A DNA stretch of 42,251 nucleotides, from the NCBI GenBank assembly GCA_016839815.1, contig JAEOTM010000154.1:1-42251 (forward strand), in the 5' to 3' direction. The translations under genes and the position numbers were made by a program. Source of the stretch: Candidatus Hodarchaeota archaeon. Its GTDB lineage: Archaea > Asgardarchaeota > Heimdallarchaeia > Hodarchaeales > Hodarchaeaceae. Below are positions 1 through 42,251 of this stretch, in pieces (position 1 is the first letter of the stretch; each line of letters opens with the position of its first letter). The notes beneath the pieces are model-generated. The model was not told the DNA's origin. It made no database searches and saw nothing but the letters and a program-made list of their open reading frames with translations.

Positions 1-493
1 AAACTATGATATCTATGCTGCTTCATTCTCAGAAATGACCGCAACAATGGTAGAAGAAAGAATACATGATTTAGGGCAGAATTTCTTCAGTGAAAAGGGT
101 GTCAGAGCACTAATTAAAGCTCTGGGGAGTAGTGGCGTAGCTATGTGTATAGCAGGATCTTCTCGACCAGCAAGCGGATCAGAACATCTTGTGAGTCATG
201 CCCTAGACAGTTTATCAACCGAATATGATTTCGAAATTTTACACGGCCACCAAACGGGAATAAGTTCGATCTTAATGATGTATCTACATGGAGGGGATTG
301 GAAACGTATTAGAAGATCCTTAAAGAAAGTTTCTGCCCCTGTAACTGTTAGAGAACTAGGAATTGACAGAGATATAATGTTACTAGCGTTGCAAAAAGCT
401 CAACATATACGTTCTGAACGATATACAGTACTTTCGGAAGGTTTAACCAGATCTGCCGCAGAAAATGCTATAGAGATGACTGGAATTGATTGA
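1..493 (+). CDS. egsA: sn-glycerol-1-phosphate dehydrogenase, 5'-truncated by window edge
   Basis: Motifs SSRPASGSEHLVSHALD, LHGHQTG and IRSERYTVL are typical of archaeal G1PDH. The frame is open from position 2 (NYDIYAASFSEM...), so the true start lies upstream of the window. Confidence 0.93.
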   Translation, partial: NYDIYAASFSEMTATMVEERIHDLGQNFFSEKGVRALIKALGSSGVAMCIAGSSRPASGSEHLVSHALDSLSTEYDFEILHGHQTGISSILMMYLHGGDWKRIRRSLKKVSAPVTVRELGIDRDIMLLALQKAQHIRSERYTVLSEGLTRSAAENAIEMTGID

Positions 494-1275
494 AATTGGG
501 AGAGTTAATCTCTGGCGTTGACGAAGCTGGAAGAGGTAGTGTAATAGGCCCCCTAATCATTGTTGGTTTATCAGTAAATAAAGATATGATTGAATATTTC
601 CAACATAAAGGAGTGAAAGATTCTAAGTTATTCACTAGTTCAGCTGCAAGAAAATTAAGAAGTGAACTTGCATTAGAAATTCAACATCATGCGGAAGAAG
701 TTAGAGTGATTGAAGTACCATCTCTCGAGATTGATAAAGCGATTAACAATAGGCCTAAGGATAATCTGAACTTATTGGAGCTCAGATACTTTAGCAAACT
801 CGTTCACGATTTAAATTCTGAGGAGATAATTTTAGATACAATTTCCTCTCCCAAATATTCAATGTCCCAAATTACTAATTTTTTACGGTTTAAAAATGAA
901 TTAGTATCAATCAAGACGATTAAAGCAGATAAAAATGAAAGTAAATCAATTCTGCAAACAGGAGAAACCCCCAAAAAGGTCATTATTTCGACAAAGGCTG
1001 ATTCAAAATATACAGTTGTAGCTGCTGCTTCATGTGTAGCTAAACATATTAGAGATCTCAAATTACGGGAAATTGAGGAAACTTGGAATCTTCCAGAGTT
1101 AATTCTTGGCCAAGGTTATCCTAATGAGAAAGATCAAAGACTTATGAAGTTTTTCCAGAACTATACTAAGGAGATAAAGCATAGAACTTATCCGTTTATC
1201 CGTTATTCATGGAAATGGAAGTATCTACAAACAATCTTGAACAAACCTAGAGAAAAATTAGATAAGTATTTTTAA
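490..1275 (+). CDS. rnhB: Ribonuclease HII
   Basis: GVDEAGRG, GVKDSK, KADSKYTVVAAASCVAK and GQGYP motifs; C-terminal PIP-box-like KLDKYF. The TTG start overlaps the egsA stop. Confidence 0.95.
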   Translation: MKLGELISGVDEAGRGSVIGPLIIVGLSVNKDMIEYFQHKGVKDSKLFTSSAARKLRSELALEIQHHAEEVRVIEVPSLEIDKAINNRPKDNLNLLELRYFSKLVHDLNSEEIILDTISSPKYSMSQITNFLRFKNELVSIKTIKADKNESKSILQTGETPKKVIISTKADSKYTVVAAASCVAKHIRDLKLREIEETWNLPELILGQGYPNEKDQRLMKFFQNYTKEIKHRTYPFIRYSWKWKYLQTILNKPREKLDKYF

Positions 1276-1332
1276 CAAAAGAATTAGGAAAAAAATAATG
1301 ATTGACATAATTTCAAATATAGATGAACGAAA

Positions 1333-2709
1333 ATGATTGAGAGTATTTTTCGTAACTATGACATTCGTGGAAAATTTCCTAAGGAAATTTCTTTAGAGAC
1401 GGTAATCAATATTGGTAAAGCTTTTGGTACAAAATTCGGAAAGCAGAAAAACGTGATTATCGGCGGTGATGTTAGACTTTCTTCACCAATTATTAAGACA
1501 GCGATCTCTATGGGATTATTAGAAGCAGGATGTAATGTGAAAGATATTGGGATATGTACCACACCAACGATTTATTTCTTATCTGCAAATCATTCATCTG
1601 TGGACTTCGGAATCATGGTAACGGCAAGCCATAACCCTATAGATTACAATGGAATAAAAGTTTGTGATCAAGATGGAGTATCGTTTCACATTGGGAACTT
1701 TTTCACTGATATAAAGAGAATCGTAAAACAGAACGCCTATAATCTGATTAAGAATCATGCGTTCGGACAAACTTCAATTTTAGAGAATGTAAATATTGAA
1801 CAGTATTGGAATTATCAAGAGAGTCACTTTTATCCAAACAAAGAGATGAAATTGGTAGTCGATATTGGAAATGGTACATGCTATCCAGTTTTAGATGTCT
1901 TAAACGCCAAAAAAATGCAAATTCAAGGATTACATACTAATCCTGATGGGAATTTTCCAGTTATGATCCCAGATCCTGCCAAACCTAAATGTCTCAAATA
2001 TATAATTGAAACAATGAATCAATCATCTTATGATTTAGGTATTGGTTTCGATGGAGATGGAGATCGAGTAGGATTTGTTGATGAAAAAGGAGGCATAATA
2101 AATCCTGATCAAGTTATAATGTTATTTGGTCAGCATTTATTAGAAAAACATCCGAAAAGAAAGATTTTGATTGATATTAAAACTTCCAGAGCAACCTACG
2201 GTTTTTTAGAGAATCTTGGTGCCAATGTAGAATTTACTCGCGTTGGTCATTCTTGGATTCATGAAAAACTTCTGAAAGAACGAGCAATATTTGCAGGGGA
2301 ACTCAGTGGCCACTATTATTTTGGGGAGGAATACTTTGGATTTGATGATGCAATTTATTCTTCTCTTAGGATGATCGAAATTGTATCTAGTTTAGAGGCC
2401 CCACTCTCTGATGTTATTGCCAGTTTACCTTCATTTCCTTCTTCTGATGAGATAAGAAAACCTTGTAGTGATAATATTAAACCAATCATTGTTAAAAATA
2501 TAAAATCACAACTAATCAAAGAAGCACAGAACTGTATTACAATTGATGGAGTTCGAGCTGAATTTGAGGATGGATGGGTATTAGTTCGAGAGAGTGGGAC
2601 TGAACCTGTCATCTCGATTCGTGCAGAGGGGGATACTGAACAAAAACTCGAGTATTATTTAGATTACATTGAGACACTGGTTACAAAGGAGATAGATAAA
2701 CACACCTAA
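1333..2709 (+). CDS. Phosphomannomutase/phosphoglucomutase (AlgC-like alpha-D-phosphohexomutase)
   Basis: IFRNYDIRG N-terminus, TASHNP phosphoserine loop, FDGDGDR metal loop, GELSGH sugar loop, VRESGTEP. Confidence 0.95.
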   Translation: MIESIFRNYDIRGKFPKEISLETVINIGKAFGTKFGKQKNVIIGGDVRLSSPIIKTAISMGLLEAGCNVKDIGICTTPTIYFLSANHSSVDFGIMVTASHNPIDYNGIKVCDQDGVSFHIGNFFTDIKRIVKQNAYNLIKNHAFGQTSILENVNIEQYWNYQESHFYPNKEMKLVVDIGNGTCYPVLDVLNAKKMQIQGLHTNPDGNFPVMIPDPAKPKCLKYIIETMNQSSYDLGIGFDGDGDRVGFVDEKGGIINPDQVIMLFGQHLLEKHPKRKILIDIKTSRATYGFLENLGANVEFTRVGHSWIHEKLLKERAIFAGELSGHYYFGEEYFGFDDAIYSSLRMIEIVSSLEAPLSDVIASLPSFPSSDEIRKPCSDNIKPIIVKNIKSQLIKEAQNCITIDGVRAEFEDGWVLVRESGTEPVISIRAEGDTEQKLEYYLDYIETLVTKEIDKHT

Positions 2710-2777
2710 AAAAACTTTTAGGGATTGATTGGTTTAGTTGAAATTGTGTTACTGGAAAAACAAAAGAGGTCTCGATA

Positions 2778-2957
2778 ATGTATGATATTTTAATTGGTTC
2801 TTTACTTATTATTGTGGGATTATTGATAGCAGGATTGGGAGGTACAATGAGTAGTGTCATGGCTGCTGTTTACTACATTTTGGGATTCCTTACTGCTTTT
2901 GCAGGCATTGGATTTTTCTTGAAATACCGAAAATCAACCCAAAAAAGAGAAGAATGA
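2778..2957 (+). CDS. Small 59-aa two-TM membrane protein (absent from the ORF track)
   Basis: Translated by hand: MYDILIGSLLIIVGLLIAGLGGTMSSVMAAVYYILGFLTAFAGIGFFLKYRKSTQKREE*. Has a GAGGT SD-like motif upstream, two hydrophobic helices and a basic tail, and fills an otherwise empty gap. Confidence 0.75.
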   Translation: MYDILIGSLLIIVGLLIAGLGGTMSSVMAAVYYILGFLTAFAGIGFFLKYRKSTQKREE

Positions 2958-2977
2958 AGATGTGTGCATCCAGCACG

Positions 2978-5584
2978 TTACTTAGGTATTTCCAGTTTAT
3001 CAATTAGTAGACTAATTTTTTTTTCGTTTTCATTCTTACCAATGGCTACAGAAATTCTTTGTATGCCTTCTAGCTCATGGATTACCCCGTTAAGAAATGA
3101 GAGAATATCTCCTGGATAGATGAGAAGCTCAAAAAAGGAGAATGATCGTGAAATTTGATTGATATTCTTCCCCTCTAGCCTTCTATCTACAATGTACCGC
3201 CCGATCTGTTCTGAACCGTGGAGACAGAAGGGATTCTCAGGACAATTACAAGTGAAAAAATTTTGTGTCCATTTAGCAAATATCGTCAAACACCATTTAT
3301 TCAGTTCAGTTGCTTCTTTTCCCTTTAACGTAGCCTTCATTACATCTAATACAGGACTGTTAATTACACGTGTTGAAAATCTCATGTGATATGTCTTTTC
3401 AAGGTAAGAATGGAGTTTTTTTGAAAGATAGATGTTTTGAGGGACATTCATTTGAAGAGCGATGGATAAAAAATGCTCTTTTTTGTTGATCAATGATACA
3501 ATTCTTATTGTTTTTTCAGGGGGGAAAAATGAAAGGATTGAAGCTTTACCTAAAGGAGTCACCTCTAAGTAACGAGAATCTTGTTTCGTTTTTATTGAAA
3601 TTAATGAATTGCGTATTAATCTATTTGTGATATGCATAAAATCGTGGTTTCCTGTGCCTATCATATTCTGATAGATCTTTTTAACCTCTGAAGGTAACAT
3701 TCTAGGTTTAGTGGAGCATATCGAGATTATTTGTTCCCCACATGCATTTTCATCATAATCAGGTGAAATTGGAGTGAGATTCGAATTCACTAGTTCTAAA
3801 GCAATCTCTACTTCGGATTTTGAGTCTAGAGAGGATATTGATTCACCCAAGCAAAGGAAAACCGCATAACCTCGATCATGTTTTCCTAATCTACCTGCTC
3901 GGCCTGTCATTTGAGTAAATGTGTTAGGATCAAGTATTTGATTTCCCATCATCATTGATTCAAATATTACCTGAGAGGCTGGAAAATCAACTCCTGCCCC
4001 TAGCGCATAGGTTGCAACTATGGCTGTACATTTACCTGAGGAAAAATCCATCTCTATTCGTTTTCGAAGCGAATAAGAAAGTCCTGAGTGATACGCTTGA
4101 GCTGATTTTATACCCGATTCACGCAAGACTTCCGCAATTTCATTTGTTTTCCTTCTTGAATTTGTAAAAACAATTGTTTGTCCTTTAAAACCATATTGTG
4201 AGATCATATTCAATTCTGCTAGAATTAAAGTTGTTATTTGTCTCATTTTTTCATGAACACTTCTTGAAATCAGTAAGTGTTGTTCCAATGGAATTGGTCT
4301 ATGGTCTACTGAAATTAATTTTAATGAAAGATCCTGTGCAAACTGGATTGGATTTCCAATTGTTGCTGAAAGTCCTAATATTTGTACATTCTTAGAATAG
4401 GAACGGATTTTAGCTTGAAGGCAGTCAAGCGTTGGTCCTCTTTCTGGATCAGCCAGAGTTTGTATTTCATCTATTACGATACATCCAATTTCGTTGAAAA
4501 TAACTTGTCCTCCACGAATTAAAAGATCTAGCCCTTCATACGTCGCCACGATAACATCTGAATTTTGTATTGAGAATCGGTTTTTATAGAATAGTTTTTT
4601 CTCTTTCATTGAATCAAATATTCGGGATCTACCAGTACGAATACCTATCTGTATTTTTTTTCCATAATTTTGTTTGAATTCCTCGTACTTTGTATTCGCT
4701 AAAGCAACTAATGGAACAACAAATACGAATTTTTTTCCCTTCAAAGTGGCTGAAATTCCTGCAATCTCTCCAATTAGTGTTTTTCCTGCGCTGGTATTAG
4801 CTATAATCAGTAAATTTTCATTTCTAAGTAATCCATTTTTTAAAGCCTCTCCCTGAATAGGTAATAGGACATTTATACCTCGTTTTTTCAGAATCCTTTT
4901 TATTGAGGTATCGATGCTTGAATCTTTGACTTTAACTGGTTTTAGAGGTGAATCCTGTACTTGATTTTTCTTTATCAGAGTCAACTCACTAAGAGTCGCT
5001 TTTCCTTGGGTCAGTGTCTCAGTAACAGGCTGTATATCGTGAAACCGATTAAGAATTGAAACTGCATATTTTCTAAATCCAGGATTCCCCAATAGGTTGA
5101 TTTTTCTAGCCTCAAGCTCTTTTTCTAGTTCTTGTAGCGCACAGGCTTTGCATATTTCACGATTATAAGCCTTGTAGTTACCCTTAGATTTCAGTAATGT
5201 AATTCTTTCAGTAAATAAGCAGAAAGGACAGAAATCTCGGATGGAAAATTTTATAGACAAGTTGAAGTCTTTACAAAATTGCTTTATTCCCGTTTTTTCT
5301 GTTTCAGGTAAATCATTAGAGAGAAAAACAAATTTTGCTTTTGAAAGAATATCTTGAATTGTGTTTTCAGGAGGATAAGCCTTCCATTTTCCCTGTTCTT
5401 CCCAAAGAATTTGACGCGGGCGCCATAGTGTCTGTCTTTTGTAATAATAATGAATTCGACCTTTATAACGAGGTTTCCTTCGATTGAGCTTGCCTTTTGT
5501 AAATCCTAGTATCTGGAGAGTATTTTCTTGTTTGGAAGGAGCAAACACAATAGTGAAAAACAATGACTTTGATAACATACTCAA
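2978..5584 (-). CDS. Archaea-specific Ski2-like SF2 helicase (ASH-Ski2/COG1202 type)
   Basis: Walker A ANTSAGKT, motif II DEIQ, motif III SAT, motif VI QMTGRAGR, N-terminal CPFC...CKAC and C-terminal CNCPENPFCLHG and YPGD motifs characteristic of this family. Confidence 0.9.
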   Translation of the reverse strand: MSMLSKSLFFTIVFAPSKQENTLQILGFTKGKLNRRKPRYKGRIHYYYKRQTLWRPRQILWEEQGKWKAYPPENTIQDILSKAKFVFLSNDLPETEKTGIKQFCKDFNLSIKFSIRDFCPFCLFTERITLLKSKGNYKAYNREICKACALQELEKELEARKINLLGNPGFRKYAVSILNRFHDIQPVTETLTQGKATLSELTLIKKNQVQDSPLKPVKVKDSSIDTSIKRILKKRGINVLLPIQGEALKNGLLRNENLLIIANTSAGKTLIGEIAGISATLKGKKFVFVVPLVALANTKYEEFKQNYGKKIQIGIRTGRSRIFDSMKEKKLFYKNRFSIQNSDVIVATYEGLDLLIRGGQVIFNEIGCIVIDEIQTLADPERGPTLDCLQAKIRSYSKNVQILGLSATIGNPIQFAQDLSLKLISVDHRPIPLEQHLLISRSVHEKMRQITTLILAELNMISQYGFKGQTIVFTNSRRKTNEIAEVLRESGIKSAQAYHSGLSYSLRKRIEMDFSSGKCTAIVATYALGAGVDFPASQVIFESMMMGNQILDPNTFTQMTGRAGRLGKHDRGYAVFLCLGESISSLDSKSEVEIALELVNSNLTPISPDYDENACGEQIISICSTKPRMLPSEVKKIYQNMIGTGNHDFMHITNRLIRNSLISIKTKQDSRYLEVTPLGKASILSFFPPEKTIRIVSLINKKEHFLSIALQMNVPQNIYLSKKLHSYLEKTYHMRFSTRVINSPVLDVMKATLKGKEATELNKWCLTIFAKWTQNFFTCNCPENPFCLHGSEQIGRYIVDRRLEGKNINQISRSFSFFELLIYPGDILSFLNGVIHELEGIQRISVAIGKNENEKKISLLIDKLEIPK

Positions 5585-5677
5585 GAGAATAAGTATTGTT
5601 GCGAGTAAAAAAGCAAAGTGTTAAAAAATATTAGTCCTTGTCTATGTTGAAAGATACATCAGAATGAGGAGACAATA

Positions 5678-6151
5678 TTGCCAATTTGTTCTAAATGTGG
5701 ATCCTATTATAGTGAAGCTTCATGTACATTTTGTACCCCCGATGATTCACCCAAATCCCCTGTATCAACAGTAAATGTTGAAGAAAAGAGCTCAGTGAGG
5801 TTAATTGATCCAATTAAGCTACTTGAGTCGATAGAGAAAGCTGAAGTTGATTTAAAGGAATTAAAAGAAGCTAAAACAGTAGAACTCAGGGATTTGGAGA
5901 AAGAAATTTCCCAACTCCAAGACCGAGAGAGAGAACTCATACTTGAACTAGAGCCCTTGAATTCAAAAATTTCGGAATTAGAACGTGAATTAAGGGAACA
6001 AGAAGAAGAAAGCACAACACTATCTGGTGACAGTCAGAGTTTGCTTGAAGAAACCAATGCTCTTAAAGCGAGAATTCTTAGTCTTGAAACTAATAAAGCT
6101 GCATTAAATGAAGAAGTGAATGAGCTAAAGAATACCCTTGGAGTGAATTAA
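5678..6151 (+). CDS. Zn-finger (C-x2-C-x8-C-x2-C) plus long coiled-coil protein, paralogue 1
   Basis: MPICSKCGSYYSEASCTFCTP followed by about 110 aa of E/L/K heptads; TTG start with GAGGAG upstream. Confidence 0.8.
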   Translation: MPICSKCGSYYSEASCTFCTPDDSPKSPVSTVNVEEKSSVRLIDPIKLLESIEKAEVDLKELKEAKTVELRDLEKEISQLQDRERELILELEPLNSKISELERELREQEEESTTLSGDSQSLLEETNALKARILSLETNKAALNEEVNELKNTLGVN

Positions 6152-6153
6152 AA

Positions 6154-6639
6154 GTGCCAAAATGTCTTAAGTGTGGTTCATATTATATTCGTGCACCTTG
6201 TCCTGTCTGTTCACCACCGGGTGTGGGACAGATAATTGAAGATTCAAAAGAAGCAAAGGGAAAAACGATTGAAGAACTTCAAACAGAGCTGGAGAAAATA
6301 TCCACACTATTGAAAAATCAAGAAACTGAGTTTGATCAAAGAATGAGAGATTTTAAAACAGAAATCCAAACATTAGAAGATCAAAACCAAAGCCATGAAG
6401 TAACTAAAATCAATCTACAAGATAAGATTGGTAATCTACAAAAGGAGATAGAACAGAAGAGGAAAAACATGGAGGAGATTAAGGATAACATTGGAAACCT
6501 TAATACAGAAAAAAACATAACATCAGAAAAAATCGCTACATTGGAATCTGAAATTGAAGCATTAAAAGAAAATATCCAATCTCTTAATCAAAGCATCAAA
6601 GAAAGGAGAATGGAAGAAAATCAGGGAGCCTCTGAATAA
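6154..6639 (+). CDS. Zn-finger (C-x2-C-x8-C-x2-C) plus long coiled-coil protein, paralogue 2
   Basis: MPKCLKCGSYYIRAPCPVCSP followed by heptad repeats; GTG start 2 nt after the previous stop, with GGAGTGA SD-like motif inside the upstream gene end. Confidence 0.8.
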   Translation: MPKCLKCGSYYIRAPCPVCSPPGVGQIIEDSKEAKGKTIEELQTELEKISTLLKNQETEFDQRMRDFKTEIQTLEDQNQSHEVTKINLQDKIGNLQKEIEQKRKNMEEIKDNIGNLNTEKNITSEKIATLESEIEALKENIQSLNQSIKERRMEENQGASE

Positions 6640-6711
6640 ACAAGTTAACTGACCAAAGAATACGGAATGTAAGTTTCTCTTCTAGCAAAAAACTATGATA
6701 GTGGAAATATA

Positions 6712-7098
6712 ATGGAGAAACTTGCAGATTATACGAAAAACTATCTTACCTATCAAATGATTACTACTGTTTATTCCAAAATTAATGGTCTCATTATTGA
6801 TGTTATTACTCCAGATGAACATCTAGGGGGAATCGGTGTCGGAATTCCCTATATCCGTAAGAATGGAGTAAAATCAGCTAATCTTCACTGTATTTCTGTC
6901 CCCACTCATCGAGATGCGGAGCTTGCTGGTAAATTAGCTCAAATTGTAGCAAAAAATACTGAAGTACCTGTAATCGTAATTCTTGGTATTCATATTCCGA
7001 ATATTACTCGAAACCAAATTGAGAATTTAACTCATTTCTTTATGGAGTGGTTTTTAGAAATAAGTACGGACTTAGCTAAGAATTTCTCCTCAAGTTAA
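6712..7098 (+). CDS. LpdD/proteasome assembly chaperone 4 (PAC4)-like protein
   Basis: Pattern HLGGIGVG...HRDAELAGKLAQIVAK...PVIVILGIHIPNITRNQI matches the prokaryotic PAC4-like/LpdD family as I recall it (HIGAV...H(K/R)(E/D)...VxxGIHxxxxT). Confidence 0.7.
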   Translation: MEKLADYTKNYLTYQMITTVYSKINGLIIDVITPDEHLGGIGVGIPYIRKNGVKSANLHCISVPTHRDAELAGKLAQIVAKNTEVPVIVILGIHIPNITRNQIENLTHFFMEWFLEISTDLAKNFSSS

Positions 7099-10000
7099 CA
7101 TAAAGTAAACCGATCATTGTAATTACCATAATCAGAATTAAAGCTTCATGTAGTTTTATGATCGGTGTAGGAGTAAGTGTAGATACAATTTTAAATCCAG
7201 GTTCTAAATCACCAATCTTAAGGTTTGGAGAAATTCCAGTCGTTGAATATACTGAGACTACATAGGTATTAGGATCTAGACTTGCAGGGGGAATTGATAG
7301 TAGATAGATATGGGTTCCATTATCATCAATAGCCGATGTAATACTTGGCAGAGATTGATTAAGCTTTCCAAGTTTTCCTTCTATATCTAGTATCCCATAT
7401 AGATTTATATTAGAGACTGGAATATTATTAAATTCAGAGTTAACAACTTCGAATGAAATCGTGATAACAGAAGCCGTATCAAGTGCATAAATTGGTAATC
7501 CATCTTCTTCATTAAGACTATAATACTCTATATTGGTAATAGAGAATTCTCCTGAAAGAGTTAAATTGAAATTCATATTATGTGAGGGATCTGATGGGTT
7601 TCGAATATACACATATGAATCATTCCATTCTGACTTAATTTTGAATCGTGTTCCAAAGGTAGTTTCCACCAGATTCGGATTAATATATGCACTAAGGAAG
7701 ATAGATTCATTTACTTGGACAACTTTGAATCGTTGTATAAATTCTGTTTCATCAGAATTATTCACAAGTCCTCCAATCATATTAACATCTGAATCTGTAA
7801 TATTGTAGATACCAAAAGGTGTACTAATTGCTACAACAGAAGTAGTATTAAGCCTCTCTCCATAATATATTGTGTAGCTACTCGATATGGAGAGATTTCC
7901 CCTTTGATCTGTGTTAATTGATGATTGATAAAGAACGGGAGTTCCTCCTATCTGAATATCCACCAATGAGCTATTGCTAATCGTACTGAATTGATAAGAT
8001 GATGATGAATTCCAGCTTAATTTTACGGAAAGGTTGTAAAACCCTGTAATAAAACGAATTGGACATATTTGATCAATACTGGAATAGATATTTCCTGTTC
8101 TGTGTGATAATTTCACATCGAAGGCTTTTACTTGAGTTTCATTACTAATAAAGAGTAAACTTGCGTTGGCCTTTGGTGTAAAATATCCATTAGAGTATTC
8201 TAGTGACACATTAATATCTAATGGCAAACCTGGGTAATATATGGGTAATTTTGTTATATTTACTAGTTTCACTTCATCAGTAATTTCTAAAGGATAATAT
8301 GTATCTAAAATTGTTAAGGAATTATTAAATTTGAATGAAAGATCCCATGTCCCGAGAAGTGCTTGATTGTTAAATGGAATTTCGAAATTAAATGAATATG
8401 TTGATTGATTCATCGGTTGATATGTAAGTAAATTGCTAATCTGGTCACTTGGTGAGGTTATATTAACAGTGAGACTTCCGATAGTAATATTTATTGTTTC
8501 ATATGTATTAACTGATCTATTTTGGTAATATACTGTTGCGTTCACGGTGACACCTGGTTGAATCAATGTAGTACCAAAATCATACTTTGGTGCATAACCC
8601 ACGATTACCGTGGAATTTTGTAGATACACTGGAGATCGAATAACTGGGAAGTTTCTTATTGAAAGATGATTCACAATTTTATGGGAACCAAGGGTCCAAT
8701 TAAAATCGTTGTTACTATCATTTTCTATGTTTATCGTGTATATTGCACTAGATTCTCTAGTAAAAACCTCATTATTCTCTGAATACGAGGGGTGAGTGAT
8801 TTCCCAATTATCAATAGTGGTTGTTAGGCTTAGAGAACCATGAGATTTATAGTCGAAAGTTTTCATGCCCAATTCAATGGATGTTATTTCTCCTTGAATT
8901 AGATAATTCGATTTGTTAATTCTCTGATTCTTTTGATAATAAGCGGTATTTAGATCAAGATCTATTGATTCAAAAACTGAACGGGACAATAAATAGACCA
9001 GAGACGCATAATATGTATCATGAATATTTATTCGGTGGTTGACATCTGGGGAGGAATAGGTGAGGTTATTTGAACTAAATCCTCCAATATCGGGCAATTC
9101 AGACGTAATATAGGTTCTATTCTCACGCTTTAATAATTGAGAAGAATTAACAAAATTTAGGGCTTCTATATGATCAATATCGTCAGTTATGTTTAGTAAA
9201 TGACTGATAGCATATACAATACCTGTTTCTTTTGTCGTTGCATTGTTATAGAATCCATATCCTCCTTTAGTCATCCCAGAGGTTTTAAGAAAGGAGGGTA
9301 ACCAGGATTGTATTTGTGACTGATATTCAACTAATTTTTTTGGTAAAGAAATTCCCACTTTTGGTGAAAACTGTTCAAGAACTGCAATAGATTGAAGAGC
9401 GTACCATGTTTCTTCAATTGGAGTACGGGAGCTTGTATTATCGAAAAAATAAGTATTATCTATCAAAAAACCTTCAATAAAATTGAAAATATTCACGGAA
9501 TAATTGGTCATGAAGTTCCTTATTGTTTGATTAACAATTGGTGTAGTAATCGAATCTTGTACTTCAATGACAACCTTGTATACTAAATCTAGAATCGACA
9601 ATGCTTGGAATGTTGATTTAAGGTCAGGACTCTGACCTTTCTCATGAAAACCAAATTTAGTCAGGTCAAAAGTATCACGAATTGTATAATTCATAACAGA
9701 TTGAGATTTTCCTTTTAATTGACGAGTAAGTTGATTCATAAGCCAAAGAGCATTGACTACGCCGAAAGTACCCTCAAGTGACGGAGAAGAAACGATTGGA
9801 CTTAGACGATATCCTCCTGAACCAGCTTCATCTTCTAGATCAACTAGAAGTTTGTTACTTATGGCTTCTTCGTACTCCGGCCAATTTGAAAAGAATTGGT
9901 AATAATCCAAACCGAAAATTCGTAATACTGCTAAAGCTTCATATGTAGCTATGGATGTTGAGAATCCTCCTACCGACTCATAAAAGATTGCTTCCGTTGT

Positions 10001-10261
10001 TTCATACAGACTATCGATATAATCTGCTAAGGATTCCACATCAAATGAATAATTGCCAATGAAATTCTTTTCTGCTAATATGCCATAATTAACTTCAGTG
10101 GATGATATTTCTTTTATAGATTCGTTTAAAGCTTGTGGATATTCGTACACTGAGGAAATTGAACTGGATAAAACAGTCAAAGGAAGGATTACTAAGAATA
10201 TCAGGAATGTTCCTTCTACAAATTTCCGATATCTATTTACTCTGATTCTACGGATAAGCAT
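7076..10261 (-). CDS. Large membrane-anchored surface glycoprotein with prenyltransferase/squalene-oxidase-like alpha-toroid repeats and Ig-like beta domains
   Basis: N-terminal hydrophobic signal/anchor; repeats of the G-G-(F/Y)...T-(Y/F/W)-x-A-L type (ATYEALAVL, STFQALSIL, ETWYALQSI, DTYYASLVY); beta-rich C-terminal half with many N-x-S/T sequons; C-terminal TM followed by LRRNS. Start placed at ATG 10261 rather than 10441. Confidence 0.75.
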   Translation of the reverse strand: MLIRRIRVNRYRKFVEGTFLIFLVILPLTVLSSSISSVYEYPQALNESIKEISSTEVNYGILAEKNFIGNYSFDVESLADYIDSLYETTEAIFYESVGGFSTSIATYEALAVLRIFGLDYYQFFSNWPEYEEAISNKLLVDLEDEAGSGGYRLSPIVSSPSLEGTFGVVNALWLMNQLTRQLKGKSQSVMNYTIRDTFDLTKFGFHEKGQSPDLKSTFQALSILDLVYKVVIEVQDSITTPIVNQTIRNFMTNYSVNIFNFIEGFLIDNTYFFDNTSSRTPIEETWYALQSIAVLEQFSPKVGISLPKKLVEYQSQIQSWLPSFLKTSGMTKGGYGFYNNATTKETGIVYAISHLLNITDDIDHIEALNFVNSSQLLKRENRTYITSELPDIGGFSSNNLTYSSPDVNHRINIHDTYYASLVYLLSRSVFESIDLDLNTAYYQKNQRINKSNYLIQGEITSIELGMKTFDYKSHGSLSLTTTIDNWEITHPSYSENNEVFTRESSAIYTINIENDSNNDFNWTLGSHKIVNHLSIRNFPVIRSPVYLQNSTVIVGYAPKYDFGTTLIQPGVTVNATVYYQNRSVNTYETINITIGSLTVNITSPSDQISNLLTYQPMNQSTYSFNFEIPFNNQALLGTWDLSFKFNNSLTILDTYYPLEITDEVKLVNITKLPIYYPGLPLDINVSLEYSNGYFTPKANASLLFISNETQVKAFDVKLSHRTGNIYSSIDQICPIRFITGFYNLSVKLSWNSSSSYQFSTISNSSLVDIQIGGTPVLYQSSINTDQRGNLSISSSYTIYYGERLNTTSVVAISTPFGIYNITDSDVNMIGGLVNNSDETEFIQRFKVVQVNESIFLSAYINPNLVETTFGTRFKIKSEWNDSYVYIRNPSDPSHNMNFNLTLSGEFSITNIEYYSLNEEDGLPIYALDTASVITISFEVVNSEFNNIPVSNINLYGILDIEGKLGKLNQSLPSITSAIDDNGTHIYLLSIPPASLDPNTYVVSVYSTTGISPNLKIGDLEPGFKIVSTLTPTPIIKLHEALILIMVITMIGLLYVNLRRNS

Positions 10262-10460
10262 TTCTCTTTCACGTCGAGTAATGACTTGAATACTGAAACT
10301 TGGACAGAAGGAGATGGTTTTCTTTGAAAATATTATCCTTTCGGAAAATTTGTTTCTCTGACTCTCAATTAACAAACGAACCCAATAAAGCGAAAATTCT
10401 AAATGAAATTTCCTTCCTTGTTTGAATGACGAATTACGCATATTTAGGTTGAACTATACA

Positions 10461-10850
10461 ATGGGTAGAAATCTAGAGGATCAAATGCGGTTATCAATGA
10501 GAGGTATACTATCCAAACAGATGATAGCGGGTGGAGATAAAAATAAAGTCATTGCCTCGTTTGTTTGCGATGATAATGGATTTCCATTGACCGGAATGAA
10601 AAAATCTGGTGATTCCATCATTGATATGGATTCTAAAGACTTTGAACAGATATCTGCGTTAATACCTCAAATTTGGAGTGCAACTAATACATCTACACGA
10701 GATTTGGAATTATTAGATCTAAAAAATAGCGAAATAAATCATATTACAGTTGGATTTAAGGATGAAAAAAACAGCAGTCCAAATTTTGAGCTGTTAATTG
10801 CACGATTAGATGAATTATACATATCATCTCTCTTTAGATCAAAGAAATAG
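10461..10850 (+). CDS. Roadblock/LC7 (LAMTOR/MglB-like) domain protein
   Basis: Pattern of helix, VIASFVCDDNGFPL (beta-beta with D-x-G), EQISALIPQIW helix, then strands; about 130 aa. Start placed at ATG 10461. Confidence 0.65.
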   Translation: MGRNLEDQMRLSMRGILSKQMIAGGDKNKVIASFVCDDNGFPLTGMKKSGDSIIDMDSKDFEQISALIPQIWSATNTSTRDLELLDLKNSEINHITVGFKDEKNSSPNFELLIARLDELYISSLFRSKK

Positions 10851-10858
10851 GTGTTGAA

Positions 10859-12109
10859 ATGTCGAAAGTAGAAGTAGAGACAAAAATAGAACTAATTCAA
10901 AAGCGTAAGAAAAAGATAATAGGCATTGCGTTTGATAAAAGCCAGAAAATTAGAAAATCAATTCAGAAACACCGAAAGAAAATCTTAGAGGATACTCAGA
11001 AGTTAATTGATGAAACAGATCCCCAACTTACAGAAGAAGGAGTTCAAAAAATCACAAAAAAGGGGAAAATTTATTTTAGGTCACTCAAAGCCTTTAATCC
11101 CTTCCTGCACTTCATTAATACACAAATGACCAAGCTAAAGATACCTGAAGGAAAGAAACAACTTACTTCCTCTGAGCTCAATCAATTTGTGAGAAATCTA
11201 TCAAGATTAGTGAACGATATTAATAAAGAAAAGGCCCAGGTTGATGCAATCATGGGGCTCGATTTCATGCTTAAAAAACGAGGAATTTATGCTGCTTTTG
11301 CCAAAATTACATCTGAACTCAATGATCTACGTGATTTACAAAAAGAAGAGTATTCTGTTGTTAAAGCAATTGAAGATTTGGAATCAATTGTTAGAGACAT
11401 AGAAAATATCCAGGTAAAAACCAAACAACTAGAGGAAGAACAAAATAATCTTGAAGCAGAACTAAAATTGGCAGAAGAATCTCTGAATGCAAAAGAAGAA
11501 ATTAGAACTGCTCTAGTTACAAATCCATTAATTAGCAATTCTCGACAGAGGGGAATCAGGATGACGGAATTAGAAATCGAAATAGGTACCCATTTAAATT
11601 CATTCAAGAAGATATTCAAAAAGTACGCTCGTGAAGTACAAAGAGGAAGCCTTTCGGGGGAATTTGGATTAGTTAATACCGCTTTGAGTTACGAAGAGAA
11701 TCCTGTACGGAAATTTTTAGAAGAACCAGAGAATAACCCAGAAATTTCTGCGCTTATGGAGGAATTGATGGCGGTAGGTGAAGCAAGCTTACATTTAAAA
11801 CAAAAGAATATTTTAAACCTAAGTCGAGCACTCAAGAATATCCAAAATGGAAAAATCGACCCCCAAAAGAATGAATGGCACGAGCTAAAACAGAGAAAAA
11901 TCAAAGATGATACCTCCACTGAGTTTAAGAAAATAAATGGAGAATTAAATATTTGTGAAAACGAAATAAAAGGGATTGAGGAGAATATAACTGGAATTAA
12001 AGAAAATATATCTTTGAGGTCACGTGAGATGACGAATCTCTCCGAATCATTAGAAAACAGGCAAAATAGGTCCATGGAAATCACTGAAGAAGTTATGAAT
12101 CAACCATAA
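10859..12109 (+). CDS. Coiled-coil-rich hypothetical protein
   Basis: 416 aa, K/E-rich with long heptad segments interrupted by a helical globular part (FKKIFKKY...YEENPVRKFLEE); 8 nt downstream of the Roadblock gene with an AGGTG SD-like motif. Confidence 0.75.
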   Translation: MSKVEVETKIELIQKRKKKIIGIAFDKSQKIRKSIQKHRKKILEDTQKLIDETDPQLTEEGVQKITKKGKIYFRSLKAFNPFLHFINTQMTKLKIPEGKKQLTSSELNQFVRNLSRLVNDINKEKAQVDAIMGLDFMLKKRGIYAAFAKITSELNDLRDLQKEEYSVVKAIEDLESIVRDIENIQVKTKQLEEEQNNLEAELKLAEESLNAKEEIRTALVTNPLISNSRQRGIRMTELEIEIGTHLNSFKKIFKKYAREVQRGSLSGEFGLVNTALSYEENPVRKFLEEPENNPEISALMEELMAVGEASLHLKQKNILNLSRALKNIQNGKIDPQKNEWHELKQRKIKDDTSTEFKKINGELNICENEIKGIEENITGIKENISLRSREMTNLSESLENRQNRSMEITEEVMNQP

Positions 12110-12159
12110 CGTGAGATTGTAAAATCTAAAGTGACGAATGATGACTTATCGTGTTTAAA

Positions 12160-12185
12160 AAGCCCTTTTCGTTCTAAAAGGGTTT
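12160..12185. terminator. Hairpin between convergent genes (possible bidirectional terminator)
   Basis: AAGCCCTTTT-CGTTCT-AAAAGGGTTT inverted repeat (one G-U pair) between the stops at 12109 and 12187. Confidence 0.5.
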
Positions 12186-12186
12186 C

Positions 12187-14583
12187 TTAAAGACCAATAT
12201 AACTATTTTGAGTTCCTCTATTGAATATTTTTAGTGAGAGAAGATTTCCAATTCCCATTTCGTTTTTCAGATTGAAAAAGTAGAAAGGGTAACCTAATAC
12301 TAAAGCATCGACTTTATTGGGAGTTAAACTCTTTGGGGTTCGACCTTCGAGAAACTCAATTTCATTGTCAGATATTGACAGAACCTTCGTGGGTGATCCA
12401 ATATCGAAATCTTCTTTGTCATACAGAGTAAATGACTCGTTTAGAGCTTTTAATCGTGAAAAGAAATGTTTTTCCCTCTCCCAATTACGCGCCTTTATCA
12501 TTTGGATTTGGGGGGGTAAATCAATTATCAAATCTTTCCCTTTAAAGCGATGTTCAGTTTGAAATTCATCCTCCAAGAGAAACGTTGATTTTTGAAATGT
12601 ATCACTTATTGTAGCTTGCTTCAAAATCCAAGGTTGGATTGATCCATTTTTATAAAGGAACCAGTACCTTGAATTTTCGAAACTAGATAGGCTAATTCCA
12701 ATTGACTTCGATTTTATCTTCTTCTTATTCGAATCGAAGATGAATTTTCTGAATTTTCCATCAATAATCTCAATATCTCTTAAAATGGCTTTTTTTCCTG
12801 ATTTAAGGAAGTATTCTTGATGAGGATCAGCAATTACGAAATCATAGTCACTTTTATGAATATCCACACGTGTATGATTATCTTCCTCTAGCTCTAATAC
12901 AAATTGAATTGGTGAAACAATGTTTCCTGTAATCTTATATTCAACAACTTTACCCCATTTAGCGGTATCCTTCTTTAACCTCGGTTTAGCTAGAACATGG
13001 TGATTAAGATATTTCTTGGTGGTTTCTTCTTCATAAGTAATATCTAAATAATCTTGAATAGTACCAAAATCATCTTTATACTTTTTTGAAAGTAAACGAG
13101 CGATATCTGTATGGGCGCTCTGTAGACGAGCTATTGATCGTCCCCGAAAACCTGGAAGTAGTAAGGTCCATATCATGAATCCCGCCCTTACAGCGCCTAT
13201 GGAATGATCAGTCTGCATTGCCAACCTTATGGATGTTAGAGGATGTGAAGCAATCAAATTCATGAAACATGTCATCCGACTAGGGGCAAGATTTTGATAC
13301 AGATAGAATGCTTGGTCACCCATAAAACGAATATTTTCATCATTTGTCCGTTTCTTTCCGGTCATTAACTGGGTATTGAAACCAATTTCTCCCGCTATCC
13401 CATAATAGAATCCCTCTAGTCTATATAAGGATTCTGCGAGTTCCACTCCGTACCCAACTTCTCTAGTGATTTTATCAGCCTGTCCTTCTAACATCTTGAC
13501 AAATGTTAATAAGAAGGCAAATAATACGATATTGAGTAACCAGAATTCTAAAAAGTTCCAAGCTTGCGCTCCGAGAAATACAAAGTCCCAATAGGTAGAA
13601 GGAGCATCAATTCTCCACTTTATGAGAAGTTCAATAGCAGTAATTACTAATAAAATTAGAGTATGTTTTCTTTTAACATGAGCAAGTTCATGGGCTGTAA
13701 TACCCCGTATTTCTGCGTCAGTAAATTGATCTAAATCAGAGGCGATGTAAGCAATTCTCTGGTCAAACCATGGCCCAAAAGCAAATGCGTTTAGAATTGG
13801 AGCTTTTACAATCCCTATCTTTCGAATTGGAGTGTGAATTTTTTCCTGGACTTCTGAAATTATCCTATGAACTCTTTCATCATTTAGAGGTTTAATTGCA
13901 TAAAGAAATGTTAAGAGGTACCCAGAAATCAAGTAGATAAAGCAGTTTACCAAGAAAATTGCAGGATACTTAACAATATCTGGTAAGTTTAAATTAGCAA
14001 GGATTAGAATTGCAACCAAATATAATACTAAATAAGTCATCTGTGGACTAATAAATCGTGTAACTACAATGAATCTGCGTCCAAATAGGAGAAATGCTGT
14101 AAATACCATTACCCATATTATCAAGTTATAACCGATACCTATGAAGAATTGTTGAATATCAATTGTATCATTAAAACCAATAGAAATAAGCCAGTTCTTT
14201 ATAGAAATTCCTAAAGATGGTATGGATCTAGAAGTCACAAATGCAACGGCAACCATTATGAAGAAAAAGCCATAACTTACTGTGAAGGTTCCCATCATAC
14301 GTACCCAAATAGGATTTTCACGCACTTCGAACGTTCCGATTATCATTAACCCCAATATACCTGCTAATCCTGATAGCAACATGTCACCTGTCAAGGCAAA
14401 TAATCCCGTTCCCAAAAATCCTATAGCTGATAATTCCATAATATCAGGATAAGATCGATATTTCAAATACTTCCGAAGCTCTAGAAGGAATACTACAAGA
14501 AGTAATATCGATATAACTCCAGAAATAATGCGTTCTGATGGGTAGGACTCTAATACGCTCAATAGATCTGTTTGTGATAACAT
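12187..14583 (-). CDS. M48 family (HtpX/Ste24-like) membrane zinc metalloprotease with extended N-terminal TM region and C-terminal beta-rich domain
   Basis: ILNAFAFG, ITAHELAHVKRKH (HExxH), EGQAD third-ligand motif, ASHPLTSIRL; multiple TM helices; about 300-aa soluble C-terminal extension. Confidence 0.88.
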   Translation of the reverse strand: MLSQTDLLSVLESYPSERIISGVISILLLVVFLLELRKYLKYRSYPDIMELSAIGFLGTGLFALTGDMLLSGLAGILGLMIIGTFEVRENPIWVRMMGTFTVSYGFFFIMVAVAFVTSRSIPSLGISIKNWLISIGFNDTIDIQQFFIGIGYNLIIWVMVFTAFLLFGRRFIVVTRFISPQMTYLVLYLVAILILANLNLPDIVKYPAIFLVNCFIYLISGYLLTFLYAIKPLNDERVHRIISEVQEKIHTPIRKIGIVKAPILNAFAFGPWFDQRIAYIASDLDQFTDAEIRGITAHELAHVKRKHTLILLVITAIELLIKWRIDAPSTYWDFVFLGAQAWNFLEFWLLNIVLFAFLLTFVKMLEGQADKITREVGYGVELAESLYRLEGFYYGIAGEIGFNTQLMTGKKRTNDENIRFMGDQAFYLYQNLAPSRMTCFMNLIASHPLTSIRLAMQTDHSIGAVRAGFMIWTLLLPGFRGRSIARLQSAHTDIARLLSKKYKDDFGTIQDYLDITYEEETTKKYLNHHVLAKPRLKKDTAKWGKVVEYKITGNIVSPIQFVLELEEDNHTRVDIHKSDYDFVIADPHQEYFLKSGKKAILRDIEIIDGKFRKFIFDSNKKKIKSKSIGISLSSFENSRYWFLYKNGSIQPWILKQATISDTFQKSTFLLEDEFQTEHRFKGKDLIIDLPPQIQMIKARNWEREKHFFSRLKALNESFTLYDKEDFDIGSPTKVLSISDNEIEFLEGRTPKSLTPNKVDALVLGYPFYFFNLKNEMGIGNLLSLKIFNRGTQNSYIGL

Positions 14584-14768
14584 GCTAGCTTACACCAAGT
14601 GTAAAAAGTTTAATGGAGACTTTGGATGCAATTACGCCAATATTTTTGCATTATAAATGGCTACTGAACATTTCTTCAGAATGATGTATCAAAGGCGAAA
14701 TTATAAATGAAGACCTTTTTACATCTTAATCAAAGATAATTCTCAGTTTTACATTGTGTGATGAATAA

Positions 14769-15698
14769 GTGAAAGGATCTTCCAAACCTGCATGGATTCG
14801 GGCCAAACTCCCCACTAATATTAAATTTAAAGAAGTATATAGGCTAATTAGCGATCAAGGACTTCATACTGTTTGCACAGAAGCGTTCTGTCCAAATAGG
14901 ACTGAGTGTTGGGAGTCTGGAACAGCTACATTCTTATTGATGGGGGCTTATTGTACCAGAGCATGTAAATTTTGTGATGTAGATACTAAAAATCCTCATC
15001 AGGTATTAGATCATGAGGAACCAACGAAAGTGGCGGACGCAGTTACCAGACTCCAATTAAAGTTTGCGGTTCTTACATCAGTTACAAGAGATGATCTTCC
15101 TGATGGAGGAGCAGCCCATCTAGCTAAATGTATTAAGGCTATAAAGCAAAAAACACCTTCTACAATGGTTGAGATACTTATTCCAGATTTTAAGGGAAGT
15201 ATGAGTTCATTGAAGACCATAATTAGTGCTGAACCTGATGTGATAGGTCACAATATCGAAACAACGGAAATTCTCACCCCACGAGTGCGTGATCCACGAG
15301 CTAAATATCAACAATCATTATTTGTTCTAAAAACTTTAAAAGAATTGAACCCTGAAATCTTTACAAAATCTTCAATAATGTTAGGATTTGGTGAAACTGA
15401 TCAACAAATTATTTCGTCACTTGAAGATCTAAAAGAAGCCAGTGTTGATATTGTTACACTGGGCCAGTATCTTCAACCTTCTAGGAAAGCTCTTCCTGTT
15501 AAAGAATTTATCGAACCAGAAAAATTTTTGTATTGGGAAAAAATAGCCCAAGAGATGGGTTTTTCTGCAGTAGTCTCTGGTCCACTTGTAAGAAGTTCTT
15601 ATCAAGCTGGAATACAATTTATTAAAGCAAAAGCCAAATTAGAGAATAATCGTAAAATCAATTTTACTAGTTCGAAAAATACTATGAATACAATATGA
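14769..15698 (+). CDS. lipA: Lipoyl synthase
   Basis: CTEAFCPNRTEC (Cx4Cx5C), CTRACKFC radical-SAM motif, TSVTRDDLPDGGA, GPLVRSSY. Confidence 0.97.
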   Translation: MKGSSKPAWIRAKLPTNIKFKEVYRLISDQGLHTVCTEAFCPNRTECWESGTATFLLMGAYCTRACKFCDVDTKNPHQVLDHEEPTKVADAVTRLQLKFAVLTSVTRDDLPDGGAAHLAKCIKAIKQKTPSTMVEILIPDFKGSMSSLKTIISAEPDVIGHNIETTEILTPRVRDPRAKYQQSLFVLKTLKELNPEIFTKSSIMLGFGETDQQIISSLEDLKEASVDIVTLGQYLQPSRKALPVKEFIEPEKFLYWEKIAQEMGFSAVVSGPLVRSSYQAGIQFIKAKAKLENNRKINFTSSKNTMNTI

Positions 15699-15985
15699 AT
15701 TATTTCGTGCTCTTTTATCAAGTAAGGTGTGGAGAGAGTTTGTCATTGTTAAGCCTAGAAAAATCGTCCTTAAATCGAATATTCTAACTAGACTTTGGAA
15801 ATTGTCCCTCTAATACTACAATAGTCTTTAAAAGAAGGTTGTGTCTGGAATCAGAAAATTGGAATAATAAGAAAATTCTTTTGAGGATTGATTGAGCCTA
15901 TTCAATATAAATTTGATTTAAAATGAACGGAACATTTCTCTAGATAGGCATTAAAACCTTAAATTGGGTGTTGGTTCGATTAGAT

Positions 15986-16987
15986 ATGGGTCAAGGAAAT
16001 CTTGTTAATCATCAAAAATGTCCAGAGTGCGGGGCGGTAGATAATATAGTCTCTGATCCGAGGTCAGGTCAATGGATTTGTGCATGTTGTGGGGTGGTTG
16101 TAGATTCATTAATGTTCGATCAAGGACCTGAATGGCGAGCTTATGATTATCAGGAGGAACAAGATCGCTCAAGAGGTGGATCTCCTTTATCTTTACTTCA
16201 ACCAGATTTTGGGATTAAAACTCAAATTAGTAAATCCCGGAAAGATGGGAAAGGAAGAAAACTTTCATCTAATAAAAGATTAGCGTATAATCGATTAACA
16301 AATGTAGATAATCATGCTCATGAAAGTGAAATACGCAACCTGAGAATCGCTTTGAGAGAACTTAAACGTCTTCGTAGCCAAATGGAACTTCCAGAGAGAA
16401 CAGCTCAAATGGCGAGTTCGTATTATCGGCAATGTCTTAAGAAGAATCTGATTCGTGGACGTTCAATTGATGGAATGATTGCAGCGAGTCTATATCTTGC
16501 TTGTCGGAAGACTAAAATCCCTCTTACACTAAAAGATGTCTCCATTAACGCCAATGTTTCTGCAAAGGAGTTAGGCCGGTGTGTTAGGACTATAATTCAG
16601 CATCTAAGAACAAAACCCGACTCTGGAAGACACGAGGCTTTAATCCATCGTTTAGGGGAAGAATTGTCACTATCTATGCCTACACGAATGATTGCAGTGA
16701 AGATCGCGATAAAAACCCGAGAATGTGGAATTACAGTTGGTAAAAATCCAATGTCTATCGCTGCAGCTTGTCTTTATATTGCCGGAGTAAAAACAGGAGA
16801 GCGGCGTACTCAACAGCAAATAGCTCGTGCAGCAAAAACTACTCCAGTTACCATAAGAAATCGATTCAAGGAAATAGTTCGAATTTTAGGAATGGACGAT
16901 ATTGAAGTAAAACGTGGTGCTGCTGCAATCCCTGTATTCATTGATGATCCACGAGCCTTACTAAGTACTACTCAGAATGCCTTCTGA
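15986..16987 (+). CDS. tfb: Transcription initiation factor IIB (TFB)
   Basis: Zn ribbon CPECG...CACCG, B-reader DQGPEWRAY, cyclin repeats (LIRGRSIDGMIAASLYLACR; GKNPMSIAAACLYIA), TTPVTIRNRFKE. Start is ATG 15986 or GTG 15968. Confidence 0.96.
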   Translation: MGQGNLVNHQKCPECGAVDNIVSDPRSGQWICACCGVVVDSLMFDQGPEWRAYDYQEEQDRSRGGSPLSLLQPDFGIKTQISKSRKDGKGRKLSSNKRLAYNRLTNVDNHAHESEIRNLRIALRELKRLRSQMELPERTAQMASSYYRQCLKKNLIRGRSIDGMIAASLYLACRKTKIPLTLKDVSINANVSAKELGRCVRTIIQHLRTKPDSGRHEALIHRLGEELSLSMPTRMIAVKIAIKTRECGITVGKNPMSIAAACLYIAGVKTGERRTQQQIARAAKTTPVTIRNRFKEIVRILGMDDIEVKRGAAAIPVFIDDPRALLSTTQNAF

Positions 16988-17022
16988 TGCTTTCTCTTTT
17001 TTCTTCAAGAAAGCCTCCTGTA

Positions 17023-18345
17023 CTATAGGTTTATTTCTGGAATCTGATTGATGTGACCAGTTCTTTTTGTCTTGTATTCAAATACAAGAAATCCAGCTAT
17101 CAAGCCGAATGTGTGGAACCCAAGTAGTAATATACCAAAGAGTAAATTATTTGGATTAGAAGTTAGTAGGAGCGCATTGACGAATTCAAACACAAGAATG
17201 AAAATCGCATTAAGAAAAAAGAATCGATTCTCTTTGGTGAATAATTGATAATTCTTCAAATAGAGCATGAATCTCTTGAGATACTCTATAAGGTTCCGTT
17301 TCATCAATGTAACAAAGGTTCGAATAATAATGTAAATTGTAAGAAATAATAACAGTAAATACGAAAATAGAAGTAATAGTTCCAAAAAATCGGATATTTC
17401 TGAGGTTGATACTCCTATTTGAGCAAGAATTGAAAAGGAATTCCATAGAGAATGGAACAATACTGCAAAAAATAATCCATACCGATAGTAAATTAGTCCA
17501 AGAACTACTCCAAGAAAGAAAACAACGAACATATGTTCAGCAGTAAATCTAAATGATCCATTCTGTAAATCGGCAGGTAGATGATTTAAACTAAATATAA
17601 TACTACTAAGTAGTATCACAGATCCCTTTGATGAAATTCTCTCTTCTAGAAATGATATTACATGTTGACGAAACACAATTTCCTCAAATAAGGGCCCGAT
17701 GAATATTACTAATAGAGAAAAAAGGAATATCATTAGAGGATTTATGAAATAATCATCATATGGAGTTGTATATGTTTGAGGAACAGACATTTCATCCATG
17801 AGGAAATCAATTAGGATAATTCCTAGTTCCAGTAAAGCTAGCAATATAAGAAATATTACTCCTGTGAAAATAGCAGTTTGTTTCTTCTTTTCCACAGGTC
17901 TTATCTTTTTCACAGTAAATGGTAAAATTTTTGCTAAAGCGAAAATAAAGACGAGATTTGAAATAATAGTGATTATAAGATTCAAAAATGCTATAACTAC
18001 TTCATCATCAAAAAGATTAAATGGTAAAGCAAGAACAATAAGTATTCCCATAATTGATTGGAATATAAAATATGAAGAAAGAATAAATACGATTAATAGA
18101 CTTGAATCAAAAGGTAGGAGTTTTTTAATATACCAAGGTGTTGATTTTTGGTCGGATACTCGTGTTCCAATCGCTTGTGGAGCAGAACAGACCGGACATT
18201 GTAGTAAATCACTGAAATATTCACTCTTACAATTTATACAAACTGTAACCCTTGCCAGTCTTTCTCCACAGAAGATACAATAACGATTAATTGGGATATT
18301 TTTGCTGCAATTTGGACAGATGATCTTAGGCATATTATGATCCAC
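17023..18345 (-). CDS. CPBP (Abi/Rce1-type CAAX) intramembrane metalloprotease with N-terminal double zinc ribbon
   Basis: EEIVFR, FSLNH and HSLWN motifs; N-terminal CPNC...CIFC...CINC...CPVC; many TM helices. Confidence 0.9.
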   Translation of the reverse strand: MDHNMPKIICPNCSKNIPINRYCIFCGERLARVTVCINCKSEYFSDLLQCPVCSAPQAIGTRVSDQKSTPWYIKKLLPFDSSLLIVFILSSYFIFQSIMGILIVLALPFNLFDDEVVIAFLNLIITIISNLVFIFALAKILPFTVKKIRPVEKKKQTAIFTGVIFLILLALLELGIILIDFLMDEMSVPQTYTTPYDDYFINPLMIFLFSLLVIFIGPLFEEIVFRQHVISFLEERISSKGSVILLSSIIFSLNHLPADLQNGSFRFTAEHMFVVFFLGVVLGLIYYRYGLFFAVLFHSLWNSFSILAQIGVSTSEISDFLELLLLFSYLLLLFLTIYIIIRTFVTLMKRNLIEYLKRFMLYLKNYQLFTKENRFFFLNAIFILVFEFVNALLLTSNPNNLLFGILLLGFHTFGLIAGFLVFEYKTKRTGHINQIPEINL

Positions 18346-18486
18346 TATTGCCTTCTGAGACGAGTTCCACTAAAAAGGTATTGGTTTAGGAAACGTATTA
18401 AACTTAATGCTTAAAATCAAGATTAAAAGGTTCATTCTTTTACACGTCCAAAGACTTCGTATCACTCAAACGAAGAGGGTATTTCA

Positions 18487-19494
18487 GTGCTACAACAATT
18501 TATTGACGAAGAAATAATGAAAAATTTAGCCAATCAGCTAAATTCAGCAATTGAGGGCCTTGAAAGTCCAACGAAAGATCGGATTCGTGAGTTTATTCTT
18601 TCTACTAAAGGAAAACAATTACGTCCAGCCCTGATCGCCGTTACTACTAAACTTTTGACTCAAGACACAAACTCACAGGAATCACAATTAGCTCGTGCTT
18701 ATAGATTCGCAGTTGTGATCGAATTACTTCATAATATGACCCTAATTCATGATGATCTGATCGATAATGCACCAATTCGTCGTGGTAAAGATGCTTTTCA
18801 TATTAGATATGGTGCTGATCGGGCATTGCATGATGGTGATGTTCTTCACGCATATGCACTTACTCTCATCAAGGATGATCCCGCAGGACTTGAACTGGTA
18901 CTTGATTATGCTTATCAGGTAGGCCTAGGTAACGCGATAGAACTCGAAGATAGACTTGATCAAAATTTCGATTTTGAAATGGCAAGAATCATTAAGATCA
19001 TGGAATACAAGACTGCTGTTGTATTTGCAGGATGTGTAAGACTAGGATGCCTTGCTGCCAATCGTGAGGACTTATTTACTGAAGAATTGAATAAAGCCAT
19101 ATGCGCAGCTGGAATTGCTTTTCAGATCCAGGATGATTACCTTGACATTTTAGGAAATCCTGAAGAATTTGGGAAAATGCAATTTTGGGATATTCAAGAA
19201 TCGAAGAGAAATCTATTCCTTTATTTTTCAATGCAAACTTCTTCTTCTCCTAAAATCAAAGAAATTTATAATAAAGAGATCGGAAAGAAAAATAAGGAAG
19301 ATATTGAGATCGTCTTAGAAGCGTTTCGTGAGATACAAGATAAGGTCAAAGAAGTTCGAGATGAATACGCTAAACTAGCTATAGATGGCTTAAAGACTAT
19401 TCAAGCGAATATTGATCAAGATGATTATCAAGCTGAAGAATTAGTCGATTTCCTATTAATCTTGACTAAATATCTTATTGAACGTAGTAAATGA
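18487..19494 (+). CDS. Trans-polyprenyl diphosphate synthase (GGPP synthase-like)
   Basis: GKQLRP, FARM LIHDDLIDNAPIRRG, YKTA, SARM FQIQDDYLD, EFGK. Confidence 0.92.
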   Translation: MLQQFIDEEIMKNLANQLNSAIEGLESPTKDRIREFILSTKGKQLRPALIAVTTKLLTQDTNSQESQLARAYRFAVVIELLHNMTLIHDDLIDNAPIRRGKDAFHIRYGADRALHDGDVLHAYALTLIKDDPAGLELVLDYAYQVGLGNAIELEDRLDQNFDFEMARIIKIMEYKTAVVFAGCVRLGCLAANREDLFTEELNKAICAAGIAFQIQDDYLDILGNPEEFGKMQFWDIQESKRNLFLYFSMQTSSSPKIKEIYNKEIGKKNKEDIEIVLEAFREIQDKVKEVRDEYAKLAIDGLKTIQANIDQDDYQAEELVDFLLILTKYLIERSK

Positions 19495-19530
19495 ATAGAT
19501 ATTATTATCTACACAAACGGATTGGCTCAA

Positions 19531-20379
19531 ATGAGCAAACACAAAGATATTCATAAATATACAATTGAGTTTACTGAGAACTTTTGGATTAATTTATTAG
19601 AAGTAGCTGGACACGGTAACGTAAAACAATTCATAATACAGGCATTAAAAGTAGCTCTCGAAGCACGTACAATAAAATCATTAATCCTTTGTGGAGGAAG
19701 AGGAACTGGTTTTCGACCTTTATCGGTAGCAACGCCAGCAGTTATGCTTCCCATTGGTTATAAGCCGATCCTCGAATATTCTATTGACCTTTTAAGAAAA
19801 CATGCTTTAACTGAAATATTTTTGTCTGTAGGCTATAGAAAAGATCATATACAGCATCTATTCTCAGAGAAAGAGTTTTCAGGAGTAAATATTGGATTTA
19901 TATCGGAAGATGACCCTCTAGATACAGCGGGAGCCGTTTTAAATGCGAAAAAACAATTTAAGTCAACTTTTTTAGTGATGAATGGAGATTTAATTACAAA
20001 TGTTGATCTAAATTTATTTCTGGAATTTCATAGAACCGTTGTGAAAAAGGGGGGGATAGCCTCCATGTTTGTGTTAGAACATGAGAATAGTCAAGTGGAG
20101 ATGGATACGGAGGAAAATCAAATAAGAAACTTCGTAAACAGTAGTAAAAAAGGATTTAACTTTGTAAATGCTGGCGTGTACATCTTTGAACCAGAAATTT
20201 TTCCCTACATAGATAAACAGGTATCATCACTTGAGAGAGATATTTTTCCAGTATTAAGTAAGGAAGGATTACTGTATGGTTATCTACCAGGAACCCAAGT
20301 ATACTGGAACCATATTAATTCACCTGAAAAATATAAGGAAGGATGGGCTGATTTTCTTTCGGGAAAATTAGATTTTTAA
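19531..20379 (+). CDS. RHH-like N-terminal domain fused to a degenerate NDP-sugar pyrophosphorylase (nucleotidyltransferase)
   Basis: LILCGGRGTG...PIGYKPILEY, PLDTAGA, VMNGD, NAGVYIFEP and SLERDIFP give the NTP-transferase fold. The first ~45 aa have a strand-helix-helix pattern. Start is TTG 19522 or ATG 19531. Confidence 0.85.
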   Translation: MSKHKDIHKYTIEFTENFWINLLEVAGHGNVKQFIIQALKVALEARTIKSLILCGGRGTGFRPLSVATPAVMLPIGYKPILEYSIDLLRKHALTEIFLSVGYRKDHIQHLFSEKEFSGVNIGFISEDDPLDTAGAVLNAKKQFKSTFLVMNGDLITNVDLNLFLEFHRTVVKKGGIASMFVLEHENSQVEMDTEENQIRNFVNSSKKGFNFVNAGVYIFEPEIFPYIDKQVSSLERDIFPVLSKEGLLYGYLPGTQVYWNHINSPEKYKEGWADFLSGKLDF

Positions 20380-20408
20380 AGGAAATTGATGTCCTTCTCA
20401 AATATCAG

Positions 20409-21953
20409 GTGGTAAACCGCCAAATGCGACGATTAAAAGGATTAGTATTCTTAATAGATATCGTAGCATTTGTGATACTATGCTTTATACCGTTTTATGT
20501 CGTAATAAACCTCATCAATATTTTTGATTCTTTCAATTCGCATGTAATATTCTTTAATCTAGTATTATTAATTGTAGAGACCTTTGGATTAATATTTTCA
20601 TATTATCTCGTGGAAATGATTGCTAGTTCAATTCTTTATCAAGGAGAAAAGAAAATTCCTGTGCTGAAAGGTGTTGAAGATACTTTTTTTAGCATAATTG
20701 TACCCTCACACGGCACAGAGTTCCCTATATTAGAAAAAACTCTTCGTGGTGCTCTCAACCTAGAATACAATAATTTTGAGCTAATTGTAAGTGATAATGG
20801 GAAAAATCAAGCAGTTACAGAAAAATTACAGAAATTTTGTACTCAAAAAGGAATTGTTTTTTATCATAAAAAAGATGAAAGAGGATTCAAAGCGGGAAAT
20901 ATAAACGCAGTTCTCAACTTTACGAAGGGAGATTATGTTGTAATCCTTGATTCAGATCATATACCAGTTCCTAGTCTTTTACAACAGTTCTCTTCTATAG
21001 TGAAAAATCCAAAAATAGGGTTCATACAAGCCAAGGTTTCTTATCGGAATGTTACTCGGTTATATCAAAAAGCTAATTCGATTCTCTATTCTCAATTTTA
21101 TGAAGTTATTGAATCTGCAAAAGACAGACGAGGGATGGTCTTATTTAACGGCACGACTGGTTGCTTTCGTAAATCCGTTCTAGAAGAGATAGGAGGATTT
21201 TCGGAAGACACTTTAATCGAAGATATTGATACTTCTATGCAAATTTTAGCACGAGGATATGAGGGCAAATTCATCAATTTTATTGGTTCTTATGGATTGG
21301 TTCCCGCAACCGCCAAGGCTCAAATATCACAATTATGGAGATGGACACATGGAGCGTGTAATATCTTGCGTATTAGACTACGCCTATTTGTATCTACTCC
21401 TCACATTGGTTGGTTCAAGAAATTCGAATTAATATTAAACACTATGGCTTTTTTTTCTGGAATAAGCGTTGTTTTCTTTTTCAGTATCCTGGTATTAATG
21501 CTAAATTTCAATATGGTGATTCTCAGACAATCAGTGATGGGATTCAATACAATCTATATAATGCCTCTACTTGTAAGTAGTTCCTATTCAATTATCGCTC
21601 TCCTTACAATTATTTGGGAAGAAAATGATGAACCCTTCCTCCTAAGAATGTTACATCTCATCCCCTTCTACATACTTTCTTTAGGATCATTTCTATTTCT
21701 AATTTCTGGAGTAATTGAGGGATTACTCCTACGCAACACTCCTGTTAGTGAAACTAGTGTGTGGGATAAACAGTTCAATGTTGTAAGAAGTTCAGTGTTT
21801 GCACTCATTTTTACAGCATTCATAATATTACTAGCAATACGTACTTTACCAAATGAATATTCATTTTTTATCCTCGGAGGAACCTTTCCATGGATTTTTG
21901 CTCCTTGTATTCTGATTTGGGAAGAGCTATTTCCTCCTAAAACAATTAATTAA
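20409..21953 (+). CDS. Processive GT2 glycosyltransferase (cellulose-synthase/BcsA-like), integral membrane
   Basis: Two N-terminal TMs, KAGN, DSD (DxD), FNGT, IEDIDT (TED-like), QLWRW (QxxRW), C-terminal TM bundle; no PilZ domain. Confidence 0.9.
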   Translation: MVNRQMRRLKGLVFLIDIVAFVILCFIPFYVVINLINIFDSFNSHVIFFNLVLLIVETFGLIFSYYLVEMIASSILYQGEKKIPVLKGVEDTFFSIIVPSHGTEFPILEKTLRGALNLEYNNFELIVSDNGKNQAVTEKLQKFCTQKGIVFYHKKDERGFKAGNINAVLNFTKGDYVVILDSDHIPVPSLLQQFSSIVKNPKIGFIQAKVSYRNVTRLYQKANSILYSQFYEVIESAKDRRGMVLFNGTTGCFRKSVLEEIGGFSEDTLIEDIDTSMQILARGYEGKFINFIGSYGLVPATAKAQISQLWRWTHGACNILRIRLRLFVSTPHIGWFKKFELILNTMAFFSGISVVFFFSILVLMLNFNMVILRQSVMGFNTIYIMPLLVSSSYSIIALLTIIWEENDEPFLLRMLHLIPFYILSLGSFLFLISGVIEGLLLRNTPVSETSVWDKQFNVVRSSVFALIFTAFIILLAIRTLPNEYSFFILGGTFPWIFAPCILIWEELFPPKTIN

Positions 21954-21962
21954 TTGACGATC

Positions 21963-22565
21963 TTAATCATTTAAGAAACGAAATCGACTTGCACCAATAA
22001 AATGAGCTATCCTAAGTGCTTCTGGAATTGTTCCAACTGTGGTGCATTTTTGTGTGAGTTGAGAAGCATCCTGAAGTGTGATTCCAGCAATCTGTAGAAA
22101 GAGGTGGGGGTTTTTTTGCACCAGTTGAGGTTCACCCGCCTTTTGAATCATCGACCAACGAACCTGAGCGTCATCAAAAACTTTTTCTAACGCAGAACGA
22201 ATTTTATCAAAATTGGGGTACTTTCGTAACACTACAATCACAGGAATATTTGTTTTTTTCCAGAGATGATGGATATCGATAATTCCAAATCCAGCGATAG
22301 TAATCCCTTGAAGGAATATGGCTCTGATTTGTGCTTTATGCGAACTGTCTAATATCATATCTGCTAAAACTTTGGTAGCGTTCGTATCATCTCTTTCCAG
22401 TTGATCTTGGATGATACCATCTACATATGCAGCTCCTTTCATGACTACTCCAAAAACAGGAATCAGTTCTTTTTTTTTCGAGAAACGATCAAATCCCCCA
22501 TCATCGATACCGATAATAGGGGTTTTTGATTTAATACCTCGCCACTGTCGGACTGATTTTAGCAC
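21963..22565 (-). CDS. DUF99 family protein (endonuclease V-like fold)
   Basis: IIGIDDGGF, QIRAIFLQGITIAGFGIID, PVIVV and GTIPEALRIAHFI motifs; GTG start with GAGGT upstream. Confidence 0.9.
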   Translation of the reverse strand: MLKSVRQWRGIKSKTPIIGIDDGGFDRFSKKKELIPVFGVVMKGAAYVDGIIQDQLERDDTNATKVLADMILDSSHKAQIRAIFLQGITIAGFGIIDIHHLWKKTNIPVIVVLRKYPNFDKIRSALEKVFDDAQVRWSMIQKAGEPQLVQKNPHLFLQIAGITLQDASQLTQKCTTVGTIPEALRIAHFIGASRFRFLND

Positions 22566-22586
22566 TTTCGGCGGAACAACCTCAAC

Positions 22587-22772
22587 TCAATATGAATCAC
22601 GAGATTGGGCTATAAAGGTATTTCCACGAAGACTCCAGAGTTCATCCTTGAGCATGTCACGAATTGCGAACCTAATGGCTTCACTTCTGTTTGGATATCT
22701 ACCAGTCCTAACTAGCTCATCAAGACCACTTACCTGATCGTTTGGTAGATGCACTGTGATTAATTTCATCAT
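22587..22772 (-). CDS. CopG/RHH transcription regulator, CdrS/aCcr1-like
   Basis: MKLITVHLPNDQVSGLDELVRTGRYPNRSEAIRFAIRDMLKDELW carries the G-x-(Y/F)-P-N-R-S-E-A-I-R signature of the CdrS-like RHH family; GAGGTTG SD-like motif upstream of ATG 22772/22769. Confidence 0.88.
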   Translation of the reverse strand: MMKLITVHLPNDQVSGLDELVRTGRYPNRSEAIRFAIRDMLKDELWSLRGNTFIAQSRDSY

Positions 22773-22841
22773 TTTTTTTTCAACCTCTTTCAGTGTTATA
22801 CCTTTAATCACATTCTTTCGCTTTAAAATAAGCATAATTCT

Positions 22842-22888
22842 GGGGTATTATCCCCGTCATTTATGGGTAGTACACCTAACATTACTTG
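22842..22888. promoter_or_regulatory. Putative RHH operator array (11-bp phased)
   Basis: GGGG-TATTAT-CCCC inverted repeat and phased units GTATTAT (22845), GTCATTT (22856), GTAGTAC (22867), AACATTAC (22878), about 70-115 bp upstream of the RHH start. Confidence 0.4.
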
Positions 22889-23355
22889 AATATTGGTTGT
22901 GGATATAACGAATATTAATATATCACCAAATACTCCTTTATTTGAACCAATATTGAAATAAATTTGTCTATACACAAGATTTAAGCTCCTACCAATAACA
23001 TATCTTGATTGTAAACGAACTAGGTGAAATCAGCTAAGACCTTTGCATATTTTACAGTTTAATTTTTATCTAAAAGGAGATCTGCACATATTTCATCTAT
23101 TCGTCAAAAAATCTAATTCTTCCGACGTATCGACTCATTAGTACTTTCCCGAATGCTTTTATGAGAGGTGTATCAATTCCTACTATATCGTTAATCATGA
23201 AGAATTATACAGGACTTTGAATGATTTTCAGGTTTTTAAATTTAAAACTCGATTCCCCTAGTGGAGATGAAATATAACTTCGTATTGTGAGATGTATGTT
23301 TCATTTTCACCCAAACCAGTTATTCAAGCCCTTAATCTCAATTTAATTATGTGAT

Positions 23356-25710
23356 ATGGGATATTCTATGACTTTAGTCTCTAACGTTCAGAAAGATGAA
23401 TCTGCTAGAAAGATACCAGTACTTACCCCTAATGCAATGACCGTACTAGAAAAAAGATATTTACTTCAAAATGACAGAGGAGAAATCATAGAAACTCCAG
23501 CACAACTTTTTTCTCGTGTAGCAAAAGCTATTGCCGCGAATGAATCACGATTCGGGCTTGATCCTACTGTCATGTATAAGAAATTCTATGATATGATGGT
23601 GAATTTTGAATTTTTACCAAACAGTCCTACATTGATGAATGCAGGCACAAAAATTAACCAGTTATCAGCTTGCTTTGTTTTACCAGTAGAAGACGATATG
23701 ACATCAATATTTCAAGCAATAAAAAATGCAGCAGTTATTCATAAATCAGGAGGAGGGACAGGATTTGCCTTTTCACGACTCAGACCTACTAATGATAAGG
23801 TTCAAACAACTGGAGGGGTTGCTTCGGGTCCAATCTCTTTCATGACGGTTTTTAACTCTGCTACGGAAATCATAAAACAAGGAGGGAGAAGACGTGGAGC
23901 AAACATGGGTGTATTACGTGTTGATCATCCTGATATATTAGATTTTATTGAATGTAAACAAGATTTGCAGACCTTAAACAATTTTAATATTTCTGTAGGA
24001 TTAACAGAGGAATTTATGCAAGCTGTGCTGTCTGGTTCTGATTATTCTCTTGTGAATCCCAGAAATAATGAAGTAGTGGGAAAGCAAAGTGCTCGTGTCA
24101 TCTTTGAAAAGATCGTTCAAATGGCTCATAAATCTGGTGAACCAGGTATACTCTTTTTAGATCGTATTAATGCGGCCAATCCCACTCCTAACATTGGTAA
24201 AATCGAAGCGACTAATCCTTGCGGGGAACAGCCCTTATTACCTTACGAATCGTGCAATCTAGGATCAGTCAATTTGGGAAAAATGGTTAAACACGATTCA
24301 GAAGCATATTTTGGATATAGCATTGATTTTGAAAAGCTAGAAGAAATTACTAAATTGTCAGTAAGGTTTTTAGATAATGTGATTGATCTTTCAACATTTC
24401 CCTTACCTGAGATTGAGGAGATGACAAAAACAAATCGAAAAATTGGACTTGGTGTAATGGGCTTTGCTGATCTATTAATAAAATTAGGGATTCCCTATAA
24501 TTCTATAGAAGGGATTAAAATTACTAATAAAGTAATGAACTTTGTTTATGAGATAGCAATTCAAACATCTCAGGAATTAGCTCAGGAGAGAGGTTCTTTT
24601 CCCAACTTTCCAGAAAGTACCTTAGCAGAGAAGTACTCGATGATGAGAAATGCCACATTAACTACAATGGCGCCTACAGGAACCATCTCAATTATTGCAG
24701 GTTGTTCAAGTGGAATTGAACCATTATTCATGTTAACATATGAAAGACGAGTTCTTGATGATGATATCCTAGTTGAAGGATACCCGTTTTTTGTCGAAAT
24801 CGCAAAGCAAAAAGGTTTTTATTCCCAGTCTTTAATGGAACAAGTCGCAAAAACTGGCTCCATTGCAGAACTTGAATCAATACCCGAAGATATTAGGAAA
24901 ATCTTTGTAACTGCACATGATATCTCACCAGATGCGCATGTTAGAATGCAGGCGGCTTTTCAAGTTTCAGGTGTGGATAATGCTGTTTCAAAAACAATTA
25001 ATTGTCCAAACGAAGCTTCTTTAGAAGACATTGAAGAAGCCTACTTACTTGCTTACGAATTAGGCTGTAAAGGCATAACAGTATATCGTTCTGGGTCACG
25101 TACTTATGATGTTTTATCCAAAAAGGGAACCAATGAAAAAAATACCGTACCCACTGTAACTACCGAAGTACCTGAAACTAAAAAACCCCGACAAAGACCT
25201 AATGTTACACAGGGCATTACAGAGCGCGTGCGTGTCGGTTGTGGAACGAATTTATTTATTACAATTAATGAGGATAAAGAAGGATTAACGGAACTATTTT
25301 TATCATTAGGTAAATCTGGTGGTTGCGTAGCTTCTCATATTGAAGCAATGGGAAGGCTTATTTCACTTACTTTGCGGAGTGGGATCGAACCCGAAGAAAT
25401 TATTCTACAGCTGAAAGCAATTCGCTGTCCTTCACCGACTTTTGGTTCTGATGGACCTGTACTTTCCTGTGCTGATGCTGTGGCGAAATCTGTTGAGCGG
25501 TTTATTGAACAATATAGTCAGAATGGTAACGGAAAAGAATTATTAAAGAAAGAAATTCAAGGTAATGATGATCATAACGATCTAGAAACATTATATTTAA
25601 GCCATACCACCTCTGGATTAAGACCAGAATGCCCTGAATGCGGTAATATTGTTGAACATAGCGAAGGATGTATTCTTTGCCGAGTTTGTGGTTACTCCAA
25701 ATGTGGATAG
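23356..25710 (+). CDS. nrdJ: Class II (adenosylcobalamin-dependent) ribonucleotide reductase with C-terminal TSCPD/Zn-ribbon domain
   Basis: FLPNSPTLMNAG, QLSACFV, QGGRRRGANMG, ATNPCGEQPL, MAPTGTISI, AVSKTIN, KGITVYR, SCADA and terminal CPECG...CRVCGYSKCG. Confidence 0.96.
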   Translation: MGYSMTLVSNVQKDESARKIPVLTPNAMTVLEKRYLLQNDRGEIIETPAQLFSRVAKAIAANESRFGLDPTVMYKKFYDMMVNFEFLPNSPTLMNAGTKINQLSACFVLPVEDDMTSIFQAIKNAAVIHKSGGGTGFAFSRLRPTNDKVQTTGGVASGPISFMTVFNSATEIIKQGGRRRGANMGVLRVDHPDILDFIECKQDLQTLNNFNISVGLTEEFMQAVLSGSDYSLVNPRNNEVVGKQSARVIFEKIVQMAHKSGEPGILFLDRINAANPTPNIGKIEATNPCGEQPLLPYESCNLGSVNLGKMVKHDSEAYFGYSIDFEKLEEITKLSVRFLDNVIDLSTFPLPEIEEMTKTNRKIGLGVMGFADLLIKLGIPYNSIEGIKITNKVMNFVYEIAIQTSQELAQERGSFPNFPESTLAEKYSMMRNATLTTMAPTGTISIIAGCSSGIEPLFMLTYERRVLDDDILVEGYPFFVEIAKQKGFYSQSLMEQVAKTGSIAELESIPEDIRKIFVTAHDISPDAHVRMQAAFQVSGVDNAVSKTINCPNEASLEDIEEAYLLAYELGCKGITVYRSGSRTYDVLSKKGTNEKNTVPTVTTEVPETKKPRQRPNVTQGITERVRVGCGTNLFITINEDKEGLTELFLSLGKSGGCVASHIEAMGRLISLTLRSGIEPEEIILQLKAIRCPSPTFGSDGPVLSCADAVAKSVERFIEQYSQNGNGKELLKKEIQGNDDHNDLETLYLSHTTSGLRPECPECGNIVEHSEGCILCRVCGYSKCG

Positions 25711-26205
25711 ACTGTTTACTTAAGATATGATGATTGTTATTCCGTTGAAACATTAGTTCAGGACGAGTACCATCCACATTAACATAATCACTCCTAACTA
25801 GGAAACTCATCGATTAAAGAGTAGCTGTTTTGGCTTTATCTTCAAAAGAAATTCGTCATAATTTACCCCATTAACACTGTTTGAGTATCCATTTGGAATC
25901 TCACTAATTCTAAGGAACTCACAAAGAATTAAATCCACTTTCCTATTGTTAAAAACTGAAGATTTAATAATGAAGTAGTTTAACAGATTCTAGTGTTACA
26001 ATATGCATAATTAAATTAATAGCATATTTTCATTGCATACATGGCAGTGCTTACTCACGAAATAGAATGAATAATTAGAAGATCGTGAGATAAGGAATTA
26101 AAATCATGTCGGAACTCGCTTTCAAATAGCAAATTCAATATAAATGACTAAAAAACTAACCAGAATTTATCACTATTTCCCCTAATGTAGAAGGATTGAA
26201 TAAGA

Positions 26206-27114
26206 ATGAAATGGACAGATCTCGAAGCCCCTAAGTCAGCAATGGCCACATTAAATCGCGTTTCGGGAATTACATTATGGGAAGAAATGGTTCGTGATCG
26301 ACGGGATTTTTGCCTCTCCAAATGTCAGAATAATAAAGTAGTCAATATGCTACGACCAAAATGTACTGATCGCAGATATTTGGACGTTTTGTTACTTAAA
26401 CGTGAAACTAAAAAGAATATGCCAATGTTTTGCTATTCTCAAAGAATAAAGGGTTTATTACGTTCTTTTCAAGAAGGGGAATTTCTATTACCTGACGTTT
26501 ATATCTATTTAGATGATTATTGGAAGATCATTCACGAAAAACAGGCAAAAGCCAGAAGAACGGCCTCTGAACTTTTGAAACGAACGATCATCAAGGGAAA
26601 AGAGGTGCTACCAATGGGTAACGTGGATCAACTCATTGAAACACATTTCGTTAGAGGACAATTGTTTTGTCTCTGGCCAAAGCTAGACTTATGTCTTGTT
26701 AATGCCCAAGAAACCAGCATACACAGTCTTAAAATGCTCCGTTCAATAGTTGAAACCCTAGCGGAATCTTACGGGTTGGAAGTGGAGATGGACATCGAAG
26801 GAAATTTTGTCGAGCTAAGGTTCCAAAACTTGGTAATCGGAGATTCTAGTGCTATAGAAGCTGAATTAGAAAAATCATCAGCTTTTACTGGCTTTTCGGG
26901 TAATGAAATTTGGGCTGAAATTAATTTACCATCTGACTTCGAGGAAGAGGGTTCTGATTTTAAGGTAAAAGACCTCCATCTAATATTCCGAACGGTGGAT
27001 AAAGTTGTCGAACTAGAAGACCATACTACAACAAAAAATGAAAAGGAATCAGACCTTCCAGTAGAGAATCTTCCTCTTGAGAAAAGTAAAGAACCTAAGA
27101 TTAGAAAATCTTAG
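26206..27114 (+). CDS. Hypothetical protein with N-terminal Cys cluster
   Basis: 302-aa ORF, ATG start, stand-alone; C-x3-C-x12-C-x22-C near the N-terminus; no family recognised. Confidence 0.7.
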   Translation: MKWTDLEAPKSAMATLNRVSGITLWEEMVRDRRDFCLSKCQNNKVVNMLRPKCTDRRYLDVLLLKRETKKNMPMFCYSQRIKGLLRSFQEGEFLLPDVYIYLDDYWKIIHEKQAKARRTASELLKRTIIKGKEVLPMGNVDQLIETHFVRGQLFCLWPKLDLCLVNAQETSIHSLKMLRSIVETLAESYGLEVEMDIEGNFVELRFQNLVIGDSSAIEAELEKSSAFTGFSGNEIWAEINLPSDFEEEGSDFKVKDLHLIFRTVDKVVELEDHTTTKNEKESDLPVENLPLEKSKEPKIRKS

Positions 27115-27473
27115 ATAATAGTTTTTAATATTCTATTGGAGCATTAAAGTATTCCAGTCTTTCTTGGAGGAAAATTCGTTTCTATTCGATTAGGATATAA
27201 AACCGCACCCTAATCATTTTTGTTTAACATCAAGAGGTGTAAGATTACTTTCTTGTGTGATCTAGCTTCTAATAAAATCTGAACTTAATCTGGATAAAGT
27301 TATTAGAATAGAGAATCTCATAATGGGAAGACAGAAAAGCGAACACGAATAGTTGGAATTACGGTAAACCTTCTCCCGAACAGTTTTCACTGTTAACAAT
27401 ACCTCGGGAACATAAACTCATTTTACCAAAGTAAAAACATCTTTCCAAACTTTTCTAAAGAGATCTGAGGTCA

Positions 27474-29399
27474 ATGTTTTCTACTCAAAAGAAAGACGGT
27501 TTAGGGCGTATAGGCACTTTAGTTACATCTCATGGAAAAATATCCACACCTGTATTGTTACCTGTTATTAATCCTAACAGACAAGAAATTCCACCAGCTG
27601 ATATGGTTAGATGTGGAGCAGAAGCGTTCATAACAAACTCGTATTTACTATACCGTGACATTTCAAACAGAGAAAAAGCTATAAAACACGGTTTACATAA
27701 TATTATCGAATTTAATGGCCCCATAATGACTGATTCAGGAGCGTTTCAACTAATGGAGTATGGAGAAGTATCTATTACAAATTCATTAGTCACTATGTTT
27801 CAGGAACAGATCAAAAGTGATATAGGGGTTTTTTTGGATATTCCTACAAAACAGGTTGAATATAAAGAAGTCCAGACAGCATTGAAGAAAACATTAGAAC
27901 GAGCTGATGAACATATTCGATGTCGTGATGCTTCGAGTAGTACTCTGTGGGCGGGGCCTATTCAGGGAGGAGAATTTTTGGATTTAGTTGAAGATTCAAG
28001 TAAAGAAATGGCACAAAAAGCCTTTAATATTCATCCAATTGGTTCTGTAGTCCCCTATCTAGAGCGATACGATTTTGAAACCGTTGTGAAAATGATTTTG
28101 ACGGCAAAGAAGCATCTTCCTTTAAATCGACCCATTCATCTATTTGGAGCAGGTCACCCGATGTTTTTCGCAATTTCTGTCTTCCTTGGTATTGATATGT
28201 TTGATTCAGCAGCCTACTTCTTATATGCGAGAAAAAATCGTTATTTGACGGCATTTGGAACCCATTATTTGGACGATCTTCAGTATTTTCCTTGTTCGTG
28301 TAAAATTTGTCTTTCATATAAGGTTAAAGAGTTCCGACGGCTTGATAGTAGAACACGTACACATTTACTGGCCAAACACAATCTCAATGTGAGCTTTGAA
28401 GAAATACAACGAATTAAACAAGCAATTGTTGAAGGAAGACTGTATGAACTTGTATTATCGCGAACAATGAATCATCCTTCACTCGCTCGATTGATCCCTC
28501 TGTTATTTAACGATTCTACTTCAAAATTTATTGAACCCTATTCTCCCATTTCCGCTAATAGGGCGAAATTATTTACACATTCAGCGCTAAAGTATCACCC
28601 GCTAATCCTAAGATATAAAGAAAGAATTCTCAAAAGATTCTATCCTTGGAGTTCTCGGTTAATATTAGCACGCGACTATCGTAAAATTCGATCAACCAGA
28701 AACTTTCAGGTATTGAAGATTTCACCTCTTTTTGGTGTAGTACCAGATGAATTACAAGGAGTTTTTCCTCTCGTTCAACATGAAAGAATCCCTATGAGCT
28801 TTGAAGAACAGGATATTAAATTTATTGAAAAGTTTCTTAACAAATATCATGATCTATTCCAATCAATAGAACTTCATTCAAAATTTGATGTGGAAAGTGG
28901 AATCCTTGAATCTTTTAAACTCATGGAAAAAGATAAGGATACGAAAAAACCCTCTGATAAATTTAAACTTAATGCTCTGATAGATTTTCAATTTGGATCT
29001 GGTATACATAGAATATTCAATGATATGCCTGTTTCTATAACCCGTTCCTCTAAAACTGGAATACTGAGACATTTTACTTCTAACGGGAAGATACTAGGTA
29101 CCATCAGACCAGTCGATTTTTCAATAATTCCTTCAAAATCATTCGCGAAATTACTATGTGAATTCATCCCTGCACCTAGGTTGCGCGTAGTTGCCTCGGA
29201 AGATAGTGTTCCTTTTGTTGCTGAAAATAAGGATCTTCTGGCAAAGTTTGTGATAGATGTAGATCCAAAAATAAGATGTGGAGAAGAGGTGTTTGTAGTA
29301 GATGAAAACAAGAATTTCATTAATTCTGGTAGTGCGCATTTATCAGCAAAGGAAATGATTGATTTTGATCATGGAATCGCTGTAAGAATTCGAAGATAA
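27474..29399 (+). CDS. tgtA: tRNA-guanine(15) transglycosylase (archaeosine TGT) with PUA domain
   Basis: TPVLLPVINP, MTDSGAFQL, PIQGG, HLFGAGHP, DMFDSAAY, Zn site CSCKIC...H, C-terminal PUA ending AVRIRR. Confidence 0.96.
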   Translation: MFSTQKKDGLGRIGTLVTSHGKISTPVLLPVINPNRQEIPPADMVRCGAEAFITNSYLLYRDISNREKAIKHGLHNIIEFNGPIMTDSGAFQLMEYGEVSITNSLVTMFQEQIKSDIGVFLDIPTKQVEYKEVQTALKKTLERADEHIRCRDASSSTLWAGPIQGGEFLDLVEDSSKEMAQKAFNIHPIGSVVPYLERYDFETVVKMILTAKKHLPLNRPIHLFGAGHPMFFAISVFLGIDMFDSAAYFLYARKNRYLTAFGTHYLDDLQYFPCSCKICLSYKVKEFRRLDSRTRTHLLAKHNLNVSFEEIQRIKQAIVEGRLYELVLSRTMNHPSLARLIPLLFNDSTSKFIEPYSPISANRAKLFTHSALKYHPLILRYKERILKRFYPWSSRLILARDYRKIRSTRNFQVLKISPLFGVVPDELQGVFPLVQHERIPMSFEEQDIKFIEKFLNKYHDLFQSIELHSKFDVESGILESFKLMEKDKDTKKPSDKFKLNALIDFQFGSGIHRIFNDMPVSITRSSKTGILRHFTSNGKILGTIRPVDFSIIPSKSFAKLLCEFIPAPRLRVVASEDSVPFVAENKDLLAKFVIDVDPKIRCGEEVFVVDENKNFINSGSAHLSAKEMIDFDHGIAVRIRR

Positions 29400-29529
29400 G
29401 TTCTTTGGGCACTATCAGAAAAAGAAAAAGTCCGATTGTTAAAGCATCTCGTTTTAGAAATCAGGTACTAGCCACAAGCGTTAACTTTTATATTTTGGAT
29501 ATATTTAGTGAAAAACGGAGGATATATTC

Positions 29530-30459
29530 TTGCCACAACGAACCAGAAGGAAAAATTTGCTGGAAATCTCTAACCAGCCTGAACTCTGGATTTTCAGTAA
29601 TCTACTGGCTGAAAAGTGGATTAATGAAAATAACCTAGAAGAACCAGTTTTTGAACGACGAGTAACAATGCCTTTCTCACTCCCTTCTGGTAGTGCGATC
29701 TTTAAAATTGAATCTGAAGGTACCCAAGGGGATGTAATATCTTTTTCAATTGCCCATTCGTCTGAAATTTATCTTATCCAGTTATTGGATCCCGCACAAT
29801 TTCTAAAATTTAAACAGACAGTGCTATCAGCAGTAGAAACAATCTATAATGAGAATTTCAATTTTTTTAGTTACCTTAAACCCTACTTTCTACCAAAATT
29901 AAGAGAATTTGGTGTTATGGAAGTCCTAGGGGATACACCTATTCAAGATTTAGCTGATTATGGAGTAAAATCAAGAATTTTACAACGGATATCAGATCCT
30001 GTCCAGGGATATGAGGTACCACAATACTGGCGCGTAAACAGGAATTTAGAAGCTTTACAGAATAAGGAATTGCGAAATGAAAACCGAATTTTCTCCCTCC
30101 GCTCAGCTATCTGTGATCGATTGGCTAAACATGCAGTAATTGAAAGTCTCCGATGTGCCGTCATTACACTCAAGCGTTATGCAGATTTACTTGATAGCAT
30201 GACTTCCGAATCTAAAATCGAATATTCTGATGAATATTTGGAACTTGCTGACGGTTTATATCAATTAGGAGAGTTTCAAGACTCCGCTGTGTTTTATTCA
30301 AAATGCTTATCACATTCAAATTTTGAACATAAGGAGGAAGAAGTTCGGAATAAAATATTAGCTGCATTAAAATCGTCAATAGAACAGCTGGAACCCCAAG
30401 AGTTCCTTGAATATGCGATATTCGCAGCAAGAGTTGCACGTGGACACGAAGAAAATTAG
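29530..30459 (+). CDS. Hypothetical protein with C-terminal TPR-like helices
   Basis: TTG start preceded by GGAGG; YLELADGLYQLGEFQDSAVFYSKCL fits a TPR consensus. Confidence 0.65.
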   Translation: MPQRTRRKNLLEISNQPELWIFSNLLAEKWINENNLEEPVFERRVTMPFSLPSGSAIFKIESEGTQGDVISFSIAHSSEIYLIQLLDPAQFLKFKQTVLSAVETIYNENFNFFSYLKPYFLPKLREFGVMEVLGDTPIQDLADYGVKSRILQRISDPVQGYEVPQYWRVNRNLEALQNKELRNENRIFSLRSAICDRLAKHAVIESLRCAVITLKRYADLLDSMTSESKIEYSDEYLELADGLYQLGEFQDSAVFYSKCLSHSNFEHKEEEVRNKILAALKSSIEQLEPQEFLEYAIFAARVARGHEEN

Positions 30460-30483
30460 CAAACGAGGAAACGAAAGTAAGAA

Positions 30484-31203
30484 TCACCCAAGAATCTGTT
30501 TGAACAAATTCAATTCGAGAATCGTCGAACCATAAAAAATCTCTGCATAGGCACACCCGACGAGGGAACCGAAGTATCTACCCATCCCTTCAATCCATTC
30601 AATAATGGGAGGATTATAGGATGGGTGAGCTCTAAACTGGGATTCATATGCTAACAACGCCTTCTTTTTTGTTTCAAAATGTTTCGATATATTTATGGTA
30701 AATTGCATTGGTTGAGCTTGAGTAAATAGTTCACGAGCTGTATAATAGTAAAATATATGGTGAATACGCCAAGGTTTCATTCCGTCGAATAAATGTTCCC
30801 ATTTAGATAATCTACTATAGAAAACAGATGCATCAAATATCAATTGGCTTTGGTAATGATCGGGAGATGCTTTTGGTGTCATTCCTTGCATACCGATTAC
30901 AATTTTAGGTCTCATCTTCCTGAAAACTTTAGCTAATTTCATACGTGCTTCTATATTATCAAGAAGTTCTCTATTTGGTAAATCCAGTGTAACTCGTTCA
31001 ATCCCGAGAATATTAGCTGCCTTTAATGATTCATCAATGCGAACTTGAGGATTATCGTTAAAGGGGGTTGGTTCTCCGTTTGTTAGGTCCACAATTGCTA
31101 TACGATAGCCCATTTCTGAGAGTAGTGCAAGAGTTCCGCCACATCCAATTTCAGCATCATCAGGGTGAGGTGAAACTGCAATTAAATCATAACTTTTGTT
31201 CAT
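30484..31203 (-). CDS. PIG-L/LmbE family deacetylase (BshB1-like)
   Basis: SPHPDDAEIGCGG, VDLTNGE, PDH, ALLAYESQF, YAEIF. Start placed at ATG 31203. Confidence 0.9.
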   Translation of the reverse strand: MNKSYDLIAVSPHPDDAEIGCGGTLALLSEMGYRIAIVDLTNGEPTPFNDNPQVRIDESLKAANILGIERVTLDLPNRELLDNIEARMKLAKVFRKMRPKIVIGMQGMTPKASPDHYQSQLIFDASVFYSRLSKWEHLFDGMKPWRIHHIFYYYTARELFTQAQPMQFTINISKHFETKKKALLAYESQFRAHPSYNPPIIEWIEGMGRYFGSLVGCAYAEIFYGSTILELNLFKQILG

Positions 31204-31507
31204 TAGTCCATTTTCTCCTATAATATTCTCAAAATAAAGCAAAGTAAAAAACTAATCTAGAACTTGAATTTAATTACCAAAAAATCGTCGGGCTACTTAA
31301 AAAATTCAGAATATTATCTGAATATTATATTTTATAGGAGGATAAGATCCTTCCAGAATTTAGCATTCCTTTTTAAGTAGAAGAATAATAAAGAAATAGA
31401 CTGACAAGTGAGATAAGTGTTAGGATATTGGTACTAGTCCTGATAATTTATCGTTCTAAGTGATTCTCAGGCTTTATTTCACAGAAAAAATTTTCGAGGA
31501 ACATTCA

Positions 31508-32212
31508 TTGAGTCAAGAAGAAGAGCTGGTGTTTGAAGAGTCGCAACAAGGGATAAAAATTGTTATCTGGGGACCAACATTAGCAGGAAAAACTACAGCA
31601 TTAAGCTTATTCCATGCAATCAAGAAAAAAGAAGACCCTGAAAGTGTTTATAATTTTTTAAAACTTGAAGATAAAGCTACGGAAAGAACTATTGGTTTTG
31701 ATCAAGCTACTTTTGGTTTAGGTGGCGGTCCAGGTAAAGGCTTCAAGTACCACCTTTTCACAACCCCTGGGCAGGATAGATTCAAATCCATGAGAAAAAT
31801 CGTAATTAATGGGCTTCATGGATTGATAGTAGTAATCGATTCAGAGAAAGCTCGATGGGATGAGAATAAGGATAGTCTGAAAGAACTCTTTGAAGTTTCT
31901 GGGGATAAAATCTATTCTGGAGAAATAAAAATCGCTATTATGCTCAACAAGATGGATTTACCTGTAGAGTCACGTATAAGTGCAGCAGATGTTGGGAGAT
32001 TAATGCTAGAAGCTGGCGTTTCTGATTCGTTACGCGACACGTTTGCGAGTACGTTCGAAGTCAGCTGTCTAGATGCATTAAGTGCACTACGAGATGCGTG
32101 GAATAAGGGGGAATGGAATCCAAAACAACGCCCCCAAGCGGTTCAAAGGATAATTCAACCCATTCAGATGGTCATTCGTGATATTCTTATTTCAGAACTA
32201 CAAAAGCGCTGA
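31508..32212 (+). CDS. MglA-family small GTPase
   Basis: G1 GPTLAGKTT, G2 ERTIGFD, G3 TTPGQ (T instead of D, an MglA hallmark), VIDS, G4 NKMD. Likely TTG start at 31508 after GAGGA. Confidence 0.88.
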   Translation: MSQEEELVFEESQQGIKIVIWGPTLAGKTTALSLFHAIKKKEDPESVYNFLKLEDKATERTIGFDQATFGLGGGPGKGFKYHLFTTPGQDRFKSMRKIVINGLHGLIVVIDSEKARWDENKDSLKELFEVSGDKIYSGEIKIAIMLNKMDLPVESRISAADVGRLMLEAGVSDSLRDTFASTFEVSCLDALSALRDAWNKGEWNPKQRPQAVQRIIQPIQMVIRDILISELQKR

Positions 32213-32418
32213 ATTCTTCTGAATCGTTGTTCTAGTTAAATATTTTGTTACTAGAAAATTAAGAATGATTAAAGCAAAAATGATTTTATATTGATTAAAT
32301 CACTTTCAATCAAAGGCTATTCGCGTTGAATCTTGGAACTTTTGAATGAAATCTGATTTCAACCCAATTATTCAAATTTAAGCTCATGTAAAAACCATAC
32401 ATCTCTTGAGGATTAATA

Positions 32419-34305
32419 ATGTATAAAAATAAATTACAAGAAATTATTGCAGGTCGTCATAAACTTGAAGAAAAAGAGAGATTACGGTTAGATCTTAAAC
32501 CATCGGTGATTCCTCCCTTACCAAAAGGAAAGGACGCTTTAACTCCTACGACAAATGCTGGTTGGCAAACTGAGGGTATAATTCGTGCTATTATATCGAA
32601 TCTTCATAATGGAAAAAATTGGGAGCATCTTTTCATTTATGGAGGCAGTGGGAAAGCGATGAGAAATTGGAAAGCATACCATGAAACCATAGATATGCTA
32701 CAATCTCTCAAGTCCAACGAAACCCTTTTCATGCAATCTGGAGTTCCTTATGGAAAAACTATAACCCATGAATTTGCCCCGAGATGTGTTGTGACAAATT
32801 CGGTTATAGTACCAAACTGGACACAATCATTTCAAGAAATGGTTGATGCAGGTTTGACGGTTTATGGTCAAATGACCGCAGGGAGCTGGATATTTATTGG
32901 ATTACAGGGAATAATTCAAGGTACTTTTGAAACGATGATGGCAGCAATTAAATCGGCTGAAACATCTGATAATTATAGGAAATTGAGTCCATTCGAACAG
33001 AAAATTATCGTTACTGCAGGACTTGGTCTTATGGGAGGAGCTCAGGCTTTAGCCATAAAAATGGCTGGAAAGATCGCAGTAATAGCAGAAATTGATCCAT
33101 CAAATTTAGATCGTATGTATAATGAAGGACGAGAAAAAGGAACCCCATATTTGGACATACAGGTTGATTCCATTGAAGAAGGGGTAAAACTAGCTCAAGA
33201 ATACGCTGAAAAAAAAGAACCTACCTCCATCGGAATATTATGCAATGCAGTCGACTTATTAGACTATTTACTTGAAAAAAGAATTACTCCTCATGTTATT
33301 ACTGACCAAACTTCAGCTCATGACATGTTAAATGGCTATATACCCTCAGATCTGTCTTATACCGAAGCAGTGGCACTTAGGAAATCTAATCCAGACAAAT
33401 ATAAAAAATTGGCGTTTAAAACTGTGAAATCCCATGTAAAATTAATGGTGGAGCTACAAAAGAGAGGTGCTGAAACATTTGACTATGGTAACAATATTCG
33501 TACCCAAGCTTTTAAAGAGGGTTATCAAAATGCTTATGATTTTTCCGGATTTGTCCCTAATTACATTAGACCACTGTTTTGTGAAGGAAAGGGACCATTT
33601 AGATGGGCCGCTTTATCTAACAATCCAAAAGATATCTTAACGACTGATAGATATGCTGAAATGCTTTTTCATGATGATAAAATGTTAATCAATTGGATCA
33701 ACCTAGCATCGAAGTATATTCCATTTGAGAAAGGATTACCTGCGCGAGTGTTTTGGGCGGGTTACAGAGGTAGAGCAGCATTTGGTATGTTACTAAACAA
33801 ACTTTATGCTGATGGACTGATTGATGCACCTGTAATTATAGGTAGAGATCATTTAGATGGAGGATCAGTTGCTAGTCCTTATAGAGAAACTGAAGGAATG
33901 AAAGATGGATCAGATGCGATCGGTGATTATCCTGTTTTAAATCTATTAGGAAATGCTCTTTCTGGAGCGACATGGGTCAGTTATCATGGGGGAGGGGGAG
34001 TTGGAGTTGGGTATTCTCTTCATGCAGGACAAGTATGTGTTGCTGATGGAACTCAAATCTCACAGGAACGATTATTTAGAGTACTTACTTGGGATCCTAT
34101 GTCAGCTATATTACGTCATGCAGCAGCTGGCTACGATCAGTCTCTTCAAGTCGCAAAAACAAATGGAATTATTGTACCTGGAAACACAGAACAAAAAAAT
34201 AATGATTACAGGGAATTATATGAGGAATTAATAACAGTTGTAAAGGAACGTACTGGAATAAACTTATTTTCCCCCTCTAGTAGTATGAATCTTCAAATTT
34301 TGTAG
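32419..34305 (+). CDS. hutU: Urocanate hydratase
   Basis: IYGGSGKA, YGQMTAGSWIFIG.QGI.QGT, TAGLGLMGGAQ, TDQTSAHD, FDYGNNIR, FCEGKGPFRW, GRDHLD, GGGVGVG. Confidence 0.96.
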   Translation: MYKNKLQEIIAGRHKLEEKERLRLDLKPSVIPPLPKGKDALTPTTNAGWQTEGIIRAIISNLHNGKNWEHLFIYGGSGKAMRNWKAYHETIDMLQSLKSNETLFMQSGVPYGKTITHEFAPRCVVTNSVIVPNWTQSFQEMVDAGLTVYGQMTAGSWIFIGLQGIIQGTFETMMAAIKSAETSDNYRKLSPFEQKIIVTAGLGLMGGAQALAIKMAGKIAVIAEIDPSNLDRMYNEGREKGTPYLDIQVDSIEEGVKLAQEYAEKKEPTSIGILCNAVDLLDYLLEKRITPHVITDQTSAHDMLNGYIPSDLSYTEAVALRKSNPDKYKKLAFKTVKSHVKLMVELQKRGAETFDYGNNIRTQAFKEGYQNAYDFSGFVPNYIRPLFCEGKGPFRWAALSNNPKDILTTDRYAEMLFHDDKMLINWINLASKYIPFEKGLPARVFWAGYRGRAAFGMLLNKLYADGLIDAPVIIGRDHLDGGSVASPYRETEGMKDGSDAIGDYPVLNLLGNALSGATWVSYHGGGGVGVGYSLHAGQVCVADGTQISQERLFRVLTWDPMSAILRHAAAGYDQSLQVAKTNGIIVPGNTEQKNNDYRELYEELITVVKERTGINLFSPSSSMNLQIL

Positions 34306-34371
34306 AATTGCATCCAAATAAAGAATAAACTATTGAATTCAACTAGAAATAATAAAACAGAAGGATTAATA

Positions 34372-34836
34372 ATGAATTATTCAACACAAGAATCCCCATC
34401 AATCTCTCAGTGGATATCAGAACACAAAGGAATTACTTTTTCTTCACTTTTCGGTGTAATATTCACAAGCATCGACATCCTCGATAGACTTGGATACGAA
34501 ACGACTGCTAGTGGACCAATGTTGATAATGATGGAAACTGTTCTATTAATTATCATCTTCTTTGGAATGTTGATTTTTATCTATAACTTTGGATACATAG
34601 TAATCATGTTAGCCGTTGATGAGGGTTTAAATGATGAAGAAGTAATTCTAATTAAATGGATTTTGCGTAGAGCTGTTTTAATATCAGCTGGATGGTTCAT
34701 CGGAGTTATTTTACTGATGTTAACGTTGAGCGATCAGCCGTATATGTTAGCGGGAATAAATTGCTTTCTATTAGCCAGTTTGTTGTATATCCTTAGAAAA
34801 GGTGAAAATCCTTTAGTTGAAGGAGTTTCAGTTTAA
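34372..34836 (+). CDS. Small integral membrane protein (about 4 TM)
   Basis: Four hydrophobic segments; ATG 34372 is in frame with the track ORF at 34333. Confidence 0.65.
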   Translation: MNYSTQESPSISQWISEHKGITFSSLFGVIFTSIDILDRLGYETTASGPMLIMMETVLLIIIFFGMLIFIYNFGYIVIMLAVDEGLNDEEVILIKWILRRAVLISAGWFIGVILLMLTLSDQPYMLAGINCFLLASLLYILRKGENPLVEGVSV

Positions 34837-34867
34837 CTTCCCTCCTCTATTATCGGAAATGTAATGT

Positions 34868-37825
34868 ATGGTTGGACGTGAAGAAAAATCACTGGAAAAT
34901 TGTGAAGTAATCTCTTCTTTTTCAGATTTTAGAGGGAATAGAGAATTAAAACTTCTATTAATTCTTCTGGCTATCGACCCAACAATAAACGGAATAGTAA
35001 TCCTTGGGATTACTGGAACAGGAAAGTCATTAATTCTCAATTTATTTAAACAATTAAAGATACCTACACTTTTTAATAAAAATTGTGCTTTCAATTGCTC
35101 CCCCAGCGGTAAAGTACTATGTAAAAAGTGTAATAACGCACCAATATCTATCCCAGAAAATGATATTCAGCATTCCTATATTCCTATCGTAAAAATGCCT
35201 GTTAGCACCTCGTTAGATGCTTTAATAGGGAGCTTGGATCTTCATTTTAGTTTTAGACCAGGACTATTTGGAAAGGCTAATAATGGGTATCTAATCTTGG
35301 ACGATTTACATCTACTAGCACAAGAATCAAGAACTGTTCTTTTTAACACATGGCAAAGAAGAGCAAATTACATTCAAAGAAATTCTGTTTCACTCGAGCA
35401 CCCTAGTGAATTTTGCTTAATTACAACATATAATCCTACATTCCATGATAAAAATCCGAGCTGGATTGATAAATTCGCTTTCTCTTATCATCTGGATTAT
35501 GATCATACAGTCGAAACACATGTTGATATAATCAATCAAAACCTTGACAAGGAGAGTTTTCATGTTTCACCTGAATTAGCTAAATTATTTAACAAAAATT
35601 CTCTTCTTATAAGAGAAATTCTCCGTTCTCGTGACCTACTCGACAATGTAGTAATATCATCTGAGATTTTGTCTCTTATTGCGGAAATATGTAATTCTAG
35701 TAAATTAGATGGTATAAGAGCTGATATTACTTTTGCTAAAGGAGCCAAAGCTTTGGCTAGTTTTCACAATCGTACGTATGTGACCAAAGAAGATATATTA
35801 TTACTTATCTCTCCTATTCTGTCTCACCGTATGCCTGTAGAGGATTTTGATGATCTGATAGAGTACATTCATTGTAAACAAACCAATAAAGGGATAGAAT
35901 CCAAGAGAAAAGAACAGAAACAAGGACCATCAAGTAAGATTCTCCAAAAAGATGATAAAAAACACTCTTTTTATTCATTAACGGAGAAACTTGTCTCCAT
36001 TTTGAGTATTCTTCTAATCTGTTTTATTGTAAGTGCTCTTCTCGTTAGATTTATATTTACACCCCGGTTATTCCCTGTTATCTTTGGTATTTTAACTTTA
36101 TGGGGAGTAGGATCCTTTCTACTTTATCTTTGGGTACGAAGACGAAAAAATCTACTATCCCAATACAGAAAGGATGAGAATCTACAACATCAACCTCCTG
36201 AGGTTAGTTCCTTTTCCCAAGTGAAATCTTTACGTTTAACAGAGACAACAAAGGAAGATAAACGTGAATTTACGAAAAAACCTGAAATCGATATAGAAGA
36301 AGGTAATTCTGCCCGAGGGAAGATTCTTCAATTTGTTGGTTTTCAAAAACGAAAAGGGATGATTTTAATAACACGATATCAACGATATTGGATCTATGTA
36401 TATGGTATCTTCGTTCTACTAATTAGTACCATTCTTTATATATTTTTACTAATTTACCTTCCACCAGAGGTTTGGATTGCCGTTTTATTCTTACTATTAT
36501 GTCTTTTAACGATAGGATTTCTACAACAGTATAATCAGGAGAAATGGAGAATCAGACGAGTTGCAGATATCGGTGCCTCATCTAGGGAAACAAGCAAAGT
36601 AGTAAATAGTAGCGGGATTGGGTCTCATATTACCAAAGGGAACAATAAAGTCCAGGATGACAACTCAATGGAAGATTATGAGAGTAGGTTGTGGAATAAA
36701 TTATCTAAATTGAATATCATATACCCTGGAACGGAGAACAAAGAACGAAATAGACCTATGTTTTACTTTGGATCAACTGATACACAAAAATCAATATCGA
36801 GAGTAATTGGGGAGAAATTACCTGAAGAAAAAGCGCTTATTGATACGAAATCTCGATATCAAGCTGGTAAACGAGCTTTAAGTCTATCATCGTCCCAATC
36901 AGGAAGGATAATTGGGAGCATACCTTTCAAGGATTCTCCAAGAAATATTCATATAATGGCAACCATAATGAATGCCTTAAGACATCAGAAACATAGAAAA
37001 CAAAAGAATTCGACAAAAAAAATCGACATCAAACTGTCAGATGTTCGAGAGAAACTGTATTGCGCACGAGTGTCGGCTACGATAATATTTGTTCTTGATT
37101 TATCTGAATCTATCGTGAATGTGATAAATACTGTTTCAGCTTCAGTGAACTGGTTGAGTAGACAAGCTTACCTATACCGAGATAGAGTAGGATTAGTTGT
37201 ATTACAAAGAACTCAGGGGATGATAGTTCAATTCCCCACCTCAAACCTAAACCTAGTGAAACGTAAATTAAAAAATTTAAAAGTATCTGGATCGACCCCC
37301 TTACCCGCTGGTATACAGAAAGCCTTAGATTTAATCCGAATTGACCGTATTAGAAGTAATAATGAGACTATTCCTATGATAGTGTTAATTACTGACGGTG
37401 CGACAAATATTCCACTGTTAACAAATCCAATAACGGGAATAAAACGAGATATACCGATATCAGCTCTTGGAATTGATTCAGCTATTAAAATGTCTATAAA
37501 CGACTGTCTAATTCTTGGGCAACAAATAAAAAATAGCAAAATATCATTAGTGATATTCAGTACCAACATCCAAGGGAAAGCTTTGCTTCAAAAATACACA
37601 GCGAAAGAACGACACAATCCTACACAATTCCTTGAAACTCTCATGAAAACAACAGACTTCTTTCAGGGAAAGCAATTCATTCAGCTTTGGTCTTATACAT
37701 TATTAATATCCTTACGAAATATTACAAAAGGGCACCTTTTTTTCCTAACAAAGGAATATTCTGATAGAAATTTCGAAACATTACGAATCGCTCGATCTGA
37801 AATCATAACAGAACTTAACAGTTGA
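34868..37825 (+). CDS. ChlD/BchD-like chelatase-family AAA+-vWA protein with four inserted TM helices
   Basis: ChlI-type AAA module (LAIDPTINGIVILGITGTGKS, FRPGLFGKANNG, HPSEF, DGIRADITF), ChlD-type pre-vWA segment and vWA MIDAS (DLSES, GSTPL, ITDG); two hydrophobic helix pairs lie between them. Confidence 0.85.
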   Translation: MVGREEKSLENCEVISSFSDFRGNRELKLLLILLAIDPTINGIVILGITGTGKSLILNLFKQLKIPTLFNKNCAFNCSPSGKVLCKKCNNAPISIPENDIQHSYIPIVKMPVSTSLDALIGSLDLHFSFRPGLFGKANNGYLILDDLHLLAQESRTVLFNTWQRRANYIQRNSVSLEHPSEFCLITTYNPTFHDKNPSWIDKFAFSYHLDYDHTVETHVDIINQNLDKESFHVSPELAKLFNKNSLLIREILRSRDLLDNVVISSEILSLIAEICNSSKLDGIRADITFAKGAKALASFHNRTYVTKEDILLLISPILSHRMPVEDFDDLIEYIHCKQTNKGIESKRKEQKQGPSSKILQKDDKKHSFYSLTEKLVSILSILLICFIVSALLVRFIFTPRLFPVIFGILTLWGVGSFLLYLWVRRRKNLLSQYRKDENLQHQPPEVSSFSQVKSLRLTETTKEDKREFTKKPEIDIEEGNSARGKILQFVGFQKRKGMILITRYQRYWIYVYGIFVLLISTILYIFLLIYLPPEVWIAVLFLLLCLLTIGFLQQYNQEKWRIRRVADIGASSRETSKVVNSSGIGSHITKGNNKVQDDNSMEDYESRLWNKLSKLNIIYPGTENKERNRPMFYFGSTDTQKSISRVIGEKLPEEKALIDTKSRYQAGKRALSLSSSQSGRIIGSIPFKDSPRNIHIMATIMNALRHQKHRKQKNSTKKIDIKLSDVREKLYCARVSATIIFVLDLSESIVNVINTVSASVNWLSRQAYLYRDRVGLVVLQRTQGMIVQFPTSNLNLVKRKLKNLKVSGSTPLPAGIQKALDLIRIDRIRSNNETIPMIVLITDGATNIPLLTNPITGIKRDIPISALGIDSAIKMSINDCLILGQQIKNSKISLVIFSTNIQGKALLQKYTAKERHNPTQFLETLMKTTDFFQGKQFIQLWSYTLLISLRNITKGHLFFLTKEYSDRNFETLRIARSEIITELNS

Positions 37826-37832
37826 ATCTCAA

Positions 37833-38672
37833 ATGAATGAACAAATAATAAGTCTTCCAAAGCAATTATTTCGACAAGGAGAAATTATCCCAGTAAAACT
37901 GCAATACCCGCCTTCAGACCTTCCTATCCAGAATAGTCGAATTAAGTTAACTGGACGAGAGAAAGTAGAATTTACTTTCCAATCTTTTATGGGTAAAAAA
38001 GGCTTTCAACCAATTTGGGGACTATTCCTTCCTAGTAAACATTTTCATCAAGAAACCACTTTCTTAGATGAGATCATTGCTACCCCAATATCTGAGAAAG
38101 GGGATGAATTAGTCGAAATCGAGATTCCTATTAATGCCATTCCATCGTATTATGGAGAAAATGGAAAAGTAACATATCTTGTCCAAGTGCAATATGAGAA
38201 CAGAGATGGGGAAGAAAAACAAGACGAAGTCCAAATTCTAATCGACTCAGAGTATCAACTAAAAAACCTAAAAGACATAGTCAATATCAGATCAGGAAGT
38301 TTAACTATACAGCACACTAGTCCATTAATCATAAACAAGGAAAATTGTATCTCAATTACCACACAGAACATTAATACACCTATACGATTGATATTAACTG
38401 GAAATGAGACGGTAACTGCATCTAGCATTACTATCAATAATCCTGTTAAAGAAGTGCCACTAGGTCAATTTTTTTCTGAAGAAAACATAACAAACATGCA
38501 AATGGAATTTATTATCCCATCAGAATATCAACAAAGTTTCAAAGGACTACAGGTGCGACTCGAATATGCAATTGAAATACAAACTGTTATTTCTCAATCT
38601 CATTTTGGATTTAAACATGAGAAAGTTCAAACACAATCACGAATCCCAGTTTGTGTTAAAGATAAAAAATAA
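37833..38672 (+). CDS. Arrestin/Vps26-fold protein (two arrestin-N-like lobes)
   Basis: IKLTGREKVEF...IEIPINAIPSYYGENGKVTYLVQV and LILTGNETVT...FIIPSEYQQSFKGLQVRLEYAIEI; both match the arrestin pattern P-S-(F/Y)-x-G-x-x-x-x-(I/V)-x-Y. Confidence 0.7.
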   Translation: MNEQIISLPKQLFRQGEIIPVKLQYPPSDLPIQNSRIKLTGREKVEFTFQSFMGKKGFQPIWGLFLPSKHFHQETTFLDEIIATPISEKGDELVEIEIPINAIPSYYGENGKVTYLVQVQYENRDGEEKQDEVQILIDSEYQLKNLKDIVNIRSGSLTIQHTSPLIINKENCISITTQNINTPIRLILTGNETVTASSITINNPVKEVPLGQFFSEENITNMQMEFIIPSEYQQSFKGLQVRLEYAIEIQTVISQSHFGFKHEKVQTQSRIPVCVKDKK

Positions 38673-38806
38673 GCCCTGAGGATGAACTCAACCTCTAAGA
38701 TATCAATTATTAAAAGTCAAATAGCACGTGAAAAAGACAATTATTATTTCAATTGGTAAAATTCTTGCGACACATTAAAATTTGAATCTCAAAATCATAA
38801 GAACAT

Positions 38807-39250
38807 ATGTTACGAATGGAATTGGGACCTGTCCTAAATGATATCATAAATTGGAGCTTAAGAATTATTGGAATTAGTATCGGACTTTCAATTTTAAGTA
38901 TTTTTATAACTGTAGATCTTTCACAATCCAGTAACCAATTCATTGATATTTTTGTACTATCTTTGAGTAATTTTTCATTTTTTATTGGTATGCTCGTAAT
39001 CTGTGCTGGATTGTTAATAATTTTTCTTAAAAAACCAGAAGGTTCAAGTTTTTCCAAGGAAAGGAAAAGTAAATTTAAACCAAAATACAAAAAAGAAAGA
39101 ATGAAAACCTCTCGCCAAGTAGAAGAAACCTCTTCTTCAAATACAGCACTGTTCTCCAAACGAGAATACAAGATGATATTTAGTGGTACAGTAGCAGTTC
39201 TCTTCGCAGTTGTTTTATGGTTAGGTTACTCTGTAATCAAAATGATTTGA
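38807..39250 (+). CDS. Three-TM membrane protein with a basic cytoplasmic loop (DUF3899-like architecture)
   Basis: Two TM helices, K/R-rich loop, terminal TM. Confidence 0.6.
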   Translation: MLRMELGPVLNDIINWSLRIIGISIGLSILSIFITVDLSQSSNQFIDIFVLSLSNFSFFIGMLVICAGLLIIFLKKPEGSSFSKERKSKFKPKYKKERMKTSRQVEETSSSNTALFSKREYKMIFSGTVAVLFAVVLWLGYSVIKMI

Positions 39251-39264
39251 TCATAGTCCTGGTT

Positions 39265-40020
39265 TCAAGGTTGAAATAAGGAAAAAGCAATCAATATTGG
39301 GAGAGGGGAAAGACATAATGAAATGAGAATTGCATAAGCATCCCGAAGATCTTGATTTCTATTAAAGAATATGTATATCGATACAATTGACTTTTCCAAG
39401 AATAAAATAAGAAGGAAATTATGAAGAATAGAGTCTAATAGTGTAATCTCACGGAATTCTAGTTCCTCAGTGTTAAATCTAGTATGCCAAGGTGAAATTG
39501 ATTCGAGTCCCGCATCGAGAATCGTCATGACTCTCTCATTATCTAGTTCGACTTCTACCCATGCATGCCATTTACCAATTACGACATAGCTGTCATATCC
39601 TCGTAAAATTAGAAGTGAGCATGCAACAATTGCTAGTCCGTCACAATCGTCTGATCCCCGGTTTAAAACCTCAGAAATACTTGGTCGGTAATCCCATGAT
39701 AAATAATTTGTGATATCTTCACCATACGTTATTCGTTGACTTATAAACCTACTAACAGCGTAAATTTCTAATTCGTCTGGATCAGAAGGATAAGATGATA
39801 GAACTATAAATTTATTTGTAAAATAATATTCAAACTCATAATTTAAGACCTTAATCTGAGGATCCTGAGGTTTTATTGTCTCAGTGAGAGCAATTCGGTG
39901 ATTTATTTGATCAGGCCAGGCAAGAGGATTGGGAGTGAATCCTGTAAAAAGATAAACTATGGTTAGAAGTCCTACAACAAGTAATTCCTTATGTGAGATG
40001 ATTCTAAGATTCATCGTCAT
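39265..40020 (-). CDS. Membrane-anchored transglutaminase-like (papain-fold) protein
   Basis: GSDDCDGLAIVACSLL, HAWVEV and ILDA give a Cys-His-Asp triad; N-terminal signal/TM and C-terminal TMs. Confidence 0.85.
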   Translation of the reverse strand: MTMNLRIISHKELLVVGLLTIVYLFTGFTPNPLAWPDQINHRIALTETIKPQDPQIKVLNYEFEYYFTNKFIVLSSYPSDPDELEIYAVSRFISQRITYGEDITNYLSWDYRPSISEVLNRGSDDCDGLAIVACSLLILRGYDSYVVIGKWHAWVEVELDNERVMTILDAGLESISPWHTRFNTEELEFREITLLDSILHNFLLILFLEKSIVSIYIFFNRNQDLRDAYAILISLCLSPLPILIAFSLFQP

Positions 40021-40254
40021 GTTTCCAGAGAATTCAAAATATTAAAATCTTGCTAAGCGAAAATATCATTCAGAACAGGAATGCCTCTCATTAAACATTA
40101 TCGTGTGAAAATTTTTTGCGATCTTTGTATTTATTTGTATTAATGCAATGTGTCCAAGAAGCGACCTATTTGCGTGTTTCTATTGTAACGATATTCATTC
40201 ATTGATGGATATAATCGATTTTACTTTATAGCGCCAATAATTAAGTTAACGTAA

Positions 40255-42249
40255 CTAATTATTTGTTTTATCCTCAATATCATCTTTTTTAAGAATTTGG
40301 GTCACTTCCTCGGCTGCTTTTTTCCTGGAAGCGATAAATCGATCTTTTGAAATCTCCTCCAATCGATCAACCATAGGTTGGGTCAATAAACTTCTCGTGG
40401 GAATATTTTCTTGCAATCGATGAATTTTCCCTTGATAATATACAGTGGTTAACAAGAAGAATAGCATTCCAACAAAGAACAGAGGTTGGAAGTCATAATA
40501 CAATGGAATAGCTTGAAAACGGCCCAAATTGCTATCAAAACTTATAAGTTCTTTGTAAAAAGCCAATGCTAGATGATATGCAGAGGCATAATTCATCTGG
40601 TTGTAATCATAAAGGATATCTTGATATGAGGCATTTAAATAAAGTAAATAGGATTGAAGATCAGAATTATAAATTTTTGTGTCTATGACCTGATAAGCAG
40701 AGTTTATTTTAAATATCGATGCCTGAAGCAATGTATCAATTTGACCCCGTTGAATATTATCTTTAGAGAATATACTAAAATGGGATGCATGAGTGTAATA
40801 AGTCATAGGATCATTAACGAAATTTCCAGTCATGCCGTACTGGAACGGATGCATTAGAGCGATCTGATGTCCAAGTTCATGGATAATTGTCTGTGTTAAT
40901 CCTTGTAATGGCTGGGGGTTTGAACGATTATTCCCAAAAGTGATACCAAAATCATGACTTATGATAGTTAACGGAATATCATTGATGGTTCTTAGAGCTA
41001 TACCGATAAGTCCTGGTTCTAACTTTGCTTTACTTGGAATTGCAAACGTGGCATTATCAAACAGAAAAGCAAAAGTTCGAAAATGTGTTGTATAAAAGGC
41101 CTTAAATTCCTGCTCCATAAAGCGAGAAGATTCAGAAGTTAATTTATTATACATAGGAACGAGATCCACAGAATATTCCCAGCGAGAATTCTTATTAAAA
41201 TCTCCCCAGTGTACCGTTGCTTCTTGAACTACATTATAAAGCTCTGGAATATCGGTAAGATTGACGAAATTGACAGAGACGTCAATCTGGTACCAAGGAA
41301 TTATTTCTTTAAAAACTTCCTTAATGAGGGTAGTATTAACAGTCCAATTAAGGTCTGAAGTGGCTATTCCAGACATATTATTTAAAACTAAAATTTCAAT
41401 TGCGAACTCTAGGCCTGTTTCAAGATCACCCATTGGTATTAATGGTTTATAAACAAAATCTTGAACCCAGAGGTTTCTTTCGATCTCATAGATCCATTCA
41501 GCGAGATATTCTGCTAATCTGGTTCGTCCATATGGTGTACTAAGGTCGTTCAAAAATTGAAATTCTTGAAGGGTGCTATTTTCGCCACTATTTTGTAGAA
41601 CATAAGAATCTGCGGAAAGATCAAGGTAATATAGCCTATCTTGGTCCCCATAACCAATCATAAAATTCCTACCAAAAGGAGCTCCTGAATCTGGATCAGA
41701 ATAGGATTTGTTGTACCAATGTTGTCGATACTCTGAATCATCAAGATTTGAAAAGTTACCGACAATTAAGGTGTATCCAGGTATAGGAGCTTCTCCAGGA
41801 AGTTGCTCATAATTATCTGTTAACCAGTTAAGTGTGTCACTAGCAGAAATATATTTACCTGTATGACTAGTTCCATCAGAACGATTTATTGTATCAGGTA
41901 CCGCAGAATCGTTTAAGAATGTAAAAAATGTTGTATCAAAGTCTGTAGGGGCGAGTTCATAGGAATGATTTATATAAAATAACTTCTCTGTATAATCCTG
42001 TTGGAAAAATTCGTAAACATTTTGTCCAAGTAATGAATAAGATTGGGGACCAAAGGGATTACCGATTATTGAGGTCATTATTCCCTGATCAAATCCTGAA
42101 AAGATAATTCTCGAATATATTGTGGCTGATCGGTACGGGAACATCGGTTCAGAATAGTAATCAGCTGCAACAGGCGTTATATCAATAGTAGCAGTAATCG
42201 ATATTAGAAGAAGACCTAATAGTATAATGTTTTTACGATTTGAATCCAT
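40255..42249 (-). CDS. Exported, C-terminally anchored zinc metalloprotease (metzincin-like)
   Basis: Signal peptide, IIHELGHQIALMHP (HExxHxxxxxH), Met-turn DPMTY, C-terminal TM and charged cytoplasmic tail. Confidence 0.82.
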   Translation of the reverse strand: MDSNRKNIILLGLLLISITATIDITPVAADYYSEPMFPYRSATIYSRIIFSGFDQGIMTSIIGNPFGPQSYSLLGQNVYEFFQQDYTEKLFYINHSYELAPTDFDTTFFTFLNDSAVPDTINRSDGTSHTGKYISASDTLNWLTDNYEQLPGEAPIPGYTLIVGNFSNLDDSEYRQHWYNKSYSDPDSGAPFGRNFMIGYGDQDRLYYLDLSADSYVLQNSGENSTLQEFQFLNDLSTPYGRTRLAEYLAEWIYEIERNLWVQDFVYKPLIPMGDLETGLEFAIEILVLNNMSGIATSDLNWTVNTTLIKEVFKEIIPWYQIDVSVNFVNLTDIPELYNVVQEATVHWGDFNKNSRWEYSVDLVPMYNKLTSESSRFMEQEFKAFYTTHFRTFAFLFDNATFAIPSKAKLEPGLIGIALRTINDIPLTIISHDFGITFGNNRSNPQPLQGLTQTIIHELGHQIALMHPFQYGMTGNFVNDPMTYYTHASHFSIFSKDNIQRGQIDTLLQASIFKINSAYQVIDTKIYNSDLQSYLLYLNASYQDILYDYNQMNYASAYHLALAFYKELISFDSNLGRFQAIPLYYDFQPLFFVGMLFFLLTTVYYQGKIHRLQENIPTRSLLTQPMVDRLEEISKDRFIASRKKAAEEVTQILKKDDIEDKTNN

Positions 42250-42251
42250 CT

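What the first reader, a model, noticed from the sequence alone, without database searches (positions are those of the whole stretch)
19522..20379. RHH domain fused to a catalytically dead-looking NDP-sugar pyrophosphorylase: candidate nucleotide(-sugar)-sensing transcription factor
Seen: the N-terminal ~45 aa (KYTIEFTENFWINLLEVAGHGNVKQFIIQALKVALE) follow a strand-helix-G-x-N-helix ribbon-helix-helix pattern. In the NTP-transferase domain the signature G-G-x-G-T-R-L-x-P-x-T-x3-P-K reads GGRGTGFRPLSVATPA, so both the Arg and the Lys are lost. The sugar-phosphate motif F-x-E-K-P reads FVNSSK and W-x-D-x-G reads WNHIN. The glycine loop and NGD are kept, and there is no left-handed beta-helix. Established: these residues are catalytic in RmlA/GalU/GMPPB-type enzymes, and eukaryotes use inactive paralogues of this fold as sensors or regulators (GMPPA, eIF2B gamma/epsilon). 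Inference: a pseudoenzyme ligand sensor wired to a DNA-binding domain, possibly regulating the adjacent glycan synthase.
Basis: partly seen in the sequence, partly recalled or inferred. Interest (0 to 1): 0.8.

Follow-up and report, generated by a model that had tools for sequence, protein, structure and literature searches.

The report
RHH regulator with dead sugar-nucleotide enzyme domain
This Hodarchaeales (Asgard archaeon) gene joins a small DNA-binding-type ribbon-helix-helix domain to a GDP-mannose-pyrophosphorylase-like domain that has lost its catalytic residues but is still strongly conserved. It is most likely a metabolite-sensing regulator of a three-gene lipid/glycan module, and it derives from a wider, uncharacterised family of enzyme-regulator fusions.

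Summary
The gene most likely starts at ATG 19531 rather than TTG 19522 and encodes 282 aa.

- **N-terminal domain (residues ~7-47):** predicted with good confidence as strand-helix-turn-helix. An all-against-all structure search returned almost only ribbon-helix-helix (RHH) proteins. A modelled homodimer forms the classic antiparallel ribbon.
- **C-terminal domain (residues 49-279):** an NTP_transferase fold closest to GMPPB, VTC1 and HddC, with no beta-helix. The PPi-binding Arg and Lys, the Glu-Lys-Pro motif and the second metal-binding Asp are replaced by G60, A70, N203-S204-S205 and H261.
- **Conservation:** the replacements are fixed in all 20 species-level orthologues and 62 distinct sequences. 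dN/dS is 0.02-0.10, so this is neither a sequencing error nor decay.

New here:
- RHH-NTP-transferase fusions are a broader unrecognised family, found in other Heimdallarchaeia, Nitrososphaerota, Bathyarchaeota and CPR bacteria. Some members score above the Pfam RHH_1 threshold, and most keep catalytic motifs.
- The dead clade is nested inside active-looking fusions. The PPi loop has eroded independently in other fused lineages.
- The order polyprenyl synthase, RHH-pseudoenzyme, BcsA-like GT2 is invariant. Orthologues of all three genes were missing together in two genomes.

DNA binding, the ligand and the operator remain inferences, and no operator was found. This is a new variant of known kinds (NikR/PutA-type regulators; GMPPA-type pseudoenzymes).

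The parts
19531..20379 (+). RHH-pseudo-NTP-transferase gene (282 aa plus stop). The ORF is open from TTG 19522, but ATG 19531 is the likely start.
   Evidence: ORF. Homologues of 281-284 aa start at the equivalent Met. dN/dS 0.02-0.10.
19549..19671 (+). Ribbon-helix-helix domain, residues 7-47: strand H8-F14, helix A 16-26, G27-H28-G29-N30 turn, helix B 31-47.
   Evidence: AF2 models. In the VIA-align wide search nearly all of the top 50 entries are RHH proteins, Z up to 5.5. The top seven Foldseek rows are NikR, ParD and TCP, but with E>1. Dimer model ipSAE 0.45 against controls 0.00, with 11-11' and 38-38' contacts. This is the most conserved part of the protein.
19675..20367 (+). NTP_transferase-fold domain (residues 49-279), GMPPB/VTC1/HddC-like, without a C-terminal left-handed beta-helix.
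   Evidence: Pfam PF00483, E 3.7e-25. Foldseek best hit 7d74_G, E 1e-21, TM 0.73. phmmer to PDB.
19693..19719 (+). Degenerate PPi-binding loop G55-G56-R57-G58-T59-G60-F61-R62-P63. The catalytic Arg position is G60 (19708-19710).
   Evidence: Alignment to GMPPB/VTC1. The clade pattern is GG[RKQ]G[TS][SG]F[RHGL]P.
19738..19740 (+). A70, at the position of the PPi-binding Lys (VTC1 Lys23).
   Evidence: A, P or S in all 62 clade sequences.
19987..19989 (+). D153 of N-G-D, the first metal/catalytic Asp (VTC1 Asp111), retained.
   Evidence: Invariant.
20137..20145 (+). N203-S204-S205, at the position of the Glu-Lys-Pro sugar-phosphate motif. Lost and hypervariable within the clade.
20305..20322 (+). 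W259-N260-H261-I262-N263-S264, which replaces W-x-D-x-G. H261 (20311-20313) sits at the second metal Asp and is invariant in the clade.
18487..19494 (+). Polyprenyl diphosphate synthase. First gene of the conserved three-gene unit, ending 36 nt before the RHH gene's ATG.
   Evidence: Pfam PF00348, E 2e-53. Synteny in all 20 orthologous loci.
20409..21953 (+). Membrane GT2, BcsA/CelA-like processive synthase with a Q-L-W-R-W motif and no PilZ domain. Third gene of the unit, 29 nt after the RHH gene's stop.
   Evidence: Pfam. phmmer to BcsA 7lby_A, E 6e-26. NCBIfam CelA, E 4e-42, below cut-off. Synteny.
18389..18402 (+). Conserved BRE/TATA-like element about 96 nt upstream of the polyprenyl synthase start. 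Likely the promoter of the unit; candidate region for an operator, none identified.
   Evidence: Conserved in most orthologous loci. Not enriched elsewhere in the window.

Best explanation
The gene encodes a homodimeric one-component regulator.
- **Shown by models only.** Two N-terminal ribbon-helix-helix domains pair into an antiparallel beta-ribbon, the standard RHH DNA-reading head.
- **Shown by sequence.** The C-terminal domain is a GDP-mannose-pyrophosphorylase-like Rossmann domain. It can no longer hold pyrophosphate or catalyse nucleotidyl transfer, because Arg, Lys, Glu-Lys-Pro and the second Asp are gone. It keeps the glycine loop, the N-G-D Asp, the base-contacting acidic residue (E126) and the sugar-side N-A-G.
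- **Inferred.** The domain still binds a nucleotide or NDP-sugar, most plausibly a GDP-hexose. It uses occupancy to change how the RHH dimer binds DNA, setting transcription of its own unit (polyprenyl synthase, itself, BcsA-like glycan synthase).
- **Shown by tree and motif tables.** It evolved from an enzyme-plus-RHH fusion that was probably a bifunctional enzyme/repressor like PutA, BirA or NadR. It then shed catalysis and became a pure sensor.
For: **RHH fold**
- AF2 gives a coil/strand at 1-15, then H16-26 and H31-47. pLDDT is 86 for the domain alone and 90 for the whole protein.
- In the search of 48,161 PDB representatives, nearly all of the 50 entries listed are RHH proteins. Examples: TacA1 Z 5.5, rmsd 1.9 over 45 residues; PutA52 Z 5.2, rmsd 1.9 over 42; also NikR, Arc, AmrZ, omega, ParG.

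**Dimer model**
- Score 0.45, best of 3 controls 0.00.
- In the tool's calibration this mark was reached by 20 of 30 proteins solved as homo-pairs and 1 of 23 solved as single chains. Those counts hold only roughly because my own alignment was used.
- The runs agree in at least 90% of contacts, and partner pLDDT is at least 74.
- Contacts 11-11', 13-9', 10-12' and 38-38' are those of an RHH ribbon dimer.
- Many RHH dimers are solved, so the pass shows likeness to them rather than proven binding.

**Conservation of the RHH domain**
- The exposed ribbon residues K9, T11 and E13 are invariant in the clade, and conservatively kept (K/R, T/S, E/D) in 33-45% identical fusions. The same positions vary among stand-alone mini-RHH relatives.
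- The RHH domain is the most conserved part of the protein.

**Support from related fusions**
- Related NTP-transferases carry an extension of the same length at the same position that reaches the Pfam RHH_1 threshold: P0211 26.6 bits, P0156 21.8 bits, cut-off 20.5.
- One ESM Atlas cluster with the same two-domain shape has RHH_1 in 18% of members.

**Loss of catalysis under selection**
- Motif replacements are mapped on solved GMPPB/VTC1.
- They are fixed in 20 of 20 species loci and in 62 distinct sequences.
- dN/dS is 0.02-0.10.
- The old EKP site is hypervariable, while W-N-H-I-N is invariant.
- The genome keeps paralogues with intact motifs.

**Evolution**
- The fused proteins form one clade. 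The dead clade (support 1.0) is sister to P0057/P0059, which keep R, EKP and D (support 0.98).
- The G-x-G-T-R loop is intact in 134 of 137 unfused homologues seen here, but in only 22 of 39 extended ones outside this clade.

**Module**
- Gene order is identical in 20 of 20 loci.
- Two same-genus genomes lack the gene, one of them a single-contig genome rated 96% complete. Both also lack orthologues of the GT2 and of the polyprenyl synthase.
Against: - No DNA-binding, ligand-binding or activity data exist.
- No conserved palindrome or repeat that could serve as an operator was found upstream of the unit or of the gene.
- The N-terminal domain itself gets no Pfam RHH hit. Profile-profile matches to true RHH sets are weak: E 0.0066 with probability 5.7%, and E 0.0012 with probability 19.5%.
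- E13 places an acidic side chain on the presumed DNA-facing side of the ribbon.
- Conserved basic residues near the old active site could in principle rescue some chemistry: R/K57, R62 and K206 (K in 84% of clade sequences).
- The intact-loop comparison is biased. The homologues were retrieved with queries that include eroded sequences, and related sequences are not independent.
Confidence: 0.5

Rival explanations
1. It is still an enzyme. The protein would be a divergent but active nucleotidyltransferase that supplies the activated sugar (or another activated phosphate ester) for the adjacent GT2. It would use substitute residues: R/K57 in the glycine loop, R62, K206 and H261 as a metal ligand. 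The RHH would add autoregulation, as in PutA or BirA.
For: - The fold, the glycine loop, N-G-D, E126 and N-A-G are kept.
- R/K57, R62 (95%) and K206 (84%) are mostly conserved, and H261 is invariant.
- The gene sits exactly where a sugar-activating enzyme would be expected, between a lipid-carrier gene and a glycosyltransferase.
- Sister fusions look active.
Against: - Four separate catalytic or PPi-binding elements are gone at once.
- The former Glu-Lys-Pro segment is hypervariable within the clade, and the loop tolerates G58K, R62H/G/L and R57Q. That is unlike an active site.
- 134 of 137 unfused homologues keep the loop.
- The protein reaches no NCBIfam equivalog cut-off.
Confidence: 0.2
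2. It is a protein-level regulator and not a transcription factor. The pseudoenzyme domain would act like GMPPA or KONJAC, binding and tuning an active pyrophosphorylase paralogue or the neighbouring BcsA-like synthase (which lacks a PilZ domain). The RHH would serve only as a dimerisation module, replacing the missing beta-helix domain.
For: - GMPPB-type enzymes dimerise through the beta-helix domain, which is absent here.
- Inactive paralogues of this fold regulate active ones (PMC9168903; PMC11228364 abstract).
- There is tight operon linkage with the GT2, and orthologues of both genes are missing together in two same-genus genomes.
- No operator was found.
Against: - To my knowledge, nearly all characterised RHH domains bind DNA.
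- The solvent-exposed ribbon residues and the G-x-N helix cap are invariant, which a pure dimerisation role does not require.
- Stand-alone relatives of the domain are 47-91-aa mini-proteins, typical of RHH repressors.
Confidence: 0.2
3. It is an artefact or a decaying gene. The odd residues would reflect sequencing or assembly error or recent pseudogenisation, and the N-terminal extension would be a mis-called start.
For: The window comes from a draft genome of 206 contigs, rated 89.5% complete with 7.8% contamination.
Against: - The same replacements occur in 20 independent species genomes and 62 distinct sequences.
- dN/dS is 0.02-0.10 with saturated dS.
- There is no alternative start codon downstream.
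- The extension is conserved to 33% identity.
Confidence: 0.01

Closest known systems
GMPPA (human) and KONJAC/KJC (Arabidopsis): non-catalytic paralogues of GDP-mannose pyrophosphorylase
   Same: Same Rossmann-like NTP-transferase fold; the closest solved relatives are GMPPB/VTC1, and GMPPA and KJC2 also hit. Like them, it is a catalytically inactive copy retained under selection, alongside active paralogues in the same genome. The presumed role is sensing the product.
   Different: - GMPPA keeps the G-T-R and P-K residues (from memory, not tested here).
- GMPPA has a C-terminal beta-helix domain and works by binding GMPPB.
- The protein here has no beta-helix, has lost R, K, EKP and D, and carries an RHH domain.
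- It is not an orthologue. The dead clade arose inside an archaeal RHH-fused lineage.
NikR and PutA: RHH domain fused to a ligand-binding or enzymatic domain
   Same: N-terminal RHH followed by a larger sensor or enzyme domain. NikR and PutA52 are among the best structural matches of the N-terminal domain (Z 4.8-5.2). The proposed logic is the same: ligand or substrate state controls operator binding.
   Different: The partner domain is an NTP-transferase fold, not an ACT-like nickel domain or a proline dehydrogenase. The Pfam RHH models do not recognise the N-terminus. DNA binding is untested.
BirA and NadR: enzyme-repressor fusions
   Same: They are a model for the presumed ancestral state. 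The active-looking fused homologues (P0058, P0144, P0211, family f3) combine a DNA-binding domain with a nucleotidyl-transfer enzyme.
   Different: BirA and NadR use HTH domains and different enzyme folds, and both remain active enzymes. The window's protein has lost the catalytic residues.
Short NDP-sugar pyrophosphorylases without a beta-helix (HddC, MurU)
   Same: Same single-domain size and fold. HddC 6jq8: E 4e-18, TM 0.86 by target. MurU 4y7u: TM 0.86.
   Different: Those are active enzymes with intact motifs and no N-terminal RHH. The window's protein reaches none of their NCBIfam cut-offs.
eIF2B gamma/epsilon
   Same: Non-catalytic use of the NTP-transferase fold in a regulatory protein (from memory).
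   Different: They did not appear among the listed sequence or structure hits. They carry beta-helix and other domains and have no DNA-binding domain. Nothing here points to a specific relationship.

Membership tests
Ribbon-helix-helix (MetJ/Arc/CopG) superfamily | Strand-helix-turn-helix topology of about 45 residues | tested here: met
   AF2 gives an extended 8-14, H16-26 and H31-47/49. In the VIA-align wide search nearly all of the top 50 entries are RHH proteins, Z 3.5-5.5.
Ribbon-helix-helix (MetJ/Arc/CopG) superfamily | Homodimer through an antiparallel two-stranded ribbon with helix B-helix B' packing | tested here: met
   Model only. ipSAE 0.45 against best control 0.00; contacts 11-11', 13-9', 10-12', 38-38'. 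The pass may reflect likeness to the many solved RHH dimers.
Ribbon-helix-helix (MetJ/Arc/CopG) superfamily | G-x-S/T/N turn capping helix B | tested here: met
   G27-H28-G29-N30 lies before helix B. G27 and G29 are nearly invariant.
Ribbon-helix-helix (MetJ/Arc/CopG) superfamily | Score above threshold with a Pfam RHH model | tested here: not met
   None of 14 members scanned hit any RHH family. hhalign to RHH sets is weak: E 0.0066 and 0.0012. Homologous fusions P0211 and P0156 do pass RHH_1.
Ribbon-helix-helix (MetJ/Arc/CopG) superfamily | Sequence-specific DNA binding | not testable with these tools
   No operator was found by comparative analysis.
NTP_transferase (PF00483) sugar-1-phosphate nucleotidylyltransferases | Family HMM above the gathering score, and the fold | tested here: met
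   89.4 bits against a cut-off of 21.2. Foldseek E 1e-21 to GMPPB.
NTP_transferase (PF00483) sugar-1-phosphate nucleotidylyltransferases | G-x-G-T-R-(L/M)-x-P-L-T loop with the catalytic Arg, and the downstream P-K Lys | tested here: not met
   Arg is G60 and Lys is A70. This is fixed in the clade.
NTP_transferase (PF00483) sugar-1-phosphate nucleotidylyltransferases | Glu-Lys(-Pro) sugar-phosphate motif and two metal-binding Asp | tested here: not met
   EKP is N203-S204-S205 and is hypervariable. The second Asp is H261. The first Asp (D153) is kept.
NTP_transferase (PF00483) sugar-1-phosphate nucleotidylyltransferases | Pyrophosphorylase activity | not testable with these tools
   Needs an enzyme assay.
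GMPPA-type regulatory pseudo-pyrophosphorylase | C-terminal left-handed beta-helix domain that mediates assembly with the catalytic paralogue | tested here: not met
   The protein ends after the Rossmann-like domain. There is no Hexapep or GMPPB_C hit.
GMPPA-type regulatory pseudo-pyrophosphorylase | Binds the NDP-sugar product without turnover | not testable with these tools
   Only inferred, from the retained E126, N-G-D and N-A-G.
RHH-NTP-transferase fusion family (uncharacterised, defined here) | RHH of about 45 aa directly N-terminal to a short NTP-transferase domain, forming one clade | tested here: met

The most novel reading that the evidence does not exclude
A previously unrecognised class of one-component transcription factors uses a sugar-nucleotide pyrophosphorylase as its sensor. 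[quoted passage not shown] It would be a DNA-wired analogue of eukaryotic GMPPA that controls an isoprenoid-carrier plus cellulose-synthase-like glycan module. The same enzyme-to-sensor erosion has happened repeatedly across archaeal and CPR-bacterial members of the family.
Probability: 0.4. Interest if true: 0.7.

Novelty: new variant of a known kind. Interest (0 to 1): 0.6.

Why it matters
- **A cheap, testable candidate.** Archaeal transcription regulators that read metabolite state are poorly known, and in Asgard archaea almost none has been studied. This gives a candidate with a defined presumptive regulon of three genes and a short list of likely ligands (GDP- or UDP-hexoses).
- **A natural series for pseudoenzyme evolution.** The family runs from active-looking RHH-enzyme fusions, through partly eroded forms, to a fully dead form. 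That makes it a good system for asking how an enzyme becomes a sensor.
- **An annotation error.** These proteins are currently named "NDP-sugar synthase" or "nucleotidyltransferase family protein". That overstates their enzymology in metabolic reconstructions of Hodarchaeales glycan and lipid biosynthesis.

Tried and rejected
- **Pfam on the N-terminal 50 residues** of this protein and 13 relatives found no RHH family, only noise.
- **Profile search of the N-terminus against PDB sequences** gave only spurious Rossmann G-x-G-N matches.
- **Foldseek on the 50-residue model** gave no hit with E<1, although the top rows are RHH or TCP proteins.
- **ESM Atlas feature search** on residues 1-50 returned nothing usable.
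- **The first tree script** did not return. It was redone with FastTree.
- **Operator search:**
  - The short gap before the gene (34-49 nt in most species) has no conserved repeat.
  - The palindrome TAGATA-N4-TATCTA at 19497-19512 is absent from the four closest orthologous loci, so it is treated as chance.
  - Upstream of the polyprenyl synthase only a BRE/TATA-like block is conserved. A GGTTT-N3-AAACC-like inverted repeat overlapping it is not consistently present.
  - K-mer counting found no repeated box.
  - The promoter motif is not enriched in the window.
- **Structured leader RNA idea:** no Rfam hit, and the fold z-score is -0.5.
- **Profile-profile comparisons to genuine RHH sets** align in the right register but are statistically weak. 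I use them only as consistent, not as proof.
- **A specific link to eIF2B gamma/epsilon** was considered, but nothing in the hits supports it.
- **Decay or sequencing error** is rejected.
Full report
**What is there**

The ORF at 19522-20379 (+) is real. Names attached to near-identical database proteins place the window in Hodarchaeales/Heimdallarchaeia, an Asgard group.
- Homologues are 281-284 aa and begin at the Met that corresponds to ATG 19531.
- No in-frame start codon lies between that Met and the glycine loop.
- So the roughly 48-residue N-terminal extension is part of the protein, and 19531 is the likelier start.
- Pfam places NTP_transferase (PF00483) on residues 52-273 of the 285-aa reading (E 3.7e-25) and finds nothing on the N-terminus.
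- The protein ends after the Rossmann-like domain. There is no Hexapep or GMPPB_C beta-helix.

**The catalytic motifs**

phmmer against PDB sequences aligns the protein to Leishmania GDP-mannose pyrophosphorylase, human GMPPB and Arabidopsis VTC1 at E 1e-24 to 1e-30. Foldseek on the AF2 model (pLDDT 90.4) ranks the same enzymes first, followed by HddC and MurU. In those alignments:
- G-T-R-L-R-P reads G-T-G-F-R-P (Arg to G60).
- T-P-K-P-L reads T-P-A-V-M (Lys to A70).
- F-V-E-K-P reads F-V-N-S-S (positions 203-205).
- W-M-D-I-G reads W-N-H-I-N (Asp to H261).

The VTC1 structure paper calls Glu195-Lys196, Asp111 and Asp219 catalytically critical. It shows Arg13 and Lys23 holding pyrophosphate (PMC9168903). 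Of these, only the Asp111 equivalent (D153 in N-G-D) survives. The acidic residue that reads guanine N1 in VTC1 aligns with E126, and the sugar-side N-A-G (213-215) is kept.

**Not an error and not decay**

A search of 60 related genomes found one orthologue in 19 of 21 other genomes of the same genus-level group.
- All 20 loci (own locus included) carry the same replacements.
- In 62 distinct clade sequences G60 is only G or S, A70 only A, P or S, and H261 is invariant.
- The old Glu-Lys-Pro segment has become hypervariable. The new Y-W-N-H-I-N-S block is essentially invariant.
- Pairwise dN/dS is 0.02-0.10, with synonymous sites saturated even between proteins about 90% identical.
- The genome also holds paralogues with intact G-x-G-S-R-L, P-K, E-K-P and W-x-D-x-G motifs.

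This is an old, selected, non-canonical protein.

**The N-terminal domain is a ribbon-helix-helix**

Sequence methods alone fail. No Pfam family is found for 14 relatives, and a profile search against PDB sequences gives only noise. Structure-level evidence is consistent.
- AF2 predicts an extended segment, helix 16-26, a G-H-G-N turn and helix 31-47/49, with pLDDT 86 for the domain alone.
- A search that aligns the model to all 48,161 PDB cluster representatives lists 50 entries, almost all of them RHH proteins. They include TacA1, CopA, PutA52, AmrZ, NikR, ORF56, Arc, omega and ParG. Z is 3.5-5.5 and rmsd about 2 Å over 41-46 residues.
- Those Z values are small in absolute terms, as expected for 45 residues. 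The uniformity of the list is what carries the weight.
- The few Foldseek rows are NikR, ParD and TCP domains, but with E>1.

A two-copy model of residues 1-50 passed the tool's test:
- Score 0.45, best of 3 controls 0.00.
- In the tool's calibration the mark was reached by 20 of 30 proteins solved as homo-pairs and 1 of 23 solved as single chains. These counts hold only roughly because my own alignment was used.
- The runs agree in at least 90% of contacts, and partner pLDDT is at least 74.
- The lowest-error contacts (11-11', 13-9', 10-12', 14-8', 38-38') are those of an antiparallel ribbon with helix B packing on helix B'.
- RHH dimers are abundant in the PDB, so this shows likeness rather than proven dimerisation.

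**A wider family gives sequence-level support**

A profile of the N-terminus against 1.8 billion representatives found only 17 proteins. They are the fused family plus 47-91-aa stand-alone proteins with the same pattern.

A second homologue search with distant fused members turned up many 273-300-aa NTP-transferases. Their N-terminal extension is the same length, sits at the same position, and has the classic archaeal RHH signature (K-R-x-S-x-T-L-D ... D-G ... N-R-S).
- Two of these pass the Pfam RHH_1 gathering score: P0211 at 26.6 bits and P0156 at 21.8 bits, against a cut-off of 20.5.
- One is named as coming from a Bathyarchaeota archaeon.

An ESM Atlas shape search found two clusters aligned over residues 6-281 of the model.
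- One has 63 members, all archaeal, most often Nitrososphaerota.
- The other has 151 members, mostly CPR bacteria, and 18% of them carry RHH_1.

Profile-profile comparison of the window's N-terminal family with these canonical RHH N-termini aligns strand to strand and helix to helix. It is weak, at E 0.0012 and probability 19.5%.

**Evolution**

Within 400 Asgard genomes the domain occurs in only two families, one copy per genome. It is in the window's own family (19 of 21) and one other Heimdallarchaeia family (28 of 31).
- The second family keeps G-A-R-L-K-P, I-P-K and W-I-D-V and lies in a different gene neighbourhood.
- In a FastTree phylogeny all fused proteins group together.
- The dead clade (support 1.0) is sister to metagenomic P0057/P0059 (support 0.98). 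Those two keep Arg, Glu-Lys-Pro and Asp but already have Lys replaced by Ala.
- Other fused lineages have eroded the G-x-G-T-R loop on their own. Examples are the P0060/P0062/P0124/P0136-140 group, the P0066/P0197/P0221 group, P0125 and P0127.
- Among homologues collected here, the loop is intact in 134 of 137 proteins without an extension, and in 22 of 39 with one, outside the Hodarchaeales clade.

This last count is biased by how the sequences were retrieved and by shared ancestry, so I treat it as suggestive only.

**Genomic context**

Polyprenyl synthase, the RHH-pseudoenzyme gene and a GT2 lie in that order on the same strand in all 20 orthologous loci. The gaps in the window are 36 and 29 nt.
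- The GT2 is a BcsA/CelA-like processive synthase. It matches E. coli BcsA at E 6e-26, carries a Q-L-W-R-W motif and has no PilZ domain.
- Two same-genus genomes lack the RHH gene. One is a single contig rated 96% complete.
- Both also lack orthologues of the GT2 (best match 26% identity). For the polyprenyl synthase, one has no match at E<=1e-10 and the other only a 34%-identical paralogue.
- A sister family of the same order has the polyprenyl synthase orthologue (51% identity) without the other two genes next to it.
- The sister-group protein P0057 follows a UbiA prenyltransferase. P0058 neighbours a PIG-L deacetylase.

The association with isoprenoid and glycoconjugate genes is therefore older than the loss of catalysis.

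**Mechanism proposed**

- **Shown:** the domain composition, the conserved loss of catalytic residues, purifying selection, and module linkage.
- **Modelled:** the RHH fold and the ribbon dimer.
- **Inferred:** the RHH dimer binds an operator. The dead pocket still binds a nucleotide sugar, most likely a GDP-hexose. Two points favour that ligand: the nearest relatives are mannose-1-phosphate and heptose-1-phosphate guanylyltransferases, and E126 is retained. Occupancy would modulate transcription of the three-gene unit.

One argument favours DNA binding over mere dimerisation. The solvent-facing ribbon residues K9, T11 and E13 and the helix-B cap are invariant in the clade and conservatively kept in distant fusions. 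The same positions vary among stand-alone relatives.

I could not find the operator.
- Only a BRE/TATA-like block about 96 nt upstream of the polyprenyl synthase start is conserved.
- A palindrome just upstream of the gene is not conserved.
- There is no sign of a structured leader.

**Rivals**

- A still-active, rewired enzyme. Conserved R/K57, R62, K206 and H261 leave this open; I put it at about 0.2.
- A GMPPA-like protein-level regulator that uses the RHH only to dimerise, at about 0.2.
- Artefact or decay is excluded.

**Comparison with the known**

The protein works like NikR or PutA (an RHH plus a sensor or enzyme domain) and like GMPPA or KONJAC (a dead pyrophosphorylase used as a sensor). 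It is a member of neither. It lacks the beta-helix of GMPPA-type proteins, and its RHH is not recognised by the Pfam models. Full-text searches found no paper describing RHH-NTP-transferase fusions. Database names are generic, such as "NDP-sugar synthase" and "nucleotidyltransferase family protein".

I rate it a new variant of known kinds, of moderate to good interest. The earlier scan note on the three-gene unit (e1-5649262) agrees with my synteny result, which I tested independently.

Noticed in passing
window 20409-21953 (+): The downstream GT2 is a BcsA/CelA-like processive synthase with an N-terminal TM pair, D/D/D and Q-L-W-R-W motifs and C-terminal TM helices, but no PilZ domain. Its product and its regulation in an Asgard archaeon are unknown. 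Other Heimdallarchaeia carry 28-32% identical paralogues, two of them in tandem in genome G028.
   Followed up: partly
window 18346-18486: The divergent promoter region between the CAAX-protease/zinc-ribbon gene (-) and the polyprenyl synthase (+) holds a conserved block of about 35 nt, A-rich/TATA-like on both sides (GGAAACGTATTAAA at 18389-18402). It lies about 96-128 nt before the GTG start across species, which implies an unusually long leader for an archaeal mRNA. No Rfam hit and no significant fold.
   Followed up: partly
window 19497-19512: A perfect 6-bp inverted repeat, TAGATA-TTAT-TATCTA, lies directly after the polyprenyl synthase stop and 19 nt before ATG 19531. It is not conserved in the four closest orthologous loci.
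   Followed up: yes
window 22587-22835 (-) and 21963-22565 (-): A genuine Pfam RHH_1 (CopG) protein of 81 aa lies just upstream of an Endo_dU/DUF99 gene. The pair, and the whole order TFB, CAAX protease, polyprenyl synthase, RHH-NTP, GT2, Endo_dU, RHH, class II RNR, is conserved in a distant relative (L008).
   Followed up: partly
L007 (CP070760.1, 949510-962355) and L026: In one complete Heimdallarchaeota genome the polyprenyl synthase and GT2 flanking the orthologue are called as shorter products (206 and 296 aa). Only the C-terminal and N-terminal parts respectively match. Part of our copy of this region reads N, so I cannot tell whether the genes are truncated there.
   Followed up: no
proteins P0128-P0135: These are stand-alone 47-91-aa proteins with the same H-x-[YF]-x-[IL]-x-[FIL] ... 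W ... G-x-G-N ... F-I pattern as the N-terminal domain. They look like a small, Pfam-unrecognised RHH subfamily. Only one gives a weak RHH_5/RHH_1 hit.
   Followed up: partly
P0057 contig (ENA ERZ23498361) and L081: The nearest active-looking relatives of the dead clade sit next to a UbiA prenyltransferase (44 nt upstream, same strand) and a PIG-L family deacetylase. This points to a long-standing link between this fusion family and isoprenoid-linked glycoconjugate synthesis.
   Followed up: no
genomes G009 and G008 (same genus): Two genomes, one a single contig rated 96% complete, lack the RHH-pseudoenzyme gene and also lack orthologues of its two neighbours. G009 gave no polyprenyl synthase match at E<=1e-10 with this query, which is odd for an archaeon and was not pursued.
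   Followed up: partly

Follow-up and report, generated by a model that had tools for sequence, protein, structure and literature searches.

What does a ChlD-like protein do when membrane helices take the place of its linker? ChlD carries a soluble acidic/Pro-rich linker between its AAA module and its vWA domain. To our knowledge, no role is known for ChlI/ChlD-type motors other than driving Mg- and Co-chelatases. A 42,251-nt stretch of DNA from a Candidatus Hodarchaeota archaeon (GCA_016839815.1 JAEOTM010000154.1:1-42251; hereafter, the window) encodes a 985-aa protein with two predicted transmembrane (TM) hairpins between these domains (Table 1). A preliminary description, made from the sequence alone, regarded it as a ring or scaffold of its own, diverted from tetrapyrrole chelation. 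The evidence presented here gives a probability of roughly 0.55 to a different reading, namely that the protein acts as the D subunit of a ChlI/ChlD-type AAA+/vWA motor, anchored in the membrane and catalytically degenerate, and that this motor has ceased to serve a tetrapyrrole chelatase. A search of the literature on Asgard archaea and Hodarchaeales with vWA, AAA+, and transmembrane found no paper describing the gene cluster.

Table 1. Features of the 985-aa gene and its neighbors in the window
Feature	Position (nt)	Strand	Basis
hutU (urocanase), left border of island	32419..34305	+	Pfam; directly 5' of hutH in island-free genomes
Small membrane protein, about four predicted TM segments, 154 aa from ATG (ORF opens at TTG 34333)	34372..34836	+	Hydropathy
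AAA+/four-TM/vWA protein (ChlD-like), 985 aa	34868..37825	+	Single uninterrupted ORF; Pfam, PDB, and NCBIfam matches; 13 full-length orthologues
ChlI-type AAA+ module with lid, residues 17-330	34916..35857	+	ChlI 8osf, E 3e-38; motif table of relatives; invariant columns
Walker A in AAA+ module	35006-35029	+	
Cys-x3-Cys-x7-Cys-x2-Cys motif (C73, C77, C85, C88), ChlI-specific insert	35084..35131	+	Orthologue alignment
Walker B ILDD in AAA+ module	ends 35305	+	
DKF (residues 201-203) in AAA+ module	35468-35476	+	
Sensor II R284 in AAA+ module	35717-35719	+	
Predicted TM hairpin 1, residues 367-423, tight turn at invariant P399	35966..36136	+	Hydropathy, AF2 helices, conservation, charge bias
Inter-hairpin loop, residues 424-506, predicted cytoplasmic	36137..36385	+	Orthologue alignment; majority-residue fraction 0.58
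Predicted TM hairpin 2, residues 507-556, turn at invariant P532	36386..36535	+	Hydropathy, AF2, conservation, charge bias
Pre-vWA segment common to ChlD, residues 661-735, GKRAxS...SGRxxG...P(R/K)NxH	36848..37072	+	
vWA domain, complete MIDAS	37073..37822	+	Pfam VWA/VWA_2; BchD vWA 2x31_A; MIDAS invariant
MIDAS parts: DLSES; T810; D843	37097-37111; 37295-37297; 37394-37396	+	
Arrestin-fold protein (predicted), 279 aa, 7 nt downstream of the 985-aa gene	37833..38672	+	AF2 pLDDT 77; Foldseek
Membrane protein, 147 aa, three predicted TM segments, Lys/Ser-rich loop; last co-directional gene	38807..39250	+	Hydropathy; syntenic in five other genomes
Transglutaminase-like (papain-fold) membrane protein, 251 aa, convergent with cluster	39265..40020	-	Weak Pfam/NCBIfam matches
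Membrane-anchored protein with HELGH motif (metalloprotease-like), 664 aa; contig ends here	40255..42249	-	Sequence; weak serralysin match, E 0.002

Domain architecture

The ChlI/ChlD-type AAA module and the ChlD-type vWA domain recognized in the preliminary description are both confirmed by database matches. Pfam places Mg_chelatase at residues 42-191, AAA_lid_2 at 270-323, and VWA/VWA_2 at 739-875, and phmmer searches of the PDB match ChlI (8osf, E 3e-38, residues 14-328) and the BchD vWA domain (2x31_A, E 6.6e-10, residues 738-850). Mg_chelatase/ChlI models match the AAA module, with no AAA_3/MoxR model listed in Pfam or NCBIfam. Within the pre-vWA segment, the match to NCBIfam NF009943 (Mg-chelatase subunit D) begins at residue 662, and soluble Hodarchaeales relatives align with the protein from residue ~665. 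The four-Cys motif of the AAA insert is present in most orthologues and deleted in four; the alignment places a similar motif at the equivalent position of the stand-alone ChlI described below.

Thirteen full-length orthologues occur in other assemblies (MAGs and metagenomes), with 38-47% identity in one search and up to 68% in another, and all have the same order of AAA module, two hairpins, and vWA domain. Since these assemblies are independent and their layout identical, the gene is not a chimera. A chimeric assembly or a two-gene fusion across a mis-join at 35900-36600, a check proposed in the preliminary description, has a negligible probability: no point in its support was found, the uninterrupted architecture recurs both in the 13 orthologues and in six other species genomes with conserved synteny, and the linker itself is conserved among orthologues.

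Membrane hairpins and topology

The TM assignment combines hydropathy, charge bias, and AlphaFold2 (AF2) prediction. Kyte-Doolittle 19-mers peak at 2.1-3.1 over residues 367-423 and 507-556, which places both hydrophobic hairpins within ~25 nt of where they were first described (35990-36136 and 36386-36523). AF2 predicts hairpin helices at residues 367-397, 401-440, 503-530, and 533-568 (pLDDT ~72-78) in a full-length, monomer-only model of moderate confidence (pLDDT 62, pTM 0.41). Hairpin hydrophobicity is conserved in 14/14 orthologues (mean Kyte-Doolittle value of 1.8-2.5 per helix), and the orthologue alignment has an invariant proline at each hairpin turn, P399 and P532. Lys and Arg residues number 3.5-5.6 per 15 aa on the hairpin flanks versus 0.2-0.3 in the turns. 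From this charge bias, the hairpins would keep both the AAA module and the vWA domain, together with the loop between the hairpins, at the cytoplasmic face, in agreement with the earlier argument that an even number of TM segments leaves both AAA and vWA in the cytoplasm.

The inter-hairpin loop has a majority-residue fraction (0.58) close to the conservation of the AAA module, with a conserved SFSxVK motif, an acidic (L/I)D(I/L)EE(D/G)xS motif, and invariant D475 and S481. A duplication of hairpin 1 as the source of hairpin 2 found no support (hhalign probability of 4%). The linker (residues 340-735), used as the sole query of a word-based search, returned one orthologue and was uninformative, and an ESM Atlas search with the linker gave sub-threshold matches only (0.84 or less).

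A degenerate ATPase site beside an intact MIDAS

In the orthologue alignment, the Walker A residues G47, G50, G52, and K53 (GITGTGKS), the Walker B residues D145 and D146, and the sensor II R284 are invariant, and the middle position of DKF is K in 13/14 orthologues and R in 1/14. With Walker A and sensor II both preserved, nucleotide binding by the 985-aa protein is plausible. The MIDAS is likewise invariant at every residue (D744-L-S746-E-S748, T810, and D843).

The preliminary description had correctly read ILDD in place of YVDE and DKF in place of DRF. Among the relatives compared in a motif table, Walker B DD and DKF are both confined to the four-TM 985-aa family; DE, DN, or EE with DR(F/L/I/M) or ERF is found in the stand-alone ChlI, in the 2-TM forms and the soluble forms from Hodarchaeales, and in a further 24 representatives. 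This family-specific pattern favors the earlier suggestion of a weak or inactive ATPase and, judged from sequence, the family seems no longer to carry out ATPase chemistry of its own. In a tree of AAA modules, the four-TM family lies on a long branch, and its position is not relied upon. Aspartate in place of the catalytic Walker B glutamate is not in itself proof of lost hydrolysis.

A stand-alone ChlI in the same genomic island

A canonical, stand-alone ChlI (343-353 aa, 65-83% identity; E 2e-89 to ChlI 8osf) with intact DE, DRL, and sensor II R is present in exactly 7/24 Hodarchaeales genomes, the same seven that carry a 985-aa-type gene, and is missing from the remaining 17, a co-occurrence counted among related, non-independent genomes. 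Genomes with fused soluble or 2-TM forms have a canonical AAA module within those proteins (46-53% identity to ChlI) and no separate ChlI.

Both genes belong to an island of ~16 kb that separates hutU from hutH; the cluster of the 985-aa gene occupies one end of it, and ChlI lies at the opposite end. Four genomes that lack the system have hutU next to hutH or 4 kb away from it. The linkage of ChlI to the 985-aa gene is drawn from co-occurrence because, in most genomes, ChlI is 12-15 kb distant and on the opposite strand. One carrier, G004, has a minimal island consisting only of ChlI and a 984-aa gene, side by side between hutH and hutU. The carriers are not one clade in a tree of flanking genes; it follows that the two genes have been retained or lost together on more than one occasion. 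Because a canonical ChlI is present in exactly the seven carrier genomes, in the same island, the D subunit of an I/D pair is a more probable role for the 985-aa protein than a ring sufficient in itself.

A search for CobN/ChlH (PF02514) gave no match over cut-off in the source genome (G000) or in five other carriers, while controls matched; the carrier genomes searched are 83-94% complete. ALAD (HemB) and PBG deaminase (HemC) were likewise not found in the source genome, and since that genome is 89.5% complete, these genes and CobN are described as not found rather than as proven absent. On these searches a tetrapyrrole chelatase role was rejected, as the preliminary description had anticipated in proposing a decoupling from chelation. 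Its picture of a ring or scaffold lacking chelatase partners (no ChlI, ChlH, or CobN in the window) survives in part: no CobN/ChlH was found in the six carriers, but a ChlI partner gene exists in 7/7.

The island also holds a five-gene Opp/Dpp/Nik-type ABC importer, whose binding protein is of the SBP_bac_5 family, as well as an HExxH protein, and the surroundings include the hut genes, an M20 peptidase, and a subtilase. PADLOC returned no relevant defence-system model match for seven island proteins, and an anti-phage defence reading was rejected on this basis.

Neighboring genes

Six genomes share a tight cluster of four genes encoding the small 4-TM protein, the 985-aa protein, the arrestin-fold protein, and the 3-TM protein. 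The gene for the 154-aa 4-TM protein, 31 nt upstream of the 985-aa gene, has no family match in Pfam or NCBIfam and is found only in the six full-cluster genomes, always adjoining the 985-aa gene. The AF2 model and Foldseek give the 279-aa protein two beta-sandwich lobes of arrestin topology. Its top Foldseek matches listed are ARRD-6, VPS26C, TXNIP, Vps26, and beta/visual arrestins (probability 1.00, from E 4.6e-11), with TM-scores of only 0.28-0.36 that are probably due to differing lobe orientation; a Pfam Arrestin_N match is below cut-off. In a profile search, this protein occurred in only 6 of 400 Asgard genomes, always adjoining a 985-aa-type gene.

The 251-aa protein has weak matches to Pfam Transglut_core (E 0.0056) and NCBIfam LapG (E 4.7e-4), with C125 and H151 invariant in the orthologue alignment; its orthologues are limited to the same six full-island genomes, plus one paralogue elsewhere. 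Orthologues of the 664-aa HELGH protein (47-77% identity) are also found only in these six genomes. G004 is without the arrestin-fold protein, the small membrane proteins, the transglutaminase-like (TGL-like) protein, the HExxH protein, and the ABC transporter. For this reason, the arrestin-fold and small membrane proteins are not obligatory clients.

Comparison with known AAA+/vWA systems

Like the subunits of ChlD/BchD with ChlI/BchI and of CobT/CobS, the 985-aa protein begins with a ChlI-like AAA+ module and ends with a vWA domain that carries a MIDAS, preceded by the pre-vWA segment of ChlD type. It also resembles these systems in having degenerate catalytic residues and a separate canonical ChlI. 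In contrast to ChlD/BchD, it has two TM hairpins and a conserved, predicted cytoplasmic loop instead of a soluble linker; its gene is clustered with arrestin-fold and small membrane proteins, and ChlH/CobN and early tetrapyrrole enzymes were not found in the genome. It scores 233.9 bits against the ChlD/BchD family TIGR02031 (cut-off 499.55) and 109.9 against NF009943 (cut-off 571). The best-scoring curated model is TIGR02442, putative cobaltochelatase (E 9e-97, 325 bits vs a cut-off of 779.45), whose single-chain ChlI-ChlD proteins likewise combine a vWA domain with a ChlI-type AAA module in one polypeptide. These putative cobaltochelatases include frameshifted fs-chlD genes (PMC3711429, PMC9227772). 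The nearest archaeal relatives (soluble forms of ~795 aa and 2-TM forms of ~860-890 aa) are of the single-chain type, which keeps canonical DE/DRF without a separate ChlI, whereas the 985-aa family has lost both residues and has four TM segments and a stand-alone ChlI.

TM linkers, for which a wider archaeal search had been proposed, were found in other archaea and are not unique to the 985-aa protein. Strong hydrophobic segments beyond residue 300 are present in 20 of the 145 best-ranked representatives surveyed (P0033-P0177), 18 of these being non-fragment relatives of 735-1060 aa with 1-8 linker segments. By name, the linker-TM relatives among these best-ranked sequences include at least Bathyarchaeota, Thermoprotei, Thor-/Promethearchaeota, and Hodarchaeota (e.g., UCH02519.1 from Bathyarchaeota, MFW9934831.1 from Thorarchaeota, RLE93947.1 from Thermoprotei, and MFX0094582.1 from Hodarchaeota). 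They share the ChlI-type AAA module, hydrophobic linker segments at residues ~375-520, and the vWA domain, and have generic annotations only. Most of them differ from the 985-aa protein in having a single hairpin (2 TM), a canonical catalytic site, and no stand-alone ChlI. Those 2-TM examples from Asgard archaea that were checked have unrelated gene neighborhoods, with no arrestin-fold gene or other neighbor from the cluster.

By analogy, the 985-aa protein would be expected to work on the same principle as MoxR-class pairs (NorQ/NorD, CbbQ/CbbO, RavA/ViaA), in which a hexameric ATPase is joined by a vWA adaptor that binds an acidic client residue through its MIDAS. These pairs differ in that the ATPase here belongs to the ChlI clade, and the adaptor is a predicted integral membrane protein with a degenerate AAA module of its own. 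The vWA domain is seated in the AAA+ pore and the MIDAS binds the client both in NorQ/NorD, whose client is a membrane enzyme (PMC9976466), and in CobS/CobT (bioRxiv 10.64898/2026.10.09.757910).

Proposed mechanism and alternative explanations

With BchI/BchD, CobS/CobT, and NorQ/NorD as models, ChlI would form an ATP-hydrolysing hexamer, on which the degenerate AAA module and/or the vWA protrusion of the 985-aa protein would dock. On the inner side of the membrane, the MIDAS would bind a client through an acidic residue of the latter, and ATP turnover by ChlI would then pull or remodel that client. Among the candidates for client or co-factor, the arrestin-fold protein and the cluster's two small membrane proteins are the most likely, and this is the least supported step of the scheme. 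A role in membrane-protein remodelling is compatible with the evidence. A more specific version, distinctly doubtful at present, is an arrestin-based system that selects, holds, or extracts membrane proteins and is powered by the ChlI-type AAA+ motor, the MIDAS of the D subunit loading or releasing the arrestin-fold protein on its small membrane partners.

The self-sufficient scaffold favored in the preliminary description would be a homo-oligomeric ring that binds ATP, barely hydrolyses it, and acts as a nucleotide-gated tether without ChlI. The intact Walker A and sensor II suit this explanation, as does the position of ChlI outside the operon of the 985-aa gene. It is nevertheless improbable, given that ChlI accompanies all seven carriers with no stand-alone copy in the other 17 genomes, that G004 retains only the adjoining pair, and that relatives without a separate ChlI all keep canonical or near-canonical catalytic residues. 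Also unlikely is a metal-insertion or metal-handling chaperone at the membrane, comparable to NorQ/NorD or CobS/CobT, in which the ChlI/D pair opens a metalloprotein, either exported or in the membrane, so that its cofactor can be loaded, or works with the Opp/Dpp/Nik-type importer. Peptide import is the more frequent role of SBP_bac_5 transporters, and the hut genes, M20 peptidase, and subtilase nearby suggest peptide catabolism. The closest curated models are indeed chelatase subunits (TIGR02442 at 325 bits, TIGR02031 BchD-ChlD at 234 bits), yet every chelatase model scores far under its cut-off and CobN/ChlH was not found in six carriers; the five-gene transporter and the HExxH protein, which would fit such a chaperone, are both missing from G004, which retains the I/D pair. 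A precedent on a membrane enzyme is NorQ/NorD, which serves iron insertion into membrane-bound NO reductase (PMC9976466).

Membrane-proximal proteolysis has been proposed for MoxR/vWA/TGL operons, including MoxR-vWA-YebA: the vWA protein recruits, the AAA+ ring unfolds, and a TGL-like cysteine peptidase cleaves (PMC3495828). The convergent TGL-like membrane protein, with its invariant Cys and His and its restriction to the six full-island genomes, would supply the peptidase. This explanation is quite unlikely here, since the match to the TGL family is weak, the protein has ~3 TM segments rather than the 8-TM layout of YebA, the AAA module is of ChlI rather than MoxR type, and G004 has no TGL-like protein. 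The published system has an operonic membrane TGL peptidase whose catalytic domain is cytoplasmic; by the positive-inside rule, the catalytic part of the TGL-like protein here probably lies outside, across the membrane from the predicted cytoplasmic AAA and vWA domains.

Implications

The role of ChlI/ChlD motors in organisms without the large subunit is explicitly an open question (PMC9227772). The 985-aa family offers a clean case for its study, with no chelatase large subunit or early tetrapyrrole enzymes found in the organism and a fixed set of neighbors as candidate partners. In the proposed reading, the D subunit has turned into an integral membrane protein and passed ATP hydrolysis to a separate ChlI, and the two together are probably a membrane-bound, ATP-driven machine with an undescribed job. 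That TM-linker ChlD-like proteins occur in several archaeal phyla suggests an overlooked general class of archaeal machine, the membrane-tethered motor of chelatase type.

Asgard archaea are the archaeal lineage closest to eukaryotes. Arrestins are counted among their eukaryote-like proteins, and we know of no function for them in archaea. A physical link between arrestin and motor, if true, would be the first handle on the role of an archaeal arrestin, and the arrestin-based reading would then describe a prokaryotic counterpart of the eukaryotic arrestin/Vps26-type cargo adaptors.

Domain architecture and predicted membrane topology

The 985-aa ChlD-like protein is encoded by one uninterrupted open reading frame, with Pfam matches to Mg_chelatase (residues 42-191), AAA_lid_2 (270-323), and VWA/VWA_2 (739-875). 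Among solved structures, residues 14-328 match ChlI (8osf, E 3e-38; also 6l8d and 1g8p) and residues 738-850 match the vWA domain of BchD (2x31_A, E 6.6e-10). The ATPase motifs are Walker A GITGTGKS, Walker B ILDD, DKF replacing the DRF arginine finger, and a retained sensor II arginine; the MIDAS consists of DLSES, T810, and D843. The structure matches and the orthologue alignment bear out the ILDD, DKF, and MIDAS readings of the preliminary description. Two hydrophobic stretches, with Kyte-Doolittle peaks of 2.1-3.1, separate the AAA and vWA domains, and AlphaFold2 (14 input sequences) predicts four helices here (367-397, 401-440, 503-530, and 533-568; pLDDT about 72-78) within a moderate whole-protein model (pLDDT 62, pTM 0.41). 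The two hairpins already described are thus supported by hydropathy and modeling alike. Across the orthologue alignment, lysine plus arginine are concentrated in the four helix flanks (3.5-5.6 per 15 residues) and almost lacking from the two turns (0.2-0.3). The positive-inside rule then predicts a cytoplasmic AAA module, inter-hairpin loop, and vWA domain (as had been proposed for the AAA and vWA domains), with only the hairpin tips reaching the outside.

Between Walker A and Walker B, the ChlI-specific insert contains a four-cysteine motif (C73, C77, C85, C88) that may form a small zinc knuckle. The stand-alone ChlI of the same genome also has four cysteines in this insert (residues ~55-75), cyanobacterial ChlI has no cysteines at this position, and the stretch is deleted in 4 of 14 orthologues of the 4-TM protein. 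A 113-aa antisense open reading frame within the vWA-coding region was rejected as a gene, because its apparent conservation in tblastn mirrors the highly conserved vWA sequence that it overlaps.

Positions of features (in the window unless a contig or locus is named)
Feature	Position	Strand	Remark
309-aa protein	29530-30459		weak XopL C-terminal domain match
Arf/Ras-like small GTPase	31460-32212		just upstream of hutU
hutU	32419-34305		
985-aa protein	34868-37825	+	
Four-cysteine motif	35084-35131		
Hydrophobic stretch 1	35966-36136	+	residues 367-423; Kyte-Doolittle 19-mers
Hydrophobic stretch 2	36386-36535	+	residues 507-556; Kyte-Doolittle 19-mers
Antisense open reading frame	37228-37569	-	rejected
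Arrestin-fold loop	37983-38039		residues 51-69
hutH, M20 peptidase, glnA, hutI	L037:4414-9952		contig C100; adjoin ChlI
Stand-alone ChlI	L037:10062-11108		contig C100
Shorter transglutaminase-like paralogue	G000:C162:1982-2494		
Locus next to a 2-TM relative	L072:6739-7626		genome G104

Conservation and degeneration of the ATPase site

Searching 5.8 billion clustered proteins recovered 13 full-length orthologues (945-987 aa, 38-47% identity), the named ones from Hodarchaeota/Hodarchaeales or Heimdallarchaeota metagenome-assembled genomes. This conservation of the full architecture rules out a chimeric gene, so the misassembly that had been considered for 35900-36600 is not borne out. Invariant positions include Walker A G47, G50, G52, and K53, D145-D146, sensor II R284, the five MIDAS residues, and the hairpin-turn prolines P399 and P532; K202 of DKF is kept in 13 of the 14 aligned 4-TM sequences. 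The hydrophobicity of the helices is maintained in every orthologue, and the 80-aa inter-hairpin loop equals the AAA module in conservation. When 1.84 billion representatives were scanned exhaustively with HMMER, single-stretch full-length matches were limited to the 4-TM family and its fragments.

An alignment of AAA modules compared six 4-TM proteins with two stand-alone ChlI proteins, three Asgard relatives of the 2-TM type, four soluble relatives from Hodarchaeales (fused or split), and 24 other representatives. Walker B DD occurs in the 4-TM proteins only, five of which have DKF and the sixth DRF; the remaining relatives have Walker B DE and finger DRF or DRL, with a few variants (DN/EE or ERF). 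Catalytic-site degeneration is thus specific to the 4-TM family among the relatives compared.

The stand-alone ChlI and the hutU-hutH island

The genome encodes a 349-aa ChlI on another contig, C100 (E 2e-89 to Synechocystis ChlI), with all catalytic motifs intact. Among 24 genomes of the order, stand-alone ChlI (343-353 aa, 65-83% identical) is present in exactly the seven carriers of the 4-TM gene. Other matching genomes of the order are limited to a fused, soluble form (~795-807 aa) or to a split ChlI-like/vWA pair, with a canonical AAA module 46-53% identical to ChlI, and no separate ChlI was found alongside the 2-TM forms of other Asgard families. In the AAA-module tree, the stand-alone ChlI clade is nested among TM-linker modules and the 4-TM modules lie on a long branch, a topology compatible with duplication then division of labor, although the argument does not lean on it.

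Both genes belong to an island between hutU and hutH that is contiguous in genome G006. There, hutU is followed on the forward strand by a small 4-TM protein, the counterpart of the 985-aa gene, an arrestin-fold protein, and a 3-TM protein; then on the reverse strand by a transglutaminase-like membrane protein, an HExxH protein, and a five-gene Opp/Dpp/Nik-type ABC transporter; and lastly by a small membrane protein (forward), ChlI (reverse), and hutH. The order is the same in the genome under study, where one part closes the window's contig and the other lies on C100, the hut genes being parted by the island. In three genomes lacking the system (G015, G010, G019) hutH directly follows hutU, and in a fourth (G014) the two are 4 kb apart. 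The minimal island of G004 comprises hutH, ChlI, a 984-aa gene, and hutU, and nothing more: the I/D pair (ChlI and the ChlD-like protein) is what remains. A phylogeny built from four flanking genes places G004 with non-carriers (support 1.0) and G007 as sister to the carrier G002; island genes were not found in the G007 assembly, in which hutU lies at a contig end. These placements indicate that the island was lost or moved more than once.

No gene in the region is more conserved than that of the Arf/Ras-like GTPase (86-96% identity between genomes whose 4-TM genes are 42-68% identical). The 309-aa protein, whose XopL match (E 3.7e-4) is below cut-off, is conserved in carriers and non-carriers alike.

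The main gene is separated by 31 nt from its upstream neighbor, which encodes a 154-aa protein that has roughly four TM segments and matches no family, and by 7 nt from the downstream gene. The latter encodes a 279-aa protein modeled (pLDDT 77) as two beta-sandwich lobes, and the Foldseek matches shown are to the arrestin clan (ARRD-6, VPS26C, TXNIP, Vps26, and beta/visual arrestins), with E values starting at 4.6e-11 and probability 1.00; TM-scores are only 0.28-0.36. Of 400 Asgard genomes searched with a profile, 6 encode it, each time adjoining the 4-TM gene; as island carriers are related, such counts are not independent observations. The small upstream protein (within the order), the transglutaminase-like protein (C125 and H151 invariant), and close orthologues of the HExxH protein share this distribution.

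The best-conserved part of the arrestin-fold protein is a hydrophobic loop between two N-lobe strands, which AlphaFold2 cannot place (pLDDT 39-45); S51, G54, K55, G57, F58, P60, W62, L66, P67, S68, and H70 are invariant in this region. Its position roughly corresponds to that of the receptor-inserting finger loop of arrestins. A second, shorter transglutaminase-like paralogue (35-40% identity), encoded elsewhere in the genome, has equivalents in G001, G003, G006, and G016, so that five of the six genomes with the full island have it and none of the others do.

Proposed function and alternatives

Class I chelatases pair an ATPase, the I subunit, with a D subunit that associates with it via both an AAA-like module and a vWA domain. 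The vWA domain of NorQ/NorD and CobS/CobT is located at the AAA+ pore, where an acidic client residue is bound by the MIDAS (PMC9976466; bioRxiv 10.64898/2026.10.09.757910). By analogy, ChlI hexamers would dock at the cytoplasmic face on the membrane-fixed D subunit, whose MIDAS would hold a client there for remodeling by ATP hydrolysis. The arrestin-fold and small membrane proteins would be the best candidates for clients or cofactors; they are not obligatory, since G004 keeps the I/D pair alone.

Tetrapyrrole chelation was rejected as the function on several results. CobN/ChlH (PF02514) gave no match above cut-off in this genome and five other carriers, and control genomes gave matches; ALAD and porphobilinogen deaminase were likewise not found in this genome, which is 89.5% complete, so these components count as not found rather than proven absent. 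The genome-wide check for chelatase partners yielded ChlI but not the large subunit. The protein also falls far short of the curated chelatase models (325 bits against a cut-off of 779 for the best, TIGR02442; 234 against 500 for TIGR02031), in line with the earlier proposal of a role away from tetrapyrrole chelation. Client remodeling by the I/D pair has three rivals: loading of metal into a protein that is exported or resides in the membrane, proteolysis by a vWA/AAA/TGL system (PMC3495828), and a scaffold independent of ChlI.

Literature searches turned up no description of a ChlD-like protein embedded in the membrane, or of its link to an archaeal arrestin; Kuznetsov et al. (2022) describe chlI/chlD function without the large subunit as unexplored, and membranes go unmentioned.

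Membrane-spanning linkers in archaeal relatives

When the 145 best-ranked representatives (P0033-P0177) were examined, 20 showed strong hydrophobic segments beyond residue 300. Fragments of the 4-TM family account for two of these; the remaining 18 (735-1060 aa, with 1-8 segments at about residues 375-520) rank right after the orthologues. Those named, all with generic annotations, are from Bathyarchaeota (871 aa), Thorarchaeota and Promethearchaeota (852-862 aa), Hodarchaeota (1060 aa), and Thermoprotei (738 aa). Two representatives, P0041 (MFX0094582.1, Hodarchaeota, 1060 aa; ~8 linker segments) and P0048 (926 aa; ~3), deviate further at the finger motif (FAERF) and may be additional membrane-embedded variants. 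One family of 2-TM Asgard relatives (f12) adjoins a DUF4350/IFT52-GIFT-like protein, an unannotated 220-aa protein, and a Cdc48 homologue, a neighborhood conserved in four genomes.

Across 400 Asgard genomes, one-hairpin open reading frames (840-913 aa) occur in several other families, in unrelated gene neighborhoods where checked, and the 4-TM form is restricted to seven genomes of one family. A TM-bearing linker as such is not unique to the 4-TM form: given the 18 relatives and the one-hairpin forms, such a linker is a recurrent archaeal theme, and the combination of four TM helices, DD, DKF, a separate ChlI, and an arrestin-fold protein is one particular derivative of it.
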